Assembly (NCBI GenBank): GCA_012270865.1
Contig: JAAXHL010000056.1
Coordinates: forward strand, 26,292 to 90,291
Direction: 5' to 3'
Origin: Candidatus Poribacteria bacterium
GTDB lineage: Bacteria > Poribacteria > WGA-4E > WGA-3G
Length of the DNA stretch: 64,000 nt
Part shown: positions 1 to 64,000 of the stretch, in pieces
Layout of the letters: each line of letters starts with the position of its first letter
Position numbering within the stretch: position 1 is the first letter of the stretch
Notes under the pieces: generated by a model
The model's database searches: none
What the model saw: only the letters and a program-made list of their open reading frames with translations
Told to the model about the DNA's origin: nothing
Position numbers and translations under genes: made by a program

Positions 1-1353
1 CTATGGGAATACGAGATGGGGGGTAGACTCGACCTCAAGACGGTCACAGGATATTTTGGCGAGGAGACGATCGTCGCTATCTATCAGCGCGACGGCGGAT
101 TAACTTTCCTCCTTATCACTGCCGTCGGTGGACCAGAGAAGCTGAGTATCGAAGCGATGACGGCAACAGATGCGATTAATCCAAAATATAAACGCATCCA
201 AAACGAGTATGGCGAATTCACGATCAACACGATTATTGGGTACCCACTCGATTTCAGTTATACCTTCATCGGGCGAATCGGGGTCTTAAGCTTGAATCCA
301 ATGTTGTTGATAGAGGTGCTTGATCTTTACAATGCGGGTCTACCAGATGCGAAAACGGAAGACAAAAAAGATGGATTCCTCACCAAACACCCGATGACGA
401 CAGAGATTCAGGAAAACTACCGTCAGGACAAAAGTACCGGATATGTAGATTTGGCGCAACTCCGGTCTGTATGGGGTGATACCGATTCAAACGCACTCGT
501 TCAACAGATTTTTGGAAGAAAAATGTTTGAGGAGACGGAATCCTGGACGTTCAGCAACCGATATGAAGATGGTGTGATTGTTTCACGGCACTCTCTCCAC
601 AAACGGACGGGCACCAACCCAATAAGCCCACCAACTGGCGATGATCCAAAACCGTCCCTCGCTTTTCCAGAACGGACTGCTTTGGTCGCCACGCTCCCGC
701 TCCCGAATCAGCAGATACAAGAAAGTTTTGGTAATATCGATTTTTCCGAAGTATTGGGAACAGATATGACAGTTCTGTTGGTCGCGCCTGAACCTGACGA
801 AACAGCGGTGGTGCCTTCGTTGGTACTGCTCACGCATACGAAAATGCCTGACGCATTAAAGGCGATATTGGACATCGTGAAACAGAGCGAAATTTCTATC
901 GCTGGCAAACCGCTTAAATTTCTTGAACCACAAGATTACAACGGTGTCACTGTCCATCCCGTACAACTCCGTCTCAATTTTCTGCTGGCAGTGACGGGTG
1001 GATATGCAATCGTGAACGACGCTTTCGTTTTTAGCACAACAATAGCAGGGTTAAAGTCGGTCATTGATGCAGCCACCGGCAAAACGCCTACTTTATCCGA
1101 TACAGCGTTCTCAACAGAGGCGAACGGCGCTGAACTATTTATACAACCGGAACTGCTTGTGCCAGAGTTGAAACGGTTTCTACCCTTGGCGACGATATTG
1201 TTCTCTCTTTCTGGTCAGGAACTGGACGCAACGTTGACACGACGAATCACAGAAAATCTGTTTCCGTTAGAATCCCTCGGTCCGATTTCTGCCGAGATGA
1301 ATTTCAGTGAGCCTCGCGTAGATACTGAGGTTCGGATTGTTCTGGAAAAATAA
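1..1353 (+). CDS. hypothetical protein, possibly 5'-truncated at the window edge
   Basis: ORF track 16..1353 (445 aa). The frame stays open back to base 1, so the true start may lie upstream. No family motif recognised with confidence. Confidence 0.55.
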   Translation, partial: LWEYEMGGRLDLKTVTGYFGEETIVAIYQRDGGLTFLLITAVGGPEKLSIEAMTATDAINPKYKRIQNEYGEFTINTIIGYPLDFSYTFIGRIGVLSLNPMLLIEVLDLYNAGLPDAKTEDKKDGFLTKHPMTTEIQENYRQDKSTGYVDLAQLRSVWGDTDSNALVQQIFGRKMFEETESWTFSNRYEDGVIVSRHSLHKRTGTNPISPPTGDDPKPSLAFPERTALVATLPLPNQQIQESFGNIDFSEVLGTDMTVLLVAPEPDETAVVPSLVLLTHTKMPDALKAILDIVKQSEISIAGKPLKFLEPQDYNGVTVHPVQLRLNFLLAVTGGYAIVNDAFVFSTTIAGLKSVIDAATGKTPTLSDTAFSTEANGAELFIQPELLVPELKRFLPLATILFSLSGQELDATLTRRITENLFPLESLGPISAEMNFSEPRVDTEVRIVLEK

Positions 1354-1438
1354 AGGAGTTCTACAGCGGAAGGCTTGCAAATTTTTAACCCCGAACTCGA
1401 TTCACAACAGAGACTCACAGATTGGATAGATTAACAAA

Positions 1439-2530
1439 ATGGACACAAACTTTTCTATAGCAAGTTCCGGCTTGCAAGCTGCGCCGAAAGTCGGTATCGG
1501 TATCATAAGTTTTGCACACGGACACGCCAACGCCTACTGCCATCGGATGCAGACGTTTGATGATGTTCGACTCGTCGCCTGTTGGGACGATAATGTTGAA
1601 CGCGGTGAGACCGCCGCAGGACAATACGGCATGGATTACTCGCCGCATCTCGAAGATGTCGTCAACCACCCTGATATTCACGCTGTCATCGTGACCTGCG
1701 AAACGAATCGGCACGCTGAGATGGTAGAAGCGGCAGCATCGGAACGGAAACATATCCTCTGTCAGAAGCCGATGGCACTGACGTTAGAAGATTGCGATCG
1801 GATTGCGGCGGTCGTAGAGAAGACCGGCGTTAAGTTTATGATGGGATACCAGATGCGACGCGACCCGGCGAACATTGCAATGAAAGAACTCATTGATAGT
1901 GGTGTGCTCGGTAAAATCGGTGTACTGCGCCGCCGACACTGTATCAATGTGTTGTTCAACGAGGCATTTGTAACAGGTCCCAGCCGGTGGCATATCGACC
2001 CAGAAAAGAATATGGGGATGTTCATGGACGATGCCTCCCATGCGACCGATTTTATCCACTGGATGCTCGGTAAACCGACGAGCGTTATCGCCGAAATTGA
2101 TAACATTTTGACAGATGTTTCACCCGACGATACGGGGTTGGCTGTCTATAGGTTCGCGGGTGGTGAGATGGCGATTTTGCTGAATACGTCCGTAACGCTT
2201 GCCGGTGAAAATACGACCGAAATCTACGGCGATCAAGGTGTGGTCATACAGAACTACGGGGACGCGCCGTCGTGTAATATTCCGCGTCCGGCAGATGCCG
2301 TTGCGGTTAAGTTGTATACACGCGATGAACCGTCATGGAAGGACTTAGGTATTCCGATACCGAAGGGTCATGGAGAACGGCTTGCAGAGGTGCCGCGTCC
2401 GTTTATTGATTGCATAAAGAATGACACTGCACCGGATGTTACGGTGGAAGATGGACGTGTTTCGGTGGAGATGGTGTTGGGAGCATATCGTTCCGCAGAA
2501 GAGGGACGACGCGTTACGTTCCCGCTCTAA
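1439..2530 (+). CDS. Gfo/Idh/MocA family oxidoreductase
   Basis: 363 aa. N-terminal Rossmann-like segment VGIGIISFAHGHANAY and an EKP-type motif (LCQKPMAL) typical of the family. Confidence 0.85.
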   Translation: MDTNFSIASSGLQAAPKVGIGIISFAHGHANAYCHRMQTFDDVRLVACWDDNVERGETAAGQYGMDYSPHLEDVVNHPDIHAVIVTCETNRHAEMVEAAASERKHILCQKPMALTLEDCDRIAAVVEKTGVKFMMGYQMRRDPANIAMKELIDSGVLGKIGVLRRRHCINVLFNEAFVTGPSRWHIDPEKNMGMFMDDASHATDFIHWMLGKPTSVIAEIDNILTDVSPDDTGLAVYRFAGGEMAILLNTSVTLAGENTTEIYGDQGVVIQNYGDAPSCNIPRPADAVAVKLYTRDEPSWKDLGIPIPKGHGERLAEVPRPFIDCIKNDTAPDVTVEDGRVSVEMVLGAYRSAEEGRRVTFPL

Positions 2531-2545
2531 AAAGAAGACGCTTTT

Positions 2546-3280
2546 TCAAGGGCTGTTTCGGCGCATGATGCTGAGGATTTGACCTGTCATACCGGTCGCA
2601 GGCGGTTGCGTCGCGAGGAAAAGTGCGGAGGCGATAACCTGCTCCGGTGCTTTCCATGGATCGCTTTGCGCCCTGAAAGTTCCTGAGTTCTCCCACGCCG
2701 GTTTTGAAAGTTCCGTTTTCACGGGACCGGGAATGAGGACATTCGCAATGATACCGTCTTCCCACACCTCTTCGGCGATCGACTGCGTTAATCCGTGCAG
2801 CGCCGCTTTCGAGGCACAATAGACGCTGAGGTTAGAGCGTCCGACTTGTCCCATACCGGAACCGACGTTAATGATATTGCCGCTCCCCTGCTGTTTCATA
2901 ACTGACAAAGCGGCACGACAGCAGTACACAACACCCATCACATTAATCTGCCATCCCTGTTCCCACTCCGCATCTGTAGCCTCTAAGAACGGACCCCTCG
3001 GATTGACACCTGCGTTATTGACGAGGATATCTATCCGTCCAAAGTGGTCAACGGTTTTCTGAATGAGGTTTTCCACCTCCGAACGGACGCGTACATCGGT
3101 TGGCAGAGCAAGGACTTCACCGTCGTTTGCCTCGATTTCTGCGACGACTTCATCGAGTTGGGTGGTATTACGGGCAGCGATGACGACGCGCGCGCCTTCG
3201 GCTGCATAAGCGATGGCGATGGCTCTGCCGATACCGCGTCCGCCACCTGTGACGATAGCGACTTTGTCTTTGAGTTGCAT
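2546..3280 (-). CDS. SDR family oxidoreductase (FabG-like)
   Basis: 244 aa. TGGGRGIG cofactor motif, NNAG, and catalytic YCASK (YxxxK). Confidence 0.9.
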   Translation of the reverse strand: MQLKDKVAIVTGGGRGIGRAIAIAYAAEGARVVIAARNTTQLDEVVAEIEANDGEVLALPTDVRVRSEVENLIQKTVDHFGRIDILVNNAGVNPRGPFLEATDAEWEQGWQINVMGVVYCCRAALSVMKQQGSGNIINVGSGMGQVGRSNLSVYCASKAALHGLTQSIAEEVWEDGIIANVLIPGPVKTELSKPAWENSGTFRAQSDPWKAPEQVIASALFLATQPPATGMTGQILSIMRRNSP

Positions 3281-3306
3281 GCTCGGTTCCTTTTAACGTT
3301 GTAAGG

Positions 3307-4122
3307 TCAGTGTGTGCGGTGCCACATATTTATCAGCCGCGTTAGATACGTGCGACCCGCTTTGACTTTCCGCTCCAAATCTTTTGCGAGCCCAGAGAGT
3401 AGGTCTGTCCCGGTTTTCTTTGCGTTTTCTACCTGTTGCTTCAATTGGTAGGTGCGTTCGGTCTTGATTCGGTTTATTTCTAAACGCAAATCACTTGCTG
3501 CACGGTTGAGACTTCGGAGTTCCGCCTGTAAAGTCGCCCGTTTTTCAGGGGCTGTTTTTTCGGAGATATGTGGCTCTGTTTCTCCGAGGCTTAACCGCTC
3601 AAGGGTCTGAATATCCTGCTCGTGATATGCCCGATTGATAAGCGGCATCATCTGCTCTCGTTTCTGCTGTCCTTCAGCATCAACGGTTTTGTCGGGGTGG
3701 TACCGTTTCGCAAGTTTACGATAGAGGTTTTGCAGGTGTTTCGCTTTAGAAGGCGGGAGTTGCTCCACTTCGGGTGTTGACTCTGATTCATCTATTTCTT
3801 CGTATGCGTCAACACGGGCGCGGCTTGTTCTGAAGCAAGCCGCCACGCGTGCCTCTATCTCTTCCTCGCTGATGTTTTCCCGTCGCAGCTGCAGCCGTAA
3901 CCGATATTCCTGTGTTTCGAGTTCAACTTTATCAAGTTCGAGGTAATAGTGGCTGATATGCGCATTATAGCGACGCTGAAAGACATCAACTTCCGACTTG
4001 AGTTCTTCGACTGTTACCGTGAGTTCCTCTACCTGCTCCCGTTTTACTGCAATAGCATCGAGTAGCCGAGCGGCTTCCTTTTCATCAGCACTATTAATAT
4101 GAACTAAGGCAGCAGGTTTCAT
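3307..4122 (-). CDS. J-domain (DnaJ-like) protein with coiled-coil N-terminal half
   Basis: 271 aa. HPD motif in LYRKLAKRYHPDK, flanked by heptad-like charged segments. Confidence 0.75.
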   Translation of the reverse strand: MKPAALVHINSADEKEAARLLDAIAVKREQVEELTVTVEELKSEVDVFQRRYNAHISHYYLELDKVELETQEYRLRLQLRRENISEEEIEARVAACFRTSRARVDAYEEIDESESTPEVEQLPPSKAKHLQNLYRKLAKRYHPDKTVDAEGQQKREQMMPLINRAYHEQDIQTLERLSLGETEPHISEKTAPEKRATLQAELRSLNRAASDLRLEINRIKTERTYQLKQQVENAKKTGTDLLSGLAKDLERKVKAGRTYLTRLINMWHRTH

Positions 4123-4209
4123 AGGAAATTCCCCAACAGTATTGCGGAAATGGTCGGCACGTTTGGAAAGTAAGCCGTATCAACCGAACCGATAAGCCTA
4201 CCTAAGAAA

Positions 4210-4578
4210 TTACCGTTTCCGATAGGTAATACGTCCCCGCGTGAGATCGTAAGGCGATAGTTCAACGGTCACCTTATCTCCCGGCGAAATTTTGATAAAA
4301 AACTTCCGCATCCTGCCGGAGATATGCGCAAGGATCTGATGTTTATTATCGAGTTCCACTCGGAACATCGCATTCGGTAAAGGTTCTACAACGGTACCTT
4401 CGACCTCTATTTTATCGCTTTTAGAAGGCGTTGTTTCCTGTTTTTCGGTTTCAGACTCAACATCAAGATTGTCATCAACATCCGTGCGCTGTTTAGGTTG
4501 GGGCTTCCGCTTCGTGCGCGACGAGTTCGCGTTTCGCGGTCGGGACTTGCGTTTATTTCCTGAAGGTTTGCGATTCAC
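4210..4578 (-). CDS. infA: translation initiation factor IF-1 with a ~50-aa basic/acidic N-terminal extension
   Basis: The C-terminal 72 aa match the IF-1 S1 fold ([22 protein letters not shown]...[15 protein letters not shown]). GTG start preceded by AAAGGAG 9 nt upstream. Confidence 0.9.
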
Positions 4579-4602
4579 AGTATAAATCTCCTTTAAAGGG
4601 GT

Positions 4603-4679
4603 AGGTTATAGGTGATAGGTTATAAGTTAAGAGGGAATCCCTAAGAATTTCCGACCTCTCTTCCTTATAACTTATAACT
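4603..4679 (-). repeat. GTTATAAG-word imperfect palindrome (family shared with 46264..46345)
   Basis: Left arm ggttataggtgataggttataagttaagagg, right arm cctctcttccttataacttataac, central GGGAATCCC. Lies just downstream of the minus-strand cinA-like gene. Confidence 0.7.
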
Positions 4680-4687
4680 CAAATATG

Positions 4688-5479
4688 TTATGCTTCTTCA
4701 AGACTAAAATGTTTTCCGGTTTCAACGACGAGTTCACGGAAATAGTCGGTCGCGAGTTGGAGTTGTGTCTCCGCATCCGCTTTATCCGCGCTTGTCGAGA
4801 CGAGGTCTACCGGCATCATATTTGTATCCGCATTGCGGAGTGAAACATACGCCTTTAGATAGACATCAGGGTGGTGTTCCATCACCTTTTGCATGAGTGG
4901 TGAAACTTCGGCTTCAAACATACTGACATAGACCCGCGCGGTGGTAATCTCTGCGCGGTAGCGTTCAGCAATCAACGGTTGGATATAGGTTTCAAAGATC
5001 GCTTTCATCTCGCGCGGCGGTCCCGGCATCATCATGAGCGTCGTGTCTTGATATTCAACGCTGATACACGGTGCCCAACCTGCGGGGTTCTGCAAGGCGG
5101 TGGCAGATTCTGGTATCATCGCCATTTTTGTGAGTGCTTCGTTGAGCGGATCGTTCTCTGACATCTCGCGCCGCTTCCGAAAGTCTGCGAGGGTCTCTTC
5201 GCTCACTACAGGCTTTGTGCCGATGAGAGATGCGACGACTGCGACAGTCATATCGTCGGGTGTCGGTCCAAGTCCACCTGTTGTTAGGATAAGCGATGTT
5301 TCACGCTCGATAGCGGACTCGAGTGCCTCGTACATCTCCTCGGCATCGTCGCGTAACATCGTTACACGCCGTAATTCGCCACCGATCTGAAGAATCTGCT
5401 GTGCAATCCAGTGGGCATTCGTATCCTGAATCTGTCCAAGTACTAACTCCGTTCCGATTGAGAAGAGTTCAATTGCCAC
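4688..5479 (-). CDS. CinA-family / MoCF-biosynthesis domain protein (no PncC deamidase domain)
   Basis: 263 aa. IGTELVLGQIQDTNAHWIA and TTGGLGPTPDD motifs of the CinA N-terminal domain. Confidence 0.8.
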   Translation of the reverse strand: MAIELFSIGTELVLGQIQDTNAHWIAQQILQIGGELRRVTMLRDDAEEMYEALESAIERETSLILTTGGLGPTPDDMTVAVVASLIGTKPVVSEETLADFRKRREMSENDPLNEALTKMAMIPESATALQNPAGWAPCISVEYQDTTLMMMPGPPREMKAIFETYIQPLIAERYRAEITTARVYVSMFEAEVSPLMQKVMEHHPDVYLKAYVSLRNADTNMMPVDLVSTSADKADAETQLQLATDYFRELVVETGKHFSLEEA

Positions 5480-5491
5480 ACGCGCCTCCTT

Positions 5492-6547
5492 TTATAAGAC
5501 CTGCTTAAGAAACTCAAATGCGCCGATACCGTAGAAACTGTGTCCCGCTTCAAACGCCTCAAACCCTAATTTGGCATCAGCGTCAAAACGGTTGAAAATC
5601 GTTTTCGCTTCGTTGACAGCAAATCGGGTGGCATCAATTGGAAAGATGGTATCTTCCGTACCGGACTCCACGAATAGTGCACGGGGTGCGATCAATCCAG
5701 CGATGTCATACATCTCAGCATATTGTAACACATTTGGGATGTAGTTGTCTATACAATGACTCAAACTGAGGATACTATCTCGGAACGTGTTGAAATACCC
5801 GCTTACGACAGCAGCCTTGATGCGTGTATCAATCGCTGCGGTGAAGAAGGTTGTCGTCCCGCCGCCAGAGATGCCCATTATCCCGAGGCGGTTCATATCC
5901 ACCTCAGAACGGGTTGAGAGATAATCGAATGCGCGCATTGCATCATAGACTCGCCAACCTACCATCGTGTGTCCTAAGAGGAGTGCGGCACCGGCACTCG
6001 GTTGGCACGAAGATGCGCCGCCCCCTTTCTGTCGAGCAGCACCATCGCGTCGATGACCGAACCCGAACTGCTCAATGGCAAGCACGGTGTAGCCGTGTGC
6101 GACGCACTGGAGCGCGAAGTCGTTCTGATAACCGCCAAATTCTGAGCGCATGCTGCCGTCTTCTTCAATGCCGACGATGTCATCTACGCCGCGCCCGTGT
6201 CCCGCTAAACAGAGGATCGCAGCGTTTGGTGTCGCGCCGTTAAGATGCTTCGGCGAGAGGAAGTACCCGAAAACAGTCGAATGCGGACGACTCGTGAACT
6301 GCACGGTCTCACGGGTATAGGTCTCGAAGTCGTGCGTCTCCAAGACTTCCGGTTCTAAATCGCACGGCTCCTGTGGGAAATCGCCGACCAATTCGGTCAG
6401 TTTTGCCCGCAATTCGCGTTGCCACGCTTCCGCCTCATCCACAGTGGTCGCCTGAAACGCCAATTGACGCGGTATCTCGGCGTATAACTGGTGCGTAAAT
6501 GCTAAGGTATCTCTTTCGTGTTCGTGATGCATCGGTTCTGCCTTCAA
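5492..6547 (-). CDS. alpha/beta hydrolase (dienelactone hydrolase / acetyl-xylan-esterase-like)
   Basis: 351 aa. Nucleophile elbow GISGGG and late His (EAGHSF). Confidence 0.75.
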   Translation of the reverse strand: MKAEPMHHEHERDTLAFTHQLYAEIPRQLAFQATTVDEAEAWQRELRAKLTELVGDFPQEPCDLEPEVLETHDFETYTRETVQFTSRPHSTVFGYFLSPKHLNGATPNAAILCLAGHGRGVDDIVGIEEDGSMRSEFGGYQNDFALQCVAHGYTVLAIEQFGFGHRRDGAARQKGGGASSCQPSAGAALLLGHTMVGWRVYDAMRAFDYLSTRSEVDMNRLGIMGISGGGTTTFFTAAIDTRIKAAVVSGYFNTFRDSILSLSHCIDNYIPNVLQYAEMYDIAGLIAPRALFVESGTEDTIFPIDATRFAVNEAKTIFNRFDADAKLGFEAFEAGHSFYGIGAFEFLKQVL

Positions 6548-6567
6548 AAGTTTTCCGATTCGCGGCG

Positions 6568-7818
6568 TTATCGGTTCAACAGATTCAAAACGAGACCGGT
6601 CGCCATCTTCGGATAGAAATAGGTAGATTTCTGTGGCATGATAGAACCTGCCATAGCGACTTCCAAGACCTGCTCAACAGGTGTCGGATTCATGAGGAGC
6701 GCGACGCGTCCTGCCCCACTTTTGACGTGCGCAACAGCATCGTCCGTATAAGCGGTGTAGCTGATATGATCCGCTAACGTCTCAACTTGGAACATCTCCT
6801 TGATAAGCGTTTCTTGAACAAGCATTACGTCTAATTGCCCTGGTGCCGTTGTGCGCGGTATTAATAAACGGTACTTATCGTCTGCGGTATACAAGCCGAC
6901 GGCTGGCGATTTTCCGCGTCGTGCCTCTAATTGTGCCATAAGTGCCGCTTGTGTGTCAAGTTCATGGACATCAAACACTTCCGGCAGTTTGGTGACGGCG
7001 TGGGTGATACTGTCAGGACTCAGGTTATCCAAGAGCCGATGGATCGCCAAAACTGCCAGTCCGGGGGATTCCATCCGGACGAGGTTCACCATCATATAGC
7101 CGTATCCTTGTAATCCGGTGTGCGCCATCTCCTCTTGGAAAGCGAGTGCGGTTTCATAACGGTGATGTCCATCGGCAATGAGGAGCGGTCTTTCGGAAAA
7201 GAGGGTTTGAATTTCGGTGTTCCGTTCGGCATCGTCTAAACACCACAACCGGTGTGTGCTTCCGAACCGTTCTTCAGAATCGACTTCGGGTGCGTGTTCG
7301 TCGGTGAAACTTTCCATAATCCGTTCGACGTCACCCTCGGCATCTGCGTAGAGGAGGAAGATAGGACTAAGGTTTGCGTGGCACTGACGCATAAGGTTGA
7401 GCCGGTCGATTTTCGGTCCGGCATGCGTCTTCTCGTGGGGTAAGACGATACGATTTTCAAAAGGTTGGAGTTTCACGAGTCCGATCAAAGCACGGCGTGT
7501 ATAGTCTTTTCCATCCGGTGCGTTGAATGACTGGTCGTAGATGTAATAGCGCGGCGTTGCGTCGCGTTGGAGGGTGTCGTCTGCTATCCACTGGTTCATC
7601 AGTGTCGCAGCGCGCGTGTATCGGTTCTCGTCATCGGTGTCATCATCATGCGGCTGGCTTAGGATTAATCGGATGATGTTGGCAGGGTGACGCGCCTCTA
7701 AAGCGGTCTGTTCTTCGGCTTTAATGACATCGTACGGCGGTGCTATAACGTCCGCGAGTCGATCAATCTTGGCTGCGTTATAGCGTAAGCCGCGAAACGG
7801 AATAACTGTCGTTTCCAT
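6568..7818 (-). CDS. DUF1015 domain-containing protein
   Basis: 416 aa. N-terminus PFRGLRYN...VIAPPYDVI and ADGHHRYETA motif characteristic of DUF1015. Confidence 0.85.
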   Translation of the reverse strand: METTVIPFRGLRYNAAKIDRLADVIAPPYDVIKAEEQTALEARHPANIIRLILSQPHDDDTDDENRYTRAATLMNQWIADDTLQRDATPRYYIYDQSFNAPDGKDYTRRALIGLVKLQPFENRIVLPHEKTHAGPKIDRLNLMRQCHANLSPIFLLYADAEGDVERIMESFTDEHAPEVDSEERFGSTHRLWCLDDAERNTEIQTLFSERPLLIADGHHRYETALAFQEEMAHTGLQGYGYMMVNLVRMESPGLAVLAIHRLLDNLSPDSITHAVTKLPEVFDVHELDTQAALMAQLEARRGKSPAVGLYTADDKYRLLIPRTTAPGQLDVMLVQETLIKEMFQVETLADHISYTAYTDDAVAHVKSGAGRVALLMNPTPVEQVLEVAMAGSIMPQKSTYFYPKMATGLVLNLLNR

Positions 7819-7827
7819 ATTTTTAAA

Positions 7828-7959
7828 CTATTGTTTCTGAGCTGCTGCGTCCGTTGTCCTTGCAGTCTTCCAATTATTAAGAAACTGTTCATGACCTGAA
7901 GCAAGTTTCTTAACAATTTTAGATCCGTGTTGACGACAGAAATGCCGCCCAGATGTAAT
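7828..7959 (-). CDS. candidate 43-aa basic small protein with AUU start (speculative)
   Basis: Not in the ORF track. AAGGAGG, then 7 nt, then ATT, opening a 43-codon frame (ITSGRHFCRQHGSKIVKKLASGHEQFLNNWKTARTTDAAAQKQ) between the cysteine synthase and DUF1015 genes. Confidence 0.25.
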   Translation of the reverse strand: MTSGRHFCRQHGSKIVKKLASGHEQFLNNWKTARTTDAAAQKQ

Positions 7960-7980
7960 AGTTGGACCTCCTTGGGTTAG

Positions 7981-8910
7981 TTAATCCCATAATCTTGTGC
8001 TGAAGTAGCGTTCGCCGAGGTCGTTAAAGACGGTAACGATAACGCCTTCCTGAATTTCTTGTGCGACTTTATATACGCCATAAAGGTAACCGCCGGAGGA
8101 TTGTCCAACGAACCAACCGCGTTGCGCGAGCCGTTTACACATCTCGTAAGCGTCTTCAATCGTTGTCGGGATGCGGTCATCAATCACCGATTCATCCAAA
8201 ATTGCTGGCACAATATTCTCTGGGTCTCCGAGCGGTTTGAGTCCTTCAATACCGGGGAACACCTCTGGTGAAATAGAGCAGATTTGGATGTCTGGATTGT
8301 AGTTTTTGAGCCGCCTGCCGACACCTGTAATGGTGCCGCCGGTACCTACACCGGCAACGAAGTGCGTAACCTTTCCACCCGTTTGGTTCCAGATTTCGAC
8401 ACCGGTGGTCTCATAGTGCGCCAGCCAATTGTTCTCATTGTCGTATTGCGAGTTGAAAAAATATCGGTCAGGTTGCGCTTCATAGCGTCGATCCACTTCT
8501 CGGAGTGCTTCATCGTAGCCGAGGAGCGCGTCGGTATGGATGATGTCTGCGCCGTGTGATCGGATCCGCTTTATCCGTTCTTCGCTGGCGTTGTCTGGAA
8601 TTACGAGTTCAACTTTGTAGCCGAGGGTCGCGCCTATCATCGCATAAGCGATCGCGGCGTTGCCGGAGCTGGAATCGAGGATAACCTTTTCGTGTGTGAG
8701 TTCGCCTGTAGCGATCGCCTCCGTGATCATTCTTAAGACCGGTCGGTCTTTAATCGAGCCACCGGGGTTATAGGTTTCCACTTTCGCATAGATGTCAACA
8801 TTCGGCAACTCGTCTGCGAAGAGGTCTATCTTCGCGAGGGGTGTCTGTCCTATTATTTGGAGCAGTGGATGTTCTGAGATGTCCACCTTTTCAGGCTTTC
8901 GCATGCTCAT
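7981..8910 (-). CDS. cysteine synthase family PLP enzyme (CysK/CysM-like)
   Basis: 309 aa. PLP-lysine motif GGSIKDRP, SSGNAAIAYA, GVGTGGTITG loop. Confidence 0.9.
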   Translation of the reverse strand: MSMRKPEKVDISEHPLLQIIGQTPLAKIDLFADELPNVDIYAKVETYNPGGSIKDRPVLRMITEAIATGELTHEKVILDSSSGNAAIAYAMIGATLGYKVELVIPDNASEERIKRIRSHGADIIHTDALLGYDEALREVDRRYEAQPDRYFFNSQYDNENNWLAHYETTGVEIWNQTGGKVTHFVAGVGTGGTITGVGRRLKNYNPDIQICSISPEVFPGIEGLKPLGDPENIVPAILDESVIDDRIPTTIEDAYEMCKRLAQRGWFVGQSSGGYLYGVYKVAQEIQEGVIVTVFNDLGERYFSTRLWD

Positions 8911-8952
8911 GTAGTGTTGTTTTATCCTACCTTTTCTATACTTTCGTAAGGA

Positions 8953-9564
8953 TCAAAATCTTTTTACCTGTTCTCGAAGTAAACGTTCCATGTAATCCTT
9001 CGCTTGATCGTCGGTTAATTCGCCGTTGAGGATCGGTACGACTTCAAATTCTGCTAACCGGACGGTCGGATTCAGTCCGTGTAGGGGTGGCAGCCAATCG
9101 CGGAACGTATCGAAGAAGGCACGTTGTGCGGTGCGACCGTTTGGATACGGGAAATCGGCAGTAGGTCGTCGGAAACGCGCCGGTCCCTTTGCGAGTGCTG
9201 CGATATGGTGTTGTTGACAGAAGCCTTCGTATTTCCGCGGTGTATAAGCAAGTGGAACATCCTCCGGATAGAACTGAAAGGTCCGTTCCCGATATTCCGT
9301 GAAATGCTGCAGTTCGTCAAACTCAAAGATAAAATGATACGGTTCAGGAAAATAGGCGTCAGGAATCAGGTAGCCGTCGGCTTTTGCTTTTGTGCCTTCC
9401 CAATCACCGTCAAGTTCTGTGTAGAGTGCCATCACAGCATCGTAGTGTTCCCCAAAATTTTCAGGACTCGGTTTGTTACGGAGCCACTGAAATTGGGCGC
9501 GGCGGTCTGCTTCTACGCCGAAAACTGTCTCTACCAATGCGATGATGCCTACCTCTAACCGCAT
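8953..9564 (-). CDS. hypothetical protein (weak PD-(D/E)XK/Vsr-like string)
   Basis: 203 aa. PDAYF...FIFEFDELQHF resembles nuclease-fold motifs, but the family was not recognised. Confidence 0.6.
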   Translation of the reverse strand: MRLEVGIIALVETVFGVEADRRAQFQWLRNKPSPENFGEHYDAVMALYTELDGDWEGTKAKADGYLIPDAYFPEPYHFIFEFDELQHFTEYRERTFQFYPEDVPLAYTPRKYEGFCQQHHIAALAKGPARFRRPTADFPYPNGRTAQRAFFDTFRDWLPPLHGLNPTVRLAEFEVVPILNGELTDDQAKDYMERLLREQVKRF

Positions 9565-9618
9565 GAAAAACCTTGGACGTTTTCTGTTGTGCCTGTCATG
9601 CTGGAATTTCGTACCGTT

Positions 9619-10425
9619 TTAGACGGCGGGGATGTCCGTACTTTTCAGTGCGTCGCCGTCTGTTGTATGGATCAAACTTGCGAGATAATCCCGATCGCGT
9701 TGGAGTGCCTCCAATTTGTTGTCGCCGTGGACGAACTCGACTTCCAAGTAGCCGTCATAGTCAGCGTTTTTGAGAATTTCAACGATGCGTGCGTAATCGA
9801 CCACGCCATCAGCGATAGGACACGCTTTTCCGCTTTCATCAAAATTCTGGGCATGGACGTTGACGATGTGCGGTGCCAACTTTTCAGCAGCGGCAAGCGG
9901 TTCATCGGCATCCGACCGCGCAAGTGGTTGATAGTAAGTCTTCAACGCGGGGAGGTTAACCTCTTCGATTGTTTCCAAAATGGTTTCGACGCTATCGGTG
10001 TATTGGTTGTTGTGCATTTCCAATCCGAGACGGAGACTACGAAAGTTTGCCCACTGTGTAATACTGACCAACCGAAAGAAGATCAAACGTCTATCGGCAG
10101 GTGCAATAGATTTTGAGGGTCCACCCGCGGACCAGATTCGGACGAGGTCGGTTCCTAAATCGCGTGCGATTTTGAAGGCTTCTTCAAAGTGTTTCTGGTG
10201 AAGATGCATCAATGGATGGACATAGGATCCGAACGCCGAGATTTCTAATCCTTTTCGCTGTGCCATCTCTCTAACATTTTTGGCGTAATCTTCGTCGTAG
10301 TCCTCTGGTAGATGCGGCGATTTCCCCCAGAGTTCAATGCCGTCAAATCCGTAGTCCGCTGCGATGTCAATAACCTCTTCCAGCGGTTTTTCCTGAAAAG
10401 CGATGGTGCAGAGACCTAATTTCAT
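9619..10425 (-). CDS. sugar phosphate isomerase/epimerase (xylose-isomerase-like TIM barrel)
   Basis: 268 aa. MKLGLCTIAF...GFDGIELW start and conserved E/H/D positions typical of the AP-endonuclease-2/TIM family. Confidence 0.85.
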   Translation of the reverse strand: MKLGLCTIAFQEKPLEEVIDIAADYGFDGIELWGKSPHLPEDYDEDYAKNVREMAQRKGLEISAFGSYVHPLMHLHQKHFEEAFKIARDLGTDLVRIWSAGGPSKSIAPADRRLIFFRLVSITQWANFRSLRLGLEMHNNQYTDSVETILETIEEVNLPALKTYYQPLARSDADEPLAAAEKLAPHIVNVHAQNFDESGKACPIADGVVDYARIVEILKNADYDGYLEVEFVHGDNKLEALQRDRDYLASLIHTTDGDALKSTDIPAV

Positions 10426-10520
10426 AGTTTTTTTCCCCTACTGTCTATTATATGTTACAAATAGGATACCACAGGTTTAAACGGATTGCAAGAAAAGTTT
10501 CTCAGACAGCGGTAAAACCT

Positions 10521-10549
10521 TTGACATAGTTTAACAGATATGATATACT
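10521..10549 (+). promoter_or_regulatory. sigma70-type promoter of modABC
   Basis: TTGACA (10521-10526), 17-nt spacer, TATACT (10544-10549), 47 nt before the modA ATG. Confidence 0.55.
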
Positions 10550-10596
10550 TGGTAAAGATTTTTCGTGCAACCCATTGATATGTTAAGAGTGAAATA

Positions 10597-11376
10597 ATGC
10601 CTCGAATCTTTAAACTTATCACCGTCCTCTGCTTGTTATTTTCGTTTATACTGCTATCGGGATGTACGGAGAGACAGCAGAACGAATTAAGTGTCTTCGC
10701 TGCAATCAGTTTGACGGATGCCCTCACTGAAATCGGAGAGGCGTTTGCAGCCGAAAATGAGGTTAAAGTCTATTATAACTTCGCTGCATCTACGACGTTA
10801 CAACGGCAACTCGAAAAGGGAGCATCAGGAGATGTCTTCATCTCGGCAAGTCCGCGCCAAGTCGTTGCTCTCGAAACGCATGGGTTGCTTGAAGCCGAAA
10901 GTCGCCAAGATTTACTAACGAATCGGTTAGTCCTTGTCTGTAATAAAACGGCAGAAATCGCAGTGGAAACGCTTACGCACCTCACTGTGCCTGAGATTTC
11001 GAGAATTGCTATCGGGCATCCAGATATCGTGCCTGCTGGCACTTACGCCAAAGAAGCCTTGACGCATTTCGGGTTATGGGATACACTACACCCGAAACTG
11101 ATTTTCGGCACAGATGTGCGTGCGACACTCGCTTATGTCACTGCTGGAAATGTGGATATGGCTATTGTCTATAAAACGGATACAACACTGACCAATCGTA
11201 TAAATGTGCTTTATCAGTTACCACCTGAAGCCTATACACCGATTATCTACCCGGCTGTCATTATGAAGGATAGTTCACAAAAGCAATTGGCGCGTAGATT
11301 TATTATCTATCTACAATCTATGCGGAGTGGTGAAATCTTTGAAAAGCACGGATTCACCGTTTTGGAACTAAAATGA
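10597..11376 (+). CDS. modA: molybdate ABC transporter substrate-binding lipoprotein
   Basis: 259 aa. Lipobox LLSGC, ModA-like FAAISLTDAL...VFISAS pattern, followed by modB and modC. Confidence 0.9.
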   Translation: MPRIFKLITVLCLLFSFILLSGCTERQQNELSVFAAISLTDALTEIGEAFAAENEVKVYYNFAASTTLQRQLEKGASGDVFISASPRQVVALETHGLLEAESRQDLLTNRLVLVCNKTAEIAVETLTHLTVPEISRIAIGHPDIVPAGTYAKEALTHFGLWDTLHPKLIFGTDVRATLAYVTAGNVDMAIVYKTDTTLTNRINVLYQLPPEAYTPIIYPAVIMKDSSQKQLARRFIIYLQSMRSGEIFEKHGFTVLELK

Positions 11377-12038
11377 GGATAACGCCTGCCGAAGTCGCTG
11401 CTCTCTCTTTATCTATAAAAGTCGCGTTGCTGAGTCTTGTTTTTACGTTTCCGATCGGATTATTCGTCGGTTGGCTTCTCGCAAAACGTACATTTCCGGG
11501 AAAGGCTTTACTGAATACACTCGTCTTATGTCCGTTGGTGTTGCCGCCTATCGTAAGCGGATATTTACTTCTTATTCTACTGGGTAGGAACGGACTCATC
11601 GGTGGATTTATCTATCAAGTTTTTGGGATAGAGATCGTTTTTTCGGAGTTGGCTGTTGTTATCGCAGTCTCCATTATCTCGTTTCCATTGTTAGTACGTG
11701 GTATCGTGACGGGGATGGAGTCTGTGCCGCTGGAACTCGAAAATGCAGCACGGACACTTGGGGCATCGCCAATCAAAGTGTTTTGGACGATAACCTTCCC
11801 GATGGCGTATCGCGGTGTTATTGGCGGAACGATCCTCGGTTTTTCCAAAAGTCTCGGTGAGTTTGGTGCCACAATCATGGTGGCGGGGAACATCCCAGGC
11901 AAGACCCAAACGATGGCGTTAGCAATTTTCAGTGCCGTTCATCTCGGAGAAGATGTTTCTGTTTATCGACTCGTGTTCATTTCAACGGTTGTTGCGTTTG
12001 TTGCGCTCTGGTTAACGGAACGCTTCACCCTCCGTTAA
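11373..12038 (+). CDS. modB: molybdate ABC transporter permease
   Basis: 221 aa, multi-TM. EAA-like loop ENAARTLGASPIKVFWTITFPMA. ATGA overlap with modA. Confidence 0.9.
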   Translation: MRITPAEVAALSLSIKVALLSLVFTFPIGLFVGWLLAKRTFPGKALLNTLVLCPLVLPPIVSGYLLLILLGRNGLIGGFIYQVFGIEIVFSELAVVIAVSIISFPLLVRGIVTGMESVPLELENAARTLGASPIKVFWTITFPMAYRGVIGGTILGFSKSLGEFGATIMVAGNIPGKTQTMALAIFSAVHLGEDVSVYRLVFISTVVAFVALWLTERFTLR

Positions 12039-12061
12039 ACAAAAATAAAGAAGGAGAAAAA

Positions 12062-12376
12062 ATGATGGGTTTGGAAATGTGGGTATTTTTAGGCTTAATC
12101 GCTTGTGGTGTACTCGTCTGGTCTCTATACCGACGTTCCGAAAAGGACGCAGATAAAAACAGAAAAGATCAAACTGACGATATGGATACCGTTGAGGATG
12201 CCGATGATGGCTTAGGGGAGCTGCTTTTGACCGGCTTGATGCTCAACGAGATATACGATGATGACAATCCACCTGACGATGCGGGTACCGATGGATTTGA
12301 TAGCGTGGATGACGGCGGCGGATTCGATGGTGGTGGATTCGATGATGGTGGATTTGACGGCGGCGGATTTGAATAA
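12062..12376 (+). CDS. small membrane protein with acidic GGGFD-repeat tail
   Basis: 104 aa. One N-terminal TM helix, then a D/E-rich tail ending GGGFDGGGFDDGGFDGGGFE. AAGGAG SD. Sits between modB and modC. Confidence 0.6.
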   Translation: MMGLEMWVFLGLIACGVLVWSLYRRSEKDADKNRKDQTDDMDTVEDADDGLGELLLTGLMLNEIYDDDNPPDDAGTDGFDSVDDGGGFDGGGFDDGGFDGGGFE

Positions 12377-12387
12377 TAGGGTCCGTT

Positions 12388-13461
12388 ATGGCAGACAGTA
12401 CCCAAATTAGACTCGACTTTCGGAAAAGCCTCGGGAATTTCACGTTAGATGTCAATTGCACGCTGGAAACGAAAGTGTCGGTGTTTTTAGGTGTGTCTGG
12501 AAGCGGTAAAAGTACGCTTCTTAATTGCGTCAGCGGCATCCTAACGCCCGATGAAGGTGAGATCGCCTTTGGTGAAGAGGTGCTTTACGCATCCGCCTCA
12601 AAAATTAATCTACCGCCTGAAAAACGACGTTTTGGATACGTTTTTCAGGAGGGATACCTATTTCCACACCTCACTGTTGCGCAGAATATCCGATACGGTC
12701 AACCTAAACCCCGCGAATCTTCAGCTGCGATAGATGTTCTTGAACTTGGCGAGTTTCTTCAGCGGTATCCGAGGGAACTCTCGGGAGGTCAACGTCAACG
12801 GGTTGCGATTGCGCGGGCACTCGCTATGGAACCACGGATGCTCCTGATGGATGAACCGCTTGCCTCCCTCGACACCGCATTGAAAGAGCGGATTATACCG
12901 TATCTGCGCCACGTTAAAGACGCGTTTGATATACCGATCCTTTATATCACCCACGCCTTTTCGGAGGCGATGGCACTTGCCGATGAAGCCTTTCTGATCG
13001 CCAATGGCGAAATTATAGCAAGAGGTGAACCGCACGGGTTGTTAACTGCCCCCTCCGCGATGCCGATCGCACAATTGACCGGTGTCGAAAACATCCTATT
13101 TCTTCCTGTAACGCTTTTCGACAAAGCGAAAGGTGTGACTTCATTGGAAATCGGGGATCAATCTCTTGTGATTCCTTACACTGAAGCAGAAATCGGTGAA
13201 ACCGTGCCGGTCGCTATCCGTGCGGAGGATATTATCATCTCCCTTGAACCGAATCTCTCAATTAGTGCACGCAACATATTACGCGGAACGATTCAGTCTC
13301 TTGATGTCAAGAGCGAATCGACATGGGTATCTATTCTCGTTGAATGGCATCATCTCGCTGTGAAGATTACACACCAAGCATCTGAGCAGCTACAGTTGAA
13401 AGAAGGTTTGGAGGTCTACTGCGTCATCAAAGCGAGTGCCATCAATCGGCTCTGGGAATAG
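12388..13461 (+). CDS. modC: molybdate ABC transporter ATP-binding protein with C-terminal TOBE/Mop domain
   Basis: 357 aa. Walker A GVSGSGKST, signature LSGGQRQRVAIARAL, Walker B LLMDEPL. Confidence 0.9.
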   Translation: MADSTQIRLDFRKSLGNFTLDVNCTLETKVSVFLGVSGSGKSTLLNCVSGILTPDEGEIAFGEEVLYASASKINLPPEKRRFGYVFQEGYLFPHLTVAQNIRYGQPKPRESSAAIDVLELGEFLQRYPRELSGGQRQRVAIARALAMEPRMLLMDEPLASLDTALKERIIPYLRHVKDAFDIPILYITHAFSEAMALADEAFLIANGEIIARGEPHGLLTAPSAMPIAQLTGVENILFLPVTLFDKAKGVTSLEIGDQSLVIPYTEAEIGETVPVAIRAEDIIISLEPNLSISARNILRGTIQSLDVKSESTWVSILVEWHHLAVKITHQASEQLQLKEGLEVYCVIKASAINRLWE

Positions 13462-13478
13462 TTCTCCTGTCTCCTGCT

Positions 13479-13654
13479 GTAGGAGCGAGCTGCGCTCGCG
13501 ATCCCTTAACCACACGCTCGCGATCCCTTAACCACACGCTTAGTAGGAGCCAACTGCGCTCGCGATCCGTTAGCCACACGCTTAGTAGGAGCGAGCTGCG
13601 CTCGCGATCCGTTAGCCACACGCTTAGTAGGAGCGAGCTGCGCTCGCGATTCTC
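13479..13654. repeat. 42-bp tandem repeat (~4.5 copies), each unit with a GCGAGC-TGC-GCTCGC palindrome
   Basis: Unit cttagtaggagcgagctgcgctcgcgatccgttagccacacg, read directly. Lies between the convergent modC and coaE genes. No spacers, so it is not a CRISPR array. Confidence 0.9.
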
Positions 13655-13699
13655 TATGCTATGCGCCCGCGATTTTCTACGCTGTCTGCCTGTGATTGC

Positions 13700-14386
13700 T
13701 TACACCGTGTGTTCCCGAACTTTCTCCCAAAGTTCATCTACCTGTCTATGCAGTTCTTCAAGCGTCCCCTCGTTCTCTATAACGACATCCGCATACCTGA
13801 CTTTCTCTGAGACCGGCATCTGTGCGTCAATCCGTGCTTGAACCTCGATTTCGGTGAGGGGTCTCCCTTGTGCGCTGCTTCGTTCCAGTGTACGGCGGAG
13901 CTGCGTCTCTGGTGATGCCGTCACGACAACAATCAGATCAACGGTATCGTAAGCACCGACTTCGATAAGGAGCGGTGCATCGAGTAGCACGACGCACGTC
14001 GGGTCTTCGGTAACGAGTTGACGCGCGCGGGCGCGTGAACGTTGGATAATCAACGGATGCAGGATACTGTTAAGGCGTTCCCGTGCGGTCTTATCCTGAA
14101 AGACGATTGCGCCGAGTTTTTTTCGGCTCACATCCCCAGATGCGTCAAGGATGCCGTGTCCGAATGCGTCCGTGAGTTCATCAATAACGGGACTGTCCGC
14201 TTTGAGGAGTTGGTGTCCGATTTCATCTGCGTTGATGGGAATCGCGCCCTTTTCGGTGAGCAGCTCGGAGACGGTGGTCTTTCCGCAGGCGATTCCGCCT
14301 GTAATCCCGACGATGGTGCCGCGGGTGCGGTGTGTTGTTGCTGTTTCCATACCATTGAGTGTATACGACATACCGAAATTTGTCAA
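13700..14386 (-). CDS. coaE: dephospho-CoA kinase
   Basis: 228 aa. P-loop IVGITGGIACGKTT and CoaE-like layout. The true start may be an internal Met. Confidence 0.85.
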   Translation of the reverse strand: MTNFGMSYTLNGMETATTHRTRGTIVGITGGIACGKTTVSELLTEKGAIPINADEIGHQLLKADSPVIDELTDAFGHGILDASGDVSRKKLGAIVFQDKTARERLNSILHPLIIQRSRARARQLVTEDPTCVVLLDAPLLIEVGAYDTVDLIVVVTASPETQLRRTLERSSAQGRPLTEIEVQARIDAQMPVSEKVRYADVVIENEGTLEELHRQVDELWEKVREHTV

Positions 14387-14472
14387 GAATAGCAGTTGGC
14401 TGTCAGCGGTCAGTAGTCAGCAAGGACACATCAATAGAAAAATTGAACAGTTCTATCATTCATCTATTTTGA

Positions 14473-14501
14473 TTGACAATGATGGCTGCTCTTGCTATGC
14501 T
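14473..14501 (+). promoter_or_regulatory. sigma70-type promoter
   Basis: TTGACA, 17 nt, TATGCT, 48 nt upstream of the SDR ATG at 14550. Confidence 0.5.
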
Positions 14502-14549
14502 GTTAATCTACTTGGTCTATTTTCTGTATTCGCGAGAGGAAGGTTTCTC

Positions 14550-15380
14550 ATGGGAAGATTAGAGGGTAAAGTCGCCATTGTAACGGGTGCCGGTCGAGGG
14601 CATGCGGAAGCCGTCGCCAGACGGTTCGCAAAAGAGGGAGCAGCGGTCTCTATCTGTGACGTGATCCCGGTGCAAGATTTGGAGGCAAAAGTCGGTTTAG
14701 AGATTCGGGATGCCGGCGGAGCGGTCCTCTGTTTTGAGGCAGATGTCTCGCAAGAGGGACCCGTTAACGAGATGGTCGCTACTACGATTGATAGATTCGG
14801 CACTATCGATATTCTCGCCAACGTCGTGGGTATCGCTGGACCGACAAAGGACATCTGGGATATGAGCCTGACAGAATGGCGACGCACGCTTGAGGTCAAT
14901 CTCGATTCGCTTTTTATCTGTTCTAAAGCCGTCCTACCGGAGATGATCCGAAAGAAATACGGGAAGATCATCAACTTCAGTTCGGGGACAGGGAAACAGC
15001 CGCTTTCGCACAGGGCACCGTATGCGACTTCAAAGATGGCGGTCATCGGTTTCACACGGACACTCGCTGCGGATGTCGGACGCTATAATATCACTGTCAA
15101 CGCCATCTGTCCGGGTTGGCATACGGAGAGAAGCCTCGAACTCGCGCGTGGTCGGGCAGAATACATGAACAAGCCTTTTGATGAAGCGGCGTTGCGTGAA
15201 AGATATAAACGTGAAGACCCGAAACGAGTCATCGCCGGTAGGTGGTGTGCCGATGAAGGTTATAGCGATAAGGGTTCGGTATCTGAGGATGCCGCTGCGT
15301 TGGCGGTCTTCCTCGCATCAGACGAGTCCGCGAACATGACCGGTCAGGATATCAATACCGGTGGAACGGTGATGTGGTAG
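14550..15380 (+). CDS. SDR family oxidoreductase
   Basis: The track ORF 14151..15380 overlaps coaE antisense. The internal ATG at 14550 has a GAGAGGAAGG SD and gives MGRLEGKVAIVTGAGRGHAEA (TGxxxG) with catalytic YATSK. Confidence 0.85.
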   Translation: MGRLEGKVAIVTGAGRGHAEAVARRFAKEGAAVSICDVIPVQDLEAKVGLEIRDAGGAVLCFEADVSQEGPVNEMVATTIDRFGTIDILANVVGIAGPTKDIWDMSLTEWRRTLEVNLDSLFICSKAVLPEMIRKKYGKIINFSSGTGKQPLSHRAPYATSKMAVIGFTRTLAADVGRYNITVNAICPGWHTERSLELARGRAEYMNKPFDEAALRERYKREDPKRVIAGRWCADEGYSDKGSVSEDAAALAVFLASDESANMTGQDINTGGTVMW

Positions 15381-15415
15381 TCGTGGATGCGGTATAACAA
15401 ATAGGAGCACGCTAA

Positions 15416-17017
15416 GTGGAGAGAAAAATGAGAACATTTGGAACCCGAGGCGTTGTACGACCCGACCAGCACTATGTTGTTGCCCGCACAGCCGAGGTTA
15501 AAGATTTCATCAACCGCATCAAGAAGGGACAGTACATCGTTCTTTTTGCGCCGCGTCAAACCGGAAAGACGACCTTCTTTCGATGGGCACTCGCTATGCT
15601 CACAACCGAAGAACCCACCTATTTTCCCATTCAAATAGATTTTCAAATACAACGTAACACTTCTGCTGCTACTTTTTACGAACGACTCTACCAAATGCTG
15701 CGTTGGCAGATTCAGTTTGTTTTTCAAGAACGCGGAGATGTTCCTTCCACAGCACTAACGCAATTTTTAGAGAGCACACAACTGACGGATGCTTTTTCAA
15801 TGGTGACGTTCTTTGAACGACTTGGAAATTTACTTGATAAGCAGCGGGTCGTTCTGCTCATTGATGAGTTCGATGGCATTCCGGAAAGCCTTGTGAGTGA
15901 TTTTCTGTATGCCCTTCGGCACATCTACCTCTCTGATATGTTTCTATGCCCGCACAGCGTCGGTATCGTCGGGGTCAAAAGTATAACGCAGCTGGACTAC
16001 GACCGATCCATCTCACCGTTTAATATCCAAGATGAGCTTCACTTGCCCAATTTCACACTTGAGCAGGTAAGCGAACTCTTCGGACAGTATACGGAAGAAG
16101 TCGGACAAGCCTTCGCCCCTGAGGTCGTGAAATCCATTCATAAACAGACTGCCGGACAACCCTTTCTTGTCAATCGCACCGCGCAAATTCTCACTGAAGA
16201 ACTCAACATTCCCAAAGTGAACACCATCACAATGGCACACTTTGCAAAAGCTTATGAACAATTGCTTGGCGAAAATAACACCAACCTGACACACCTCGTG
16301 ACAAATATCCGCAGGGATCGCCGCTTTGAAACGCTCCTCATGGACATCATGTCGTATGAGGAAGGGGTCCGCTTCAATCCACGCGATCCGCTCATCAGTG
16401 AACTCACGACTTATGGGGTTATTGCCAAAGGCTCGGATGGAAAATGTGAAATTATCAACTCGGTTTATCTGCATTGCATCATAGAAGCGTTCACACCAAC
16501 TGTGAACGGATTGGAACGAGATTACTTCGCAGAAGACAATAGCGACGGCTTCCAGAGTTACCTCACCTCCGGAGGACAACTTGAGATGGAGCGTCTCCTT
16601 GATAACTTTCGAGACTTTATTACACGCGTAGGGTTCAAGATTCTACAGGTTCCAGAAACCCCACACGAATATGTGGGGAGGCACCTCCTCCTTACCTATC
16701 TCGACGCGTTTGTCAAGGCAGTGGGAGGTGTCATGTCTTTTGAAGTCGCAACAGGTGCGGGCAAGATGGATCTCCTTATCCTTCACAATCAGCAGAAATA
16801 CATTGTTGAAACAAAGATTTGGAGAGGCAACGCCCGTTATGAGGCAGGAAAGAAACAATTCGCTGCTTATCTGAAAACGGAAGGCGTTAGCGAGGGGTAC
16901 TACGTCGTTTTCGATCATCGCAAGAACCCAGAACCGCTTGTACAGACGGAAGTTGTGGACGGTGTGCAGATTCGGAGTTATGTTATTCCTGTGATGCAGG
17001 AAGCCCCTTCTGCTTAA
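15416..17017 (+). CDS. AAA-ATPase-like protein with C-terminal PD-(D/E)XK nuclease domain (PDDEXK_9-like)
   Basis: 533 aa. Walker A APRQTGKTT, Walker B LLIDEFD. C-terminal GKMDLLILHNQQKYIVETKIW (D...E-x-K). Confidence 0.8.
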   Translation: MERKMRTFGTRGVVRPDQHYVVARTAEVKDFINRIKKGQYIVLFAPRQTGKTTFFRWALAMLTTEEPTYFPIQIDFQIQRNTSAATFYERLYQMLRWQIQFVFQERGDVPSTALTQFLESTQLTDAFSMVTFFERLGNLLDKQRVVLLIDEFDGIPESLVSDFLYALRHIYLSDMFLCPHSVGIVGVKSITQLDYDRSISPFNIQDELHLPNFTLEQVSELFGQYTEEVGQAFAPEVVKSIHKQTAGQPFLVNRTAQILTEELNIPKVNTITMAHFAKAYEQLLGENNTNLTHLVTNIRRDRRFETLLMDIMSYEEGVRFNPRDPLISELTTYGVIAKGSDGKCEIINSVYLHCIIEAFTPTVNGLERDYFAEDNSDGFQSYLTSGGQLEMERLLDNFRDFITRVGFKILQVPETPHEYVGRHLLLTYLDAFVKAVGGVMSFEVATGAGKMDLLILHNQQKYIVETKIWRGNARYEAGKKQFAAYLKTEGVSEGYYVVFDHRKNPEPLVQTEVVDGVQIRSYVIPVMQEAPSA

Positions 17018-17060
17018 CTTCAATGAAACCGGATGCCGCAGATTTTTCTAAAATTAACGC

Positions 17061-17089
17061 TTGACATTTCTCCGAAATTCTGTTACGAT
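17061..17089 (+). promoter_or_regulatory. sigma70-type promoter
   Basis: TTGACA, 17 nt, TACGAT, 37 nt upstream of the GTG at 17127. Confidence 0.5.
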
Positions 17090-17126
17090 GGGTGAAGCGA
17101 TATAACAACGGAAGGAGTAAAATCAC

Positions 17127-18158
17127 GTGGCACAAGAAACAGTTAAAGTCGGCATTATCGGTGCGGGTGGGAATACGAGGTCTAAGCATATTCCGGGACT
17201 CCAAGCGATTGACGATGTTGAGATTGTCGGGGTCTGTAATCGGAGTCAGGAATCTTCACAACGGGTGGCTGATGCGTTCGGTATCCCGAAAATCTACGAC
17301 AATTGGAAAGAAGCCATCGCGGATCCCGATACGAATGCGATTGTGATCGGGACATGGCCCTATATGCACTGCCGCGCGACGGTGGCAGCACTTCAGGCGA
17401 ATAAACACGTGATGTGCGAGGCACGGATGGCGATGAACGCCAAAGAAGCACATATCATGCGTATGGTGTCGCGTCAGAAGACACATCTCATCGCACAGAT
17501 TGTCCCCTCGCCGATGACACTCCGGGTCGATAACACGATAAAACGGCTCATCGCTGAAGGCTATCTCGGTGATGTGCTCGCGATAGAAGCACGGGCAGGC
17601 GGCGCATTTCTCGACAGCGAATCATCGCTCCAGTGGCGGCAAGATTTCGATCTCAGTGGACTCAACATCATGAGCATGGGGATCTGGTATGAAGCGTTGA
17701 TGCGTTGGGTCGGAGAAGCGACACGGATTCTGGCGATGGGCAAAACGTTTGTCAAGATGCGTCCGGATGCCGACGGCGTGATGCGTTCCGTACGGATTCC
17801 CGAACATATTGATGTCGTCGGGGACCTCGCCTGTGGTGCGCAGCTGCATATACAGGTCTCCAGTGTCGCAGGATTGGCAGGCGCGCCGGAGGTGTATATC
17901 TTCGGGAGCGACGGGACTTTACGTTTTTCGGGGAATAAACTCTACGGCGGACAAAAAGGCGACGCGGAACTCAACGAAATTGATATACCGGACTCAGAAG
18001 CAGGCGGATGGCGAGTGGAAGAAGAATTCGTGAACGCAATCCGTGGCAACGAAGTGATTACGCACACCGATTTCGATACGGGTGTGAAGTATATGGAGTT
18101 TACGGAGGCAGTCACACGGAGTATGCAATCAGGAACAGCGATTACTTTGCCGCTTTAG
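17127..18158 (+). CDS. Gfo/Idh/MocA family oxidoreductase
   Basis: 343 aa. VKVGIIGAGGNTRSKHIP Rossmann start. GTG start behind GGAAGGAG. Confidence 0.85.
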   Translation: MAQETVKVGIIGAGGNTRSKHIPGLQAIDDVEIVGVCNRSQESSQRVADAFGIPKIYDNWKEAIADPDTNAIVIGTWPYMHCRATVAALQANKHVMCEARMAMNAKEAHIMRMVSRQKTHLIAQIVPSPMTLRVDNTIKRLIAEGYLGDVLAIEARAGGAFLDSESSLQWRQDFDLSGLNIMSMGIWYEALMRWVGEATRILAMGKTFVKMRPDADGVMRSVRIPEHIDVVGDLACGAQLHIQVSSVAGLAGAPEVYIFGSDGTLRFSGNKLYGGQKGDAELNEIDIPDSEAGGWRVEEEFVNAIRGNEVITHTDFDTGVKYMEFTEAVTRSMQSGTAITLPL

Positions 18159-18203
18159 TTACGGCACGGTCGCGTGACAACTATTTTAAATAAGGAGAAA
18201 CAT

Positions 18204-18749
18204 TTGAAATTAGGTGAACTTTTTAATCTTTGCCAAGATATTGAACTGCGACAAGCGAAACTCTACGCCTCGCTCTCACTGCTTCTGGGGGACATTGATG
18301 AACGGATCGCACGGTTTTGGGAACAGATGAGTACGGAGGAGTGGCAGCACTATATCCTTGTGGATTTCGGACGTTCTTTATGCGTTGATGCCTTCGGGAT
18401 TGATTCACCTGTGCCGGAGTTGTCGGATGTCCCAGTTCAGCAAATTACAGACGCGCTCGAAGGACACGAACAGAAAGTTGATAGTGGCGGAATTTCGCTT
18501 GATGAGGCTTTTGAGATCGCAATTGCGATTGAGGGTAGCGAAGCCGATACGATCTATATGCACCTGCTCTCTATTATACGAAAAGCGATTCAGCAGAGCG
18601 ATCAACCGTACCTAATGGACCGGATTGTGCAGGTTGAGAAGGATATGGTATCGCACATTGACGGACTGGTTCAGGCGACACAGAAGTTTGCGAAGGACGC
18701 CAATTTGATTCGCAAAGCACACCGTTTAAAAGCAGAACACCACTTCTAA
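18204..18749 (+). CDS. hypothetical protein, possibly ferritin-like/di-iron fold
   Basis: The track ORF starts at 18174, but a TTG at 18204 sits 6 nt after AAGGAG. ExxH-like strings (EEWQH, EKDMVSH) suggest a ferritin-like fold; the evidence is weak. Confidence 0.6.
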   Translation: MKLGELFNLCQDIELRQAKLYASLSLLLGDIDERIARFWEQMSTEEWQHYILVDFGRSLCVDAFGIDSPVPELSDVPVQQITDALEGHEQKVDSGGISLDEAFEIAIAIEGSEADTIYMHLLSIIRKAIQQSDQPYLMDRIVQVEKDMVSHIDGLVQATQKFAKDANLIRKAHRLKAEHHF

Positions 18750-18764
18750 AGGGTAAGCCACATA

Positions 18765-19724
18765 CTACGAGTGTTGGGCATTGCAAAGGAGATTACCCGC
18801 CTGTTCGCATGCGACCTGTTCTAACTGCACGGTGGTATGACTGATGCCGAAATGTTCATGTAACTCAGCGTTGATCTGTTTAAGAATCCGATCGGGTTCT
18901 AAGGTCGTGTTTTCGTCAACGACGATATGCGCGCTCAACGCAGAATAGTTAGAACACAGCGACCAGATATGTAGGTCGTGGACATCCTTGACGGGTTCTA
19001 AGTTGCAGAGGTGTTCGGCAACGGTATGTGCGTCGGCGTTCTTCGGTGAATTTTCGAGTAAGATATGTACCGCCTCTTTTGTTATGTTCACGGCACCGAA
19101 AAGAATAATCCCACCGATAAGGAAACTCAAGATCGCGTCAATCGGGTACCAGCTTGTCCAAAAGATGATTACACCACCGACGAGGACAGCGACGGAGGAG
19201 AGGGTATCGCCAATGACATGGAGCATCGCGCTTCGGACGTTGAGGTTCCCGTGCCCCTCGCCGTGCAGTTTCCATAGGATGAGCAGATTCCCCAGAAAAC
19301 CGAGACACGCCACGATAAACATCCCTGTCACTTTTATCTCTGTCGGCGACATGTAACGCTGATAGGCTTCGTAGAAAATCCAACCGGAGATTGCAATGAG
19401 GGATACGCCGTTCACAAGAGCGGCGAAGACCTCGGCACGATGATAGCCGTAGGTCCGGGAAGATGTCGCAGGACGGGTGGAGAGATAGATCGCCAGCCAG
19501 CTGATGAGCAGCGAAGCGACATCGGACAGGACGTGTGCTGCGTCGCTGAGCAATGCAAGGCTACCCGACCATAAACCACCAATCAGTTCGCCGAGGAAGA
19601 TGCAGAACGTGACAAGCACAGCGAACTTGAATTTCTTCTGCAGGTGCGTCTGATGGCTATGCGTGCCCGCTCCACCGTGATGATCGTGATGATCGTGATG
19701 ATGGTCGTGGCTGTGATTGTGCAA
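18765..19724 (-). CDS. cation diffusion facilitator family metal transporter (CzcD/ZitB-like)
   Basis: 319 aa. His-rich N-terminus, six TM segments, HVLSD and HVIGD (HxxxD) motifs. TTG start. Confidence 0.9.
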   Translation of the reverse strand: MHNHSHDHHHDHHDHHGGAGTHSHQTHLQKKFKFAVLVTFCIFLGELIGGLWSGSLALLSDAAHVLSDVASLLISWLAIYLSTRPATSSRTYGYHRAEVFAALVNGVSLIAISGWIFYEAYQRYMSPTEIKVTGMFIVACLGFLGNLLILWKLHGEGHGNLNVRSAMLHVIGDTLSSVAVLVGGVIIFWTSWYPIDAILSFLIGGIILFGAVNITKEAVHILLENSPKNADAHTVAEHLCNLEPVKDVHDLHIWSLCSNYSALSAHIVVDENTTLEPDRILKQINAELHEHFGISHTTVQLEQVACEQAGNLLCNAQHS

Positions 19725-19756
19725 AACGTTTCCCTTTACATAGAAGCCGACCGGAT

Positions 19757-20098
19757 TTAGGTTGAGGCGGTAGACGTGCTCTTTGATTCGCTACTACTGG
19801 TATCGGTTTTCTTCTCTTTTTTCTTGTTCGTGTCTGAAGACGTACTTTTGTCCGATGAACTTTTGTCCGATGAACCGCTTTTGTCTTTGTCTTTTTTCGC
19901 AGATTCCTTGTAGCCTTCGCTTCGGTAGTCGGTAATATAGAATCCGGAGCCTTTGAAAATCAGCCCCGCACCTGCACTGATGAGACGTTTCACTTTGCCA
20001 CTGCACTCCGGACACTCTTCAATCGGTGGTGCTGTGATGCCTTGAAACTTCTCAAATTGGGTATCACAGTCGAGACATTTATACTCATAAGTGGGCAT
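19757..20098 (-). CDS. FmdB-family zinc-ribbon protein with Ser/Lys-rich tail
   Basis: The internal ATG at 20098 gives the canonical MPTYEYKCLDCDTQFE...CPECSG start. The track ORF extends further upstream without support. Confidence 0.8.
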   Translation of the reverse strand: MPTYEYKCLDCDTQFEKFQGITAPPIEECPECSGKVKRLISAGAGLIFKGSGFYITDYRSEGYKESAKKDKDKSGSSDKSSSDKSTSSDTNKKKEKKTDTSSSESKSTSTAST

Positions 20099-20207
20099 AC
20101 TGCGTTTTCCTGTTCTTCGATGAATTTTGCAGACAGAAAATCGCCGCTCTGGACGATTTCTGTGTTGAAATAAAAAGTTGATTGATAAAAAGGCTATATT
20201 CTGATAA

Positions 20208-20236
20208 ATTTTAACTGTTCCGTGTGTAAAAGTCAA
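20208..20236 (-). promoter_or_regulatory. sigma70-type promoter of the fmdB-like gene
   Basis: On the minus strand: TTGACT, 17 nt, TAAAAT. Confidence 0.5.
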
Positions 20237-20406
20237 GCCTATTTTGTAATTAACCAGCGTCATTCAGTTTCCCGATCAGGGCTGCTTTTAGGTTTTATAT
20301 ACCGCTTGTAGGTATGATCTCTGAATTGAGACTTCTTTGGCAAAATCGGCAAAAGTTGAAAACCTAATGATCCTGTCTATCAACCGTTACATTCCACGAG
20401 GTTTAT

Positions 20407-21747
20407 ATGCTAAACGTTTTTCTAATTGCATCTGTTATACTACTAATCATTTCTATTTACTTGACAATCTTAACCATCAAGCAGCGTCAAAATCTACTCC
20501 GATTTAAAGGCATTATCGATATCGAAATAGAGCAAAAAAAGATACAATCAAGGTTTGAGACAGAAACGGAGGAACTGCAGAGAACAACGGAGGAACTGCA
20601 GAGAACAGTGAAGAAGTTACAAAACAATAAAATGGACATTGAGAACTCCCTTGTATCGTTGAAAAAGCAGTTGACTCCTCTCAAGGAGGAAGTCAATATC
20701 CAAAGTTATGGATTATATCAACCTAAATATGATCTTGGGTTTTCAACCGAGTTGAAAGAAGAACTCGACAGAATCCGTAAGAAGCAAAAGACAATGATCC
20801 GAGAAAAAACCGCTATTGTTTGCTCTACAAATTGGACTGTTGATAATAGTAGAGCCGAAGGGAAGAAAATGACCAATAGACAGATTCAATTAATGGCACG
20901 CGCATTCAATGGTGAATGCGATTCAATAATCCCTAAGATACGCTACAATAATTATGATAGCATCGTAAATCGGATGACAAGCACCTACGATGCTATTAAC
21001 AAACTTGGAGAGCCACACGCTTGCAAAATACAAAAATCCTATTTCAATTTGAAAATTGACGAACTTGTGGTCGTTCATCAATATCAGGAACAACTTCAAT
21101 TTGAGAAAGAAGAAAAGCGTCGAATTAACGAGCAAATCCGAGACGAACAACGGGCACAACGCGAAATGGAAAAAGCGCGAGAACAAGCTGAAAAAGAGGA
21201 GGCACGATACCAAAACGCTTTAGAAAAGGCGCGTCAAGAAGTAGAACAAGCAACCGGTAAAAAGCAAGAAAAACTTCAGGCGGAAATTGAGCGACTCAAC
21301 GAATTACTATTGGAAGTGGAGGCAAATAAGGAAAGAGCAATATCGCGAGCACAGATGACCCGCTCTGGATATGTGTATATTATCTCCAATATTGGGTCAT
21401 TTGGTGAGAACGTATATAAAATAGGCATGACCCGGCGATTAGAACCTACTGATCGAGTTAGGGAGCTTGGAGATGCTTCTGTTCCATTCCCTTTTGACAT
21501 ACATGCGATGATTTATTCAAAAGACGCACCGACACTTGAAAATGAGTTACATAGACTTCTTGAAACACGGAGCGTCAATCGAATCAACACGCGCAAAGAA
21601 TTTTTCAACGTTACCATTGAAGAAATTGAGACAATTGTAAAAAATCATAATGCAGATGTCAATTTTATTAGGATACCTCGCGCTGAACAATTTAGACAAA
21701 CACAGGCAATTGTAGCACGAGAAGAACATAAAGACACTGATACATAA
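20407..21747 (+). CDS. DUF4041-like coiled-coil protein with C-terminal T5orf172/MUG113 (GIY-YIG-like) domain
   Basis: 446 aa. N-terminal TM, long coiled coil, C-terminal GYVYIISNIGSFGENVYKIGMTRRLEPTDRVRELGDASVPFPFD...NTRKEFF. Looks AT-rich by eye. Confidence 0.8.
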   Translation: MLNVFLIASVILLIISIYLTILTIKQRQNLLRFKGIIDIEIEQKKIQSRFETETEELQRTTEELQRTVKKLQNNKMDIENSLVSLKKQLTPLKEEVNIQSYGLYQPKYDLGFSTELKEELDRIRKKQKTMIREKTAIVCSTNWTVDNSRAEGKKMTNRQIQLMARAFNGECDSIIPKIRYNNYDSIVNRMTSTYDAINKLGEPHACKIQKSYFNLKIDELVVVHQYQEQLQFEKEEKRRINEQIRDEQRAQREMEKAREQAEKEEARYQNALEKARQEVEQATGKKQEKLQAEIERLNELLLEVEANKERAISRAQMTRSGYVYIISNIGSFGENVYKIGMTRRLEPTDRVRELGDASVPFPFDIHAMIYSKDAPTLENELHRLLETRSVNRINTRKEFFNVTIEEIETIVKNHNADVNFIRIPRAEQFRQTQAIVAREEHKDTDT

Positions 21748-21764
21748 GATTTCATTTTAAGCCC

Positions 21765-21846
21765 CTATAAACATATCGTCCCTACGGGACTAAAAAGGGG
21801 TGTTAATGACGTATTTCTATAGACATATCGTCCCTACGGGACTAAA
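21765..21846 (+). repeat. two copies of a 30-bp hairpin repeat (GTCCC-TAC-GGGAC)
   Basis: ctata[a/g]acatatcgtccctacgggactaaa at 21765-21794 and 21817-21846. Confidence 0.85.
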
Positions 21847-21997
21847 GATCGCATCCATATATGAGAATTACAGACAAAACCTTATTCGTATGTGAATCAA
21901 TATTTTACAAATAGTTATTTAGCACAACTCGTAAATCTAATAACTGATAACCGAAAAATACTGACAACTGAACACTGATACATAATCGGAGTTTTTT

Positions 21998-23356
21998 ATG
22001 TTGCGTTTCCCGATTGATGCTGAGGGTTTTCCACTCGGTAAGGGACCGATGGTCATGCTGGTGCTCTTCCTGATCTCTACGCTTTTTATCTTCGGTCATT
22101 CTGAGGAACAAGGCGAGGATGTAGAGTTTTGGATTTTCGCGAACACGCACTATGAAGAGTATCAGGCACGCGTGCCGATTTTCGAGGCGCAGAACCCAGG
22201 GGTCAACGTCCGACTCATCAATTTCGGTGGCACGATGCACGACAAACTTCTCGCTGCGATGCTGTCCAACTTCGGTGCCCCGGACCTCGTTGAAGTGGAG
22301 ATTACATCTATCGGTCGATTCCTGAAAGGTGCGATTGACGAAATCGGATTTGTCGATCTGCGTCAGCGTTTAGAGGACGAAGGTTGGATGGATAAGTTGG
22401 TGGTCAGTCGGTTCACACCGTGGTCGTACCGCGGTCGGATTTACGGCATCCCGCACGACTTACATCCCGTTGTTCTCCTGTATCGGGACGACCTCTTTAA
22501 AGCGGCAGGTGTCGAGATGACGGCGGTCGAAACGTGGGACGACTTCATCGCTGCTGGGAAAAAAGCGACGCGTGATCTTGATGGCGACGGTAAAATCGAT
22601 CAGTACGCGATTGTGTTAGATCGGCGCACAGAGAGTGACTATTTTAGCCTGCTCCTCCAACAAGGTGGCGGGTTTTTTGACGAGGCCGGCAACGTCATTA
22701 TTGATAGCGAACTCGCAATTGAGACGTTAGAATTTTTCACGGCGTTGTTCAACGAACACGAAATCGCGACACCGGTGTACGGCACATGGCACGGCGATCC
22801 GAGCAATTTCGCAGCGATGCAGGACGGCAAAATCCTCTCTATTCTTGCACCGGATTGGTATGTCGGTATCCTGAAAAGTCAGGTCCCGCAGATGTCCGGG
22901 AAATGGAAGGCGATCGGTATGCCAGCGTGGCAACCGGGGGGTAGACGGACGACAACGCGCGGCGGCACGATGATCGGAATTACAAAGCAGTGCGAGAACC
23001 CTGACCGCGCATGGGAACTCCTCAAATTTACCTATTTTGATAGACCGGGTTTAGTCAACCGATATGAGACGACACGGATCATACCACCCCTCAAAGCCGC
23101 ATGGGACGCTCCTATCTTTAAGGAACCCGATGTCTATTTGGGCGGTCAACGGCTTGGGGAGTTGTTTATAGAACTGGCACCGGATCTACCGGCGCGTTAT
23201 CAGAACCCGTACTGGTCAGAGGCAGCGGACCTCCTCAACGATGCGATCTTCGCTGCAGTGACAGAAAAACAGACACCGAGAGAAGCGTTGACAGAACTCG
23301 CCAAAAAGGTCCGTACACTCATTGCCAAAGATATGAACAGATGGGGCGAAATGTAA
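21998..23356 (+). CDS. ABC transporter sugar-binding protein (extracellular solute-binding family 1)
   Basis: 452 aa. N-terminal hydrophobic signal, SBP_bac_1-like layout, followed by a MalF-type permease. Confidence 0.85.
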   Translation: MLRFPIDAEGFPLGKGPMVMLVLFLISTLFIFGHSEEQGEDVEFWIFANTHYEEYQARVPIFEAQNPGVNVRLINFGGTMHDKLLAAMLSNFGAPDLVEVEITSIGRFLKGAIDEIGFVDLRQRLEDEGWMDKLVVSRFTPWSYRGRIYGIPHDLHPVVLLYRDDLFKAAGVEMTAVETWDDFIAAGKKATRDLDGDGKIDQYAIVLDRRTESDYFSLLLQQGGGFFDEAGNVIIDSELAIETLEFFTALFNEHEIATPVYGTWHGDPSNFAAMQDGKILSILAPDWYVGILKSQVPQMSGKWKAIGMPAWQPGGRRTTTRGGTMIGITKQCENPDRAWELLKFTYFDRPGLVNRYETTRIIPPLKAAWDAPIFKEPDVYLGGQRLGELFIELAPDLPARYQNPYWSEAADLLNDAIFAAVTEKQTPREALTELAKKVRTLIAKDMNRWGEM

Positions 23357-23360
23357 TTCT

Positions 23361-23434
23361 GTGGGAGTGAGATATACGGAGACGCATGTGAAAACAAAAA
23401 CGCATTCTAACGAACCGCAAGGTATAATTAAAAA
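23361..23434 (+). repeat. start-proximal leader repeat, copy A
   Basis: gtgggagtgagatatacggagacgcatgtgaaaac...ctaacgaaccgcaaggtataattaaaaa. Same family as 44014..44127, 50282..50465 and 63437..63680. Confidence 0.7.
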
Positions 23435-23453
23435 TTGGAACCGGCAGCAGAAG

Positions 23454-24305
23454 ATGGCACCTTATCTCTTTATTGCACCGTTTTACCTGCTCTTCGTCGT
23501 CTTTATGGGGTATCCACTCATTTCGTCCCTTGTGATGAGCCTCTATGAGATGCGCGGATTCCAAAGCCGGATATTCGTCGGTCCCGATAACTTCACCGAT
23601 CTATTCGGCGACCCGATCTTCTGGAAATCGCTTCGGAATACGGCATATTTCGCCATAGGCACGCTCACCCTCCAGTTACCGATTGCCCTATTCTTGGCGA
23701 TCCTGCTGAACTCCAAGTTCGTCAAAGGCAAAAATTTCCTGCGACTCGCCTTTTTTGCACCGGTACTCGTCGCCGGTGTCTTCGTCGCGATTATTTTTAA
23801 TCTCGTCTACGACCAACGTGCAGGCTTAGTCAACCAAGAATTTATTCTCTTTGGCAAGGAGATCGGTTGGCTGAACGAGGAGAAGTACGTGATGCCAGCA
23901 GTTATTCTGACAGGCGTTTGGCAGTGGGCGGGTTTTAATATGATCTATTTTTTGGCGGGTCTACAAGGCATCCGACAGGAGTTATATGAGGCAGCAGCGG
24001 TTGACGGTGCGAACTGGTGGCAAGCGTTTATCCATGTCACACTTCCGTCGTTGCGTCCGGTAATCGCATTTGTATTCGTTGTGTCAATGATCGGTTCGCT
24101 CCAACTCTTCGATCTACCGTACATCTTGACAAACGGTGGCGAACCTGCAGATGCCGGTTCGACGATTGTGATGTATCTCTATAAAAACGGTTTCCAATTC
24201 ATGCGCCTCGGTTATGCAGCGACAATCGGTTGGGTGCTGTTTTTCATTATCGCTATCGTCTCAATCGTCCAGTTGAAATTACTCGGTATCTTCCAAGAAG
24301 AATAG
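23454..24305 (+). CDS. sugar ABC transporter permease (MalF/UgpA-like)
   Basis: The track ORF starts at GTG 23361 inside the repeat. The ATG at 23454 gives MAPYLFIAPFYLLFVVF, a typical permease N-terminus. EAA loop YEAAAVDGANWWQAFIHVTLP. Confidence 0.85.
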   Translation: MAPYLFIAPFYLLFVVFMGYPLISSLVMSLYEMRGFQSRIFVGPDNFTDLFGDPIFWKSLRNTAYFAIGTLTLQLPIALFLAILLNSKFVKGKNFLRLAFFAPVLVAGVFVAIIFNLVYDQRAGLVNQEFILFGKEIGWLNEEKYVMPAVILTGVWQWAGFNMIYFLAGLQGIRQELYEAAAVDGANWWQAFIHVTLPSLRPVIAFVFVVSMIGSLQLFDLPYILTNGGEPADAGSTIVMYLYKNGFQFMRLGYAATIGWVLFFIIAIVSIVQLKLLGIFQEE

Positions 24306-24314
24306 CATAGTATC

Positions 24315-24333
24315 GGGCGAGGAGACCTCGCCC
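24315..24333. repeat. REP-like palindrome GGGCGAGG-AG-ACCTCGCCC
   Basis: Perfect 8/9-bp stem directly after the permease stop codon. A near-identical palindrome lies at 51832..51850. Confidence 0.8.
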
Positions 24334-24391
24334 CTACGACCAACAACCCTAAAATTCAAACGTAGGTGGAAAAATAGAAATTGAAGCGTCC

Positions 24392-24620
24392 TGTAGGTTG
24401 GGTTGAACGGAAACCTACTAAAAAATCGCACGTAGCACAGAGTTTTCAAGGAACCGAGAAACCTGAAATCACCAAAAACCGAGTGAAACCCAACGCATCA
24501 TGATACAGTTTGGGATGTTGGGTTTCGCTACACCTATCTACCCCAACGGTTCATTGAAGAACGCAACGCTGTGTATAGTGAAATGCACTTATGGCTTTGC
24601 CGCTCAACCCAACCTACGGG
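24392..24620 (+). repeat. ~230-bp nested-palindrome (MITE-like) element, copy 1
   Basis: Outer arms TGTAGGTTGGGTTGAACGG / GCTCAACCCAACCTACGGG, inner arms GAGTGAAACCCAAC / GTTGGGTTTCGCTAC. A second copy lies at 58560..58807. Confidence 0.85.
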
Positions 24621-24695
24621 AACTATATTTGGAATTTAATTATCAAACTCACGTTAAAATTCAAAGTTGACAAAACAATACGGGAAGGAAAGACT

Positions 24696-25403
24696 TTGCA
24701 AATACTACCGGCAATTGATCTTCGTGACGGAAAATGTGTGAACTTAGTGCAGGGTATCGCGACACAGGAGACAGTTTTCTCGGACGCACCTGTAGAGATG
24801 GCTCGTCGGTGGCAAGCCGAAGGTGCGGAATACTTGCACCTTGTAGACTTAGACGGCGCGTTTCAAGGTGAATCGGCGAACCTCCATATCGTCCGTGAGA
24901 TAGTCTCCGCGCTCGATATACCTGTTCAGTTGGGTGGCGGTATCCGAAGTATGGAACAACTGGAATCGGTTTTAACGTTAGGTGTGGACCGTGCCATTTT
25001 AGGGACAGTCGCCCTCAAACAGCCAGATTTAGTGAAGCAGGCGTGTGCCAAGCATGGCAAGCGTATCGCTGTCGGCATCGACGCGCGGGACGGAATGGTC
25101 GCGACAGACGGTTGGTTGGAGGTGTCCCAGAAGTCCGCTGTCGAATTCGCACAGGAATTGACAGACGTGCAGACGCTCATCTACACCGACATTAAAAGCG
25201 ATGGGATGCTCAAAGGACCGAACGTTGACGCAACCGCTGCGATTATTGAGGCAGTCTCTGCCGATGTGATTGCGTCGGGGGGCGTGACATCGCTTTCTGA
25301 TGTCGCTGCGTTGAAACGGATCGGTGCCAGTGGTGCAATTATAGGACGCGCTTTGTATACCAGGGATCTCGCACTTCAAGATGCAATTGTCACTGCCCAT
25401 TAA
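24696..25403 (+). CDS. hisA: ProFAR isomerase (histidine biosynthesis)
   Basis: The TTG at 24696, behind GGAAGGAAAG, gives LQILPAIDLRDGKCVNLVQG, a typical HisA start. The track ATG at 24591 lies inside the repeat element. Confidence 0.88.
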   Translation: MQILPAIDLRDGKCVNLVQGIATQETVFSDAPVEMARRWQAEGAEYLHLVDLDGAFQGESANLHIVREIVSALDIPVQLGGGIRSMEQLESVLTLGVDRAILGTVALKQPDLVKQACAKHGKRIAVGIDARDGMVATDGWLEVSQKSAVEFAQELTDVQTLIYTDIKSDGMLKGPNVDATAAIIEAVSADVIASGGVTSLSDVAALKRIGASGAIIGRALYTRDLALQDAIVTAH

Positions 25404-25418
25404 AAAACAAAACAAGAC

Positions 25419-25448
25419 TTGCCTAAACATAGAGCAATATGGTATACT
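25419..25448 (+). promoter_or_regulatory. sigma70-type promoter
   Basis: TTGCCT, 18 nt, TATACT, upstream of the ATG at 25482. Confidence 0.45.
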
Positions 25449-25481
25449 TATGTTAACTCTAATTATGGAGGTGCTGCCATT

Positions 25482-25922
25482 ATGAGGATCATATTGGTGT
25501 TATGTGTTCTCAGTCTTGCACTTTTTGTGCAGACAGCACTAGCTCAAGATAATCCCGTCGAACAAGAAGCACGGTTCACGAAAATTGAAGTAACCTTAAA
25601 ACATTTGAATGAAACCATCGGTAGCATAGATGCGCGGTTAGATAATATCTTATTCGCGATCATGGGTTTGTTTGCCGCCTTCTTTATCCCGATCTTTATT
25701 TTACTCCTGCAAATTAAAACGCAACTCAGAGACCTTGTGAATGATACGAGTAACCTAAAGGATAAAGTGAATGGACTTGAAGAACAGATGGTGGAAAACC
25801 GAAAAGAACTTATGAAACACACAACCGACCTATCAATAACAACGCATAAGCAGCTCAATCAAATTCGGGAAGCACTTGCTGTACAATTGGGAATTGTGCT
25901 TGAACCTGAAGATGAAATTTGA
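25482..25922 (+). CDS. hypothetical secreted/membrane coiled-coil protein
   Basis: The ATG at 25482, behind GGAGGTG, gives the signal peptide MRIILVLCVLSLALFVQTALA. One central TM helix. Confidence 0.65.
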   Translation: MRIILVLCVLSLALFVQTALAQDNPVEQEARFTKIEVTLKHLNETIGSIDARLDNILFAIMGLFAAFFIPIFILLLQIKTQLRDLVNDTSNLKDKVNGLEEQMVENRKELMKHTTDLSITTHKQLNQIREALAVQLGIVLEPEDEI

Positions 25923-25931
25923 TAAAAATGC

Positions 25932-27092
25932 TCACGCTATGCCAGTCACGACACCGAACCCGATTCGGGATCCCATCTTCTTCACTTCAAACCGAGTGCC
26001 TACCTCCATCGCTAACGGCAAGTCAAGTGTAACGGTAACATGCGCATAATCCCCGGGTGTAATCAGGGACAGTCCTTCGGGAAGCTTTAGGTGCGCCGGT
26101 ATATCAACACTCCAGAGACGGATGTCGGGTCTATCGTTCTCAATCAACGGGATATGCGTGCCACTCTCTTCCTGTGTCAGTAGATAGACGAGCGCGGTAA
26201 ATTCGGAGTGCGCTTTGATTGTTTTCGGTGGACAAAGCACCTGTCCAACAGACAACCAATCGGGTTCAGACGCAACGGACACTTCATCACCCTTTGTGCT
26301 GAGAACGCGTGTCTTGATCCTATCGCCTTTACCGACAATATCCACCGCTTGACCGACAGCGAGATGCCCTTGGACAACCTCACCACGGACAGATACCGTA
26401 TCCTTTGTTTCTTCGACGATTTCATGAATCGGCATAATGACTGGTAAATTTGCGGTGTCTATAGGTGCTGGCATTGTGCGGTTCATCGCGAAGACCAGAT
26501 CAACGATCGGTTGCCACTGTGCTGAGGTGACGCTGCTGCCTCTGTAGTCTAACGCCTTAAGAGCATCGCCGATAGTTATGGGTGTCGTCTCTTCTTCCCA
26601 TCCATACTCACTGAGTAACTCGCGCATCTCCTGTTCGCAGATGTCTAACAGTTCATCGTCTGTTGAAATACCACCTGTATTCAGAAAGGGGAGGACTATC
26701 GGGAGGTGCATCTGGTGTGCAAGGCGGAGGTGAGCTTGCGAATCCGGCGTAACACCCTCGACAGCATTCACGACCCAAATCGCGCCTTGAATTGCGGGAG
26801 AACCGCTGATTAGCATTTTGATACCATCAAGGTGTGTTTCGCAGTCGATGTGTGTATACAGTTTACCGCTGGTTTCATAAGCGATTGAGCGGTAGGTGAT
26901 GCCAACGCCTTCTCGGATTGGGTGATGGATTGGCGTTTGTGCTTCAAAGTCGCCATCGTCATCGGTGTGAATCGCTCCGATCCTCGCGACGACTTTCGCT
27001 ATTGCTGCGGTCAATGTCGTTTTGCCGTGTCCATCAGCACCGAGGGTGCAAATCGGTAGCCGCCGATGCGTGTTTCCTTTTTTCTCTGTCAT
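25932..27092 (-). CDS. EF-Tu-like three-domain protein with degenerate GTPase motifs
   Basis: Aligns by eye along the full length of EF-Tu (GADGHGKTTLTAAIAKV; ...GFGVVTGI end). G3 is DCPGH->DCETH and G4 is NKCD->NTGG. The start at MTEKKGNTHRR matches the position of the EF-Tu N-terminus. Confidence 0.8.
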   Translation of the reverse strand: MTEKKGNTHRRLPICTLGADGHGKTTLTAAIAKVVARIGAIHTDDDGDFEAQTPIHHPIREGVGITYRSIAYETSGKLYTHIDCETHLDGIKMLISGSPAIQGAIWVVNAVEGVTPDSQAHLRLAHQMHLPIVLPFLNTGGISTDDELLDICEQEMRELLSEYGWEEETTPITIGDALKALDYRGSSVTSAQWQPIVDLVFAMNRTMPAPIDTANLPVIMPIHEIVEETKDTVSVRGEVVQGHLAVGQAVDIVGKGDRIKTRVLSTKGDEVSVASEPDWLSVGQVLCPPKTIKAHSEFTALVYLLTQEESGTHIPLIENDRPDIRLWSVDIPAHLKLPEGLSLITPGDYAHVTVTLDLPLAMEVGTRFEVKKMGSRIGFGVVTGIA

Positions 27093-27204
27093 CTTTTTCT
27101 TCTCTCCTGATCCGGTATAATCTGTATCTTGCAAGTTCAGTTCTATTATATCAGAAAATCAGGATTTAAGCAACGCTCTGATTTGTTCTCAACGGCATAA
27201 AATA

Positions 27205-27234
27205 TTGCCAATTTTCGGGATAGTGTGATATACT
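27205..27234 (+). promoter_or_regulatory. sigma70-type promoter
   Basis: TTGCCA, 18 nt (ending in TG), TATACT, upstream of 27321. Confidence 0.45.
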
Positions 27235-27320
27235 TTACTGACTTCTGATATTCTTAGTCTTCAACAAGAAGAACGTCAGATTATCTATACCAATGTATTT
27301 GCCACAATAGAAGTTTGTCA

Positions 27321-28571
27321 ATGGATATAAAATACACAGATCAACAGATAGTGGAACTAATTGCTGAACGTAAAGTTTTACCAGATGATTGGCGTACCCA
27401 ACTCAATGAGCATAACAGTTTGTATATTATCGGGGAAAATGGTAACCGTTTCCGTCTCATAATCAATCAGAATGAGAAATATCCATCAGATTTTTCGGTA
27501 ATCTTAGCGGTTATAAATCCTAAAACTGGTGCGACTTTTCGGATCCGTCGCTATAACGGTATGCCTAAGCGTCCACACAACAACAAAATTGAAAAACAAA
27601 AAATTTATGGTTACCATATTCACTTTGCTACAGAGCGGTATCAGGCGAGAGGTTATGATGAGGAGGCTTATGCAGAAGAGACAGACCGGTATAATAATTT
27701 TGAAGGCGCGCTACAGTGTCTTATACAAGATGCGAACTTTGAATTACCTGCACAGTTGGAATTAAAACTTTTTTTGGGGGTGAGAACAATGTCAGTAAAA
27801 AAAATAGAAAAAGACTTCATTGATAAGGTTTCCGCAGAGATACAACTCTCAGCAGATGGCAAAGACCGTTTCCTCGTTTTTACGCCATTTCATTTCAACG
27901 ATGGGGATCAGTTGGTTATTGTACTAAAAAAGATGGGCGGTAGGTGGGTGCTCTCAGACGAGGCACATACCTATATGCACCTTTCATACTATATGGATGA
28001 ACAGAGACTTCATAGCGGAAACCGTCAAAAGTTAATTTTAAAGGCTCTATCCATGTTTCAAGTTGAAGACTATGATGGGGAATTGGTTATTGATGTCTCT
28101 AATGGTCATTATGGGGAAGCACTTTATGACTTTGTTCAGGCACTACTCAAGATTATTGACGTTACATATTTATCAAGAGAAACAGTTCGATCAACATTTA
28201 TAGACGATTTTCGTGCCTTTTTGTATCAGAAGGTAGAATCAAGGCGCATGACATTCGACTGGCAACATCCGACAAATGATCCCGATGGAATTTACAAAGT
28301 AGACTGTAGAATAAACGGAAAGGTCCCTCCATTATTTGTGTTTGCCTTAAATAACAGTGCTAAAACGCAAGCAGCCACAATTGCATTACACCAGTTCAGG
28401 GCATGGGGGATTGATTACCAACCTATAGGCGTTTTTGAGAAAGAGAATGCGACAACTCGCGATGTACTCTTACGTTTCAACGATGTTTGTGATACATATT
28501 TCACTGATATAATCAAAAACGGCGAAGAAATTAGACGATATTTGCAAGATTATATGTCAGGCAAAGGATAA
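27321..28571 (+). CDS. fusion protein: unknown ~150-aa N-terminal domain plus DUF1828/DUF1829-like region
   Basis: 416-418 aa. The second half, FLVFTPFHFNDGDQLVIVLKKMGGRWVLSDEAHTYMHL, matches my memory of the DUF1828 pattern. The N-terminal domain (..RRYNGMPKRPHNNKIEKQKIYGYHIHFATERYQ..) was not recognised. Looks AT-rich. Confidence 0.7.
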   Translation: MDIKYTDQQIVELIAERKVLPDDWRTQLNEHNSLYIIGENGNRFRLIINQNEKYPSDFSVILAVINPKTGATFRIRRYNGMPKRPHNNKIEKQKIYGYHIHFATERYQARGYDEEAYAEETDRYNNFEGALQCLIQDANFELPAQLELKLFLGVRTMSVKKIEKDFIDKVSAEIQLSADGKDRFLVFTPFHFNDGDQLVIVLKKMGGRWVLSDEAHTYMHLSYYMDEQRLHSGNRQKLILKALSMFQVEDYDGELVIDVSNGHYGEALYDFVQALLKIIDVTYLSRETVRSTFIDDFRAFLYQKVESRRMTFDWQHPTNDPDGIYKVDCRINGKVPPLFVFALNNSAKTQAATIALHQFRAWGIDYQPIGVFEKENATTRDVLLRFNDVCDTYFTDIIKNGEEIRRYLQDYMSGKG

Positions 28572-28605
28572 CAAGTGATATAAAACGTAACAAGGAGCCT
28601 ATTGA

Positions 28606-29706
28606 ATGTCTAATACAACCCCAGTCCGGACGGTGATTGTTGGATGTGGTATGATATCCGCGGGCGGTTATCAGCCGCGTTGTCAAGCGTATCCGCATCG
28701 GATTGAATTGGTCGGTTTCTACGACCAAGATGAAACACGCGCCGCAGCGTTAGCAGAACGAAACGGCGGACACGTCTATAAATCGCTTGAGGAAGTCCTG
28801 AACGATCCGAATGTAGAAGCGATTGTGAATTTGACGCTTCATATTTCGCATTACCCAATCTCATTGGCTGCGCTAAAGGCAGGGAAACACGTCTATTCTG
28901 AAAAACCGATCTCTATCCGTACCGACGAGGCAAACGAACTCGTCGAAACAGCGGAAACGATGGGTCTAAAGCTGGCGTGCGCGCCGTCTGCGATCCTCGG
29001 TTATGTTCAGCAGAACGTTTGGCAACGGATTCGTGAGGGTGAGATTGGCGATGTCATCTCTGCAATTGGGAACTTCGGGGGTCCCTTAGAACATTGGCAT
29101 CCGAGTGCGGATGCGTTTCTGATGCACGCCGGCCCATTCAGGGACGTTGCACCTTATCCGTTAACCGCAATGACGACTATGATCGCGCCGGTCAAGACGG
29201 TTCACGGGTTCGCACGGGTCGCTGTGCCAAAGCGGACGTTAACCCAAGGACCGCGTCAAGGCACTGAGTTTGAAGTGAACGAGAAGGATCACGGGTTCGC
29301 TGTGCTTGAATTCGAGAACGGTGCCCACGGGTTCATCTATCACAGTTTTACGGTTACTTCGCAGATTCCGCCCTACGAAATCCACGGTACGGCAGGCGGG
29401 TTCTCGCTTCAGGCACACGACGATGGACGCGGTATCAAGAAATTCACACCGCAAGGCGGATGGCAAGATGAAGACTCGCCGCCGAAAGCCTTTACGGGAT
29501 TGGATTGGGGTAAAGGGGTCGCAGATTTCGCAGATGCGATTCGGGCTGACAGGCATCCGAGGTGTAACGGCGCGCAGGCGCGGCACGTCTTAGAGGTATG
29601 CGAACGCGTCATCGAATCGTCCGACAAAAGGCGACCCGTTGATGTTGTGAGCCGTTTCCCTGATCCACCACCTGTTGACGATGTGGCACCGTGGGAAGAC
29701 GCGTAG
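28606..29706 (+). CDS. Gfo/Idh/MocA family oxidoreductase
   Basis: 366 aa. VRTVIVGCGMISAGGY Rossmann start and EKP motif (YSEKPIS). Confidence 0.85.
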   Translation: MSNTTPVRTVIVGCGMISAGGYQPRCQAYPHRIELVGFYDQDETRAAALAERNGGHVYKSLEEVLNDPNVEAIVNLTLHISHYPISLAALKAGKHVYSEKPISIRTDEANELVETAETMGLKLACAPSAILGYVQQNVWQRIREGEIGDVISAIGNFGGPLEHWHPSADAFLMHAGPFRDVAPYPLTAMTTMIAPVKTVHGFARVAVPKRTLTQGPRQGTEFEVNEKDHGFAVLEFENGAHGFIYHSFTVTSQIPPYEIHGTAGGFSLQAHDDGRGIKKFTPQGGWQDEDSPPKAFTGLDWGKGVADFADAIRADRHPRCNGAQARHVLEVCERVIESSDKRRPVDVVSRFPDPPPVDDVAPWEDA

Positions 29707-29726
29707 GAGGGTGAGACTACCTCCCC

Positions 29727-30545
29727 CTACAAGGCATCGCGGAGCATTTCCACGCTTTGTGGGACACCGACGTGTGCATCCGCCTTCCCTTCAAATTCGA
29801 TGGATACGTATCCTTGGAATCCGACTTCTTTTAAAATCTTACCGATTTTAGCGTAATCCAGATCCAGCGTATACCATTCACCTTCACCGTAATAGGTTTT
29901 GGCGTGGACGAGTACCGCTTCATCCGCAATCTGTTCGAGTTTTTGATATGGGTCCGAAAGGAAATTCCCACAATCCATTATTACCTTCAACCACTCCGAA
30001 TCAATAGCAGAGACGATACGGTTGACACCTTCAGGGGTGCAGGTCAGTCCCCAGTGATTCTCGAGTCCGAGGACGACACCGCATTTTTCGGCATCAGGGA
30101 GGCATTTTTCGATGGAGGCGATGACCCATTCAAATGCCTCATCTTCTGTGTGTCCAGGGAGTGTCGGTTCCTGCCCTTCGGATTTCATCAATTCGTTGAA
30201 GGACGGGACAGTTCCCCATCGTCCTGAGTTGAGACGGATAGAAGGGATACCGAGTTCGTGTGCCAATCGGATACAATGGATGGTGTGATTGATGTTTTTT
30301 TGCCGCGTCGCCGCATCCGGTGAGACGAAGCCTTGATGGATGGAGAGCGCGTAGAGATCAAGTCCATTGATGAAAGCGAGTCGTTTCAGTTTCTGAAGAT
30401 ACGGATTTGCTTCCGATGCCATCTGTTGATGTAAGATTTCAATGCCGTCGAGTTCGAGTCGTGCAGCTTCTTCAATGACGTGTTCAATCGGAACACGCTC
30501 AGGTTTGAAATGCCAATAGGAATAAGTGGATACACCGAGTTTCAA
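29727..30545 (-). CDS. sugar phosphate isomerase/epimerase (xylose-isomerase-like TIM barrel)
   Basis: 272 aa. MKLGVSTYSY...LDGIEIL start and LENHWG motif. Confidence 0.85.
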   Translation of the reverse strand: MKLGVSTYSYWHFKPERVPIEHVIEEAARLELDGIEILHQQMASEANPYLQKLKRLAFINGLDLYALSIHQGFVSPDAATRQKNINHTIHCIRLAHELGIPSIRLNSGRWGTVPSFNELMKSEGQEPTLPGHTEDEAFEWVIASIEKCLPDAEKCGVVLGLENHWGLTCTPEGVNRIVSAIDSEWLKVIMDCGNFLSDPYQKLEQIADEAVLVHAKTYYGEGEWYTLDLDYAKIGKILKEVGFQGYVSIEFEGKADAHVGVPQSVEMLRDAL

Positions 30546-30646
30546 TTTTTCACCTCAGTATGGAGTGTTTATTTCTATTATGATACCATAACTCGGCATG
30601 TAAAATCCACCCTTTTTGTTTTAAGGGCCAGATGAATTAAAAAAAC

Positions 30647-30675
30647 TTGATTTTTTCAAGAAATAAGAGTATAAT
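30647..30675 (+). promoter_or_regulatory. sigma70-type promoter placed for a leaderless transcript
   Basis: TTGATT, 17 nt, TATAAT. The -10 element ends 6 nt before the ATG at 30682. Confidence 0.5.
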
Positions 30676-30681
30676 ACCCTC

Positions 30682-31581
30682 ATGCGTCAATTTGATCCCG
30701 TCGTGAAACATATTTTGGATCGCTTCGGTCCCGAGTTCGCAAGGCTGCTTTTCAATGAACCTGGGCTTCAAGTTCTCCAAAGATTGGACACACAACAATT
30801 GAGCATAAAAGTGCATCAAAACGATATGACGTTTAAGGTGCAGCGTGCCAATGGTGAAGTTTTTCTGCAGCATATAGAAGTGCAAACAACGGATAGTACT
30901 GATATCCCGATGCCTCTTCGTGTCTTAGGTTACGCAAGTGCATTGGTTTTACGCTATCGGCTGCCTGTCTATTCTATGGTGTTGTATCTCTCTAGAAACG
31001 CGGGACGGACCGACCCCGGCACCTACGAGTATCAAGCAGAGGGTCTGGGTTTGCGTTTGGACTATAAAGTTATCCGTTTTGCTGAGTTAGAGGGCGGGAC
31101 ATTTTTAGAGCAGGCGACTATCGGTTTGCTACCGTTTACGCCGCTGATGAAGCCGCCTGCGGGTATGAGTCCTGAGGCGTGGGTAGAGGCGTGTGTTGCG
31201 AAGACGTATGATGCCCCGGTAGACTCTGAAACGCGTTCCACGTTGTTATTTGCGTTATCACTTCTTGGGAGCTTGGCACACGGGTCAGAACTATTTCAGC
31301 AGTTAATATCGGAGGAAATCATGCAAGAGTCTCCATTTTACGAAGTTGTTTTGCAGCGCGGTATAACGCAAGGCATAGCGCGCGGGGCACGTGAGACGAC
31401 TATCAAAAATATCCTCACCGTTCTGGACACAAGATTCTCTGAAAGCGACACACGTCCAGCAGCCACGGCACTTGAGGCAATCGTTGATAAAGAACGGCTG
31501 GATCAAATCCTGAATACCGCACTCGTAGCAGCTACGTTCAGCGATTTCTTGCAAGCACTGCACTCAGAGTCGCGTGTCTAA
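30682..31581 (+). CDS. Rpn/YhgA-like PD-(D/E)XK protein with DUF4351-like C-terminus
   Basis: 299 aa. DMTFKVQRANGEVFLQHIEVQT core and the C-terminal ESPFYEVVLQRGITQGIARGARE segment typical of this putative-transposase-like family. Confidence 0.7.
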   Translation: MRQFDPVVKHILDRFGPEFARLLFNEPGLQVLQRLDTQQLSIKVHQNDMTFKVQRANGEVFLQHIEVQTTDSTDIPMPLRVLGYASALVLRYRLPVYSMVLYLSRNAGRTDPGTYEYQAEGLGLRLDYKVIRFAELEGGTFLEQATIGLLPFTPLMKPPAGMSPEAWVEACVAKTYDAPVDSETRSTLLFALSLLGSLAHGSELFQQLISEEIMQESPFYEVVLQRGITQGIARGARETTIKNILTVLDTRFSESDTRPAATALEAIVDKERLDQILNTALVAATFSDFLQALHSESRV

Positions 31582-31593
31582 ATATTATGTTTA

Positions 31594-31670
31594 GGACTTA
31601 CGCAATTTTCTATGTGTTATCTGCGATAGGCGGGGTTACAAACCCCGCCTACAAAGGGGTTGCGTAAGTT
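31594..31670. terminator. nested palindrome between convergent genes (possible bidirectional terminator)
   Basis: Outer ACTTACGCAA / TTGCGTAAGT around inner GGCGGGGTT-ACA-AACCCCGCC (31629-31649). A degenerate copy of the inner motif lies at about 47703-47725. Confidence 0.5.
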
Positions 31671-31732
31671 CTAATGTTATAGAAACGGGTTATCAAAATC
31701 AGGGTTTCAGGGTTTTTCCTTCATGAGGACGT

Positions 31733-32794
31733 TTATTTAGAAATAGCATCAGGTCTATCTGTTACTGCTTCTGCGACCAGTCGTTCTAAATCTGGTTCTC
31801 TCCCTTTGCACGATATCAACTTGTGGTTGGCTTCATGAGCGATCAACGTGCCATCCCTATCAATAAGCCACCGTGCTGGAATAGATTTAACATCATACTG
31901 TTGTACCAGGGGACTCTGCCGTTCTTGTCCACTGTAAACCTGCCGCCAAGGAATGTCATTTTCCTTGAGAAAGTTACGCAGCTTCGCTTCGTCAGTGTCG
32001 AGGCTGACACCGATGACATCAAATCCCTGATCCCTATAAGTATCGTAAATATTCTTGATATTCAGTATATCCGTGATGCAGAAACCGTTCCAGACCGCCC
32101 AGAAATCGAGTAGAACGACTTGCCCGCGATAGTCCCGCAGCGAGATCGGTTTTCCATTGAAATCAGTTGTGGAAAAATCGGGAACAGGTTTTCCGAGCAA
32201 ACCCAACGGCGGCGTAACCTTTCTACGGTATTCCATTGCGCGTTCGGCGTTGCCTAACTCTTCATGAATCTGTGCAAGAAGGGTTTTAGAATTGAAAATT
32301 TTGAAACGGTCAATAAGTTGATCTATATCCTTTTCCCGTCCAGCTTCAATATAGAGACGAATAAGTATGCGGTAGATATAGAAAAAATTTTCATCGTTTG
32401 GGTGTTGCTGAAGTTTCGCTTCCAAATCGGTGATAGATTTTTCAACGGTTGCCTCGTTGATATCTTCGCCCGGATTTTGTGGCTTGATTTCGACTCCCGC
32501 AGACGACTTTAGCAGTTCTAAATACCGAGGTATCCGCTCACGGCGAGGCAGATAATATGGATGAAACAGACTCATATTGTGTAGATGTCCGATCACTTCC
32601 AAATCTGGGGTAAGCGTCAGAATGTCCACAGAATCGGTGTAATTTTGTCGGAGTTTCGCTGCTAAGGCGGCTGCGTTTGCGCCTCTGGTACCCCTCTGTA
32701 GTTCGGGTAACTCTCTCAGTAGAACCCAGACATTCACAAAATGCGTGTTGAGCAGATTGATAATTTTCGGTGAGGAGAGCGGACCCGCTCTCAA
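31733..32794 (-). CDS. TPR + TlpA-like thioredoxin-fold protein (WNGFC instead of WCxxC); probably the C-terminal part of a longer UGA-containing ORF
   Basis: 353 aa from a TTG with no clear SD. In frame with ORF 32810..33625 and separated from it by a single TGA. TlpA module GQVVLLDFWAVWNGFCITD. Confidence 0.75.
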   Translation of the reverse strand: MRAGPLSSPKIINLLNTHFVNVWVLLRELPELQRGTRGANAAALAAKLRQNYTDSVDILTLTPDLEVIGHLHNMSLFHPYYLPRRERIPRYLELLKSSAGVEIKPQNPGEDINEATVEKSITDLEAKLQQHPNDENFFYIYRILIRLYIEAGREKDIDQLIDRFKIFNSKTLLAQIHEELGNAERAMEYRRKVTPPLGLLGKPVPDFSTTDFNGKPISLRDYRGQVVLLDFWAVWNGFCITDILNIKNIYDTYRDQGFDVIGVSLDTDEAKLRNFLKENDIPWRQVYSGQERQSPLVQQYDVKSIPARWLIDRDGTLIAHEANHKLISCKGREPDLERLVAEAVTDRPDAISK

Positions 32795-32812
32795 AGATTT
32801 GCCCGACCCTCA
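32771..32812 (-). promoter_or_regulatory. in-frame UGA plus candidate bacterial SECIS hairpin
   Basis: UGA at 32810-32812. 17 nt downstream lies GAGAGCG-GGUC-CGCUCUC (32775-32792). UGAG can also pair with the CUCA that flanks the hairpin. Confidence 0.5.
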
Positions 32813-33625
32813 GCAGGATTCATCGTCGAGTACGCCAAATAAAAGCACCGCGTGAATCGGACGATTCAATGCTTTCGCACGTTCAACAGCATCTTCAATC
32901 GGGGTCCACGCAATTTCAGTGAACTTGTAAAGCGCGTTCCGAAACTTCTCCCCAACTACTTCCGCAGTGATAGCAGTTTCCCAAGCGATCGGTTTCGGTT
33001 GCTCCTCTGATAAACCACAGAGCTCCATGCGAGGCACAAACCCTATATCGGCAGTTCTAAAGGCTCCGATATCGACGTTGCTATTGTGAGATGGAAGCGA
33101 TAAGGTGAATCGACAAATCGCTCCGTTATTGCGGTTGATGATCAGATGTCCAAAAAACTGTGCGGGTCTAAAATAGGCACCGATGGACGTGTCCAGCGTA
33201 AAGCGCGCATGGATTCGGAAGACAATATCGGCATATTCAGGCGAAATTGCCCGTAAACACGCCTTTGCACCCTTCTGACCATGCCTGAGATTCATTGTTG
33301 CACTGCGGTGAAACTGACGAAGAAACGGGAGGATCCCGTCCGGGTCCAAGTCCCAGACATCCCCAACGTTAACAGTTGACGGTGGAAGAAAGACTTGAAA
33401 ATCCGTTGTGTTGTAGCGTTTCAATGGCTGCGTAGGTCCCGGATTGAATAATTTTAGCCACTGCTCCCATGTCATATCCACCGGTTCATGCCATTGTGCC
33501 TTGGATCGATTAAACTTTTCTTCTGTCGCCCAATGCAAGTTATTCGCTGTGTTCTCGATCGGATCCCAATGCGCCTGCACTGGGATATGCTCCGAAGTTT
33601 TCAGTACATTACGAAGGTCTATCAA
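32810..33625 (-). CDS. hypothetical protein ending in ...LLFGVLDDESC-TGA; probably the N-terminal part of a Sec-containing thioredoxin-fold protein
   Basis: 271 aa. TTG start 7 nt after GGGAG. Stop codon is TGA. See the finding on the UGA junction. Confidence 0.75.
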   Translation of the reverse strand: MIDLRNVLKTSEHIPVQAHWDPIENTANNLHWATEEKFNRSKAQWHEPVDMTWEQWLKLFNPGPTQPLKRYNTTDFQVFLPPSTVNVGDVWDLDPDGILPFLRQFHRSATMNLRHGQKGAKACLRAISPEYADIVFRIHARFTLDTSIGAYFRPAQFFGHLIINRNNGAICRFTLSLPSHNSNVDIGAFRTADIGFVPRMELCGLSEEQPKPIAWETAITAEVVGEKFRNALYKFTEIAWTPIEDAVERAKALNRPIHAVLLFGVLDDESC

Positions 33626-33734
33626 TGTCTTGCTCCCATTATTAGGACGATTTATGGTGAATTATCAAAATATGTGGATAATCTTGTAGGGCATCCCTTG
33701 TAGATGTCCGCTAAAATCTACTATAGTAAACACC

Positions 33735-34949
33735 CTATTGATTCGCAGATTTATCCTTAAGTGCTTCCACCACAAGCCGTTCTAAGTCTTCACCTCTCGC
33801 TTTATGCGAAATTAATTTGCCATCTCTATCAATAAGCCACTGTTCTGGAATACCACGGACACCGTATTGCCGGACAAGAGAATCGGCACCCCTTGCGCCA
33901 TCAAAAATTTGCCGCCATTGGATGTCGTTCTCTTTGATATAGTCCCGAAGCTCCTTTTCCGTATCATCAAGACTGACAGCGATGATGTCAAACCCTCGAT
34001 CTTTGTAGGTATCGTAAACGCTTTTGAGATTCGGCATTTCGGTGATGCAGAAACCACACCACACTGCCCAAAAGTCGAGCAAGACAACTTTCCCACGATA
34101 ATCCTGCAGCGAAATCGGATTCCCATCAAGGTCGGTTGCGGCAAAGTCTGTCACAGGTTTTCCCCACAATTCATATTTCGGATCAGCCTTGCGGTCATAT
34201 ATATCGGCGAGTTCAGTATTTCCCAATTCCCTATAGATGTGGGCAATTCGCCAGAGGATAGGTTCGGCATCCGGGTGCTGCTGCTCCGCCTCCTTAAAAA
34301 TCTCAAGCATTTCCTCGTATCGCTCGTCTCTCCTAAGCACATCGAATAACATTCGATAATGATCAAGGTCCTTTGTTGGGTCTGACTTGAGACGTTCTAT
34401 AATGACATTTGCAGACTGTTCGTTTCCGACTTTAGTGTAGAGTCTGATAAGTTGTGGATAGACTTCGGAGACACGCGGGTTATCTGGCTGTCGCGCAAGG
34501 GCATCCTCAAAAGCAGTTATCGCTGCTTCGGAACTCCCGTAAAGGTCTTCCGGTGTGAATTCCCAAACAGCAGATGACGTGTAGATTTTTGAAGAGAAAC
34601 TCAGGTTCAAACACCCAAAATCTTCGTTCTCGTGATGTCGGCAACGGACAAGGGGCATAACATCACCATATATCAAGCGTTGTTTGCTTTTCTCATCTCG
34701 GTATTCAGGGTGAAACTGATACCCATAACTCACCGGCATTTTCGGATCTGCGTTCAGGGAAAAGATGGTCTCGCCACCCGCTTCGTCCGCAGGACAGATC
34801 AAGGTACTCGCATCTGCCAAATATTTCGGATGAAGGTCTGAAAGCCAGTCAGGAAAATCAGCGTGCTCTTTCTTATATGCCTCAATCGCCTTGCCAATCG
34901 CAACCAAATTTTGCGTACAGGTTTCAATATTCTTCTCGTGCTGTTTCAT
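33735..34949 (-). CDS. TPR + TlpA-like thiol-disulfide oxidoreductase (WCGFC)
   Basis: 404 aa. C-terminal GKVVLLDFWAVWCGFCITEMP with TPR-like repeats upstream. Paralogue of the two neighbouring genes. Confidence 0.85.
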   Translation of the reverse strand: MKQHEKNIETCTQNLVAIGKAIEAYKKEHADFPDWLSDLHPKYLADASTLICPADEAGGETIFSLNADPKMPVSYGYQFHPEYRDEKSKQRLIYGDVMPLVRCRHHENEDFGCLNLSFSSKIYTSSAVWEFTPEDLYGSSEAAITAFEDALARQPDNPRVSEVYPQLIRLYTKVGNEQSANVIIERLKSDPTKDLDHYRMLFDVLRRDERYEEMLEIFKEAEQQHPDAEPILWRIAHIYRELGNTELADIYDRKADPKYELWGKPVTDFAATDLDGNPISLQDYRGKVVLLDFWAVWCGFCITEMPNLKSVYDTYKDRGFDIIAVSLDDTEKELRDYIKENDIQWRQIFDGARGADSLVRQYGVRGIPEQWLIDRDGKLISHKARGEDLERLVVEALKDKSANQ

Positions 34950-35006
34950 ATCAGTATTTTCCTTTCAAATTTCTAAGATGTTTGCATAAGTCTTGGACAC
35001 GTTTAA

Positions 35007-35666
35007 CTATTCATCCTCGATTTTGTCTCGAAGTGCTTCTACTACGAGCCGCCCTAACTTCACGCCTCTCGCCTCACGTGAGATTAACGTGCCATCTCTA
35101 TCAATAAGCCACAGTGCGGGAATAGAACGAATATGATACTTTTGTGCCAGCGGACTTCTCCACTTCTGCCCGCTAAAAATCTGCCGCCAAGGGATGTTGT
35201 TCTCCTTAAGGTAGTTTCGGAGTCTCGTTTCATCTGTGTCAAGGTTAACCCCGATAATGTCAAATCCTTCATCTTTATAGGTATCGTAAACGCTTTTGAC
35301 GTTTGGCATCTCTGCGAGACAGGGACCGCACCAGATTGCCCAGAAGTCGAGTAGGATGACTTTCCCACGATATTGTTGCAGCGAGATCGGTTTACCATCA
35401 AGGTCAGTTGCGGAAAAGTCAGGCACGACCTTTCCTACAAGTTCCGACATCGGATCCATCTTTTTCCGATATTCCGCGGCGAGTTCGGAATTACCGAGTT
35501 CCTCATGAATTCGGGCGAGCTCCTCAAGGACATAGCGATTGTTCGGATGGCGTTTCTCAAATTTCTCGAAAACCGCAACGGCGAAAATAACGAAACTTTT
35601 CATCGTGGTGTCAACGAGAAATTTCAGCAATGGGTCTGCATAGAGTGTCTCAATGAATTGCATCAT
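35007..35666 (-). CDS. membrane-anchored TlpA-like thiol-disulfide oxidoreductase (WCGPC) with BlaR1-like N-terminal stub
   Basis: 219 aa. N-terminus MMQFIETLYADPLLKFLVDTTMKSFVIFAVAV resembles the first TM of BlaR1/M56 sensors. ATGA overlap with the blaI-like gene. Confidence 0.8.
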   Translation of the reverse strand: MMQFIETLYADPLLKFLVDTTMKSFVIFAVAVFEKFEKRHPNNRYVLEELARIHEELGNSELAAEYRKKMDPMSELVGKVVPDFSATDLDGKPISLQQYRGKVILLDFWAIWCGPCLAEMPNVKSVYDTYKDEGFDIIGVNLDTDETRLRNYLKENNIPWRQIFSGQKWRSPLAQKYHIRSIPALWLIDRDGTLISREARGVKLGRLVVEALRDKIEDE

Positions 35667-36052
35667 GACGAAGTGTCTCCTTTTTTCGCTTGCACGATGA
35701 GTTGGCTTAAACGGTCAAGCTCCTCATCTGAGAGGTCAACTTCGGAAACCAGCGCGATGACCGTTTTTTCAATGGATTTATCAAAAAACGTCTGAAAAAT
35801 CTGTTTGAGCGCGGAACGTCCCGCCTGATGGCGCGGTTGCGTCGGACGATAGATATAACGTTTACCATCTTTTTTATGTGTGAGATACCCTTTTTCTTCT
35901 AAAATCCGCAACAGTGCCCGAACTGTAGAGTAAGTTGGCGGATCCGGGAGGTCCTCAAGGACATCGAAAACAGAAGCGCAACCGCGCTGGTAGACGATAT
36001 CCATGATTTGCCGTTCCCGCCGACTCAACTTGACGGTGCCGTAGTCTTCCAT
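35663..36052 (-). CDS. BlaI/MecI/CopY family transcriptional repressor
   Basis: 129 aa. LSRRERQIMDIVYQRG...TYSTVRALLRILEEKGYLTHKKDGKRYIYRP winged-helix signature. Confidence 0.9.
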   Translation of the reverse strand: MEDYGTVKLSRRERQIMDIVYQRGCASVFDVLEDLPDPPTYSTVRALLRILEEKGYLTHKKDGKRYIYRPTQPRHQAGRSALKQIFQTFFDKSIEKTVIALVSEVDLSDEELDRLSQLIVQAKKGDTSS

Positions 36053-36073
36053 TTTTTCACCTCTTCTGAGAAT

Positions 36074-36134
36074 ATGCTAATATTTTAGCATTTAGGAAAA
36101 ATGATGTCAAGAAAAAATGCTAAAAATTTAGCAT
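36074..36134 (-). promoter_or_regulatory. promoter with two palindromic operators upstream of the blaI-like gene
   Basis: Dyads ATGCTAATATTTTAGCAT (36074-36091) and ATGCTAAAAATTTAGCAT (36117-36134). On the minus strand: TTGACA (36110-36105), 17 nt, TAAAAT (36087-36082). The -10 element lies inside dyad 1. Confidence 0.65.
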
Positions 36135-36340
36135 AAATCTTGAGATTGATTATATCTTCCAAAAAACTGGCGAAATTTGGTAAAAAAGGTGTTTGGGGAA
36201 GGATTGGAAGTGGTGTTTGCGTTGCTTGGAAGTGGGTTGGTTGATTTAAGGAGACTAAGGCTGTTACATTGTCCGAGATGGATAACGCAACAGCCTTAGA
36301 TAAAATGTGTGGTTAAAAACCGTGCTAACAGACAAAAACG

Positions 36341-37819
36341 CTATTCAAAAGCGCCGACCTTCGCTGCTTCAGGTGCGCGTGTCGGGAGTTCTTTCTTCGC
36401 TAATGTGTCTTCAGGCACGTAACCGGAGTAGTCAGAAATCTGACCGTGTGTCAACGCATACACCACGACGTTTGTCATGAAACGATAGACACCGGGTGAA
36501 TAGTGGACACTACGTGTCGGGAGACTGACAGATTCCATTGCGCACATGTAGTCGCGACGGACAACGATGACTGACAACTTGTCGCCGACGGAGATACCTT
36601 CGAGGTAGTTCCGTTTCGGTGGACGTGTGCCCCACCAGAAGATGTCGAATCCGACTGGGGGTCCGCCCATTTCATAGAAGTTGTCATAAACTTCGTGGTC
36701 GTTCTGAATCCGCTCAATCTGATACTCAGGCATGACGTAGCGCATCTGTGCGAGGAAGAGACGGATCATTGCCTGTGCGGGAGCGTTCACACCGCAGTCG
36801 TCAAAGACGAGGAATCCGCCTTTTTCGACGAGGTAGCGGCGCATACCGGCGGCTTCAGTCTCAGTGAGACGGCTATCCATCTTACCACCACCGTACTGCC
36901 GTCCGAGCAAGTTACGGGAACGGACGAGTGACGGATCGTGTCCTGTCATGAAGACGAAAGGCGTTTTGAAGAGGTTGGCATCGGTAAGTTTCAATGCGCC
37001 ACCTTCAACGTTCATGTCGGTTTTGATTTTGGTACGTTCGTTGAGCCACTTCGTCAATGCGTTGAGAGAAGAGGCATCCGCCCACCAGTCAGAGAGACTG
37101 TGACGAATCCGTGTGAAACGGAACACGCCGCGGATGTCTTTACCTTTACCGATAACACGTCCACCGGGTTCGCCTCTCGGCAGGGGTGGCACTTCAACGT
37201 TACCGAGTGTGATGTTCTCAACGACATCGCTAAGTGCGTCGCGTGCGGCACCGACGTTTTCGACCATTGCGAGTCCGGGTGGACGTTCAAAAGCGACTTT
37301 GACCTGTACTGCGGTACCAGCGACACCACGACCGATGTTAGCCGGTCCGGCGGAAGGCGCGTTTGCGACAGGTGCGGAGAACGCCAAGGCACCGGGAGCA
37401 TCCGATACTGGAAGGTCCGTATGTGTTACAACTGTCGGTATGGGTGCGTTCGGTGTAACGACCTTCGGCACGTTCGGGTTGATCGGCGCGTCAACTTTGA
37501 CTGTCTGATTAGAGAATTCGAGAACCGTCTGCGGTTGGAAGCTGGACTTCGCGACGAACGCTGTCGTTACACGGGGTTGTACTTGAACCTGTTCGACAAC
37601 AACGGTGTTCTGTGTCGGGACAGTCGGCTTGATAACCGGCTTGACGACGGGTTTCCGGACCTTCGGCTTCGGCGGCTCTTTGGCTTCGAGCACTTCGGCA
37701 CCAACGAGATCTTTGAACTGTTCGGTCTGCGTGACCAATACGAGTCCAGCAATAATAATGATGATCCCGTGAATTACCAACGAAGTCATGAAGGCACCAG
37801 AGGTTCTTTTTGCACTCAT
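36341..37819 (-). CDS. DUF4159 domain-containing membrane protein
   Basis: 492 aa. N-terminal TM, Pro/Val-rich linker, C-terminal PFVFMTGH...GGFLVFDDCG...NDHEVYDNFYE pattern of DUF4159. Confidence 0.8.
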   Translation of the reverse strand: MSAKRTSGAFMTSLVIHGIIIIIAGLVLVTQTEQFKDLVGAEVLEAKEPPKPKVRKPVVKPVIKPTVPTQNTVVVEQVQVQPRVTTAFVAKSSFQPQTVLEFSNQTVKVDAPINPNVPKVVTPNAPIPTVVTHTDLPVSDAPGALAFSAPVANAPSAGPANIGRGVAGTAVQVKVAFERPPGLAMVENVGAARDALSDVVENITLGNVEVPPLPRGEPGGRVIGKGKDIRGVFRFTRIRHSLSDWWADASSLNALTKWLNERTKIKTDMNVEGGALKLTDANLFKTPFVFMTGHDPSLVRSRNLLGRQYGGGKMDSRLTETEAAGMRRYLVEKGGFLVFDDCGVNAPAQAMIRLFLAQMRYVMPEYQIERIQNDHEVYDNFYEMGGPPVGFDIFWWGTRPPKRNYLEGISVGDKLSVIVVRRDYMCAMESVSLPTRSVHYSPGVYRFMTNVVVYALTHGQISDYSGYVPEDTLAKKELPTRAPEAAKVGAFE

Positions 37820-38047
37820 TCTTTATTACCTCCAAGGGGTATAGGTTTGCGTATCCTGCGAAAAATCGAAAATAAAGATTGTTGATGCAGAGATGTATGC
37901 AATTTTCATGCCAATACAAAAAACGGTGAATTTGCGGGTAATCTCTGCATCCAAAGGGTTAAGCTGCACAAAATGGGGCAGCTGACGTTCTAAGTTGCAC
38001 AAAACAGGGCAGTTTTCGGCGAAGTTCGTGAACCGATAACGGTCAAT

Positions 38048-38716
38048 TTACGGTGCCAAATCTTCCGTATCACCCGAAGATTTCGCAAAGAATTTTTCAA
38101 TGCGTGGTTTCGCTGTGTTATCCAAACCAAAGATAGTAATATTTTGCTGCGTAATGCTGTCAAGTTGATTAATCACCCATTCGTCTTTCTTTTTTAACAG
38201 ATAGATATGGGTTTCACCTGGGAAACTACCTTTATAACAGTTGTACCCAAGCGCGCAGGCTTCGAGTGAACTGCCTTTGTAGCGGACCCAAACTTTCGAT
38301 AGAGTGGAGTTCTGGCCCCATTTGTTACCTTTGGTGCCGATACCATTCCACAAGCCTAAGATATTAATTTTGATATTGTGCCAACCTGTGGCGACGGGTA
38401 CAGGTTCGTTTCCGGCAAAGATAGTGCCAAATTCAACGTTCCCGGTATCAAAGGTATCCTGAACGGCTCCGATATCGAAGTCGTTAAAGGCGTTATAAAA
38501 TTCAGTGTATTTCGCTTGAATCGCCTTCTTTTCGGCTTCAAAGTCAATAGGGGGTCTTGAGGCAACAACGGGTTCAGTGTCAGTACTCCCCGTTGAGGTA
38601 CTCTCGGTTGATTCTTCAGTGGTTTCTTCTTCGTCAGCACCACAACCTACAATACCGATACTCACAATACCGACTGCGAAAAGAAAAAGCACAAGCCACG
38701 TTAATCTCGATTGCAT
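38048..38716 (-). CDS. hypothetical lipoprotein (NTF2/SnoaL-like?)
   Basis: 222 aa. Lipobox IVGC followed by an E/T/S-rich linker. Confidence 0.65.
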   Translation of the reverse strand: MQSRLTWLVLFLFAVGIVSIGIVGCGADEEETTEESTESTSTGSTDTEPVVASRPPIDFEAEKKAIQAKYTEFYNAFNDFDIGAVQDTFDTGNVEFGTIFAGNEPVPVATGWHNIKINILGLWNGIGTKGNKWGQNSTLSKVWVRYKGSSLEACALGYNCYKGSFPGETHIYLLKKKDEWVINQLDSITQQNITIFGLDNTAKPRIEKFFAKSSGDTEDLAP

Positions 38717-38943
38717 TTTTTTTAAATTCCTCCTTTAGGTTCATCGCGTAGCCTACAAACCGATGTTGCAAGCCTATAGCATCCAAAATCACACACTACT
38801 TTCCAAACTTTGTTGTAGTCCTTTTTTAATACGTACAATAGGTAGAGGAAAATCAATCACCGTGTCGGTAAAAACATATTCATTATGGATGCTGTTTAAA
38901 ATAAAGTATAACTTTTTTTCAAAAATGTGTCAAGTTAATTTAT

Positions 38944-40128
38944 TTACATTGATACATCTTTTATTTCACTGTCTGCTGATGGCAAATAATCGGCAGATTC
39001 GAGTGTCTGGATTACATCAGCAACTTCGATTTTAGACATACATCCATTTTCTCCGAATCGACAGGCTGTTTCCGGGCAAGGTGGACAATCTGTTTTGCGC
39101 CGAATTGTCTGACACATCGCACCCACGGGTCTAAAACGGGTTGGGTTCCCCGGTCCGTAGAGTCCTATTGTTGGCGTGCCTACCGCTGCAGCGAGATGCA
39201 TCGGACCGCTATCGTTGCCGATAAACACATTACTTATATGCAAGATTGATGCCAATTGGGTGAGGGTTGTTTTACCGGCGATATTTTCTGTCTCTGCCCG
39301 CATCAACCCTTGAATTTCGGTGATTATCGGGATTTCGTCTTCTACACCGACAAATAGGATTTGTGCACGCTTTCGTGCAATCAGCCAATCTGCGAACTCT
39401 GCATACCGCTCAGGTACCCACCTTTTGATTGGCACCGGGGAGCCCGGATGGATAGCAATCACCGGACGCTCTCTGTTAATATGAAGCGAACCCAAGAAAT
39501 CAGATGCCCATTTTTCATCTTCTCTTGTCACGGAGAAGGTGGTGGTCTGTATCGGTGTCGGGATCCCTGCTTTGTGTAAGACATCAAGGTTTCGCGTCGT
39601 TTCGTGTATGCCTGTAAATTGTGGCGCGCCGAATTTGTTTGCAACTTGCAGTGCGGCTCGGTCGAGACGTTTCGGTGTAACCCGCAGCAGCGCGAAGCAG
39701 ACGGTTCGCCAATCGCTTCGGAGTGCCACCAACAAGTCGTACTTCTGATGACGCAACTGCTTGTAGAGTCGAAACGTCTCTCTTAGTGATGTCGGTGATC
39801 CTGTCCGGCAAAAAACGGGTGAATTGTATGTCAGGACCTTATTGACATCGGGGTGTCCCTCTAAAACGACGCGGCTCCATGTGCCGGTCAATGCGTGCAG
39901 CTCGGCATCCGGGTACGCTTGACGTAGATTTGAAAACACCGGTGTCGCTAACAAGACATCACCGAGATGGTCGAGCTTGATAACGAGAACCCGTTTCGGT
40001 CTGAAATCCTTCGGCAAAGGTGTCCGATAAAAGAACCACTGTACGGCAGCGGAAGCGATTAAAGTGAGAGTTTCGGATATGTTCTGAAACATCTCTTTCA
40101 GTTTAGCCGACGCACGGCAATTTGTCAA
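38944..40128 (-). CDS. glycosyltransferase family 9 (heptosyltransferase-like)
   Basis: RVLVIKLDHLGDVLLATPVFSNLRQAYPDAELHALT and GNDSGPMHLAAAVGTP motifs. The start may be the ATG at 40092. Confidence 0.85.
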   Translation of the reverse strand: MTNCRASAKLKEMFQNISETLTLIASAAVQWFFYRTPLPKDFRPKRVLVIKLDHLGDVLLATPVFSNLRQAYPDAELHALTGTWSRVVLEGHPDVNKVLTYNSPVFCRTGSPTSLRETFRLYKQLRHQKYDLLVALRSDWRTVCFALLRVTPKRLDRAALQVANKFGAPQFTGIHETTRNLDVLHKAGIPTPIQTTTFSVTREDEKWASDFLGSLHINRERPVIAIHPGSPVPIKRWVPERYAEFADWLIARKRAQILFVGVEDEIPIITEIQGLMRAETENIAGKTTLTQLASILHISNVFIGNDSGPMHLAAAVGTPTIGLYGPGNPTRFRPVGAMCQTIRRKTDCPPCPETACRFGENGCMSKIEVADVIQTLESADYLPSADSEIKDVSM

Positions 40129-40228
40129 GAAGTGTTCTGTTCCGCGCAGAGGTATTCAGTTGTCAATCAAAATCCCGTAGATTGGATTGAACGGGAACTT
40201 TCCTGTTAACGACAGATTCCAAACGCAT

Positions 40229-40258
40229 TTGCATTCAGCAGATGGGTTCTGCTATACT
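40229..40258 (+). promoter_or_regulatory. sigma70-type promoter
   Basis: TTGCAT, 18 nt, TATACT, 40 nt upstream of the ATG at 40299. Confidence 0.45.
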
Positions 40259-40298
40259 ATTTCCAATCGCTTCTACCTTTTAAACATAGATTGGACTT

Positions 40299-42863
40299 AT
40301 GCAATTTATCAAACACTTCTCAGAAATTGATGAAACAGACCTACCTCACGTCGGTGGGAAGGGGTTGAATCTCGGAAAACTGACGAGAGCGGAATTTCGC
40401 GTGCCACAAGGATTTTGTGTCACCACAGATGCTTATAGGTTTTCTGTCCAGAATCTATCAGAACAGAACGCGGATGCTATTAAAGCACTTGTGCTGACAC
40501 CTGAACTCATCACGGAAATCCGAGCAGCACACGAGAAATTGCAAACAGCCACAGTCGCAGTCCGTTCGAGTGCAACGGCAGAAGATTTAGCGGAAGCGAG
40601 TTTTGCGGGACAACAAGACACCTTTTTGAATGTAACGTCTGATGGACTTTTAGATGCGCTGAAAGCGTGCTGGGCATCGCTCTGGTCGGAACGGGCTATC
40701 GCCTATAGAGAGACACAAGGCATCTCCGATGAAGGATTGGCGATGGCAGTTGTAATCCAAGAGATGTGTGAGGCGGATGTCTCCGGTGTGCTTTTTACAG
40801 TGAGTCCTCTTCGGGCGGATGTCGCGATTATTGAGTCGAATTGGGGATTAGGCGAATCGGTTGTTTCTGGTGCAATCACGCCTGATAGTTTCTACGTATC
40901 GCGAGAGACAAGCGAGGTCTTAGAAAAGAACATCGCTACAAAGCGCGAGATGGTAACCGATGCGGGTGTCCGTCAAGTGCCAGATGGGCAGCAGGATGTC
41001 CCAAGTCTGACAGACGCTCAACTACAGGAGCTCACGCAACTCGGCATGCGGGTTGAAGCCTTTTACGGGCAACCGATGGACATTGAGTGGGCACGCTCGG
41101 ATAAGCAGTTTGTATTGTTACAGGCACGCCATATTACCACACCCACCGGTTCTAACACATCTTCCACGTCTGTGCCTCCTACCTCTGAAAGTGATAAAGA
41201 TTCCATTGAAAAGCTGCGTGAAGAAGAAATTCAGGTGTTGGAGACGCTCGCCGAAGCGGACGGAACCGTCTGGTGTCATTACAACCTCGCTGAGGTGCTA
41301 CCTGCGCCACTGCCGATGACGTGGGCGATTATCAAGGATTTTATGTCGGGTGCCGGTGGGTTAGGACAAGCGTATCGCGGTTTGGGGTTCCATCCGAGTG
41401 AAAATGTGGATAGCAACGGTATCCTTGATCTGATTTGTGGACGTGTCTATGTTAATTTGAACCGTGAGGCGGAACTCTATTTCGACGGTTTCCCGTTCGC
41501 ACACGATTTCAACGCCTTGAAACAGAACCCACAGCAGGCGATGTACGCACAAGCAGAAACCGACATTAAACGTAGCACCGCATCGTTTTGGTTGAAACTA
41601 CCACGCCATATTATTCGTATGAGCAAAGCAGAGATGCGACTACGACGCATGCGATCGGACTTTGATCGGTTGCTAACAGAAGAGGTATTCCCGACGTTTC
41701 AGGCAGAAACTAAAGCGGAACGTGATCTCTCGTACACCGACCTATCGGATCCAGAATTGGTGTCGAAATTTCAGACGTGGCGTGCCAAAACATTGGACGA
41801 TTTCGCACCGAAGGCACTCACGGCTACACTGCTCGCCGGTTTTTCACTTCAACGGTTAACGGCAGCACTCCAGAAATGTACGAATGAGACAGAGGCAAAT
41901 GTGCTTGCGAGTCAACTTATTAGCGGTTTGTCGGGTAATCTTACCGTCGAAACCAACGAGAAACTATCGCAGGTCGCAACCGGAGATTTGGCACTTACCG
42001 ATTTCCTGATAGACTACGGACATCGTGCCGTCGGCGAATTTGAATTGGCAGAACCGAGGTGGCGTGAAGATACGACCTACCTCGAACAGGTCATCGCATC
42101 GCTTCAACACAGTACCTCTGAGGCAGATGACCCAAAACATTTTGCGAAACAGGTAGAACTCCGTGCGTCCGCAGAACAGCAGCTCAGCGAACTTCTCGGA
42201 AACAAAGCCAGTTTACGGAAACAGATTGAAAGTGAACTCGATTTCACGAGACGTTACATGCCTTTCCGAGAGACCGCAAAATTTTACTTGATGCTCGGTT
42301 ATGAACAGATTCGACGTGCCTTACTTGAATTGGACAACCGTTATGAACTTGAGGGTGGCATTTTCTATCTGGTACCGGATGAATTAGAACAACTGATTGC
42401 TGGTGAAGATGTCGGTGATACTATCGCCACGCGCAGGACTGAGCGGGAACTGATGTTACAAATTGAACTGCCGGATGTCATTTTCAGTGATTCATTGACG
42501 CAGATCGGTGCCCCGGTGTCAACTGAGGTAGCAGAGACGTACAGTGGGGTCGGTGTTTCCGCTGGGATTGCACAGGGAAAAGCGTGTGTGCTACTCACCC
42601 CGTCGGAGGTGCGTCCATCAGATCGCGGTTATATTCTGGTGTGTCCATCAACGGATCCGGCATGGACACCACTTTTTTTGCACGCAGCGGGACTCGTGAT
42701 GGAGCGTGGCGGTATCCTATCGCACGGCGCGGTTGTCGCACGCGAGTACGGTGTCCCCGCCGTCGCTAATATTCCGAACGCCACTCGACTTATCGCTGAC
42801 GGACAGATACTGCAGATTGATGGGAATCAGGGAGTCGTCTCGATTGGCAGTGATGCCCCGTAG
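40299..42863 (+). CDS. PEP-utilising enzyme family protein (PpsA/rifampicin-phosphotransferase-like architecture)
   Basis: 854 aa. N-terminal ATP-grasp VGGKGLNLGKL, C-terminal swivel domain GGILSHGAVVAREYGVPAV. Confidence 0.85.
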   Translation: MQFIKHFSEIDETDLPHVGGKGLNLGKLTRAEFRVPQGFCVTTDAYRFSVQNLSEQNADAIKALVLTPELITEIRAAHEKLQTATVAVRSSATAEDLAEASFAGQQDTFLNVTSDGLLDALKACWASLWSERAIAYRETQGISDEGLAMAVVIQEMCEADVSGVLFTVSPLRADVAIIESNWGLGESVVSGAITPDSFYVSRETSEVLEKNIATKREMVTDAGVRQVPDGQQDVPSLTDAQLQELTQLGMRVEAFYGQPMDIEWARSDKQFVLLQARHITTPTGSNTSSTSVPPTSESDKDSIEKLREEEIQVLETLAEADGTVWCHYNLAEVLPAPLPMTWAIIKDFMSGAGGLGQAYRGLGFHPSENVDSNGILDLICGRVYVNLNREAELYFDGFPFAHDFNALKQNPQQAMYAQAETDIKRSTASFWLKLPRHIIRMSKAEMRLRRMRSDFDRLLTEEVFPTFQAETKAERDLSYTDLSDPELVSKFQTWRAKTLDDFAPKALTATLLAGFSLQRLTAALQKCTNETEANVLASQLISGLSGNLTVETNEKLSQVATGDLALTDFLIDYGHRAVGEFELAEPRWREDTTYLEQVIASLQHSTSEADDPKHFAKQVELRASAEQQLSELLGNKASLRKQIESELDFTRRYMPFRETAKFYLMLGYEQIRRALLELDNRYELEGGIFYLVPDELEQLIAGEDVGDTIATRRTERELMLQIELPDVIFSDSLTQIGAPVSTEVAETYSGVGVSAGIAQGKACVLLTPSEVRPSDRGYILVCPSTDPAWTPLFLHAAGLVMERGGILSHGAVVAREYGVPAVANIPNATRLIADGQILQIDGNQGVVSIGSDAP

Positions 42864-42877
42864 TGAGGTGAACGCAG

Positions 42878-43957
42878 ATGTTACTCGATGTCTATTCATA
42901 TAAACAATCTCAAAAACGCAGGAAAACTCGAAACGCATTTTTTGTATCCTTAGTTCTGCACACTATCGCTATCGGAATTATGAGTTTCAGTTACATCCAC
43001 TGGTATCGTCCGATGTTGCCTTCGGAGCCACTCGTGTCGGAAGCGATTTCAGTGACGGATTTTCAACGTTTCCATGTCAGCAGTACCCGCAAACGTTCGA
43101 TGCCAGCGCAGCGTTCTACGCCTGTGCCTACGGAAAATTCGCCTGCTACGAATCAGAACGTTGCGAAACTACAACATTCGGCGCCGCCAACGCTGTCCAG
43201 TGCGTCGGTTCCGGTGTTAAGAACAGATGCCCGACTCCCGATGGCAGAGACCACACTCCGTGAACAGAGGATAGAAAAACCGGCATGGAAAACGATCGCG
43301 ACAGCACAGGCACAAGCCCCTACAATCGCACCGAAACCGAAAACCGTCGAAGGAGAAACTGCGTTAGACGAAACCGCAGCGAATCAGGGACCCGCAGCAC
43401 CTATCGACAGAGACGCACGGATGGGAGAGGCACTCGAAGGCATCGCGGAGAGCATCGCCGATAGTGAAACCGATGAAGCAGTTGACCTCGTTTTTCTGCT
43501 TGACATTAGTGGGAGTATGATAGATAATATCCGTGCAGTCGGTAGACAGTTGAATCGAATGGTAACGGTATTTCAAGAGAAAGGTATTGACTTCACGCTC
43601 GGCATCATTATTTTCAGGTATCTTGAGAGTGACACAATTATCCATCCGCAAACGCGAGATACCGAAAAATTCAAACGGTTGCTAACGACGCATGTTGTTG
43701 CTGGTATGGGTGATGAACGGGCACACAATGCGATTATAAAAACGATTCGTCGCGTCGATTTCCGTGAAGACGTGAACCGTCGATTCGTACTTGTTACCGA
43801 TGAAGGTACTAAAGGTTCTTACACGCTATCAGACGTATTAAAGCAGTGCTTTCAGAACAACATCACTATAGATGTTATCGGCATTAATAATTGGACGCAT
43901 CAAGCGTTAACAACGAAAACCGGAGGACTCTGGTACCCCATCCCAATACAAGAATAG
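42878..43957 (+). CDS. membrane-anchored von Willebrand factor A domain protein
   Basis: 359 aa. One TM, then MIDAS DLVFLLDISGSM. Confidence 0.8.
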   Translation: MLLDVYSYKQSQKRRKTRNAFFVSLVLHTIAIGIMSFSYIHWYRPMLPSEPLVSEAISVTDFQRFHVSSTRKRSMPAQRSTPVPTENSPATNQNVAKLQHSAPPTLSSASVPVLRTDARLPMAETTLREQRIEKPAWKTIATAQAQAPTIAPKPKTVEGETALDETAANQGPAAPIDRDARMGEALEGIAESIADSETDEAVDLVFLLDISGSMIDNIRAVGRQLNRMVTVFQEKGIDFTLGIIIFRYLESDTIIHPQTRDTEKFKRLLTTHVVAGMGDERAHNAIIKTIRRVDFREDVNRRFVLVTDEGTKGSYTLSDVLKQCFQNNITIDVIGINNWTHQALTTKTGGLWYPIPIQE

Positions 43958-44013
43958 TTTTCAGTTTCCAGTTTTCAGTTTTCAGTTAAGAGGTTTACTT
44001 TTAACGGAAACTT

Positions 44014-44127
44014 AGCCCGTAACGAAGTGGAGGGCGGGTATACGGAAAAGCACTTCAAACTTCCAACCCGCCTAAACGAACCGCAAGGAACATTAAAAAA
44101 AACGAACCGCAAGGGAAAATTAAAAAT
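44014..44127 (+). repeat. start-proximal leader repeat, copy B (distal half duplicated)
   Basis: agcccgtaacgaagtggagggcgggtatacggaaaagcacttcaaacttccaacccgcctaaacgaaccgcaaggaacattaaaa..., ending directly at the ATG at 44128. Confidence 0.75.
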
Positions 44128-44892
44128 ATGAAATGGTCATTGAATACTTATCAGACCTGCCAAGAATGGGAATTAGGAAAGATACTTGACACCGCCGAAG
44201 CGACCGGCTATCACGGTGTCGAATTGTTAATGGACTACAAGCAGCAACATGGATTCGAGTGGGATACGCCAAGAGAGGCGTGGGACGGCTTGAAAGCAGA
44301 AGTCGATGCGAGTGGCGTTGTCATCTCCTCGCTTACGAGTTGCCAAAATTTCCATTCCGAGAACGCCGCCGAGCGCGAGGAGACCGTCCGCCGTGTTTCG
44401 CGCGTTATTGACATGGCGGAATTTATGGGATGCGATCATGTTCGCGTGCTCGGGGACCGGTATTCGGAAGATAATCGCGATGCAGTCGTCGGGTACGTCA
44501 CAGACGGATTGAAGGCTCTCGGCACTTATGCCGGTGAGAAAGATATTACCGTCTCTATCGAGATGCACGGCTCTTTCACGGATCCCGATTCGGCGATGGA
44601 AGTGATTGAAGGTGTGAATCTCGGAAACGTCGGTTTCGTTTTCAATTCACAATTTGTAGGATGCGATGCTGGCAGTATTGAACCGCTCTTTTCGCGCGTC
44701 GCTCCGCACATTACCGCAGTGCATACGCACCGGATTGAAGAACCGGCAACGTTTGAACTCTACCGACAGATGTTCCAATGGCTCGATCGCATCGGTTTCT
44801 CAGGCTACATCTCCAACGAATGCGCTTATACGGGACCTGACCCTGAAAAGGTGCTTGCCCTCTACGTCGGACTTTTCAAAGCGTTTGTGTAA
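44128..44892 (+). CDS. sugar phosphate isomerase/epimerase (xylose-isomerase-like TIM barrel)
   Basis: 254 aa. GYHGVELL, HVRVLG and SIEMHG motifs. Confidence 0.8.
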   Translation: MKWSLNTYQTCQEWELGKILDTAEATGYHGVELLMDYKQQHGFEWDTPREAWDGLKAEVDASGVVISSLTSCQNFHSENAAEREETVRRVSRVIDMAEFMGCDHVRVLGDRYSEDNRDAVVGYVTDGLKALGTYAGEKDITVSIEMHGSFTDPDSAMEVIEGVNLGNVGFVFNSQFVGCDAGSIEPLFSRVAPHITAVHTHRIEEPATFELYRQMFQWLDRIGFSGYISNECAYTGPDPEKVLALYVGLFKAFV

Positions 44893-44894
44893 AG

Positions 44895-46256
44895 ATGGAT
44901 ATACCGCAGTTAGCACATCTCTACAGACGGGTGGCGATTCCAGATGCTTTCCTGAACGAAACAGCGGGAAAGGCGTGGGGTGGCGATATCCGCATCGGTG
45001 ATTTGACAGGCGACGGCACTGCCGATCTTCTGGTGTATAAATCAATCGGAGGTATCCACCCGTGCTTCATCGGCGCGTTCACATTAGAAGGTGAACCGCT
45101 CTGGTCCATCGGTGATAAGCACCTCGAAATCAGGGATGCCGATGCCAAGGATACCTACCTGACAACGCTTTCGCCCGACCGTCCCGGTCCCGTCGCTATC
45201 TATGACATTGACGCGGACGGACAGTCGGAGGTCATCTGTTTCTGGATAGATACGGATGTCTCAGCGGCGAGTAAATGGGACCTGTCTGCGATCCGCTTGA
45301 TGATTTTGGACGGTGCGACGGGTGCCATCAAACGGAGTGCCGCGCCAGATGCGTTGCGTCTCTGCGATGCATACGCTGAAGGTGAACAGCACATCCCGAA
45401 CTATGTCCATCAGCGGTTGATGATCGCTAACCTCTCTGGGAACGCACAGCCACAGGATTTCGTCGTCAAGGTCGGTGTGAACGTGTTAGCGTTTAACCAC
45501 GAGTTGGAACTGCTCTGGCAATATACCGATGAATGGTTCCGTTATCCGAAGCATTCCGCGTATATTCCGGCAGTCGGCGATTTTAATGGTGACGGACTTG
45601 ATGAAGTCAACGGCGGTAATTTCGGGCTTGCCGCGGATGGGACAGTACTATGGAATCGCTTCTTCGGCGACAACATGGACTCAGTTTTAGTTTCCGAATG
45701 GAACGGTAATAAACGCGCTATCCTCTCCGGTGGTGGACAGGTGGTTGATGCCGAAGGCACCCCAATTCTTTCGCTCGGTTTTGATGTCGTCCCGCACGGA
45801 CAAGAAATCCGGTGTGGTAAACTACTCTCGGATCCGTCCGAAGATGCCTTGGTTATTCGTTATAACGGACATCACCCGGATCTAATGGTCGTAGACAAAG
45901 ACGGGCAGATCAGAAACCGATTCCGTGCCGATGAGACACCAAACAACACCGGGTTGGAGATTATCCGTTGGCATGGAGCAGAGGCTCCCGAACTGATTTA
46001 TAGTCCTGCTGCGCTTTACGACGGCACCGGGGATAGAGTGGTAACGTTTCCTGAACTTCCGCCGCCAACAGGTGGCAAAATGGGGTGGTATCACTGCTTT
46101 CCTGCGGATGTCTGTGGGGACGCACGCGAGGAAGTTGTGCTCTACGATCCTTATAGCGACGCGGTCTATATTTACACGCCATCGCCTTTTGAACCGGACC
46201 TTTTTGATAAGTATCAGCACACCGAGAGACAGTATAATACACGGTTAATGGATTAA
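44895..46256 (+). CDS. FG-GAP/VCBS-like repeat protein
   Basis: 453 aa. Repeated GDLTGDGTADLLV, DIDADGQSEVI and GDFNGDGLDEV calcium-binding-like loops. Confidence 0.7.
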   Translation: MDIPQLAHLYRRVAIPDAFLNETAGKAWGGDIRIGDLTGDGTADLLVYKSIGGIHPCFIGAFTLEGEPLWSIGDKHLEIRDADAKDTYLTTLSPDRPGPVAIYDIDADGQSEVICFWIDTDVSAASKWDLSAIRLMILDGATGAIKRSAAPDALRLCDAYAEGEQHIPNYVHQRLMIANLSGNAQPQDFVVKVGVNVLAFNHELELLWQYTDEWFRYPKHSAYIPAVGDFNGDGLDEVNGGNFGLAADGTVLWNRFFGDNMDSVLVSEWNGNKRAILSGGGQVVDAEGTPILSLGFDVVPHGQEIRCGKLLSDPSEDALVIRYNGHHPDLMVVDKDGQIRNRFRADETPNNTGLEIIRWHGAEAPELIYSPAALYDGTGDRVVTFPELPPPTGGKMGWYHCFPADVCGDAREEVVLYDPYSDAVYIYTPSPFEPDLFDKYQHTERQYNTRLMD

Positions 46257-46263
46257 AGAAGGG

Positions 46264-46345
46264 GTTATAAGTTATAAGTGGTAGGATAAGTTAAGAGGTT
46301 TAGGGATTCCCAACGCTTCTTTCTTATAACTTATAACTTATAACT
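46264..46345 (+). repeat. GTTATAAG-word imperfect palindrome (family shared with 4603..4679)
   Basis: gttataagttataag...aagttaagaggtttagggattccc...cttataacttataacttataac, directly downstream of the plus-strand gene ending at 46256. Confidence 0.7.
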
Positions 46346-46366
46346 GTTAACTTATAACCATAAAGA

Positions 46367-47632
46367 ATGGAAACCAACGTGGTCAATAAATTTCTGCTTA
46401 TCTCAATTGATTGTTGGCGGTATGATGCGCTCGGTCAGACGAATTCGCTTCTCAATACGCCGAAATTCGATCTACTGACGCAGGATTTTTCGCTCGCTGA
46501 GAAGTTTTTCGTGTCAGCACCCGCGACCCGCCCGTCCCATACCTCCTATTTTACGGGACTCTATCCGTTTGAACACGGGGTCTATGGACAGACCTACCTG
46601 AAAATGTTTGAAGGGATCCCGAACCTGTTCCAGATATTTAGTGATGCCGGGTATCATATCACGGGACGTTCCGAACGTCCGGAGGTGTTCCGTTTCCTCG
46701 ACTTTGAGCCGTTCATTACGTCGATTGATCCGAACGCGAAAGCGCAACACCTCGGTTCGCTTGAGGATCTGATGCAGCACCTGAAGCAGCCTTCGGATGT
46801 ACCGCAGTTCTGTTTCTTGCATTTTTGGTACACACACGGCGGTTACGGTATGAGCGGAATTCCGGGCGCGCCGAGCCTCAAATGGCTCGTTGATAACGGT
46901 CGGACAGATGAGGCGTTGCGTTTCTACTACGCAGCGGCGACGCATATCCTCGAATTTAAACTCGTTGAAATCCTGAAGCAACTCAAACTTCCAGAGTGGG
47001 CAGTTTTCATCTTCGGAGACCACGGTGAGGGTATCTGTGAAGAACTTATCGATCACGGCAGCACACTCAATCAGAACGTATTGCACGTGCCGTTATTGGC
47101 GCGTATCCCGGGTGTGTCAAACCTTGCGTTTCCGAAACCACCAATTTCAGCGATTGATCTGTTCCCGACCATTCTGAACCTCGCAGGCATTGATGTCGAT
47201 TATCACGGATACGGACAGGACCTGCTATCTCCATCAAAGTTTGATGAAAACCGTTTGGTGTTGTCGGAGTTGGATAGTCTCTACGGCATCGGGTTCCTGA
47301 GTAAAAACAATCTGGAGATGCCGCACCATCGCGTGACCTCTCGGACAACGGTCGATAACGAAGAGATTAACAGGTATTCGGAAGGCGTTCGGCTCTGGTC
47401 ATTGACCGACGGTGAACATCTCTATCGTGAAGACGAAGAGACGGGTGAGTTCGTGTATCGGCATGTGCTAAGCGGCGAAGACCTCACCTGCGAGGACCCT
47501 GACCGCTTCCGAGACGCTTACGACGAAATCTTGATGAATTCCAATTACCAACATCTGCAATCGCAGGAATCCACGACTGAAGAGACAAAGATTTTAGAGG
47601 GTAAGTTGCGGAACTTGGGATATATTGAGTGA
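46367..47632 (+). CDS. alkaline-phosphatase-superfamily protein, type I phosphodiesterase/nucleotide pyrophosphatase-like
   Basis: 421 aa. LLISIDCWRYD metal site and APATRPSHTSYFTGLYPFEHGV (Thr-nucleophile NPP-type motif). Confidence 0.75.
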   Translation: METNVVNKFLLISIDCWRYDALGQTNSLLNTPKFDLLTQDFSLAEKFFVSAPATRPSHTSYFTGLYPFEHGVYGQTYLKMFEGIPNLFQIFSDAGYHITGRSERPEVFRFLDFEPFITSIDPNAKAQHLGSLEDLMQHLKQPSDVPQFCFLHFWYTHGGYGMSGIPGAPSLKWLVDNGRTDEALRFYYAAATHILEFKLVEILKQLKLPEWAVFIFGDHGEGICEELIDHGSTLNQNVLHVPLLARIPGVSNLAFPKPPISAIDLFPTILNLAGIDVDYHGYGQDLLSPSKFDENRLVLSELDSLYGIGFLSKNNLEMPHHRVTSRTTVDNEEINRYSEGVRLWSLTDGEHLYREDEETGEFVYRHVLSGEDLTCEDPDRFRDAYDEILMNSNYQHLQSQESTTEETKILEGKLRNLGYIE

Positions 47633-47782
47633 ATTGGCTGTCAGCCATCGGAAACCTTCAGCAATCAGAGGTCAGCGTCTGCATTATAGTAAAGCCCACA
47701 ATTAATTAGACATTCAAAGATTGGCGGGGTTACAAACCCTGAAGAAACACCCCAGCAAAAACCCTGCAATGAAGGAGATTTT

Positions 47783-48604
47783 GTGTTTTCTAAAGTGTCC
47801 GTCTATCTTCGGACTTTACTATTAATGGCTTGCTTCGCCGTTTTTATTTTTGCTGGATGTGCTGCAAAATCGCATCAGGAAGGAACTGTCACCCTCACCG
47901 ATATTGTCAACGATGTTGAAGCACACGGGGTCAATTCAAAATACAAAGGACAGAAGGTTACGATTGCCGCTGCTGGCAGAATTTATCCGAGTGCTGCTGG
48001 AACCCCGCCAAGGTTAGAACTGTTTACGCATCACGAGAGCGTCTATTTTTTTATCACCGACTCCGACGCTAAGTTTGCGAGCAATCACTACTATTCAAGC
48101 TACATGCAGAGTGATCTGGCACACATCCGAGGGCATACGACCTACACCTTCACACTCCTCATCAAAGACATTACCGCAGACACAACCGCACACGGAGATC
48201 GTTTTTTCATTGTTTGGGGGGATGTACCCGAACACACAGCAAAAGCGGATATTGAAGTTATTGACACGACACTCGAACAGATTGTGACGGGTGGTCAGAG
48301 GTATGTCGGGCAAACAGTGCGGCTTCAAGCGACTGTTTCACTCGATAGGCTAAATGCGCTGCTGGGAATTCAAGATGACGTGGACCCGGAATTGGTAAAA
48401 GATTATTCCGGTGCGATGACGCTTGCCACAAACAATCGGAATGTGACATTTTGGATTGTAGATGATGCCGCAGGAGATGGTCTCTTTCCGCCTAATCTTC
48501 AGAAATATAAGAACCATCAGACGTATCCGTTCACACTCTACATTGAAAGAATCGTGAGAGATGCGAGACAGGTCGAGATCACTTCGGGCATTGCCGACGA
48601 TTAA
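47783..48604 (+). CDS. hypothetical lipoprotein with an internal two-fold repeat
   Basis: 273 aa. GTG start 5 nt after AAGGAG. Lipobox FAGC. Halves share the pattern ..L..IV.....Y.GQ.V...A... and TY.FTL.I..I. Confidence 0.65.
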   Translation: MFSKVSVYLRTLLLMACFAVFIFAGCAAKSHQEGTVTLTDIVNDVEAHGVNSKYKGQKVTIAAAGRIYPSAAGTPPRLELFTHHESVYFFITDSDAKFASNHYYSSYMQSDLAHIRGHTTYTFTLLIKDITADTTAHGDRFFIVWGDVPEHTAKADIEVIDTTLEQIVTGGQRYVGQTVRLQATVSLDRLNALLGIQDDVDPELVKDYSGAMTLATNNRNVTFWIVDDAAGDGLFPPNLQKYKNHQTYPFTLYIERIVRDARQVEITSGIADD

Positions 48605-48689
48605 TGCAACGTTTATTAAGAGAAAAAACACTTTCACTGTCAGATTAAAAAAAGAGAACCACCAGTTTGATAACCAGCGGTTCCCTTGC

Positions 48690-48956
48690 TTATCTTCTTC
48701 TCTTGCTTCTTATCAACGACATATATCCGTCATGGTCTCCTATCCAAAACCAGACTAAGCCTTCCTCGCCTTCAAATGCCAAGGTTCGATAATTCTCACT
48801 AACCTTTGCTCTCCACCATTCGCCAACCTTCTCAAGTTCAAGAGAAGGGTGACTTGAATTTTCTTTCAGTAAATTAAATTTCCTGTCTGCAAGCTTTTGA
48901 ATAGCGGGTGGAAGTTTGTGATAACAATCCCAAAACCCAGAGGTGGTCTTATAGAT
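48690..48956 (-). CDS. RelE/ParE-family toxin lacking a canonical start codon (AUC start or pseudogene)
   Basis: Not in the ORF track. An 88-codon frame, IYKTTSGFWDCYHKLPPAIQKLADRKFNLLKENSSHPSLELEKVGEWWRAKVSENYRTLAFEGEEGLVWFWIGDHDGYMSLI..., overlaps the antitoxin stop by 8 nt. GGGAGG lies 7 nt before the ATC. Confidence 0.6.
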   Translation of the reverse strand: MYKTTSGFWDCYHKLPPAIQKLADRKFNLLKENSSHPSLELEKVGEWWRAKVSENYRTLAFEGEEGLVWFWIGDHDGYMSLIRSKRRR

Positions 48957-49254
48957 CGGTTAACCTCCCAGCCTGAATATCTTCAAGTATCTCCTCGCGA
49001 AGGTGGTCAAGTTTCCCAGCTTTTATATCTTCGTCGATTTGCCTATCCCAAGCGTCCGAGCGAGCCTTTAAGACTTTATAAAGATTGTCTTTTAGTGTTG
49101 TTAACAGTGCTTTCTCGGTCGTTCCATGACATTCATCAACCTCTGGAACATCCGGAATCTGTCCACTCCATCCAGTAGACGTTCTTGTCACATAAGCGGT
49201 GTAGGTTTCCTCAAACCGAGGATCCTCTATTTTGACTGATACGATAAGTGTCAT
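48949..49254 (-). CDS. antitoxin (HicB-like N-terminal fold plus C-terminal toxin-binding helix)
   Basis: 101 aa. C-terminal AWDRQIDEDIKAGKLDHLREEILEDIQAGRLTDL resembles antitoxins paired with this RelE/ParE subfamily. Confidence 0.75.
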   Translation of the reverse strand: MTLIVSVKIEDPRFEETYTAYVTRTSTGWSGQIPDVPEVDECHGTTEKALLTTLKDNLYKVLKARSDAWDRQIDEDIKAGKLDHLREEILEDIQAGRLTDL

Positions 49255-49364
49255 ATTGTTATCCTTGTCACGACGTAAAGTTTTTTTTAGGCTGGTTTCT
49301 CGGTTTTACTGTTCAAAACGCTACAGCCCAGCGAAATAGTCCTATCGTCATTGCATTAAATTAT

Positions 49365-49394
49365 AATATACAACAATTTTTACACCAAAGTCAA
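49365..49394 (-). promoter_or_regulatory. sigma70-type promoter of the TA operon
   Basis: On the minus strand: TTGACT, 18 nt, TATATT. Confidence 0.45.
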
Positions 49395-49474
49395 CCTTTT
49401 TGTTTATTTTTTCTACAGAAATCCCGATTAGATATTTCAGAATAGGACAAGGATAGCGAGATGATGTTGCATTA

Positions 49475-49783
49475 CTATTCTCCGAGTTTATTTACAGGAA
49501 AGACACTTTCACTGTCAGGTTTGAATGGGTTGTTGTTCACCAACGGGATGTTCCCTATTTTCTTTTCAACAAGCCTCCAATCGCCTGTTTTCCAGTGTTT
49601 TTCGTAGGCATAGATGACATTGAGACCTTCAAATTCCAGCCAGACATACTTCGCCTGCGGATGAATCTCGTCGTCTATAAGGGCAACTGCGTGTTCGTGG
49701 TTTTCTGACCAGATAAGGCATTGCTGTTTCGGTTCTCGTGCCTCTCCGTGCGGTGGTGTGGATAATAGATCCCGATACTTCAT
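49475..49783 (-). CDS. hypothetical protein
   Basis: 102-aa ORF, 8 nt downstream of the metallophosphoesterase gene on the same strand. No family recognised. Confidence 0.55.
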   Translation of the reverse strand: MKYRDLLSTPPHGEAREPKQQCLIWSENHEHAVALIDDEIHPQAKYVWLEFEGLNVIYAYEKHWKTGDWRLVEKKIGNIPLVNNNPFKPDSESVFPVNKLGE

Positions 49784-49791
49784 TACCTACC

Positions 49792-50277
49792 CTACAGCTC
49801 ATGAATCGTTGCCCCAAGCGTTTCTGTATCCACGACAGCGACCGTTGCCTTCCCTGTCGTCCATCCACCTGTTTCGCCAGGATTAATCAATAGGGATTTT
49901 CCCTTTTGGATGTCTATCTTGTGGGTGTGTCCATAGACGACGATGTCGTAATCGCCGCTTTTGGCAATCGGCATAGCGAGTTCGGGGTAGTGCATCACGG
50001 CGATGTTCCTGTCTCCAAGCGACACACTCGCGAGGTTAGGGTGTACCTCGCCACCGATGGCTTCAAACCGTTTCGCAACGACGATGCGTTCGCCGTCATT
50101 GTTTCCGAATACGCCGACAACGCGGCAGTTCAAGTCTCCTAACGGATCGATAGCAAACGGCGCGATAAAATCGCCAGCATGGACGACGAGATCCACACCG
50201 AGTTCGTTAAAAAGTGCGACAGCGCGCTTGACATTTGGGATGTTGTCGTGGCTGTCAGACATAACACCAAGTTTCAT
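49792..50277 (-). CDS. YfcE/MJ0936-family metallophosphoesterase
   Basis: The ATG at 50277 gives MKLGVMSDSHDN...VVHAGDF...GNNDGE...GHTH. The track ORF's extra 56 aa are a translation of the upstream tandem repeat. Confidence 0.85.
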   Translation of the reverse strand: MKLGVMSDSHDNIPNVKRAVALFNELGVDLVVHAGDFIAPFAIDPLGDLNCRVVGVFGNNDGERIVVAKRFEAIGGEVHPNLASVSLGDRNIAVMHYPELAMPIAKSGDYDIVVYGHTHKIDIQKGKSLLINPGETGGWTTGKATVAVVDTETLGATIHEL

Positions 50278-50281
50278 AATT

Positions 50282-50465
50282 TTAATGTTCCTTGCGGTTA
50301 GACGACGTGGTTTGTGTTTTGACGGTTTCCGCTCAAGACCGTCCTCCACTTCGTTTCGGACTACGGTTTCGTTGTTTTTAATATTCCTTGCGGTTAGACG
50401 ACGTGGTTTGTGTTTTGACGGTTTCCGCTCAAGACCGTCCTCCACTTCGTTTCGGACTACGGTTT
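50282..50465 (-). repeat. start-proximal leader repeat, two tandem 96-bp copies (C1, C2)
   Basis: Near-identical units at 50282-50369 and 50378-50465. The proximal unit ends ...aaccgcaaggaacattaaaatt-ATG. Confidence 0.9.
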
Positions 50466-50479
50466 TGTTACTATTTCAT

Positions 50480-51760
50480 TTAGGCGATTACTGAAACAGG
50501 GAGCCTATGGATAACATTACCAAGATAGCCTTTCGGGTTCCAGGGTTGTGTGAAAGGCTGCGCGGCACCTGTCTCGTCATAAGCACGTGCCCATATTTCA
50601 TAATAGCCCCTGTTTACGAAAGTAAGTTCGGTTTCCCAATGGTACCAAGCATACTTGTTTGACGGTGGCATCAATCGGGTCTCTTGCCACTGAAGACCGA
50701 AATCTGTGGAGACCATAACCTTATCAATCTGGTTTTCACCTGCCCATGCGTGTCCTCGAACCTTTATAGGCGTGCCAGTGCTGGATTCCAGAGACGATTG
50801 CGGCTGGGTAATCAAGGATTTAACCTGCCAAGCGGTCGCGATACGCATATCCTCAACGGGTGGCGTATCTCCGGGTGCTATCGGATAGGCGGGGATGCGA
50901 TAGGAGTAACCACTCATCTTTTCGGAATCGTGAACCTGATCTCTCACCCAAATACGATTAAGCCATTTTTGCATTGAACTGCCGATCCATCCGGGGACAA
51001 GCAATCTTGCAGGGAACCCGTGGGCTGCTGGTAACACCTCGCCGTTCATCTTCAAAGCGATAAGCGTGTGTTCGTCCATCGCTTTTTCAATCGGGATGCC
51101 GCGTGAAAAGGGTTCACTGCCATCATTCGGTAAATCTTCGCCGTAGTTTCCGGTATAGACAGCACTCGGTTTCACACCCGCGGCTTGTAAGACATCGCGC
51201 AAGCGGACACCTGTCCATTCACTACAAGCGACGGCACCACGTTGCCACGGGGTTCCGCTAACCTCCGGTTCAAATAGGCTTCTCCCGTTCCCCGCACATT
51301 CCAATACGACTTCCATAGTGACTTGTGGAAAACGTGCCAAATCGTCCATTGAGAGTGCCAATTCTTTATGGACTTCACCGTCTATGACCAATTTCCAGTC
51401 CCGGAGGTCCCTGTTTATCGCCCGCTCTGGGATGCCGCTGTTATTACGGACAAAGTGCCGTTCTGTGGGAGTAACATCGTCGTTGAGGAGGTGCGGCGCG
51501 AATTCACCGTTAAAGGGGATTTCCGAATGAACGAGCATATCGGACTTCGGGAGTCCCGCTGCCTGTGGGTCTTCCAAAACGATAGGCGTGAGTCCTCTAT
51601 CTAATAAGCCTCGATCAACGGCTTCGCAACCTGCGCCAAACATGCCGAGACTCGCGAGCAGCACCGTTTTGCCTACCTTAGCAAGAAAATCCCGCCTTGT
51701 TGCGTCAGGCACAGTTTCAAATCTATCTATAAAACTGGGGTTGTGCCCTATTTTTTTCAT
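50480..51760 (-). CDS. sulfite-oxidase-family molybdopterin oxidoreductase with Tat signal
   Basis: Twin-arginine TRRDFLAKVG, Moco-Cys motif VLECAGNGR, dimerisation-domain-like C-terminus. The start is either ATG 51760 or GTG 51802. Confidence 0.85.
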   Translation of the reverse strand: MKKIGHNPSFIDRFETVPDATRRDFLAKVGKTVLLASLGMFGAGCEAVDRGLLDRGLTPIVLEDPQAAGLPKSDMLVHSEIPFNGEFAPHLLNDDVTPTERHFVRNNSGIPERAINRDLRDWKLVIDGEVHKELALSMDDLARFPQVTMEVVLECAGNGRSLFEPEVSGTPWQRGAVACSEWTGVRLRDVLQAAGVKPSAVYTGNYGEDLPNDGSEPFSRGIPIEKAMDEHTLIALKMNGEVLPAAHGFPARLLVPGWIGSSMQKWLNRIWVRDQVHDSEKMSGYSYRIPAYPIAPGDTPPVEDMRIATAWQVKSLITQPQSSLESSTGTPIKVRGHAWAGENQIDKVMVSTDFGLQWQETRLMPPSNKYAWYHWETELTFVNRGYYEIWARAYDETGAAQPFTQPWNPKGYLGNVIHRLPVSVIA

Positions 51761-51831
51761 GATTGGGGTTTTATGAAAAAGAGACAGACTTTCCCCTACC
51801 ACAAAAGCAGCGGGATTCCAGCCCGAAGGTA

Positions 51832-51850
51832 GGGGCGAGGTAACCTCGCC
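51832..51850. repeat. REP-like palindrome GGGCGAGGT-A-ACCTCGCCC
   Basis: Perfect 9-bp stem between the Rieske and molybdoenzyme genes. Same family as 24315..24333. Confidence 0.8.
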
Positions 51851-51858
51851 CTCTACAT

Positions 51859-53700
51859 CTAATCATCGTCGCGTTCGCTCAGCAACTCGCCGCGTGCAAG
51901 ACGTTCCGCATTCTCGGTAGACCACAGAATGTTCTTCATCAGTTTCTGTGCCGTGATGTAACGCGTCGCTGCCAATAGATGCATCCGTTGTTCTTCAAAA
52001 TCGTCCGTCAGATCGTAATGTCGGAAGGCGACTTCGAGGACCTGGAACATGTGGAGTTCTGCGTCTTCACGGAGCAGGATATGCGCGAGCATCCGTTTCA
52101 ATGCCTCAACATCATGTCCCTCTTCGAGATACTGGTTCACCAGAATCTCCGCCTCGTAGACTTTTTGGAAGTCGGCGAACTCTTGGATCCGATCCAACAT
52201 TTTGGCAGGAGAGGCGTACGTTTCATCGAGGCGTTGTCCGGGTCTCGGGATACGGGCAGCAGGCATGTTCAACCAGCGTAGATATGCTAAGTAGACGACA
52301 CCGTGGAAAATACCACGTAGCAGGTTCGCACTCGGTGCATACTGGAACGCGCGATACAAGGCATGTGCATAAGAATAGATGTTCGCGACATCGTGCCAGT
52401 CACCTTCGTTTTTCAGATGGAACCGAGCCGTCCGGACCGCGGAAGCATACGTCATCGCACGACAGATGTCGGTCAGCTTGACCCCTTTGCGAATCTGCTT
52501 CTCAACCTCCACAACAGTCGGTTCAAACTCGTCGGCGAGCAGCGTCTGGGCAAACGCAGAAATATCGAGTTCCGCGTCGTTCGCTTGGTTGTCTTCCCAC
52601 ATACTATCAAGTCTCTTAAAGATAGGTTCTAAGACCGGTACAGCGTCAGCCCACCGAGAGGTCTCCTCATGCCGCGTCCTACCGACGAGATCGACAACAA
52701 TGGGACGCAAAATCTCGTGCGAGCCTTCCCAATCGACGTAATCCAACGCCTCGAACATTTTATTCGCAAAATCAAGGGCATGTCCATCGCCGGTAAAGTA
52801 ATAGTCTGTCGCTGCTGTGTATATGAAGTCTGCGAGGACCGATTTATCGTAGTCTCGGTCATTCAACGTTAGCAAAATACGTTCCGCTGCGCCGCCGTGG
52901 CGTTTATCAATAAAATAACGGAACCATCGCATCAGCGTTTCGAGGTTGTGTTCCTCGTTGACTTTCGGGAAGGGTGCGCGATAAGGGCGCGCGCTTCCGC
53001 TTGTTCTACGGCTGATTTGGCTGAGTCCGTGTACGAGAAACAGGTTATGGTCATCTGGATCAACGTCGTCCCATAGGTTCGCCGCGAGCGTGAGGATAGC
53101 GACACCTGACGACCAGCCATCGCTACTTTTATGTGCGCCGTAGTGGAGTCCTTGTTGAATAATCTCCGCAGGTGCAGCACCTGCATCCCGAAGTGCTGTG
53201 ACGGCTTTCGCGATAAAGAAAGTACTGCGATCCTTGAGACCACGCTCAAGTGCACGCTTGCCGTTTGCGATGACACGCTGTTTCGCTGCCTCGCGTTCGC
53301 CTTTCGCTAACCCGACGTACAGGTAACCGTCTTCCCGAGCTTCAACAGGAAACGCCTTCAGGTCATCGCCGGAAGCTAAGAAACATGCCCCCGATTTGAG
53401 GTCAAATTCCCAGTGGTGCCAATGGCATATTAGCACACCGTCGCGGACACTCCCTTTGGACATCGGGTACCCCATGTGCGGGCAACGGTTGTCAACGGCA
53501 TAGAATTGGTCGCCCGTCCTGAAAACAGCGAGATGTGTGCCGTTGACATGGAACGGTTTGCCTTCAAGTTCTTCAAAATCTTCAGCCGGGCAGAGTTGGT
53601 GATAAACAAGTTCGGTTTCTTCTATCGTAGGTAATGGTGGTGCTTCAACGTGGATGGAACCGATACCGGTTTCTTCAAGCGCAGTCGTTGGCGTTTGCAC
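51859..53700 (-). CDS. Rieske [2Fe-2S] domain protein with large uncharacterised helical C-terminal domain
   Basis: 613 aa. CPHMGYP...(x17)...CHWHHWEF Rieske ligands near the N-terminus. Confidence 0.8.
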   Translation of the reverse strand: MQTPTTALEETGIGSIHVEAPPLPTIEETELVYHQLCPAEDFEELEGKPFHVNGTHLAVFRTGDQFYAVDNRCPHMGYPMSKGSVRDGVLICHWHHWEFDLKSGACFLASGDDLKAFPVEAREDGYLYVGLAKGEREAAKQRVIANGKRALERGLKDRSTFFIAKAVTALRDAGAAPAEIIQQGLHYGAHKSSDGWSSGVAILTLAANLWDDVDPDDHNLFLVHGLSQISRRTSGSARPYRAPFPKVNEEHNLETLMRWFRYFIDKRHGGAAERILLTLNDRDYDKSVLADFIYTAATDYYFTGDGHALDFANKMFEALDYVDWEGSHEILRPIVVDLVGRTRHEETSRWADAVPVLEPIFKRLDSMWEDNQANDAELDISAFAQTLLADEFEPTVVEVEKQIRKGVKLTDICRAMTYASAVRTARFHLKNEGDWHDVANIYSYAHALYRAFQYAPSANLLRGIFHGVVYLAYLRWLNMPAARIPRPGQRLDETYASPAKMLDRIQEFADFQKVYEAEILVNQYLEEGHDVEALKRMLAHILLREDAELHMFQVLEVAFRHYDLTDDFEEQRMHLLAATRYITAQKLMKNILWSTENAERLARGELLSERDDD

Positions 53701-53819
53701 AGTCTTTTCCTCCTATTCAAGATTTTTTTGTTTCTGATTTTTGGGTAACAAACATTTCGCGCTTACTATATCAATAGTATATTCTACTTTCAAAAAAATG
53801 TAAAGGAAAAAGAGATTAT

Positions 53820-54527
53820 TCAAGATGGCGGATCTAAAAGTCTTGAGGGGTTGACAGGGAATTGGAATCCACACCGCTCAACTATCAATTCAAGCGTACT
53901 TGCAATCCATTTGTCAGCGTGTGGTGATACAATTACCTCGCTATTTTCACCAATTAGTGCTTTAACATTGATTTTAAGGGGTGTGCCGTATTCATAAGGA
54001 TCGCCATGCAAAAATGGTTCAACATCAATAATCGCACGCACTTCATGTTCGTATTCAAAAGGTGTTCTCTTATAAAAATAAGGGGAATATACCAAACTCG
54101 CTATTGATGGATTTTCAGGTATCTCAATTTGATTGTGATTCTCAATGTACTCTATTTGACCGATAAATACATTCGGTTCATCCGGCAAACCATTTTTCAA
54201 ATTCTCCAGAGTTGTTTTAATTGCTATACCGCTATTGCGTAGGTGATATTTGTCCCACATTCCCATTGATTCTTTATCACCTTGATGCCAACAATTGCAC
54301 ATGACGTATGGGCGAAAAATATTTGGATCAATATGAATACCTGCGGATTCGTAAGACACTTTTATTGATTCCGGGATATACCCTTCAAACTTGTCATCAT
54401 ACTGATCAGCTCTTGAAAAAAACAGAGATTCCGTTCCTAAAATATTGGCAAACTTCTCAAAACTCATGTACCGCCATACAATATCTGTATCTTTGGGATG
54501 TGTGATGCCTTTCAGTTCTTTAGACAT
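53820..54527 (-). CDS. DUF2971 family protein
   Basis: 235 aa. IVWRYMSFEKFANILGTESLFFSRADQYDDKFEG matches my memory of the DUF2971 N-terminal signature. Looks AT-rich. Confidence 0.7.
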   Translation of the reverse strand: MSKELKGITHPKDTDIVWRYMSFEKFANILGTESLFFSRADQYDDKFEGYIPESIKVSYESAGIHIDPNIFRPYVMCNCWHQGDKESMGMWDKYHLRNSGIAIKTTLENLKNGLPDEPNVFIGQIEYIENHNQIEIPENPSIASLVYSPYFYKRTPFEYEHEVRAIIDVEPFLHGDPYEYGTPLKINVKALIGENSEVIVSPHADKWIASTLELIVERCGFQFPVNPSRLLDPPS

Positions 54528-54722
54528 AAAGTTCTTCTTTCAAAATGAATATGCCAGTTTGTTATCCTTCGCAATATAGAATTGTTCGCAAAAAATGCCA
54601 TGGGCTTTCAACGTTCCGACCAATACTTCTTGCATTTGGTTGTTCTTGAGCGTGCAAAACCGTGTCAGTTCCAACTCCGACCAAAATCGCTGGTGGATAA
54701 TTGGCTCTCTGACGATTTCCGC

Positions 54723-55079
54723 TTACTTTCCCTGAAAATCTCTGAAGGCATTACGGGTTTTCATGGCTATAGATTCAATGGTTCCGAGATCAAGAGTTAG
54801 CATATCAGTCTCTTCCGAATCAGTCCTAACATTTTTTAACATTATGGCATAGATGAACTTATGAGATCTGAACCAGTCATCTATATTATCCATATCAGGA
54901 ATTTCAGTTTCTACCACTCTCATTCTCACCATGTATTCATCAAGCGTCATAGGCAGATCCGTCAGTAATGTAGAATGATAGTGTATGGATTCGATATCTA
55001 CTAATGACCAGTCTATACCAAAGCCTTTTGATTCTTCTTTCAAAAGTTCTTTGAATTTTTCCTGAAAATTGACGTTCAT
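54723..55079 (-). CDS. hypothetical protein
   Basis: 118 aa. GGAGG lies 5 nt before the ATG. No family recognised. Confidence 0.6.
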   Translation of the reverse strand: MNVNFQEKFKELLKEESKGFGIDWSLVDIESIHYHSTLLTDLPMTLDEYMVRMRVVETEIPDMDNIDDWFRSHKFIYAIMLKNVRTDSEETDMLTLDLGTIESIAMKTRNAFRDFQGK

Positions 55080-55260
55080 GATGACCTCCGTATATAGTTA
55101 AACACCGGTTCTATTTCTATCTGGATTTTCCAGTTCTTTTATTCTGAAGATCGGAGAGTGGCAGAGGTACCGTGCCGTATACTTTACAGCACTGCCCAAG
55201 CTGCTTCAGATAGTCTATCATATAAGTGAAAGAAATGCAAGGGTGAAAAAAGAGCAGTTT

Positions 55261-58200
55261 TCACTGATTAAGTCTTTTCAATTCCTTTTCAAGGTCGCAC
55301 CGAGACTGCTTTCCGCCGTGGATACTCGGTTCAGCAGATAACAATTCGCGGAGGCGGTGGACAGCGTTGTGGGCATCTTCGGTTGTGATGTTCAACACCT
55401 CAGTTAGCAAAAGGCGATCCAGTTCGTGACGGACCGGGTCGCGATCTATCTCATTGAAGGGTAGCATCCGTTGGTGCTTCAAGGTATGAAAGATACGTTC
55501 AGCGTTCGCCAATGCTTCATCGGATAGACAACGGACATCCAATGTAGGCATTTGGAGTAAGGCGGTTCTTGAACTTACACCTCTCCCCGGTTGTTGTTTT
55601 CCACTGTGGGCCCAGTGGAGCAGGAGTCCTAACGTTGAGTTGCCCCAGAGCGTCCATACATAATCGTAAACCGGCTTTTTTAACACAACGTTGGGCAACG
55701 AATTTATCCCCAGAGCAGATTTCTCTGTGAAAAGGACCCCAAGAGAGTTGGCGTTAAACCTTAGCATCGTGTTGAAATGCACGCGTCCATTAAGTGTGAG
55801 TATCTTCTGTGCTTTATTGTGGCGGTTAGGACGCGTGATGAGATGGCAATCGGGTTCAACGACCATTGCCCGTTGCACAGGGGCATTTACATGCCACAAT
55901 CCTGGATAGAGATCGGTGTCTATGTAACTTTTTTCTACGTCAAACGCGCCTCGCTCCCCTTTTTCATGAATATCGCGATGGCTTGCGCCAACCTCCGCAA
56001 TATCACTAACGAGACAAACAGGGATTTCTAATGGCGATACCTGTGTTGGCAACCAAATTTCACCATTTGCCAAACGATACGCGGATTGGATTAACGCCAT
56101 CTCCTTGATACGGACAGCCTCCCATGCCCTATCTATCCATAGCGGACAATTGAGTACGTATCCAAGAATCTCATCACCGACTTTGAGCGGATTACCACCG
56201 CTCGGTTCATCTTCTAATCGCCGGATGTTATCAAGCCTATGAGTGGTATTGACTATCTCAAGTGCTTCCAGTACACTTCGGGGACGGTGGTTTAGGGATA
56301 TAAACGTGCCTCTACCAGTGCTACCAGTTTTCTTTTCTTTAGTCGCTACAACCATGCACTCTGCCATACTCGTATCCGCAGAGAACGCGCAGCTTTCACC
56401 TTTGGCATCTGCGATGCTAATCACAACAACGTCATGGTATTCAGTTGCCCACATATTCCGTACTTTCCGCCAGTCCGAGGTTGTGAGACAGGTCACAGGT
56501 AAGATAAACCCCATTTTACTCTTTCCATTTTCCTTCAGCATTTTGTCTGCAAGGTCAACAAAATCCGAAGCGAGGCCAGCATTGCCATCGCCAACCCGCC
56601 AATCTTTTTGTCCGCGTGCACGCCGCATCATCTGTTCTTCTTCTTTGTCCCTGCCACTTCCTTTGAATACGGCTTTCGGGGTACCACTGCTTGCATCGGA
56701 ATCCGGTCTCGTAAACGGCGGATTTAGGACGACAATATCAAATTCGTTGTGTCGGAACTCCTGTTGTGTCATCACCGTCGTGTCATCTGCACCGCCGACC
56801 TGTTGAACTGCCGTACTCATCAGCGGGAGCGGAAGCGTGCCTTGCGGAACATCAAACAGGTCAAGCGCACCGAGGGCGTAACTTCCATCTTGCTGTCTAC
56901 CGTAGGGCATTGTGTGGATTCGGGTATTGCCGATTTTCAGGTCTGGATAAATACTTGTCAGGAGGGAAGCGGTGAGATGACTGGCGTTTGGCATAACGTC
57001 GCATCCGACAAGGTTTTTCTCTATCATCCGCGTGTGAATGCGGCTGCCTTTACCGCCGGCGTGTTCGTGCAGTTCGAGGATACGTTGGTATGCCCCATTG
57101 AGAAGTGAGCCTGTTCCGCATGCGAAATCTGCTACCTTCAATTCGCTCACATTCTCCTGCGTTTTCGGGAGGACTAACGCCGATAGCAAGGCAACAGATT
57201 CAAGACGAGTGTAGTTCGCCTTGACATATTTCCGATCAACGATAAGCCGTTGAAAAACGGTTCCGGCGAGTTCATGGATTTGTGTCAGCCTCTGGTCGAC
57301 GAGTTCCTTCGCGGTATCGCAGAGCGTTGCCAGAATCCTATCAACGAGTTCATCATCGGTCGCGATTGCGTCTATAATTCGTTTGGCAACATGGAAAATC
57401 GGGCGGTAGTTAACCTTGAGAATGATGTCCCAACCGGCTATGACCTGCTCGTAACGAAGGCGTTTTGCATTGTCAGAGAGCATCCGTTTAAGGGACATAA
57501 CCCTTTCCATCTCAGGTTTCCCCGCGAGAACACTCTGGAATACGAATGCATTCGTAACGATGAGCATCGCCATCCGTGAGGTCTGTTCACCAGCCTTTTG
57601 GAACAGAACCGTTTCGATTTCTGCGCCGATACTTAGACGTTCTTGAATCGCTGCTTCAAGCTGCTGCGCGGCGGTTTCTATCCGTTTTTCCAATAAATCG
57701 GCGGCGGCATCTATTTCAGAAATCGGCGTTGCTCTGACGCGAATAGCGGTTGCGATGTCGGCGACACTGCCACTTAACCAACCGTTTTGCGGGAAAGATT
57801 CCGGGACTGCCTCGGTGCCAGGCTCTGATTCGACGATGAATAGAACCGGATCGGGTTCCGCTTCGCTTTCTGATTCGGGTTTATTGAGAAGAATATAGGC
57901 GATGTCCTCTGCATGCCGCATCTCTGCCTCAATCTTATCCTGTGGCATCGTCCTAAATCGGACAGGCATGCGAACGCGTAGAACATTCTCAATGGTATTG
58001 TAAGTAAGACCGGTAAAGACACTCGGATCGAGGAGCATTCCGAAATGTGCTTCTGCCTGTATTTTACCAGTAAAGTTCGGCGTGTCAGCATCAACCTTCA
58101 CCTCAATGACGACAGGGTTGCGTCCTTTTTCAGTAACAATCACATCCGGTTTTTGTGTGGCGTTGAGGAACGGTCTGGTAATCTGTTCGTTGACGCTCCA

Positions 58201-58266
58201 GGCATCCCGCATGTGGCGTAGAACATTTACAAACGCACTGGTGATGGTGTTTTCGCTGTTTGCCAT
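55261..58266 (-). CDS. N6-adenine DNA methyltransferase fused to an N-terminal PD-(D/E)XK-like module (type IIG/IIL-like RM enzyme)
   Basis: 1001 aa. PD(41)VIV...VIE(55)VK(57) near the N-terminus, motif I DFACGTGS (aa 380), motif IV NPPF (aa 515, nt 56713-56724), and a long C-terminal putative TRD. Confidence 0.8.
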   Translation of the reverse strand: MANSENTITSAFVNVLRHMRDAWSVNEQITRPFLNATQKPDVIVTEKGRNPVVIEVKVDADTPNFTGKIQAEAHFGMLLDPSVFTGLTYNTIENVLRVRMPVRFRTMPQDKIEAEMRHAEDIAYILLNKPESESEAEPDPVLFIVESEPGTEAVPESFPQNGWLSGSVADIATAIRVRATPISEIDAAADLLEKRIETAAQQLEAAIQERLSIGAEIETVLFQKAGEQTSRMAMLIVTNAFVFQSVLAGKPEMERVMSLKRMLSDNAKRLRYEQVIAGWDIILKVNYRPIFHVAKRIIDAIATDDELVDRILATLCDTAKELVDQRLTQIHELAGTVFQRLIVDRKYVKANYTRLESVALLSALVLPKTQENVSELKVADFACGTGSLLNGAYQRILELHEHAGGKGSRIHTRMIEKNLVGCDVMPNASHLTASLLTSIYPDLKIGNTRIHTMPYGRQQDGSYALGALDLFDVPQGTLPLPLMSTAVQQVGGADDTTVMTQQEFRHNEFDIVVLNPPFTRPDSDASSGTPKAVFKGSGRDKEEEQMMRRARGQKDWRVGDGNAGLASDFVDLADKMLKENGKSKMGFILPVTCLTTSDWRKVRNMWATEYHDVVVISIADAKGESCAFSADTSMAECMVVATKEKKTGSTGRGTFISLNHRPRSVLEALEIVNTTHRLDNIRRLEDEPSGGNPLKVGDEILGYVLNCPLWIDRAWEAVRIKEMALIQSAYRLANGEIWLPTQVSPLEIPVCLVSDIAEVGASHRDIHEKGERGAFDVEKSYIDTDLYPGLWHVNAPVQRAMVVEPDCHLITRPNRHNKAQKILTLNGRVHFNTMLRFNANSLGVLFTEKSALGINSLPNVVLKKPVYDYVWTLWGNSTLGLLLHWAHSGKQQPGRGVSSRTALLQMPTLDVRCLSDEALANAERIFHTLKHQRMLPFNEIDRDPVRHELDRLLLTEVLNITTEDAHNAVHRLRELLSAEPSIHGGKQSRCDLEKELKRLNQ

Positions 58267-58559
58267 AACTGCTTACGTTTGCCTTTTGTCAGAATTAGAA
58301 TTTACGCGATTATCAGATTTTCAGGATTAGGTGCAGTAAATGAACACCTCGTAACCGAAGCCTCCTAAGAATCCGAGTTAATTCATGATACATACAATAA
58401 ACACATAGGCACAACCTAACAGGTTATGCTACAACAATAATCCATAGGTGTCAATTTAAGAAAAATAAACGTCGCAGGCACCAGAAAAGTAGGGTTTTTG
58501 CTTAGGTGGTTCTTCACTGTTTGAAACTGCGCCGGAACCTACACGAGGTATCATCGCAT

Positions 58560-58807
58560 TGTAGGTTGGGTTGAACGGATGCCACCAAAAACGTCAAAAT
58601 CACAAAAAAACGCAACCTTCTCCACGGATGCCGCATTTACCAGAAACCGAGTGAAACCCAACGCTTTGATTTAAAACTTCCGAGGGACTGAGCGTGTAAA
58701 GTTGGGTTTCACTACATTCTTGAATAGATAGGGCAGCCTATTGACTTTCAGGTGTTTTTGGTCTATCAACATCCAATTTCTCAACGTCGTTCAACCCAAC
58801 CTACGGG
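58560..58807 (+). repeat. ~250-bp nested-palindrome (MITE-like) element, copy 2
   Basis: TGTAGGTTGGGTTGAACGG ... ACCGAGTGAAACCCAACGC ... GTTGGGTTTCACTACA ... CGTTCAACCCAACCTACGGG. Same architecture as 24392..24620. Confidence 0.85.
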
Positions 58808-58940
58808 ACTGAAGAGGTTTTTGAAGTCTTCAATATTTCTGCGTAGGATCCGGTTCGGTTCCAAACCGAACCTACCGGGCATGGGTCTCAAGTCGGAAGT
58901 TTTCTAAAATTGACCCTTATAGTTATGCTACAACGATAAT

Positions 58941-59783
58941 CTATGCAAACAATGCTGCATCAGGTTCGCCGTGGTAAAGCACAACGCGATACTGCAAGTT
59001 CAAGGTCTCATCGGGGGCGAGACGGAACGGCTCATAGTAGACCGGCGATGGATGGATTAGGCAGTAGTTCTCGCGGTTGCGGACCCACCACGTCGTCGGA
59101 TAGCGCGGGTTATCAGCGCGATCAACAATCGCAACGCCGTAGGTTTCGTTGTCAGTCGGGTGTTGCGTCGTGAAACTGCACCACCGGCTCTGTTGTCCGA
59201 AGATGTCCATCGGTTCGGTGCGTCCATCGGCATCTAACAGGTTGCCCGGTGTGATGCTATTGTCGAATCGAATTGCCATCCCACTGTAGAATCTGCCGTC
59301 TGCGCCGGGTTCGCCGCGCCGTAAGTCCAAAACGACCTCGCGATCGTTCGGCTGAAGCGTCAGCGATACGGAAATCTGCATCGCGTCTGCTGTCGGTGGA
59401 TGGACGGTTATCTCTCGCTGCTCGGTGAGATGTGTTGTGCCTTGCCAATCGATCCACGCGTTCTCGGTTGTTAGACGTGCGCTGTCGGCATCCGCATTTT
59501 GCGCGACAATCCGTTGGTGGACGATCTTACCGAAGCCTGTCGGATCGCTACCGGGGGCGGGTTGTTCCCAAAAGTTGACTTCATTGACCTTTTTCCAAGC
59601 GACCCACAAGCCTTGATGATGCACGTGATCGCCGGGTTCGTTCATCGTGAGCGGCGGCGCGCCGGGGAGGTTCAACGGGTGACAGAACGGACGGTTGCCA
59701 TCTTCGGGGAAGTGGTAACCTAAGACCTGTTGTTCGTTCCAAGCGACGGTCAGACTGTGTTGTGTTTGTGATAGTGAAAACAT
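58941..59783 (-). CDS. PmoA-like / DUF6807 family protein
   Basis: 280 aa. FCHPLNLPGAPPLTMNEPGDHVHHQGLWVAWKKVNEVNFWE signature. Confidence 0.75.
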   Translation of the reverse strand: MFSLSQTQHSLTVAWNEQQVLGYHFPEDGNRPFCHPLNLPGAPPLTMNEPGDHVHHQGLWVAWKKVNEVNFWEQPAPGSDPTGFGKIVHQRIVAQNADADSARLTTENAWIDWQGTTHLTEQREITVHPPTADAMQISVSLTLQPNDREVVLDLRRGEPGADGRFYSGMAIRFDNSITPGNLLDADGRTEPMDIFGQQSRWCSFTTQHPTDNETYGVAIVDRADNPRYPTTWWVRNRENYCLIHPSPVYYEPFRLAPDETLNLQYRVVLYHGEPDAALFA

Positions 59784-59825
59784 ATTTTTATCCGTAATGT
59801 TGCTGGTTTCATATTTCCCAACGAA

Positions 59826-60248
59826 TTATAGGTTTTGCTCTGCCTGATAACCGTGTTCTGCAAGCGCATTAGATACGGATGTCCAGACAGCGCGTGCTTG
59901 TTCAACCGCCTCGGATGCGTCCGCGATCGTGGCTTCCGGCATGTCACTTGGATATCGGGCTTCAGCTGCCCATTCTGTTAGAGATGCTAAATCTGAATGT
60001 GCAGCTTTGAGTTGCCAACTCTCAGGGACCAAATTCCGCAGAACATTCAAGTCATGCGTTCTCGGAAAATCAATCTCTAAGAAGATTAATACCGCCTTGA
60101 GTGCCTTTTCAGCAGATTGTTGCGCGTACCAACAGGATTGGCGAGGCGGCAAGTGTGGTTGCTCTAAAAGGGTTTCAGCCGTTACCAAGTCTTCTTCGGC
60201 ATAACGGAGCCATCGGGCGGTGTCTGGGAGTCGGTCAGTCGCTTGCAT
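59826..60248 (-). CDS. HEPN domain protein (toxin of a HEPN/MNT pair)
   Basis: The ATG at 60248 overlaps the MNT gene by 14 nt. RTHDLNVL (R-x-H-type HEPN motif) and EARYP. Confidence 0.8.
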   Translation of the reverse strand: MQATDRLPDTARWLRYAEEDLVTAETLLEQPHLPPRQSCWYAQQSAEKALKAVLIFLEIDFPRTHDLNVLRNLVPESWQLKAAHSDLASLTEWAAEARYPSDMPEATIADASEAVEQARAVWTSVSNALAEHGYQAEQNL

Positions 60249-60549
60249 AAAGGACGTGTCCTTCTTGTTGGGCATACCGCAGCACGGAGCCGATCCGCGT
60301 TCGGTGACGTTCAAGTTCTTCGGTCGTTGAGACAAGGATGTCCTTCGCTACAGGCATATCAGCCAAGGCGACTCGGATGTCAATGGCAGTCTTCCGTTTA
60401 TCTGTGAGTTCTGCGAAAACCACGAGCAGATCTATATCGCTATCTCGATCCGCGTCCTCTCGTGCCTGTGAACCGAAGAGGATAATCTGTAGCGGGTCAA
60501 ACTCACGCACAATGCGCTCTGTCATGATTGAGATAAATTCGTTATTCAT
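60235..60549 (-). CDS. nucleotidyltransferase (MNT) domain protein
   Basis: 104 aa. LFGSQAREDADRDSDIDLLV (GS...DxD) pol-beta-type NTase motif. Confidence 0.85.
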   Translation of the reverse strand: MNNEFISIMTERIVREFDPLQIILFGSQAREDADRDSDIDLLVVFAELTDKRKTAIDIRVALADMPVAKDILVSTTEELERHRTRIGSVLRYAQQEGHVLYASD

Positions 60550-60557
60550 TTTCCTTC

Positions 60558-61382
60558 TCAGCTAAGGTAGGCGTTGACGACTTCGCGTTCGAGTGCTAAG
60601 CCTTCCCATTCGTCGTCGCCGGGTCCGTCGTAGATGAGGGTGTGCGGTCCAGCGAAACCGGCTTCCTGTGTCAACTCAAGGCATTGCACGTAATCTGTCT
60701 TGTCCATCTTACGCGGTGCGGCGAAATGTGCTTTGGTATGACACGATTCTGCTAACGGCGCAATCGCTGCGAGGTCTTCGTATTTCCTATCGCCACGCCA
60801 GTTACCGAAGTCGAGACAGAGTCCCACTTTACCGTCCAATCCACCTAAAATCGTGTTGACGTTTTCGGGGGTAGAGAGGATGGAGAACCAGTTTTCGCTC
60901 ATCAAGCGGATGCCTGCGGTCTCAGCGCGTTCAGCGAGTTGTGCGAGGACATCTCGACTCTGTGCTATCGTCTCCGAAGACGGATCGGCTTTGCCACCGA
61001 TGACGCGTGCGCATTTCGCACCGAGTTCGCCAGCAATGTCAATCCACTTTTCGATCCACGCGATGTCGCGTTCCGCATCGGACGGGTGCGTGATGTCACC
61101 ATCGTCAATTAGCACAGAAAAGAGTTCAACGTCAGCATCCGTAAGTGCAGTGCGGAGTTCCGCAAGATAAGACTGCTCAACAGACGGCAGATGGAAATGG
61201 CAAATCTCTAAGGTGTGGATGCCGAATTCGGCAATCCGTGCCGGTAATTCTAAGAGTGAAGTGGGTCCGTTATTGTGGGTTTCTGTCGGGATTTGCATAC
61301 CGTGCGCGGGTCCGGTGAATCCGGGTTTCCCGAGCTGCCGATGCAAACTCCACGTTGAAACTGAGAGACGCGGTGTTGACAT
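60558..61382 (-). CDS. sugar phosphate isomerase/epimerase (xylose-isomerase-like TIM barrel)
   Basis: 274 aa. TIM-barrel pattern (HTLEICHFH, LMSENW, DFGNW). Confidence 0.8.
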   Translation of the reverse strand: MSTPRLSVSTWSLHRQLGKPGFTGPAHGMQIPTETHNNGPTSLLELPARIAEFGIHTLEICHFHLPSVEQSYLAELRTALTDADVELFSVLIDDGDITHPSDAERDIAWIEKWIDIAGELGAKCARVIGGKADPSSETIAQSRDVLAQLAERAETAGIRLMSENWFSILSTPENVNTILGGLDGKVGLCLDFGNWRGDRKYEDLAAIAPLAESCHTKAHFAAPRKMDKTDYVQCLELTQEAGFAGPHTLIYDGPGDDEWEGLALEREVVNAYLS

Positions 61383-61417
61383 AGTTTTACTTCTCCAAAA
61401 TTGCGATTAAGAGATCG

Positions 61418-62593
61418 CTAAAGGTGATGCTCACCGAACAACAGTTTGAAATACGTATCTAATCCAGAGGCTGTCTGTTGCTCCGCCATCGGTTTTATCT
61501 GAAAATGCTTTTTCAGGAACGGGTGATGTCTAACGGTATCGCTGATGAAAGCAGGTTTATATTGCCTGAACAAGTTATCATCTATAAGCACATCGCAATT
61601 CCCGAAATAGAAAGGGAGTCTATGCAGGTTTCTTTTGAACACATCTATGTATGCATAGTAATCCAATTTTTGTTTTTCAATGACGATCGTGTTCGCGCTG
61701 TAGTTTTCAACAAAAGTGCGGTTTCTCTTTAGTGCGTTGATGTCTCGCAGTGTCCAAAAAAAGAGCGGATCATCTTTTTTGGGATGATGGGTGTCTCCCT
61801 CCGTCGAAGAAAACAAGGAATAACCAGATGTCGGTCGCTTCTTCGGATATTTATCGACGTAACCGGCAATATAATCGAAATCACTGAGACAAAAGCCGTT
61901 TTTACCGTCTATACGAAAACGAAAAGAACGGATAAAATTGTACGTCATTCCTTGCGTGTCTCTCTCATAAAGCGCGAGGACAATCGGGAAAGCCGTGTGC
62001 TTTGCGGATTCTGGAAACTTCCAACTGCTGATGAGTAGACCGTCTATCAATCTGTAATTGGCGGTGAACTCCTTTAAGAGTCTAAAATTGGTCGGCTTAA
62101 TCAAATAGGACAGCGGATGCAAAACACAAATAAGGTCTGCTTCGAGGTTATTATAGGACCGGAGGAACGATATACCTAAATCCCGACACGCGAGGTCGTC
62201 ATCAATCTCAAAATCGACACTTTTGATACTCTGGCGAATCAGAGACGTTTTATCGTTATAGGGTGGATTTCCGACGACTATCAGATAGGACTGTTCAGGG
62301 ATACCGAATTTTGCTCTTGATACATTCTGTAAAGCGTTCGTTTGAAAAAACCGAACTTCTTCATTGTTCTTTTTAGCGACATCGATTGCAGTTTCGTCTA
62401 TATCACATCCGATTGTGATAGCTTGCCCACGATTTTTCAGAAAATCCCCGTATCCACACGCGCTATCAATAACAGTGGTCTGTGAACGGACATAAGGCGC
62501 GATCATCTCCCACGCTGTCCCTACAATTTCAGGAGGCGTGTAGTAACTCCCCAAATTCACTCTGTGCTTGTATGCTAAGTGTGCTTGACTCAT
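61418..62593 (-). CDS. N6-adenine DNA methyltransferase (gamma class, TaqI/Eco57I-like), apparently orphan
   Basis: 391 aa. GSYYTPPEIV, motif I DSACGYGDF, motif IV VVGNPPYN. Looks AT-rich. Confidence 0.85.
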   Translation of the reverse strand: MSQAHLAYKHRVNLGSYYTPPEIVGTAWEMIAPYVRSQTTVIDSACGYGDFLKNRGQAITIGCDIDETAIDVAKKNNEEVRFFQTNALQNVSRAKFGIPEQSYLIVVGNPPYNDKTSLIRQSIKSVDFEIDDDLACRDLGISFLRSYNNLEADLICVLHPLSYLIKPTNFRLLKEFTANYRLIDGLLISSWKFPESAKHTAFPIVLALYERDTQGMTYNFIRSFRFRIDGKNGFCLSDFDYIAGYVDKYPKKRPTSGYSLFSSTEGDTHHPKKDDPLFFWTLRDINALKRNRTFVENYSANTIVIEKQKLDYYAYIDVFKRNLHRLPFYFGNCDVLIDDNLFRQYKPAFISDTVRHHPFLKKHFQIKPMAEQQTASGLDTYFKLLFGEHHL

Positions 62594-62601
62594 TTTTCAA
62601 T

Positions 62602-62727
62602 TCATTTACTGGTGCTTTTTGTAGCTCTTCGTACGATTCTTCCGAGCGTAAAGAGGAACGCTATAAACACACCTGCAATAACCCATTCCATCCAATCCAT
62701 CACAATTCTTCCAATATCGCCAATCAT
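62602..62727 (-). CDS. candidate 41-aa single-TM peptide
   Basis: Not in the ORF track (under 60 aa). The ATG is 2 nt after the hydrolase stop and the TGA is 8 nt before the methyltransferase ATG. MIGDIGRIVMDWMEWVIAGVFIAFLFTLGRIVRRATKSTSK: a hydrophobic helix plus a basic tail. Confidence 0.35.
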   Translation of the reverse strand: MIGDIGRIVMDWMEWVIAGVFIAFLFTLGRIVRRATKSTSK

Positions 62728-62729
62728 GG

Positions 62730-63650
62730 TTATAAGTTTCTATCAATCCACGCCACGACTTTTTCGACCATGACAGGGCTGCCGTCGTCAGAAAAGACGT
62801 GGTCTACACCGGGAAGCTCAAGGAGCTCTGTGTCTTCGTTTGCGAACCGAAGGATGTCGTGACTATCTTCAATCGGAACGATGTCGTCTTCTGTACCGTG
62901 CACCAATAGCCACGGCACGGCAAATTTACTGGCACGTTTTGCGACGCTGTCAATCGTTGCCATATCGTCGATGTATGCCTGTGAGAGCGGACAATCCGGT
63001 TCGTCCCACATGAAACCCTCGTCGGGTACAGCATCGCTGAATTCACGTTCCGCGAACGCTTTGGTATGCACCATCCCGGCAAGCGAAACAAGTGCTTCAA
63101 TGCGTTCATCAATAGCAGCGCGCAGCACACCAACTGCACCGCCCATGCTATGTCCGACGTAGCAGACTTTGTATTCGCTGAGTGCGTCAATGACTTTACC
63201 GAGATCCGCGACCTCTTTGGTAATAGTGGAATCTGTGAATGCGCCCTCGGATTCACCGTTGCCGGAGAAAGAGAAGCGTAAGGCAGAGATACCCGCAGCG
63301 GCAAGTCCTTCTCCTAAAGCGACAAGCGCGGGTCTGTCTTTGTTGCCTGTAACGCCGTGTCCGATCACTACAATCCTGTCGCCTTCACCTTCATGAAAGG
63401 TATAATCAAGGCGTTCACCGTGTTCGTTTCTAATTATTTTAATTTTCCTTGCGGTTCGATTAGGCAGGTTGTATAAATGAAGTGCCTTTTCGTAAATCCG
63501 CCCTCCATTTTGCGGCGTACTCGCCCATAAGCGATCTGCTTCATTACGGGCTATGCCTCTGTTAACTCTCGTTGGAAAGGCTTGCGGTTCGATTAGGCAG
63601 GTCGTATAAATGAAGTGCCTTTTCGTAAATCTGAAGAAATACCCAAGCAA
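62730..63650 (-). CDS. alpha/beta hydrolase (true start probably AUU at 63434)
   Basis: GHSMGG nucleophile elbow and HGTEDDIVP. The first ~72 codons of the track ORF translate the leader repeat. No ATG, GTG or TTG is available near the expected N-terminus. Confidence 0.75.
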   Translation of the reverse strand: MLGYFFRFTKRHFIYTTCLIEPQAFPTRVNRGIARNEADRLWASTPQNGGRIYEKALHLYNLPNRTARKIKIIRNEHGERLDYTFHEGEGDRIVVIGHGVTGNKDRPALVALGEGLAAAGISALRFSFSGNGESEGAFTDSTITKEVADLGKVIDALSEYKVCYVGHSMGGAVGVLRAAIDERIEALVSLAGMVHTKAFAEREFSDAVPDEGFMWDEPDCPLSQAYIDDMATIDSVAKRASKFAVPWLLVHGTEDDIVPIEDSHDILRFANEDTELLELPGVDHVFSDDGSPVMVEKVVAWIDRNL

Positions 63651-63680
63651 AACCCCTCCATTTCATTACGGGCTACGCGT
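63437..63680 (-). repeat. start-proximal leader repeat, two copies (D1, D2)
   Basis: cttgcggttcgattaggcaggt[t/c]gtataaatgaagtgccttttcgtaaatc occurs twice, at 63448-63499 and 63581-63630. The upstream halves (cccgtaatgaa[a/g]...) also match copy B. Confidence 0.8.
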
Positions 63681-63764
63681 TGGCCAACCCTTGCTGACGA
63701 GGCTTGATGAAGATAAAAAATAGATGGATGATATTAGAATTTTCTGATGGACTGTAACAGAAAT

Positions 63765-64000
63765 TTACGAACCCACCGAAACAACTTTCTCTAAGACTTC
63801 TTGAAGGTAGACATCTATTTCTAATTGACGACGCGCTGCGTTCAATGCAATCTGACTGTACAACTCAGGGGTTGTTTCGATCGTGAGTGTACCTGAGAAA
63901 GGTTTATCAGGGATTTTTCCTTGTTCTTCACAGACTTCAAAGTAAACCTCAAGTGACTTCTGCATCTCCGCCCGAAGTTCGGTTACGGATGCCCCATAGA
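63765..64000 (-). CDS. HicB-family antitoxin-like protein, 5'-truncated by the window end
   Basis: ...GASVTELRAEMQKSLEVYFEVCEEQGKIPDKPFSGTLTIETTPELYSQIALNAARRQ. The frame is open to base 64000. Confidence 0.65.
   Translation of the reverse strand, partial: YGASVTELRAEMQKSLEVYFEVCEEQGKIPDKPFSGTLTIETTPELYSQIALNAARRQLEIDVYLQEVLEKVVSVGS

Follow-up and report, generated by a model that had tools for sequence, protein, structure and literature searches.

This analysis addressed the question of what a bacterium does with a full-length relative of elongation factor Tu (EF-Tu) in which most of the GTPase motifs have been altered. Few proteins are as conserved and as well studied as EF-Tu and, to our knowledge, all bacterial paralogues of it reported to date (extra tuf copies, SelB and CysN) have a working GTPase. 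The gene in question lies in a stretch of 64,000 nt of Candidatus Poribacteria DNA (the window, in whose coordinates all positions are given), together with the following start signals:

25932..27092, minus strand: EF-Tu paralogue gene (P0001), 386 aa plus stop codon, from the open reading frame list and translation
27102..27107, minus strand: Shine-Dalgarno sequence GGAGAG, 9 nt before the ATG at 27092
27145..27173, minus strand: sigma-70-type promoter, predicted from sequence, with TTGCTT, a 17 nt spacer and the extended -10 element TGATATAAT

The 386-aa reading frame on the minus strand begins at this ATG; an alternative TTG start at 27134, which would give 400 aa, is located at or upstream of the predicted transcription start. 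Among 68 orthologue loci of the window's family (f1), TGnTAnAAT was present in 64, TTGn was found 17-19 nt upstream of the extended -10 in 63, and GGAG occurred 5-11 nt ahead of the ATG in 66.

The protein shares about 33-36% identity with solved EF-Tu structures over its whole length, and the EF-Tu profile TIGR00485 covers residues 8-385 at 240.6 bits, which does not reach the equivalog cut-off of 522.4. Pfam GTP_EFTU (3.8e-21) and GTP_EFTU_D3 (6.9e-15) also matched, while GTP_EFTU_D2 gave no match in the protein. The strings GADGHGKT (18-25), DCETH (83-87), NTGG (138-141) and DALKAL (176-181) were located, and GFGVVTGI is also present, so that the preliminary description of a complete EF-Tu homologue carrying DCETH and NTGG was accurate. 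It was also right that this is not a second tuf, the genome encoding canonical EF-Tu that scores 718 and 702 bits with the same profile. When placed against the other subfamilies, EF-Tu was clearly the best match (about 240 bits, versus 37.7 for SelB, 33-47 for EF-1alpha and 17.8 for CysN, TIGR02034), and no described functional subfamily with these motifs was found among profiles, clusters or the literature. Similarly, no description of the family was found in the literature on translational GTPases (survey PMC4342817), on pseudo-GTPases, or on EF-Tu of Poribacteria.

An AlphaFold2 (AF2) model of the paralogue was obtained with a pLDDT of 92.8, and Foldseek aligned it to the top-ranked solved EF-Tu chains with TM scores of 0.84-0.89; by this prediction the three-domain EF-Tu fold has been kept. 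The model has the open shape, and a state that is locked open, or GDP-shaped, was considered and then dropped. A canonical Chloroflexus EF-Tu, run as a control through the same pipeline and alignment, also gave an open model, with TM scores of 0.93-0.96 against most GDP forms and 0.53-0.59 against GTP forms, and the open shape is therefore uninformative about the state of the paralogue.

The family is confined to Poribacteria. A search at E<=1e-30 matched 171 of the 176 genomes of the phylum, but this threshold also catches canonical tuf; matches at the level of the paralogue (43-100% identity, full length) were limited to families f1 to f3 and part of f4, within the window's order, where nearly every genome carried an intact orthologue. 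Families f6 and f7 of the same class have a basal type that is less decayed. Among 1.84 billion representatives searched, only two 50% clusters scored above ordinary EF-Tu, and all named hits were to Candidatus Poribacteria. The paralogue clade was monophyletic (100% SH-aLRT), its topology tracked taxonomy, and the median dN/dS between the window's gene and its orthologues was 0.098 (62 pairs). Several catalytic motifs are degenerate, as would be expected of a decaying pseudogene or of an assembly or annotation artefact, but that explanation can be given almost no credence: none of the genome matches listed contains a stop and the frame is intact in each, dN/dS is about 0.1, the promoter and Shine-Dalgarno sequence are conserved, and the fold is confidently predicted. 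The DCETH/NTGG-type substitutions recur across more than 150 independent assemblies, and so reflect neither assembly errors nor chance. These data show a neofunctionalised bacterial EF-Tu paralogue, present only in Poribacteria, that is inherited vertically under purifying selection alongside canonical tuf. It may have arisen by duplication within the phylum or by transfer into it: the distance of the family from the tuf of Poribacteria is no smaller than that from the EF-Tu of other phyla, and the tree lacked resolution in its canonical part.

The nucleotide site was compared across 41 family sequences (31 from the sponge-associated crown and 10 basal), with canonical sites numbered as in E. 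coli EF-Tu. The relevant positions in the window are:

27018..27041, minus strand: G1 P-loop GADGHGKT (residues 18-25), GxxxxGKT kept
26895..26909, minus strand: switch-I remnant GVGIT (62-66), from HMMER and MAFFT alignments and the site table
26832..26846, minus strand: G3/switch II DCETH (83-87), Walker-B Asp and catalytic-position His kept, Gly of DxxG replaced by Thr
26670..26681, minus strand: G4 NTGG (138-141) in place of NKxD, the guanine-recognising Lys and Asp lost
26559..26570, minus strand: G5 GDAL (175-178) in place of GSAL, Asp176 being new (site table)

The P-loop residues G18, G23, K24 and T25 were invariant in all 41 sequences, as was the Walker-B aspartate D80 across the family, and Asn135 was also retained. 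The remaining motifs have all been altered. The preliminary description took the GIT of switch I to be conserved, but this string (64-66) is two residues out of register: both HMMER and MAFFT paired canonical G59-I60-T61 with G62-V63-G64 of the paralogue, therefore the G2 threonine has also been replaced. At the T61 site the basal type has Pro, and crown members have Gly, Tyr or Ser. A Thr or Ser at position 66 (E. coli 63), present in 28 of the 31 crown members, might, judging from the alignment, substitute for Thr61 through a shift of register. At the G83 site, N, D, S, T or E was found in 40 of 41 sequences, the exception being P0122 (DGLGH). H84, at the catalytic position, is retained in 14 of 18 f1 members, and with this histidine mostly kept, some residual nucleotide hydrolysis may be possible. 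Ser173 of canonical EF-Tu, still present in the basal type, is Asp in all members of f1, f2 and f3 and in one of two from f4. The G4 motif differs by clade: NK[IV]D in the basal type, whose members also still have SAK, NKAD or NEVD in f4, NK[SA]E in f3, NQ[TS]E in f2, and NTGG, NTRN or NIHN in f1. Within f1, residues 140-141 of NTGG drift while Asp176 and the P-loop are fixed, a pattern which fits a site that no longer reads the base but still binds phosphate. With G2, G3, G4 and G5 altered inside an EF-Tu fold, the paralogue is, by sequence criteria, a pseudo-GTPase. The earlier inference that the GTP switch and guanine specificity had gone while the EF-Tu shape was kept is consistent with the site table and alignments and, for the shape, with the AF2 and Foldseek results. 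It had missed the losses of the switch-I threonine, of G5 (SAL to GDA), and of 14 residues in domain II.

This last change, and the one segment that has changed least, are located as follows:

26268..26306, minus strand: junction of the 14-residue deletion in domain II, from alignments, the site table and the absence of a Pfam GTP_EFTU_D2 match
26604..26663, minus strand: helix D (residues 144-163, E. coli 141-160), the docking helix for the C-terminal domain of bL12 and for EF-Ts, with the highest retention

Canonical EF-Tu reads ..EMF.K.LDEG.AG.N.. across the deleted stretch, which is where E259, F261, R262 and N273 of the pocket for the 3' end of aminoacyl-tRNA are situated. In the window's protein, every residue of the aminoacyl/CCA pocket scored (H66, E215, D216, F218, T228, E259, R262 and N273) has been replaced or deleted. 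In the crown, the loop that contacts helix h5 of 16S rRNA (GRG; G222/G224) has also been lost, which argues against canonical docking on the A-site side, R288, R318, Q329 and T338 are missing, and E378 has become Lys. The order of these losses can be read from the family. At its base, the gamma-phosphate sensors Thr61 of switch I and Gly83 of DxxG were lost together with part of the aminoacyl/CCA pocket; the crown then lost what remained of the pocket in domain II, together with the h5 loop and Ser173; and the guanine-reading motif passed from NKxD through NKxE and NQxE to NTGG, the last in the window's family. Since the residues for GTP sensing, guanine recognition and the holding of charged tRNA have all gone, the paralogue must presumably do another job.

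The loss of the acceptor pocket weakens the earlier suggestion of a tRNA-binding regulator. A related possibility is a GTP-independent carrier or guard of a non-canonical RNA, such as a deacylated or specially modified tRNA or a tRNA-like RNA, bound through domain III and switch II. K89 and H319, which contact the 5' end and the T stem of tRNA, are invariant across the family, and the loop R-E-G-G has become K-K-M-G, a charge reversal to Lys. There is also a precedent in the archaeal protein aSelBL, which has a disrupted G domain yet binds Cys-tRNACys (PMC3037878, PMC4329189). However, with the acceptor-end pocket deleted and the four residues R288 to T338 listed above lost in the crown, and with fewer basic residues than EF-Tu (32 Lys plus Arg, versus 46), such a role appears improbable; neither the pI of 5.17 nor the Lys and Arg count revealed an overall gain of positive charge for RNA binding.

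Codon usage gave an indication of abundance. The codon adaptation index (CAI) of the paralogue falls at the 18th percentile of the genome, against the 95th for tuf and the 95th-99th for tuf and fusA, and therefore the protein is probably not made in ribosome-stoichiometric amounts. The idea of high expression was dropped for the same reason.

The surroundings of the gene provided no functional lead, as the neighbours are housekeeping genes that differ between clades. At 62 of 80 f1 loci a convergent hisA lies no more than 900 bp downstream, and at 43 of 68 the gene has a divergent RfaE/HldE-like cytidylyltransferase on its upstream side. The f3 genes lie near a peptidase M20 and an isochorismatase, and the basal type near a chorismate-binding enzyme, an AP_endonuc_2 protein and a peptidase M20. 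No operon partner was conserved across the f1, f3 and basal loci, no cysD was adjacent in the window or at the relatives' loci, and at none of the loci compared was the gene part of a str/tuf or ribosomal operon. Only one tsf was found in the genome, and the idea of a second EF-Ts as a dedicated partner was dropped. The divergent DUF6978-DUF1828 gene to which the preliminary description drew attention proved to be incidental: it is directly upstream at one of 68 full loci, with matches at two of 80 loci, and has a GC content of 38.7% compared with 51.6% for the paralogue. A functional link was rejected, as this is AT-rich cargo and relatives carry other genes at the same place.

The upstream region is in fact a variable spot that often carries defence-like cargo. 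PADLOC identified PDC-M24B there in the window; elsewhere the spot holds AAA_15/AAA_21 with DUF4276, or an MmeI-type methylase beside the basal type, and at six loci TPR-trypsin ORFs matched the PADLOC models RT-Protease_XI and LmuA. Sponges house dense microbial communities in which phages and toxins abound, and the paralogue has kept the overall shape of EF-Tu, all of which would suit the earlier proposal of a decoy or sensor for agents directed at EF-Tu; phage proteins, enzymes of the Doc/Lit type and toxins of the CdiA/Tse6 type would be examples. We consider this quite unlikely, as no positive evidence for it was obtained. From one genome to the next the defence-like neighbours change but gene and promoter do not, which is the behaviour of a hotspot and not of linkage, and the paralogue protein itself had no PADLOC match. 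A vertically inherited core gene with a dN/dS of about 0.1 shows no sign of an arms race, and its low codon adaptation argues against a titrating decoy. Nor are the targets of such agents conserved, the Lit site R-G-I-T-I being altered and the Doc site T382 lacking Thr in all 41 family sequences, 34 of which have Lys or Arg there.

What has been kept points elsewhere. Retention of canonical-invariant residues was 0.60 in helix D, compared with 0.28 in domain II and 0.12 in switch I, and D142, E144, L145, E152 and E155 of this helix are invariant or nearly so across the family. Tentatively, we favour the reading that the paralogue is a non-cycling adaptor with the EF-Tu fold, which would most likely dock through helix D on a partner of EF-Tu, although the sequence evidence for this leaves it somewhat short of an even chance. 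The protein could probably not serve as a GTP-driven carrier of aminoacyl-tRNA; the retained phosphate/Mg2+ site (GxxxxGKT with Thr25, Asp80 and Asn135) would most likely still be occupied by a nucleotide or phosphate whose part is structural and which drives no switch. A constitutive adaptor of low abundance could then use its remaining EF-Tu surfaces, above all helix D, to grip a partner, the candidates being the bL12 stalk of the ribosome or EF-Ts, and would modulate translation rather than perform it. The conservation of helix D could partly reflect structure, and the family has not conserved M112, Q114 and H118, which contact EF-Ts; both points count against the adaptor. So do the lack of a conserved operon partner, the loss of the h5 loop from the crown, the low codon adaptation, the Thr or Ser at position 66 and the mostly retained catalytic-position His. 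Its most specific form, a nucleotide-insensitive EF-Tu mimic that evolved once and whose helix D occupies the bL12 stalk/GTPase-associated centre or holds EF-Ts, is unlikely, if still worth stating.

In Balon-bound ribosomes, EF-Tu is present in its open GDP form and is held through bL12, 16S h5 and domain III (PMC10901736), and the paralogue might be conceived as a dedicated open-form partner of a Balon-type factor on idle ribosomes. With this precedent and the retained helix D as its support, the proposal is nevertheless very improbable. The baeRF family 10/12 models (PF18854, PF18856) match both B. subtilis and T. thermophilus but found nothing in the window's genome, the loop that touches h5 has been lost along with the residues of domain III that contact tRNA or Balon, and an open AF2 shape was also given by the canonical control.

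A use of the EF-Tu fold away from the ribosome, as a scaffold, chaperone or enzyme regulator with the P-loop as a structural or allosteric nucleotide site, is on present evidence rather unlikely, yet it is the rival to the adaptor that has most in its favour. There are precedents in CysN, which serves CysD, and in EF-Tu itself, which moonlights. The tRNA and ribosome signatures are missing from the crown (H66, E215/D216/F218, E259/R262/N273, G222/G224 and Q329, with E378 changed to Lys), codon adaptation is low, unlike that of translation factors, and the gene lies outside the str/tuf and ribosomal operons. Domains II and III contain invariant residues specific to the family (GKGDRIKTR, SEPxW, THIPL..ND and KKM). 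On the other hand, no conserved neighbour indicates a pathway, and the best-kept canonical segment is the very helix on which bL12 and EF-Ts dock.

Compared with bacterial EF-Tu (TIGR00485; PDB 1EFC, 1TUI, 6GFU), the paralogue has in common the fold (TM 0.88, 33-36% identity), the P-loop, Asp80, Asn135, K89, H319 and helix D. Unlike EF-Tu, it lacks Thr61, Gly83, Lys136/Asp138, Ser173, the aminoacyl/CCA pocket and the h5 loop, scores less than half the equivalog cut-off, lies outside the str/tuf operon and is not codon-optimised. CysN/NodQ (TIGR02034) is likewise a bacterial member of the EF-Tu family that acts outside elongation, but keeps all of its G motifs and is encoded beside cysD, whereas the paralogue scores only 17.8 bits with that profile and has no adjacent cysD. 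A eukaryotic parallel is yeast Ski7, a pseudo-GTPase derived from eRF3/Hbs1, in which a paralogue of a translational GTPase lost catalysis and became an adaptor. Ski7 has an added N-terminal region that binds the exosome and Ski complex, unlike the Poribacteria protein, and we know of no sequence relationship between the two beyond the superfamily. The archaeal protein aSelBL (MM1309) is, like the paralogue, an EF1-family member with a disrupted G domain that is conserved in one lineage; its G domain is severely disrupted, its nucleotide switch is non-classical, and it binds GTP and Cys-tRNACys in a closed form (PMC3037878, PMC4329189). It differs in being derived from SelB and in keeping the conservation for binding aminoacyl-tRNA and the ribosome, while the acceptor pocket is gone from the Poribacteria protein, which descends from bacterial EF-Tu.

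The paralogue of Poribacteria shows that the EF-Tu fold has been re-used for something else, under selection and across a clade: the GTP switch, guanine recognition and the aminoacyl-tRNA pocket have been shed, while the phosphate site and the stalk/EF-Ts helix were kept. The living intermediates NKxD, NKxE, NQxE and NTGG constitute a natural experiment on the passage from GTPase to pseudo-GTPase. If the helix D mimic described above were real, it would throttle translation or idle ribosomes in a new way that suits very slow growth, and would be the first adaptor in bacteria to have descended from EF-Tu itself. In databases, members of the family are labelled 'hypothetical protein', 'GTP-binding protein' or, wrongly, 'elongation factor Tu', and may therefore be miscounted as tuf in the genomes and proteomes of Poribacteria.

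P0001 is a selected, vertically inherited EF-Tu paralogue confined to Poribacteria. In the window it faces a small open reading frame (ORF) and hisA in convergent orientation, with a divergent fusion gene on its other side:

25932-27092, minus strand: P0001, the EF-Tu paralogue, a 386-aa ORF
25419-25922, plus strand: 167-aa ORF between hisA and the paralogue
27315-28571, plus strand: DUF6978-DUF1828 fusion gene, GC 38.7% (51.6% in the adjacent paralogue)

Similarity to EF-Tu spanned the entire length of P0001 (Pfam GTP_EFTU, 3.8e-21; GTP_EFTU_D3, 6.9e-15), with the D2 (domain II) model giving no match in the Pfam search, and solved EF-Tu structures shared 33-36% identity with it. EF-Tu is the nearest family, the SelB, EF-1alpha, and CysN profiles scoring just 18-47 bits, but P0001 fails most tests of membership. 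Its TIGR00485 score (240.6 bits, residues 8-385) lies below the equivalog cut-off of 522.4, motifs G2-G5 are altered, and domain II lacks 14 residues precisely at E259, F261, R262, and N273 (E. coli-type numbering), the aminoacyl/CCA pocket of EF-Tu. The strings GADGHGKT, DCETH, NTGG, and DALKAL quoted in the preliminary description were all found in the translation; the GIT at 64-66, listed there as a retained switch-I motif, sits two residues out of register. Alignments pair G62-V63-G64 of P0001 with canonical G59-I60-T61, and because T61 pairs with G64, the G2 threonine is also lost. In G5, GDA replaces SAL. The altered G2-G5 motifs agree, at the level of sequence, with the earlier view of a pseudo-GTPase, here one derived from a translational GTPase, and such a protein would be unable to serve as a GTP-switched aa-tRNA carrier. 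Two positions past the lost switch-I threonine lies Thr66 (window 26895-26897; E. coli position 63). Thr or Ser occupies this position in 28 of 31 members of the crown type (families f1-f4 of the window's order, the window being f1); the basal type (f6 and f7, same class) has Ala, and canonical EF-Tu has Ala or Asn. The residue might have assumed the Mg2+/phosphate contact following a register shift.

As first proposed, P0001 is not a second tuf; its own genome (a Candidatus Poribacteria MAG; window, C44:26292-90291) carries canonical tuf, with scores of 718 and 702 bits. Most Poribacteria genomes have one canonical tuf plus the paralogue. The 702-bit copy stands alone on a 1.2-kb contig (G000:C173:12-1211, locus L002) and its switch I contains an additional '..GRRDPTKILT..' insertion, absent from the other copy. 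The contamination estimate for the MAG is 8.5%, and this contig may come from another organism.

The best 120 protein-search homologues listed were 78-98% identical to P0001, and all 80 named loci were Candidatus Poribacteria. Across 176 genomes of the phylum, stop-free, intact orthologues (43-100% identity) occurred in nearly all genomes of f1-f3 and part of f4, and elsewhere this search gave canonical-level matches only. Among 1.84 billion cluster representatives, two clusters alone exceeded ordinary EF-Tu (~35% identity): P0122 (53%) and P0123 (40%). The former is the f3 form, its NCBI-named members being Poribacteria and the tree grouping it with f3 loci. The latter heads a small basal subfamily (P0286-P0298) from non-sponge metagenomes, Poribacteria wherever named, which was found in f6 and f7. 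In a maximum-likelihood tree all paralogues, including P0123, formed a single clade with 100% SH-aLRT and a long stem, and its internal branching tracks taxonomy, which indicates vertical descent. EF-Tu of other phyla stands at least as close to the family as Poribacteria's own tuf does, so the family may have arisen by duplication within the phylum or by transfer from outside it. At the site of the 14-residue domain II deletion of f1, f2, and f4, several f3 members (L020, L022, L023, L026, L027, L028) have instead a low-complexity insert, variable and either acidic or rich in Pro/Ser, of up to ~55 residues (L027); it broke the matches of the 176-genome search into two pieces.

The motif substitutions recur in more than 150 assemblies, which disposes of assembly error as their source. 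A pseudogene carries little probability, and median dN/dS was 0.098 (pairwise, against 62 orthologues). The paralogue is preceded by a promoter of its own, TTGCTT-17-TGATATAAT, and by a Shine-Dalgarno sequence, GGAGAG; among 68 orthologue loci, 64 conserve the extended -10 and 66 the Shine-Dalgarno. A further element, TTTG(A/G)CAAGTTTTTCC, is conserved in most genus-level loci (L035-L077), ~75-95 nt 5' of the ATG and ~10-25 nt 5' of the -35 box; the window has a degenerate version (TTGGCAATATTTTAT). Its role could be that of an UP element, a regulator site, or the promoter of the divergent neighbour.

Comparison of 41 family sequences (31 crown, 10 basal) revealed stepwise decay. G18, G23, K24, T25, D80, N135, K89, H319, and helix D residues E144, L145, and E152 were invariant in all 41, with helix D D142 and E155 almost so. 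Already gone at the family base are H66, R262, and N273, together with Thr61, which is Pro in the basal type, Gly83, replaced by Asn or Asp, and E378, replaced by Lys. The basal type retains NK[IV]D, SAK, E215/D216/F218/T228/E259, Q329, T338, and the GxG loop that contacts 16S h5; the crown has lost all of these, and position 173 is fixed as Asp there. G4 differs by crown family:

f4: NKAD/NEVD
f3: NK[SA]E
f2: NQ[TS]E
f1 (window): NTGG/NTRN/NIHN

Within f1, positions 140-141 vary while the P-loop and Asp176 (P0001 numbering) are constant, as though base reading had been lost while constraint on the phosphate site persisted. Retention of canonical-invariant residues in the crown peaked in helix D (0.60), and the lowest values were those of switch II (0.33), domain II (0.28), and switch I (0.12).

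The AF2 model of P0001 (71-sequence alignment; pLDDT 92.8, pTM 0.89) had open, GDP-form EF-Tu as its top Foldseek matches (TM 0.88), so the EF-Tu shape proposed earlier is kept. Canonical Chloroflexus EF-Tu (P0334), modelled with the identical alignment as a control, was open too (TM 0.93-0.96 to most GDP forms, 0.53-0.59 to GTP forms); the open shape is therefore the pipeline default for EF-Tu, and reading it as a paralogue locked 'off' was rejected. The missing Thr61 and Gly83 would be the sole basis for any such claim.

Both the C-terminal domain of bL12 and EF-Ts are known to dock on helix D. The leading reading, still tentative and drawn from sequence conservation, is that the paralogue may be a low-abundance adaptor working via EF-Tu surfaces that it retains, with helix D docking onto bL12 or EF-Ts as the most plausible case. 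It would still hold nucleotide or phosphate without switching, as suggested by strict conservation of the P-loop, Thr25, Asp80, and Asn135. Its CAI lies at the 18th percentile, with tuf and fusA at the 95th-99th. A second EF-Ts serving as dedicated partner was looked for, and the genome showed a single tsf. A scaffold outside translation is a somewhat less likely alternative. The decoy for EF-Tu-targeting factors suggested previously is improbable: the family conserves neither the Lit site nor Doc's T382, and evolution is purifying. A carrier of non-canonical RNA is equally hard to credit, and added positive charge for RNA binding was sought in the paralogue and not seen. Idle ribosomes bound by Balon carry open EF-Tu(GDP), anchored via bL12, h5, and domain III, and the paper describing this also covers the bL12 contact (PMC10901736). 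Partnership with Balon has little likelihood, however, as the paralogue lacks the h5 and domain III contacts and the window's genome has no match to baeRF families 10 or 12, whose models both give matches in B. subtilis and T. thermophilus.

In kind, the paralogue most resembles archaeal aSelBL/MM1309, which belongs to the EF1 family and whose G domain is disrupted; yeast Ski7 is a further analogue. The archaeal protein still binds GTP and Cys-tRNACys (PMC3037878, PMC4329189). A trGTPase survey contains no bacterial subfamily of this kind (PMC4342817), and no description of the family was found in literature on Poribacteria and EF-Tu.

No conserved partner gene was found across f1, f3, and basal loci. 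In f1, 62 of 80 loci have hisA no more than 900 bp downstream; f3 neighbours are peptidase M20 and isochorismatase, and those of the basal type a chorismate-binding enzyme, an AP_endonuc_2 protein, and peptidase M20. A small RfaE/HldE-like cytidylyltransferase is the gene most often divergent from the paralogue (43/68 loci); in the window's genome it is on a different contig. The 167-aa ORF, with a hydrophobic N-terminal stretch, a coiled coil, and weak Pfam matches, recurs in 3/80 related loci (L033, L053, L074); in most others hisA is close to the paralogue, and the ORF looks like a small insertion.

The DUF1828-type neighbour is AT-rich and divergent, as initially described, but it is not linked, with matches in 2 of 80 f1 loci. 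It matches the PADLOC candidate PDC-M24B (5.4e-19) and, since very few genomes have it upstream of the paralogue, is probably mobile or defence-island cargo. The same intergenic spot repeatedly carries variable defence-like genes in different genomes (L008 1-5190, L009 1-4981, L114 4428-6892, and 6 loci of A4): AAA_15/AAA_21 ATPases with DUF4276, TPR-trypsin proteins matching PADLOC models RT-Protease_XI and LmuA, and, beside the basal type, an MmeI-type methylase with TaqI_C. Because the paralogue and its promoter stay constant while the cargo varies, the spot appears to be an integration hotspot rather than a site of linkage. In the close relative L007, the DUF6978 and DUF1828 halves are separate adjacent genes of 151 and 260 aa.

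Follow-up and report, generated by a model that had tools for sequence, protein, structure and literature searches.

Two open reading frames (ORFs) on the minus strand of the 64-kb stretch of Candidatus Poribacteria DNA analysed here (the window) are separated by a single TGA codon, which raises the question of whether this codon ends a 271-residue protein or is decoded as selenocysteine (Sec) within a longer one. The best explanation of the evidence presented below is one selenoprotein gene that occupies positions 31733-33625 of the minus strand (probability about 0.9), and the UGA at 32810-32812 is almost certainly read as Sec to give a single 630-residue protein.

Architecture and neighbourhood of the split gene

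Over 31733-33625 the minus strand reads as 631 codons, among them a single internal stop, the TGA, and a terminal TAA. The upstream ORF (32810..33625) encodes 271 amino acids from a TTG start and ends with ...AVLLFGVLDDESC-TGA, and the downstream ORF (31733..32794) is in the identical frame, which agrees with the initial annotation's claims that one TGA splits two in-frame ORFs and that their fused product would be about 630 amino acids long (the recoded coding sequence has 630 residues). The features of the locus are listed in Table 1.

Table 1. Positions of features of the proposed selenoprotein gene and its neighbours in the window
Feature	Position	Strand	Remarks
Recoded coding sequence, complete	31733..33625	-	630 residues including proposed Sec272; orthologues arranged alike, in frame
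TTG start	33623-33625	-	Beginning of recoded coding sequence
TAA stop	31733-31735	-	End of recoded coding sequence
N-terminal β-rich domain (~residues 1-237)	32915..33625	-	Family-defining; no Pfam or NCBIfam model
DsbH/Thioredoxin_7-like module across the TGA (~residues 238-380)	32486..32914	-	AlphaFold of P0199, Foldseek
β1 IHAVLLFG	32834-32857	-	Part of thioredoxin-fold module
β2 FVNVWVL	32720-32740	-	Part of thioredoxin-fold module
Cys271 codon (TGC)	32813..32815	-	Directly before Sec; invariant column; TGC/TGT in 83/83 junctions
In-frame UGA, proposed Sec272	32810..32812	-	Conserved TGA; Cys at this column in single-ORF homologues
Putative bSECIS upper stem-loop	32775..32792	-	7-bp stem, 32786-32792 with 32775-32781; loop GGUC, 32782-32785
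CUCA, possible lower-helix partner of UGAG (32809-32812)	32771..32774	-	Tentative
Helical-repeat (TPR-like) linker (~residues 392-475)	32201..32452	-	Homology to TPR region of neighbouring paralogue
TlpA/AhpC-TSA-like thioredoxin-fold module	31832..32194	-	Pfam AhpC-TSA, Redoxin
TlpA-module active site WNGFC	32078-32092	-	First Cys lost, second kept
TPR-TlpA neighbour (404 aa)	33735..34949	-	Upstream; CGFC intact; paralogous to C-terminal half of selenoprotein
Shortened BlaR1-like/TPR-TlpA gene	35007-35666	-	With BlaI-type gene, heads same-strand cluster (35007..36052)
BlaI-type repressor gene	35663-36052	-	Penicillinase_R, E = 2.2e-30

Each of the two upstream neighbours gives matches to AhpC-TSA, Redoxin and Thioredoxin_8, and the neighbouring paralogues keep CGFC and CGPC motifs. 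Synteny with the TPR-TlpA neighbour is retained in two related loci (L001 and L002), and related loci have Penicillinase_R and Peptidase_M56(+TPR-TlpA) genes at the BlaI/BlaR1-like position. Relatives in Planctomycetota-type genomes have ECF sigma factors directly upstream or fused to them. From the BlaI/BlaR1-like pair, and from the ECF sigma factors in relatives, the gene appears to be under stress-type regulation. In the neighbourhoods inspected we saw no genes for metal resistance. Several Poribacteria genomes have two such loci, and PCPOR4 has three or four Sec-type copies.

Conservation of the UGA and of the hairpin downstream of it

Representatives were searched with the upstream ORF alone as query, and 334 homologues of the N-terminal domain were found at E ≤ 0.001. 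The loci compared at the nucleotide level come from Poribacteria, Planctomycetota and soil/sediment metagenomes; the first 83 gave 83 distinct junction sequences, and 21 loci were added later (19 from JGI metagenomes plus L084 and L085). All 83 distinct junctions have the in-frame TGA, and in every one the frame continues with G[ST]GK.LRAGPLS; the same is true of the 21 later loci, down to ~30% identity. Among 150 representatives of clusters formed at 50% identity, at least 117 have the Cys before the TGA as their last residue, and this Cys271 is an invariant column in the family alignments. Among the outcomes that the initial annotation had named as counting against a selenoprotein was a family that consistently consists of two separate genes; what we find instead is a TGA and a reading frame across it that are maintained in about 105 of 106 loci, and each such test, as far as it could be made, favoured the selenoprotein reading. 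The five codons 3' of the TGA vary synonymously among the 83 junctions and the later loci (in the 83 junctions Gly+1 is GGG, GGA or GGC, Gly+3 is GGC, GGT, GGA or GGG, and Lys+4 is AAA or AAG), so that the stretch of 15 nt that leads from the TGA to the nominal TTG start of the second ORF evolves as coding sequence. That TTG is CTG or CTC in many other members of the family, where gene callers set the start at least 40 nt further downstream.

It had also been asked whether Cys or TGA occupies this column and whether single-ORF Cys versions exist. Homologues P0183, P0199, P0222, P0247 and P0271-P0282 are single ORFs with Cys at the otherwise conserved UGA column (...SC-C-G[ST]GK...; for example, ...DESC-C-GSGK...); such relatives are rare, TGA forms outnumbering Cys forms by roughly 20:1 among the cluster representatives. 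Searches limited by their word index gave 16 matches with a Cys-form query and 20 with the downstream fragment. The Sec column is occupied by Trp, Ala or Gly in a few relatives (Trp, encoded by TGG, in one homologue, P0174), so Sec is not indispensable for every paralogue. The frame is broken in the related assembly L003, where a +1-nt insertion lies right after the TGA and the downstream part is intact in its new frame with an overlapping ATG; in that strain the gene may be genuinely split.

The hairpin GAGAGCG-GGUC-CGCUCUC begins 17 nt 3' of the TGA, as had been claimed, and the 7-bp GC-rich stem with its GGUC loop is present in the minimum-free-energy fold of the region. Published rules for bacterial SECIS elements (bSECIS) call for a loop of 3-9 nt with G at its first two positions, a stem of 4-16 bp, a distance of 16-37 nt from the UGA and a minimum free energy ≤ -7.5 kcal/mol (PMC13188914), and the hairpin lies within these limits on every point, with its 4-nt loop, 7-bp stem, 24 nt from UGA to loop and -10.7 kcal/mol in isolation. 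The surrounding 81-nt region is no more stable than shuffled sequences (z = 0.33); stability alone is thus not significant and the case rests on conservation. Across 65 distinct sequences 97.4% of the hairpin cells are paired, and the stem codons for Ala, Gly, Pro and Leu have a synonymous entropy of 0-0.19 bits vs 0.7-2.2 bits elsewhere (Mann-Whitney p = 5.5e-5). Codon usage in the stem region is correspondingly uniform (GCG 75/77, GGT 79/79, CCG 74/75 and CTC 81/83), and GC-rich genomes retain identical stem nucleotides. Column-wise covariation is modest because the hairpin is nearly invariant; compensatory or alternative hairpins occur in L079 (GAGAGUA-GGUC-UACUCUC), L085 (GGGCA-GGUC-UGCUC) and L071-73 (GAGGAC-AGGU-GUCCUC), and L077, L081 and L086 have a different hairpin nearer the UGA. 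The Cys-form gene L105 serves as a negative control, in which LRAGPLS is encoded by other codons and the hairpin is absent (-1.6 kcal/mol), and a paralogue with Gly for Sec has lost the loop G residues. Judged from these sequences, the protein sequence alone does not account for the conservation of the hairpin, which decays where the codon becomes Cys or Gly.

A covariance model, proposed as a check in the initial annotation, generalises to loci on which it was not trained (29.5-75 bits, except for L085 at 16 bits) and has exactly one full-length match in the window, at this hairpin; the sole other window match is weak and partial (12.8 bits, E = 0.15) and is the same palindromic hairpin on the opposite strand. 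No Rfam family matched in the window at the gathering threshold. A further suggestion, that UGAG pairs with the CUCA just 3' of the hairpin, holds to the extent that the pairing can form, with 89.6% of cells paired, but it is lost in distant members and leaves no room for covariation, and a lower helix that includes the UGA is therefore tentative.

The proposed identity of the tetraloop with that of Escherichia coli fdhF is confirmed by the K-12 sequence (TGA CAC GGC CCA TCG GTT GCA GGTC TGC ACC), whose apical loop is GGUC. Both genes have an in-frame UGA followed by a coding-region hairpin whose GGU is an in-frame Gly codon, and the GCAGGUCUGC core is common to L085 and fdhF. The two differ in UGA-to-loop spacing (18 nt in fdhF vs 24 nt here), in the upper stem, which here is a perfect 7-bp GC-rich helix lacking the unpaired U of the fdhF minihelix, and in the UGA-containing lower helix, tentative here. 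The unpaired U of the fdhF minihelix plays a role in SelB binding.

The thioredoxin-fold module and the domains that flank it

The structure was modelled with AlphaFold for the Cys homologue P0199 rather than for the window protein; this model has a pLDDT of 91.6 and a pTM of 0.86, and its residues 293 to 416 follow a β-α-β-α-β-β-α order in which the UGA column lies between β1 and α1. The Foldseek matches to this module are all oxidoreductases, namely 2ju5 (7e-5), 7tkv (1.4e-4), 2lst (2.6e-4) and 3ira (2.8e-4), with further matches to 1sen and 2kuc, the DsbH-type range being E = 7e-5 to 4e-4. As modelled, the UGA-spanning module is a DsbH/Thioredoxin_7-like thioredoxin fold, and the claim that the UGA lies inside such a fold is well supported. 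Sequence matches of the module are weak (Thioredoxin_7 and 2lst): Pfam PF13899 (Thioredoxin_7) reaches at best 14.3 bits and E = 0.044 (P0222) against a cut-off of 27, and gives no match to the window protein. Proteins of DsbH/Thioredoxin_7/DUF255 type (2ju5, 7tkv, 2lst, 3ira, 2kuc, and ERp19 1sen) are its closest structural matches, and its pattern ...hhhhF..-active site-K.hR...LS.P.h..hLN..FV.h.h is similar to 2lst; they differ in having C-x-x-C where C-U-G-S-G is found here, and the module here is fused to a 240-residue N-terminal domain.

The active-site motif C-U-G-S-G-K has no resolving Cys, since every TGA form has Gly at the third position after Sec, and no CxxC, UxxC or CxxU pair is thus found at the α1 N-terminus. 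In the model Cys271 and Sec272 would lie at the β1-α1 junction, the usual CxxC site, with Gly in place of the resolving Cys. The initial annotation had put the UGA at the position of the nucleophilic Cys; the β1-α1 active site is indeed where it falls, but the register is ambiguous in the HMM alignment, and either Sec or Cys271 could be the equivalent of that Cys. Known thioredoxin-fold selenoproteins (Trx UxxC, NF041199 CxxU, NF041046 UGSC, UGC-containing TlpA, HUIPC and SaoT) resemble this one in having Sec at a redox-motif position, a bacterial SECIS and Cys homologues, but in them the partner of Sec is a Cys at three residues' distance and not a vicinal one. A vicinal Cys-Sec dyad followed by Gly is found in the GCUG centre of mammalian thioredoxin reductase (TrxR), where the dyad forms an eight-membered selenenylsulfide ring. 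This likeness, which had been pointed out before, goes no further than the Cys-Sec(-Gly) pair itself: the dyad here is internal (Sec272 of 630) and would cap the N-terminus of a thioredoxin helix, whereas in TrxR, a pyridine-nucleotide disulfide oxidoreductase, Sec is penultimate and the dyad is in the flexible C-terminal tail of this flavoenzyme, and Pfam finds no FAD/NAD(P)H domain in the selenoprotein, as a TrxR-type centre would have.

The N-terminal domain has no Pfam or NCBIfam match and, though modelled with high confidence, no convincing PDB match, in keeping with its earlier description as a domain of unknown type. Its conserved motifs include His and Cys residues, and it has a cupin-like match that is faint; a sequence-profile search against the PDB yielded no more than marginal matches (cupin, E = 0.65; 2lst, E = 1.7). 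At the other end, residues 478-598 match AhpC-TSA (E = 1.4e-19) and Redoxin (E = 1.5e-17) in Pfam, which upholds the TlpA module that had been proposed, but with NGFC instead of CxxC: the motif W[NSH][GS]FC, an incomplete CxxC, is found in 44 of the 45 clade members in which the motif could be located. This module resembles TlpA/ResA-type oxidoreductases in its AhpC-TSA, Redoxin and Thioredoxin_8 matches and differs from them in that its nucleophilic Cys is lost and that the window's clade has no recognisable signal peptide or membrane anchor (most relatives have a signal peptide). The TPR repeats claimed between the two thioredoxin-fold modules have no Pfam match in the selenoprotein; what supports them is 44% identity to the TPR-TlpA paralogue next to it, in which TPR_19 and TPR_14 score above threshold. 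Homology and modelling show that the TPR linker and TlpA-like module are restricted to this Poribacteria clade and were duplicated from the neighbouring gene.

Decoding, function and significance

Neither selA, selB, selD nor tRNA-Sec was found in the 64-kb window or in 60 related loci, ARAGORN found no tRNA in the window, and a scan of the window for further TGA-split ORFs or SelD/SelB motifs returned only this locus. Poribacteria WGA-3G is reported to have COG matches to SelA (2), SelB (1) and SelD (1) (PMC5649159 Table S4), and one of the orthologues (L007) comes from the WGA-3G genome; Sec-containing hydrogenases are reported from Poribacteria as well (PMC13582414). TGA terminates 8 of the 42 long ORFs listed in the window (the TGA of the present gene counted among them), and as it is an ordinary stop for the other window genes the code is standard. 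By canonical bacterial Sec decoding, a ribosome would arrive at UGA 32810-32812, the GGUC-capped 7-bp hairpin with its loop 24 nt downstream would hold SelB·GTP·Sec-tRNA(Sec), Sec would be inserted as residue 272, and translation would proceed to the TAA at 31733.

Read-through that inserts Trp, Cys or Gly at the UGA, whether through near-cognate tRNAs or because the code is reassigned, would be in keeping with the Trp codon of P0174 and with a window that holds no Sec machinery, but the standard code, the SelA, SelB and SelD matches in an orthologue-carrying genome and a SelB-type hairpin that has the fdhF loop at a fixed distance and decays in Cys and Gly forms make it very improbable. We give a similarly small chance to two real genes, in which the TGA would end a 271-residue protein and the downstream ORF would be translated from TTG 32794 by coupling or re-initiation. 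This is how gene callers and NCBI annotate the locus (a 271-aa "hypothetical protein" and then a second gene), there is a GAGGG stretch 12 nt 5' of the TTG, and the two parts of L003 are in different frames, the downstream one with its own ATG. However, the kept frame, the codon-like evolution of the 15 nt before the TTG, the CTG or CTC in its place elsewhere and the continuous Cys versions all argue against it, as does the fold, since a cut between β1 and α1 would split a single thioredoxin fold and would not leave two functional proteins; the earlier view that the downstream ORF is not an independent gene is thus borne out. The lost first Cys of the TlpA module (NGFC) resembles decay and might suggest a pseudogene with a recent nonsense mutation, the other possible accident being a sequencing or assembly error, but the single-Cys motif is itself conserved, both halves are under purifying selection, and the TGA recurs in all 83 distinct junctions, from independent assemblies, several phyla and several habitats; its conservation effectively refutes both. 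On the conserved TGA and frame, the hairpin and the standard code, we reject the two-gene arrangement, pseudogene, assembly error and reassigned code in favour of a selenoprotein gene.

With regard to function, the Cys-Sec pair probably either cycles between selenol/thiol and a selenenylsulfide that is intramolecular or makes a mixed one with a partner, in a redox enzyme or sensor; fold, motif and gene neighbourhood are what suggest this. Alternatively, the pair might bind a soft metal or metalloid (Hg, Cu, As or organometals) in a metal sensor or scavenger. Several "CU"-motif entries of the 2026 selenoprotein inventory have mercury or metal names (the MerB-like organometallic lyase SaoL, HgcA of mercury methylation, MbdU and CopZ-family (2Fe-2S) form 2), the resolving Cys is absent, the genes adjoin ECF sigma factors or BlaR1-like regulators as those of a sensor would, and the N-terminal domain has its conserved His and Cys residues and faint cupin-like match. 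Metal binding is nonetheless rather doubtful, given inspected neighbourhoods that have no metal-resistance genes, neighbours and a fused module that are TlpA-type thiol-disulfide oxidoreductases, and fold matches that are oxidoreductases in every case. A still less probable idea is that the family serves as a sensor, selenium-based, of extracytoplasmic conditions or stress. The oxidation or ligand state of the Cys-Sec pair, placed in a DsbH-like fold joined to a new β-rich domain, would control transcription via a partner regulator. The partners would be the ECF sigma factors in Planctomycetota-type genomes and the BlaI/BlaR1-like pair in Poribacteria, and for the clade of the window the resolving partner would be the TlpA module with its single Cys. 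We know of no selenoprotein that has been shown to act as a signalling sensor of this kind.

No NCBIfam selenoprotein or thioredoxin family matched the read-through protein or four homologues at E ≤ 1 (the sole match, WPE_wolbac at E = 0.015, is spurious and below cut-off), the models for the UGSC family NF041046 and for Trx7/PDZ NF041199 did not match, the family is absent from the 119-family 2026 inventory, and within a limited literature set we found no report of Poribacteria or Planctomycetota selenoproteins of this kind. The protein almost certainly belongs to a selenoprotein family, widespread in sponge-symbiont Poribacteria and Planctomycetota, for which we found no catalogue entry and which would add one family to the roughly 119 known from prokaryotes. 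Its unusual features are the vicinal Cys-Sec pair at a thioredoxin-fold active site that has no resolving Cys, the preponderance of TGA over Cys forms and the repeated linkage to ECF sigma factors or BlaR1-type regulators. Several hundred database entries (271-residue "hypothetical proteins", each with a second ORF) would then be halves of one selenoprotein, and Poribacteria, with two or more such genes each, and related genomes would be mis-annotated at these loci. SelA and SelB are reportedly enriched in sponge symbionts, and the family would give these organisms a concrete, multi-copy use of selenium that fits this enrichment.

Conservation of the in-frame UGA

The initial annotation had described two minus-strand ORFs in the same frame parted by a single TGA, and translation of the whole gene indeed shows a single internal stop (read as Sec272 in the proposed interpretation and preceded by Cys271) before the TAA at its end; TGA also terminates other long ORFs of the window, which therefore uses the standard genetic code. 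A word-indexed search with the read-through protein gave more than 120 proteins of 75-100% identity, nearly all of them 265-277 aa long and matching the query over its first 70% only, and the closest relatives are by name Candidatus Poribacteria, symbionts of marine sponges. Orthologues also occur on closed Poribacteria chromosomes, for example OZ241378.1, OX639973.1 and OY764016.1. When 1.8 billion cluster representatives were searched exhaustively with HMMER, the upstream ORF matched 334 relatives, with identities down to ~30%. Query residue 271 coincides with the last residue of most of these proteins, even when extra N-terminal domains precede the family region (as in relatives P0123, 576 aa, and P0156, 1101 aa), and at least 117 of the 150 representatives listed end in D[EQ][ST]C. 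A "stop" conserved to such a degree usually means that a Sec codon has been mis-called.

At the DNA level we compared 80 loci from species-representative genomes (~70 Poribacteria, the remainder Planctomycetota including Fimbriiglobus and Pirellulaceae), 19 JGI metagenome loci and several single look-ups, ~105 in total. Every junction is a TGA directly after the invariant Cys, and the frame continues beyond it with the sole exception of locus L003. The sequence 3' of the TGA encodes G[ST]GK.LRAGPLS...FVN.W.L in the same frame across loci, and the first codons past the TGA show synonymous variation across 83 distinct junctions (GGG/GGA/GGC; GGC/GGT/GGA/GGG; AAA/AAG), which is the behaviour of coding rather than intergenic DNA. 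Where the window has TTG as the nominal start of its downstream ORF, other members have CTG or CTC. In L003 (assembly ERZ25069191) a single C is inserted eighteen bases 3' of the TGA and no second indel compensates for it, which leaves the downstream part in a different frame with an overlapping ATG, and the remaining gene is intact; the insertion may reflect an error of assembly or a gene that is naturally split, and L002 and L032, whose upstream protein is identical to that of L003, keep the frame.

Uninterrupted Cys versions, the existence of which had been left to be checked, were found in a few relatives, each a single ORF of 389-435 aa whose TGA column is occupied by Cys: P0183 (EDESC-C-GSGKTLRK), P0199, P0247 and P0271-P0282 (LCDESC-C-G[ST]GK.LRAGPLS), P0222 (DDEAC-C-ATGK) and P0214 (ENEC-C-FGTAR). 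TGA forms outnumber Cys forms by ~20 to 1 among the representatives, and in rare paralogues the column is taken by Trp (P0174), Ala (P0264) or Gly (locus L072). There are hints of a compensating extra disulfide in the P0199 and P0271-P0282 Cys-form clade. In a third Poribacteria clade of the family (~42% identity, signal peptide present) two or three genes lie in tandem, and every one of them has a TGA and a hairpin in a new register, GAGGAC-AGGU-GUCCUC.

Coordinates of the features discussed, in the window and in related loci (L handles)
Locus	Position	Feature	Details
Window	31733-33625 (-)	Candidate selenoprotein gene	
Window	32810-33625 (-)	Upstream ORF	271 aa; TTG start; C-terminal end ...AVLLFGVLDDESC-TGA
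Window	31733-32794 (-)	Downstream ORF	Same frame as upstream ORF
Window	32810-32812	In-frame TGA	
Window	32775-32792	SECIS-type hairpin	GAGAGCG-GGUC-CGCUCUC
Window	32078-32092	Active site of added TlpA module	
Window	33735-34949	Neighbouring gene	
Window	35007-35666 (-)	ORF with BlaR1-type start	219 aa
Window	31627-31651	Perfect 11-bp inverted repeat	TAGGCGGGGTT-TGT-AACCCCGCCTA
Window	30682-31581 (+)	ORF	299 aa; no Pfam match
Window	29727-30545	AP_endonuc_2-like gene	
L003	1348-1400	Frame-shifted junction	
L071	4810; 6695; 8137-8184	Third-clade tandem genes	
L073	1141; 2996	Third-clade tandem genes	
L072	~7960	Gly paralogue	GGC for TGA
L105	1796-2824	ECF sigma-linked locus	
L106	1796-2897	ECF sigma-linked locus	
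L079	1954-3846	ECF sigma-linked locus	

A SECIS-type hairpin downstream of the UGA

The first base of the previously noted hairpin lies 17 nt past the TGA, and the hairpin is contained in the minimum-free-energy fold. Its likeness to E. coli fdhF, put forward in the initial annotation, is borne out: in the K-12 genome this gene reads TGA CAC GGC CCA TCG GTT GCA-GGTC-TGC ACC, and the apical loop is GGUC in both. The window hairpin agrees with the four published constraints on bacterial SECIS elements (bSECIS, the mRNA hairpins bound by SelB; PMC13188914), having a 4-nt loop, G at loop positions 1-2, a 7-bp stem and a UGA-loop distance of 24 nt, and its MFE in isolation, -10.7 kcal/mol, also lies within the bSECIS constraint. 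The 81-nt region shows no extra folding stability relative to shuffles (z = 0.33), and since stability alone is unremarkable the case is built on comparative evidence.

Among 65 distinct sequences 97.4% of cells are paired, with compensatory stem changes from G-C to A-U in five sequences and from C-G to U-A in one. The four- and six-fold degenerate codons of the stem are nearly frozen (GCG 75/77, GGT 79/79, CCG 74/75, CTC 81/83), with a synonymous entropy of 0-0.19 bits versus 0.7-2.2 bits for comparable conserved codons outside it (p = 5.5e-5), and GC-rich genomes, whose codon usage is quite different, retain the hairpin nucleotides unchanged, including GGU for Gly. The divergent member L079 has rebuilt the hairpin as GAGAGUA-GGUC-UACUCUC, L085 has GGGCA-GGUC-UGCUC, which is the fdhF core, the hairpin of L071-73 is shifted by one base, and L077, L081 and L086 have another stem-loop (…CUC-CGUGN-GAG…) closer to the UGA. 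In Poribacteria UGAG and CUCA could pair as the proposed lower helix (89.6% of cells paired), a pairing that distant members do not conserve.

The Cys-form control locus L105 encodes the same peptide, LRAGPLS, as CUC CGU GCC GGG CCG CUG UCC and forms no hairpin (-1.6 kcal/mol); a second control, L106, retains a hairpin relic. The Gly paralogue of L072, which lies beside a Sec-type copy, retains the stem (GAGGGC...GCCCUC) with an AACU loop, and by its sequence looks like a Sec-loss copy whose SECIS is decaying. A covariance model trained on the genome loci scored the untrained metagenome loci at 29.5-75 bits, except L085 at 16 bits, and had no match in L105 or in another related locus, L107. 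In the window it makes a single full-length match, and its one further hit there is weak and partial (12.8 bits, E = 0.15), to the same palindromic hairpin on the opposite strand.

A thioredoxin fold spanning the UGA

No Pfam or NCBIfam model recognises the first 385 residues, and the same is true of the Cys homologues; a sub-threshold Thioredoxin_7 match is the sole trace. We describe the fold from an AlphaFold model of the Cys homologue P0199, made from a 98-row alignment (pLDDT 91.6, pTM 0.86). Its N-terminal helix, a signal or anchor, is followed by a β-rich domain (~residues 40-250), for which a structural search gave no convincing match, and then by β1 (293-298), the C307-C308 loop, α1 (309-316 and 322-331), β2 (333-338), α, β, β, α. 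From β1 on this is a thioredoxin fold, in accord with the order of elements first proposed around the UGA, and the top Foldseek matches in the PDB are DsbH (2ju5), Thioredox_DsbH proteins (7tkv), Thermus thioredoxin (2lst), 3ira, ERp19 and 2kuc. The first residue of α1 directly follows the Sec-equivalent residue, and the nucleophilic Cys of CxxC lies immediately ahead of the first residue of α1. When the motif is set against WCGPCK or HCPYCQ without gaps, U falls on the first Cys, Gly on the second and Lys on the following Lys/Gln, whereas the HMMER alignment (E = 1.7) places the preceding Cys first; because the two disagree, we infer only provisionally that Sec takes the nucleophilic-Cys position.

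The family core is ~270 + 1 + 100-110 residues long, and a signal peptide or anchor is present in most relatives, the two main Poribacteria clades being without one. The TPR and TlpA parts ascribed to the fused product are indeed there as an addition in the window's clade, a TPR linker and a TlpA-like module that are both 44% identical to the neighbouring gene. Among the 45 members where the active-site motif of the added module was located, 44 have W[NSH][GS]FC, and L043 alone keeps CGFC. The presence of a conserved single-Cys thioredoxin fold beside a Cys-Sec centre that has no resolving Cys may be more than coincidence.

Probable selenocysteine decoding, gene context and possible role

No Sec machinery was found in the 64-kb window or in 60 related loci, as expected for a sample of only 64 kb. 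Table S4 of Slaby et al. 2017 (PMC5649159) lists COG1921 SelA = 2, COG3276 SelB = 1 and COG0709 SelD = 1 for "Ca_Poribacteria_WGA3G", the genome from which L007, a locus with both TGA and hairpin, is derived. Sponge symbionts are enriched in SelA and SelB (PMC5649159), and Poribacteria are among the phyla with Sec-containing hydrogenases (PMC13582414). By analogy with canonical bacterial Sec decoding, the GGUC hairpin would bind SelB·GTP·Sec-tRNA(Sec) and Sec272 would be inserted at the UGA, a reading to which we give a probability of about 0.9. The motif, fold and neighbours make it fairly probable that Cys271-Sec272 forms a selenenylsulfide/selenol redox centre of an oxidoreductase or sensor. 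The main functional rival, soft-metal binding, appears unlikely but deserves some weight because the names of several "CU"-motif entries in the 2026 inventory refer to mercury or metals.

In the window and in L001 and L002 a same-strand cluster has, in this order, a BlaI-type repressor, a BlaR1-like (M56) protein fused to TPR-TlpA, a TPR-TlpA protein and the selenoprotein. The window's BlaR1-type ORF has ~33 hydrophobic N-terminal residues and passes directly into the TPR-TlpA module; its counterparts are a 780-aa Peptidase_M56 + TPR + TlpA protein in L002 and a separate 347-aa M56 gene in L001, and an in-frame deletion appears to have removed the protease domain from the window copy. The 299-aa ORF looks like an insertion specific to the window's genome, since the selenoprotein and AP_endonuc_2-like genes that flank it directly adjoin in L001. 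Between the convergent ends of this ORF and the selenoprotein gene lies the inverted repeat, which has no T-run after it and may be a terminator for both directions or else a repeat element.

The protein is of a well-known kind, a bacterial thioredoxin-fold selenoprotein with a SECIS in the coding region. The family itself matched none of the NCBIfam and Pfam models, all selenoprotein models included, corresponds to no entry in the 119-family inventory of May 2026, and was not found in literature searches on Poribacteria/Planctomycetota selenoproteins of this type; its proteins are annotated at source as "hypothetical protein". Several features of it are unusual: the C-U-x-x-G centre, the prevalence of Sec forms, the occurrence of multiple paralogues in one genome and the association with regulators. 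In other lineages the family gene lies directly 3' of an ECF sigma factor gene, as in L079, L105, L106 and the contig of P0271, and in P0123 and P0247 the family region is fused to an ECF sigma factor; some ECF-linked entries have long C-terminal extensions, and one has a PSCyt2/DUF1549 domain. This recurrent linkage to ECF sigma factors suggests that the family has a regulated stress or sensing role.

What the first reader, a model, noticed from the sequence alone, without database searches (positions are those of the whole stretch)
31733..36134. BlaI-type repressor heads an operon of three paralogous TPR-TlpA genes, with only a stub of a BlaR1 sensor
All on the minus strand, read from the promoter: the blaI-like gene (36052-35663) overlaps by ATGA a 219-aa gene. 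The first ~33 residues of that gene (MMQFIETLYADPLLKFLVDTTMKSFVIFAVAV) look like TM1 of BlaR1/M56 sensor proteases, but they run straight into a TPR remnant and a WCGPC TlpA domain. No HExxH peptidase domain is present. Two more paralogues follow (WCGFC, then the UGA-containing gene with WNGFC). In canonical BlaI/BlaR1 systems the sensor protease cleaves the repressor. Here the sensor slot is filled by a membrane-anchored thiol-disulfide oxidoreductase. That suggests either a redox-responsive variant of the BlaI/BlaR logic or a decayed sensor created by recombination among the paralogues.
Basis: partly seen in the sequence, partly recalled or inferred. Interest (0 to 1): 0.6.

Follow-up and report, generated by a model that had tools for sequence, protein, structure and literature searches.

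The report
Deletion remnant of a BlaR1-TlpA sensor
The odd "stub of a sensor" next to the BlaI repressor is what remains after a 1.7-kb in-frame deletion removed the protease core of a BlaR1-type sensor that related Poribacteria carry intact, fused to a thiol-redox domain; this copy is a decayed switch, not a new design.

Summary
blaI (36052-35663) overlaps a 219-aa gene by ATGA. That gene's first 31 residues look like BlaR1, and the rest is a TPR remnant plus a TlpA domain (WCGPC). Two paralogues follow.

The window comes from Candidatus Poribacteria. In 31 of 32 related loci with a 740-830-aa gene in this slot, the gene is a BlaR1 M56 protease (HExxH, four TM helices) fused C-terminally to TPR-TlpA. 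The window product equals residues 1-31 plus 590-777 of that fusion. This is a 558-codon in-frame deletion between 9-10-nt direct repeats. It is real: three metagenome runs from two studies span the junction exactly.

Two further losses sit at the same locus:
- a 96-nt in-frame deletion removed the signal peptide of the second paralogue;
- a roughly 2-7-kb operator-controlled cassette upstream of blaI is missing.

The third gene is a conserved Cys-Sec selenoprotein and is intact.

Most likely this is an eroding regulon whose repressor has lost its own sensor protease. The more interesting object is the intact, uncharacterised BlaR1-TPR-TlpA family in relatives.

The parts
36074..36134 (-). Promoter with two operator-like dyads. 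The promoter is TTGACA (36110-36105), a 17-nt spacer and TAAAAT (36087-36082) with an upstream TG. The dyads ATGCTAA-N4-TTAGCAT lie at 36117-36134 and 36074-36091.
   Evidence: The promoter matches 11 of 12 consensus positions. The two perfect dyads are the only matches in the window at up to 2 mismatches, against 0.16 expected by chance. The same dyads stand upstream of blaI in many related loci. BlaI binding is inferred, not shown.
35663..36052 (-). blaI: a BlaI/MecI/CopY-family winged-helix repressor, 129 aa, intact.
   Evidence: PF03965 E 2.2e-30, covering profile positions 1-113 of 115. MecI structure 1okr E 5e-8. It is 97-77% identical to the blaI of 63 Poribacteria loci. Pairwise dN/dS is 0.075.
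35007..35666 (-). Deletion remnant of blaR1::TPR-tlpA, 219 aa. Codons 1-31 (35666-35574) are the BlaR1 N-terminus with half of TM1. Codons 32 to about 70 are the last TPR. Residues 77-199 are the TlpA/ResA-like domain, with WCGPC at residues 112-116.
   Evidence: BLASTP against the 777-aa L003 fusion: residues 1-31 match 1-31 at 30/31; residues 29-219 match 587-777 at 81%. Redoxin E 2.3e-22. ResA structure 4nmu E 1.6e-22. No HExxH.
35569..35579 (-). Deletion junction. The sequence TTGCGGTTTT joins BlaR1 codon 31 to fusion codon 590. About 1,674 bp (558 codons) are missing relative to L003 and L016.
   Evidence: blastn and local alignments to 10 relatives give a left end ...GTTGCG|GGTTTATT and a right start ...CTTGCG|GTTTTCGAG, with 1,638-1,732 bp missing. 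Contigs of runs X1, X3 and X6 cross the junction with 0 differences and no alternative joint.
33735..34949 (-). Second paralogue, 404 aa: an unassigned N-terminal domain, then TPR, then TlpA (WCGFC). Its signal peptide was removed by a 96-nt in-frame deletion after codon 2 (junction 34944/34943).
   Evidence: Pfam TPR and AhpC-TSA E 1.3e-24. Orthologues 83-87% identical read MKAILT...(32 codons)...EQHEKNIE, where the window reads MK|QHEKNIE. N-terminal 15-residue hydropathy is 0.76, against 1.92 in the L007 orthologue. In the AlphaFold model the TPR and TlpA parts are confident and residues 1-131 are not.
31733..33625 (-). Third gene: a 630-residue Cys-Sec selenoprotein. It has an unassigned N-terminal region, the motif ...DDESC-U-GSGK..., a TPR and a TlpA-like domain with WNGFC. 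The UGA is at 32812-32810.
   Evidence: The in-frame TGA is present in 30 of 30 orthologues, with conserved protein on both sides. Redoxin E 1.5e-17 on the read-through product. Orthologues start at the same M/V/L-IDLRNVL with no signal peptide.
32775..32792 (-). SECIS-like hairpin GAGAGCG-GGUC-CGCUCUC, 17 nt after the UGA.
   Evidence: The sequence is nearly invariant at the nucleotide level in 27 distinct orthologous sequences. The region folds at -15.2 kcal/mol, but the minimum-free-energy structure is a longer alternative hairpin. SelB binding is not shown.

Best explanation
This is the eroded copy of a Poribacteria regulon.

The normal form in relatives is:
- operator-promoter, then blaI;
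- then blaR1::TPR-tlpA, a four-TM M56 zinc protease whose extracytoplasmic C-terminal domain is a TPR-TlpA thiol:disulfide oxidoreductase module instead of a penicillin-binding domain;
- then an exported TPR-TlpA paralogue;
- then a Cys-Sec selenoprotein.

In the window's lineage an illegitimate recombination or slippage event between two 9-10-nt direct repeats removed codons 32-589 of the sensor gene in frame. That took out half of TM1, TM2-4, the HExxH protease domain and most of the periplasmic module. What remains is 31 N-terminal residues joined to the last TPR and the TlpA domain.

Inferred consequences:
- BlaI can no longer be cleaved by its cognate sensor, so the operon stays under uninducible autorepression from the two intact dyads, unless a paralogous M56 protease elsewhere in the genome cross-acts.
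- The 219-aa product is a mislocalised relic. It is probably cytoplasmic and not a membrane sensor.
- Because both deletions are in frame, translation still runs through the operon. That would spare the intact downstream selenoprotein gene from polar effects.

Two other derived losses at the same locus fit progressive decay of the envelope-facing parts of the system: the signal peptide of the second paralogue, and an upstream operator-controlled cassette.
For: Shown:
- The 219-aa product is collinear with residues 1-31 and 590-777 of the L003 fusion.
- That fusion scores Peptidase_M56 E 6.5e-35 (residues 26-304) plus TPR plus Redoxin.
- 31 of 32 loci with a 740-830-aa gene overlapping blaI by ATGA carry both HExxH and a TlpA motif.
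- At least 120 database clusters of mostly 765-806 aa hold both PF05569 and PF08534.
- In the blaI tree the window groups with L002 and L003 (support 100/94) inside the 44-row fusion clade.
- Direct repeats flank the missing segment in relatives.
- The deleted form was assembled independently: 9 contigs; runs X1, X3 and X6 from samples S1-S3 of two studies; zero mismatches across the junction; no full-length allele seen.
- No M56 sequence is present in the 64-kb window.
- Hydropathy shows four TM segments in the fusion and none reaching the 1.6 cut-off in the remnant. BlaR1 topology is N-out/C-out (PMC9834060).
- The second paralogue lacks the 32-codon signal peptide found in its orthologues.
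- In 14 of 15 relatives with DUF4159 upstream, 2.4-7.5 kb separate DUF4159 from blaI, against 289 bp in the window. Where I scanned it (L002, L014), that DNA carries TlpA-domain and ABC-2 permease genes behind a second operator-promoter copy.

Inferred from BlaI/BlaR1 biology (PMC9834060): BlaR1 cleaves BlaI directly, so loss of the protease means no induction.
Against: - Pairwise dN/dS of the retained TlpA tail is 0.09, no higher than among intact orthologues (0.12). With dS about 1.2 the test cannot see a recent event, but it gives no positive sign of decay.
- Both deletions are in frame, both CxxC motifs are intact and no stop codon has accumulated, so the products may still be used.
- The rest of the genome could not be searched (closed). 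A second M56 protease that cleaves this BlaI cannot be excluded.
- No RNA data exist for this organism in the runs offered, so neither repression nor co-transcription is shown.
Confidence: 0.9

Rival explanations
1. Neofunctionalisation. The two in-frame deletions were selected because they move two TlpA modules from the envelope to the cytoplasm. There they would work with the signal-peptide-less Cys-Sec selenoprotein as a cytoplasmic thiol-redox set. BlaI would act as a plain autorepressor or be cleaved by a paralogous M56 protease.
For: - Both deletions are in frame and remove exactly the targeting parts: TM1-4 with the protease, and the signal peptide.
- WCGPC and WCGFC are intact.
- dN/dS of the remnant is 0.09.
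- The ATGA coupling and a Shine-Dalgarno-like AGGA before the second gene are kept.
- The selenoprotein has no signal peptide in any orthologue.
- Some Poribacteria genomes hold a second blaI locus (L004 and L040 lie on one chromosome), and a sister clade of blaI loci is paired with other M56 types.
Against: - Two in-frame events out of two is expected by chance about 1 time in 9.
- dN/dS is insensitive at dS about 1.2.
- Loss of the upstream cassette and independent disruption of the same sensor in six other genomes point to dispensability, not redesign.
- TlpA-family domains normally depend on DsbD/CcdA-type reductant supply in the periplasm (established knowledge, not tested here).
Confidence: 0.08
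2. This is a purpose-built minimal variant of BlaI/BlaR logic in which a TM-anchored TlpA domain senses redox state and controls BlaI without a protease.
For: - The gene order and ATGA overlap with blaI are as in sensor-repressor pairs.
- An intact CxxC is present.
Against: - The form is nested within a clade where the full M56 fusion is the rule.
- It was found in only one population.
- TM1 is cut in half.
- N-out topology would put the TlpA domain in the cytoplasm.
- No known route exists from a thioredoxin fold to BlaI inactivation without the protease.
Confidence: 0.01
3. Assembly artefact. The deletion is a mis-join between repeated TlpA paralogues in a metagenome assembly.
For: The locus holds three paralogous TlpA modules, and short Logan contigs break inside them.
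Against: - The junction lies in unique sequence and is crossed by single contigs in three runs from two studies with 0 mismatches.
- The exact 219-aa protein is on 9 contigs, including a 70-kb scaffold from another assembly.
- The tail is orthologous to the fusion's own tail, not to a paralogue.
Confidence: 0.01

Closest known systems
BlaI/BlaR1 and MecI/MecR1 of Staphylococcus aureus and Bacillus licheniformis
   Same: - A winged-helix BlaI-family repressor is encoded next to, and translationally coupled with, its sensor gene.
- In relatives the sensor has the M56 HExxH protease between TM3 and TM4 and an extracytoplasmic C-terminal domain.
- The repressor gene sits behind dyad operators that overlap its own promoter.
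   Different: - The C-terminal domain of the ancestral sensor is TPR-TlpA, not a class-D-like penicillin-binding domain.
- The controlled genes are TlpA paralogues and a selenoprotein, not a beta-lactamase or PBP2a.
- The dyad is ATGCTAA-N4-TTAGCAT, which differs from the TACA/TGTA motif I recall for BlaI/MecI/CopY operators (recalled, not checked here).
- In this window the protease and three and a half of the four TM helices are deleted.
Atypical BlaR systems without a penicillin sensor (M. tuberculosis and M. abscessus BlaR/BlaI; P. aeruginosa PvmS/PvmR)
   Same: An M56 protease and BlaI-family repressor pair is used for something other than beta-lactam sensing (bioRxiv 10.64898/2026.08.03.742534; PMC9834060 discussion).
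   Different: - Those sensors simply lack a C-terminal domain but keep the protease.
- The Poribacteria family has a different C-terminal domain.
- This window's copy keeps that domain and lacks the protease.
Poribacteria M56-TPR-redoxin fusion proteins (NCBI 'redoxin domain-containing protein'; JGI 'beta-lactamase regulating signal transducer with metallopeptidase domain/peroxiredoxin')
   Same: These are the direct orthologues. The window product equals residues 1-31 plus 590-777 of these proteins, and blaI, the promoter and the downstream genes are collinear.
   Different: The window copy lacks 558 internal codons. The family itself is only machine-annotated; I found no paper on it.
TlpA / ResA / CcmG (DsbE) periplasmic thiol:disulfide oxidoreductases
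   Same: A thioredoxin fold with W-C-x-x-C. The best solved relatives are ResA 4nmu (E 1.6e-22) and TlpA 1jfu (E 7.9e-17). NCBIfam ResA and TlpA models match below their cut-offs.
   Different: - None of the three window proteins has a recognisable export signal or full membrane anchor.
- They carry TPR repeats.
- There is no cytochrome-maturation context.
- NCBIfam scores are far below the equivalog cut-offs (97.7 against 170 for ResA).

Membership tests
BlaI/MecI/CopY repressor (PF03965) | Full-length match to the Penicillinase_R profile (winged helix plus dimerisation helices) | tested here: met
   E 2.2e-30 and 105.8 bits against a cut-off of 22.6, covering profile positions 1-113 of 115. 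MecI 1okr E 5e-8.
BlaI/MecI/CopY repressor (PF03965) | CopY-type C-terminal CxCxxxxCxC metal site (recalled as the feature that would make it a copper repressor) | tested here: not met
   The C-terminus reads ...LIVQAKKGDTSS with no cysteine. The CopY_TcrY model scores 65 bits against a cut-off of 122.
BlaR1/MecR1 M56 sensor-protease (PF05569) | HExxH zinc-binding motif of the M56 gluzincin domain | tested here: not met
   There is no HExxH in the 219-aa product and no M56-like sequence in the whole window. The motif is present at residues 210-237 in orthologues.
BlaR1/MecR1 M56 sensor-protease (PF05569) | Four transmembrane helices, N-out/C-out | tested here: not met
   Hydropathy shows 4 segments at or above 1.6 in the L003 fusion and none in the window product, whose maximum is 1.54. 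Topology is from PMC9834060.
BlaR1/MecR1 M56 sensor-protease (PF05569) | Profile match to Peptidase_M56 | tested here: not met
   No PF05569 hit at E <= 0.01 for the 219-aa protein. The L003 orthologue scores E 6.5e-35.
BlaR1/MecR1 M56 sensor-protease (PF05569) | Descent from an M56 gene (orthology of the retained N-terminus and position after blaI) | tested here: met
   30 of 31 N-terminal residues are identical to L003 BlaR1. The same ATGA overlap is kept and the flanks are collinear.
TlpA/ResA/DsbE thiol:disulfide oxidoreductase | Thioredoxin-like fold with a CxxC active site | tested here: met
   Redoxin, AhpC-TSA and Thioredoxin_8 hits in all three proteins. WCGPC and WCGFC are intact, while the third has WNGFC, so it is met for two of three. 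The model of the 404-aa protein has pLDDT mostly 74-95 over the TlpA domain.
TlpA/ResA/DsbE thiol:disulfide oxidoreductase | Export to the periplasm or outer face of the membrane (signal peptide, lipoprotein signal or N-in membrane anchor) | tested here: not met
   The signal peptide is deleted in the 404-aa gene. TM1 is truncated and of the wrong orientation in the 219-aa gene. The selenoprotein has no signal in any orthologue. These are hydropathy and sequence comparisons only; no dedicated signal-peptide predictor was available.
Bacterial selenoprotein (third gene) | In-frame UGA conserved among orthologues, with coding conservation on both sides | tested here: met
   TGA in 30 of 30 orthologues within DDESC-U-G[ST]GK.
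Bacterial selenoprotein (third gene) | SECIS hairpin just downstream of the UGA | tested here: inconclusive
   A 7-bp stem with a GGUC loop lies 17 nt after the UGA and is nearly invariant in nucleotides. The minimum-free-energy fold prefers an alternative longer hairpin. Almost no covariation is available.
Bacterial selenoprotein (third gene) | selA, selB, selD and tRNA-Sec in the genome | not testable with these tools
There is no tRNA gene in the window.

The most novel reading that the evidence does not exclude
The intact form of this locus in other Poribacteria would be an undescribed proteolytic envelope thiol-redox (or metal) stress switch.
- A BlaR1-type M56 protease would use a periplasmic TPR-TlpA module as its sensor in place of a penicillin-binding domain.
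- It would cleave BlaI to induce TlpA paralogues, ABC-2 exporters, an ECF-sigma-TlpA fusion and a Cys-Sec selenoprotein.
- The same TPR-TlpA module is also fused to ECF sigma factors, and in 9 of 31 sensors it has lost one active-site cysteine. That fits a binding or sensing role better than a catalytic one.
- The window copy would then be a natural sensor-null mutant of that switch.
Probability: 0.35. Interest if true: 0.6.

Novelty: new variant of a known kind. Interest (0 to 1): 0.35.

Why it matters
For this window the result is a clean negative. The unusual architecture is a deletion scar, so no new signalling logic should be inferred from it, and annotation should flag the 219-aa gene as a truncated blaR1 fusion.

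The comparison also brings out something worth follow-up. There is a large, unstudied family in sponge- and reef-associated Poribacteria in which the BlaR1 protease scaffold carries a thiol:disulfide oxidoreductase module as its outward-facing domain and sits in front of redox genes, including a selenoprotein. If that module is the sensor, it extends the BlaR1 'covalent capture to proteolytic derepression' principle from beta-lactams to thiol chemistry. It would also give a testable case of how M56 sensors swap input domains.

The recurrent independent inactivation of this sensor suggests the switch is often dispensable in these bacteria. The count is one deletion here, plus stops or frameshifts in six other fetched loci (five distinct sequences, since L001 and L027 are identical).

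Tried and rejected
Cross-talk by a paralogous sensor is therefore untested.
- Pfam and NCBIfam on the 219-aa protein for M56: no hit. This is uninformative, because only 31 residues remain; orthologue comparison was used instead.
- Global MAFFT alignment of the window against L001 misplaced the gap. It was replaced by blastn and local alignment.
- Co-transcription: no RNA run holds the organism, and the raw 2026 DNA and RNA runs gave 0 reads.
- dN/dS as a decay test: 0.09 against 0.12 at dS about 1.2, which is too saturated to date the deletion.
- AlphaFold of the 404-aa paralogue, to identify its N-terminal roughly 130-residue domain: pLDDT was below 50 there, so no fold search was run.
- Literature search for BlaR1-TlpA fusions or Poribacteria BlaR1: nothing specific found.
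- Recombination among paralogues as the origin of the remnant: rejected, because the tail is 81% identical to the fusion's own tail and 61% to the paralogues.
- Assembly artefact: rejected.


Full report
**What is in the window**

On the minus strand, one search lists these ORFs:
- blaI, 36052-35663, 129 aa;
- a 219-aa ORF, 35666-35007;
- a 404-aa ORF, 34949-33735;
- a 271-aa ORF, 33625-32810. It ends at a TGA and continues in frame into a 353-aa ORF ending at 31733.

Pfam results:
- blaI matches Penicillinase_R, E 2.2e-30.
- The 219-, 404- and 353-aa products each match Redoxin, AhpC-TSA and Thioredoxin_8.
- The 404-aa protein also has TPR hits.
- The 271-aa part has no hit.

NCBIfam places the redoxin domains nearest ResA and TlpA, but far below the equivalog cut-offs. 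The three TlpA modules are about 61% identical to one another. Their active sites read WCGPC, WCGFC and WNGFC. The blaI stop overlaps the next start as ATGA.

**Where the window comes from and what relatives have**

Homologues of the 219-aa protein are annotated as Candidatus Poribacteria. The best ones, 80-84% identical, extend N-terminally into more TPR. None carries the BlaR1-like N-terminus.

The contig that encodes one of them (L001) shows blaI, then a 476-aa Peptidase_M56 gene, then the TPR-TlpA gene. The M56 gene and the TlpA gene there are one reading frame interrupted by a single TGA. That TGA aligns with an arginine of the paralogue.

A scan of one genome per species with BlaI returned 63 Poribacteria loci. 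Among those where the gene overlapping blaI by ATGA is 740-830 aa long (32 loci), 31 have both HExxH at about 210-237 and a TlpA motif at about 657-697.

The L003 protein (777 aa) scores as follows:
- Peptidase_M56, E 6.5e-35, residues 26-304;
- TPR_14, residues 569-611;
- Redoxin from residue 635;
- NCBIfam blaR1_generic, E 2.9e-27, below its cut-off.

A search of the protein collection lists at least 120 clusters, mostly 765-806 aa, holding both PF05569 and PF08534. Sources name them only 'redoxin domain-containing protein' or 'beta-lactamase regulating signal transducer with metallopeptidase domain/peroxiredoxin'.

**The 219-aa gene is an internal deletion of that fusion**

BLASTP of the window product against the L003 fusion gives two collinear pieces:
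- residues 1-31 match residues 1-31, with 30 of 31 identical;
- residues 29-219 match residues 587-777, at 81%.

At the DNA level:
- window 36138-35569 aligns with blaI plus the first roughly 97 nt of blaR1 in seven relatives;
- window 35578-35007 aligns with the last roughly 570 nt of the fusion in five of them, and from 35572 or 35510 in L002 and L028.

The missing stretch is 1,638-1,732 bp, depending on the relative, and 1,674 bp (558 codons) against L003 and L016. In relatives the left breakpoint reads ...GTTGCG|GGTTTATT and the right reads ...CTTGCG|GTTTTCGAG. The window reads GTTGCGGTTTTCGAG. The event therefore lies between imperfect 9-10-nt direct repeats.

The tail is the fusion's own tail, not a paralogue's: 81% identity against about 61%. 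Recombination among paralogues is thus not the origin.

A maximum-likelihood tree of blaI plus the first 31 codons of blaR1 groups the window with L002 and L003 (support 100/94). This group lies inside a 44-row clade in which the fusion is the rule. A sister clade of 18 rows pairs BlaI with M56 proteins that have other C-terminal regions. The short form is derived.

**The deletion is real**

- The exact 219-aa protein is on 9 contigs, including a 70-kb scaffold of another assembly.
- Eight runs from three samples of two studies hold 98-100% of the sampled words of the region.
- Contigs of the three runs laid (one per sample) cross the junction with no mismatch, no alternative joint and no loose end there.
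- These copies differ from the window by 0-5 substitutions in up to 8.7 kb, so they represent one population.
- No other lineage with the same deletion was found.

**What the deletion removed and what that implies**

Hydropathy finds four segments above 1.6 in the L003 fusion, with window starts at about 16-21, 47-52, 121-132 and 314-326. This matches the four TM helices of BlaR1. The window product peaks at 1.54, below the 1.6 cut-off I used as the usual TM threshold. Its hydrophobic run, SFVIFAVAVF, is about half of TM1.

BlaR1 is N-out/C-out, with the protease facing the cytoplasm, and it cleaves BlaI directly (PMC9834060). Two inferences follow:
- BlaI has lost its cognate protease.
- Even if the remnant inserted like TM1, the TlpA domain would be cytoplasmic, whereas in the intact protein it follows TM4 and is extracytoplasmic.

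No M56 sequence exists elsewhere in the window. Only the periplasmic part of the deleted segment matches the 404-aa paralogue.

**The promoter and operators are intact**

A TTGACA-17-TAAAAT promoter lies at 36110-36082 and matches 11 of 12 positions. It is bracketed and overlapped by two perfect ATGCTAA-N4-TTAGCAT dyads. These are the only matches in the window, against 0.16 expected by chance. They recur upstream of blaI in relatives. blaI is intact, with pairwise dN/dS of 0.075.

**Two further derived losses at the locus**

1. *Signal peptide of the second paralogue.* Orthologues of the 404-aa gene (83-87% identical) begin MKAILT...ADTPAEKPNEGLMxEQHEKNIE. The window begins MK|QHEKNIE. This is a 96-nt, 32-codon in-frame deletion that removes the signal peptide.

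2. *Upstream cassette.*
   - In 14 of 15 relatives where the DUF4159 gene lies upstream, 2.4-7.5 kb separate it from blaI. In the window the distance is 289 bp.
   - In L014 the extra DNA starts with a second copy of the operator-promoter. It then encodes a 725-aa ECF-sigma factor fused to a TlpA domain, followed by two ABC-2/DUF3526 permeases. L002 has a TlpA-like gene plus two such permeases.
   - The window's DUF4159 flank is collinear with the distal promoter copy in L014, L021 and L024, and blaI is collinear with the proximal copy. Loss by recombination between the two promoter repeats is the simplest reading.

**The third gene is intact and is a selenoprotein**

- The in-frame stop is TGA in 30 of 30 orthologues, inside the conserved motif DDESC-U-G[ST]GK.
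- The downstream sequence GAGAGCG-GGTC-CGCTCTC is almost invariant at the nucleotide level and the region folds stably.
- All orthologues start at the same M/V/L-IDLRNVL without a signal peptide.
- The selenocysteine machinery could not be looked for.

**Is the remnant still used?**

- Pairwise dN/dS of the retained tail is 0.09, against 0.12 among intact orthologues, at dS about 1.2. This neither shows nor excludes relaxation.
- Both deletions are in frame and both CxxC motifs survive. A minority reading is therefore that the TlpA modules were moved to the cytoplasm. I give this 0.08.
- The erosion reading is favoured by the loss of the cassette and by independent lesions of the same sensor in other fetched loci: a stop in L001/L027 (identical sequences) and in L023, frameshifts in L002, L004 and L026, and a truncated, rearranged gene in L009. 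L002 is the closest relative.
- In-frame lesions may be the ones that survive because they avoid polar effects on the downstream selenoprotein gene. This is an inference.

**About the intact family**

Among the 31 fusion sensors:
- the CxxC is intact in 22;
- the first Cys is replaced in 8 (WYGPC, WHGPC, WSGPC, WWGPC);
- the second Cys is replaced in 1 (WCGPS).

The same N-domain-TPR-TlpA module is also fused to ECF sigma factors. This suggests a sensory or binding role, but nothing here tests it. Atypical BlaR systems with no penicillin sensor are known. I found no paper on BlaR1-TlpA fusions. Earlier notes of this scan also record M56-thioredoxin fusions in Poribacteria and in one other genome.

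**Verdict**

'Decayed sensor' is right, by intragenic deletion; 'new redox-sensor design' is not supported for this copy.
- Confidence in the deletion origin is 0.9. The functional consequences (uninducible repression, mislocalised relic) are inferred.

Noticed in passing
L014:2688-4865 (also L002 around 11000-12930): A 725-aa protein with an N-terminal ECF sigma factor (Sigma70_r2 and r4) and a C-terminal TlpA/Redoxin domain. It lies behind a second copy of the BlaI-type operator-promoter and is followed by two ABC-2/DUF3526 permease genes. In L002 a sigma-70 region-4-like sequence runs straight into the N-domain-TPR-TlpA module. The TPR-TlpA module thus seems to be a reusable input or output domain on several signalling scaffolds in Poribacteria.
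   Followed up: partly
window 36052-36341, compared with L002, L007, L014, L021, L024 and L028: The window lacks the 2.4-7.5 kb that separates DUF4159 from blaI in 14 of 15 relatives. Its single promoter is collinear on the left with the distal promoter copy and on the right with the proximal copy. This suggests loss by recombination between the duplicated operator-promoters.
   Followed up: partly
L001:9974-9976; L002 around 8974-8983; L004 around 9169-9178; L023; L026 around 6623: The same BlaR1-TlpA sensor gene is disrupted independently in other Poribacteria genomes. L001/L027 (identical sequences) and L023 each have one in-frame stop; the L001 stop is a TGA aligned to an Arg codon of the paralogue. 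L002, L004 and L026 each have a single frameshift. Whether these are true pseudogenes or assembly errors was not checked.
   Followed up: partly
L012, L017, L018, L022, L025, L031, L039, L041, L013 (fusion residues about 662-697): In 9 of 31 intact BlaR1-TlpA fusions the CxxC is degenerate (WYGPC, WHGPC, WSGPC, WWGPC, WCGPS). In those lineages the fused TlpA domain cannot be a normal dithiol oxidoreductase.
   Followed up: partly
window 31629-31649: A perfect 9-bp GC-rich hairpin (GGCGGGGTT-TGT-AACCCCGCC) lies 84 nt after the operon's last stop and has no T-run. Metagenome contigs of three runs break or diverge at exactly 31630 and 31669, and a partial copy lies at 47723-47743. It may be a repeated element that doubles as a terminator.
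   Followed up: partly
L035, L042, L044, L050-L063: A sister clade of blaI genes, 77-85% identical to the window's, is paired with mostly 790-1240-aa M56 proteins that lack a TlpA motif. Some genomes carry both kinds of locus; L004 and L040 lie on one chromosome. Such a paralogue could cross-act on the window's BlaI.
   Followed up: no
window 33735-34949, residues 1-131; fusion residues about 375-505: A conserved domain of about 110-130 residues precedes the TPR. It includes NIExCTQNLxAIGKAIxAYKKEHGDFPxWLSxLHPKYL...CPAD...VRCRHH, with conserved Cys and His. It has no Pfam hit and AlphaFold models it poorly (pLDDT below 50 with 37 sequences). Its start recalls the region after the N-terminal helix of pilin-like DUF1559 proteins; this is from memory and was not tested.
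   Followed up: partly
window 31733-33625: The Cys-Sec gene has TGA in 30 of 30 orthologues, followed by an almost invariant GAGAGCG-GGUC-CGCUCUC hairpin. Its first roughly 270 residues match no Pfam or NCBIfam family.
   Followed up: partly
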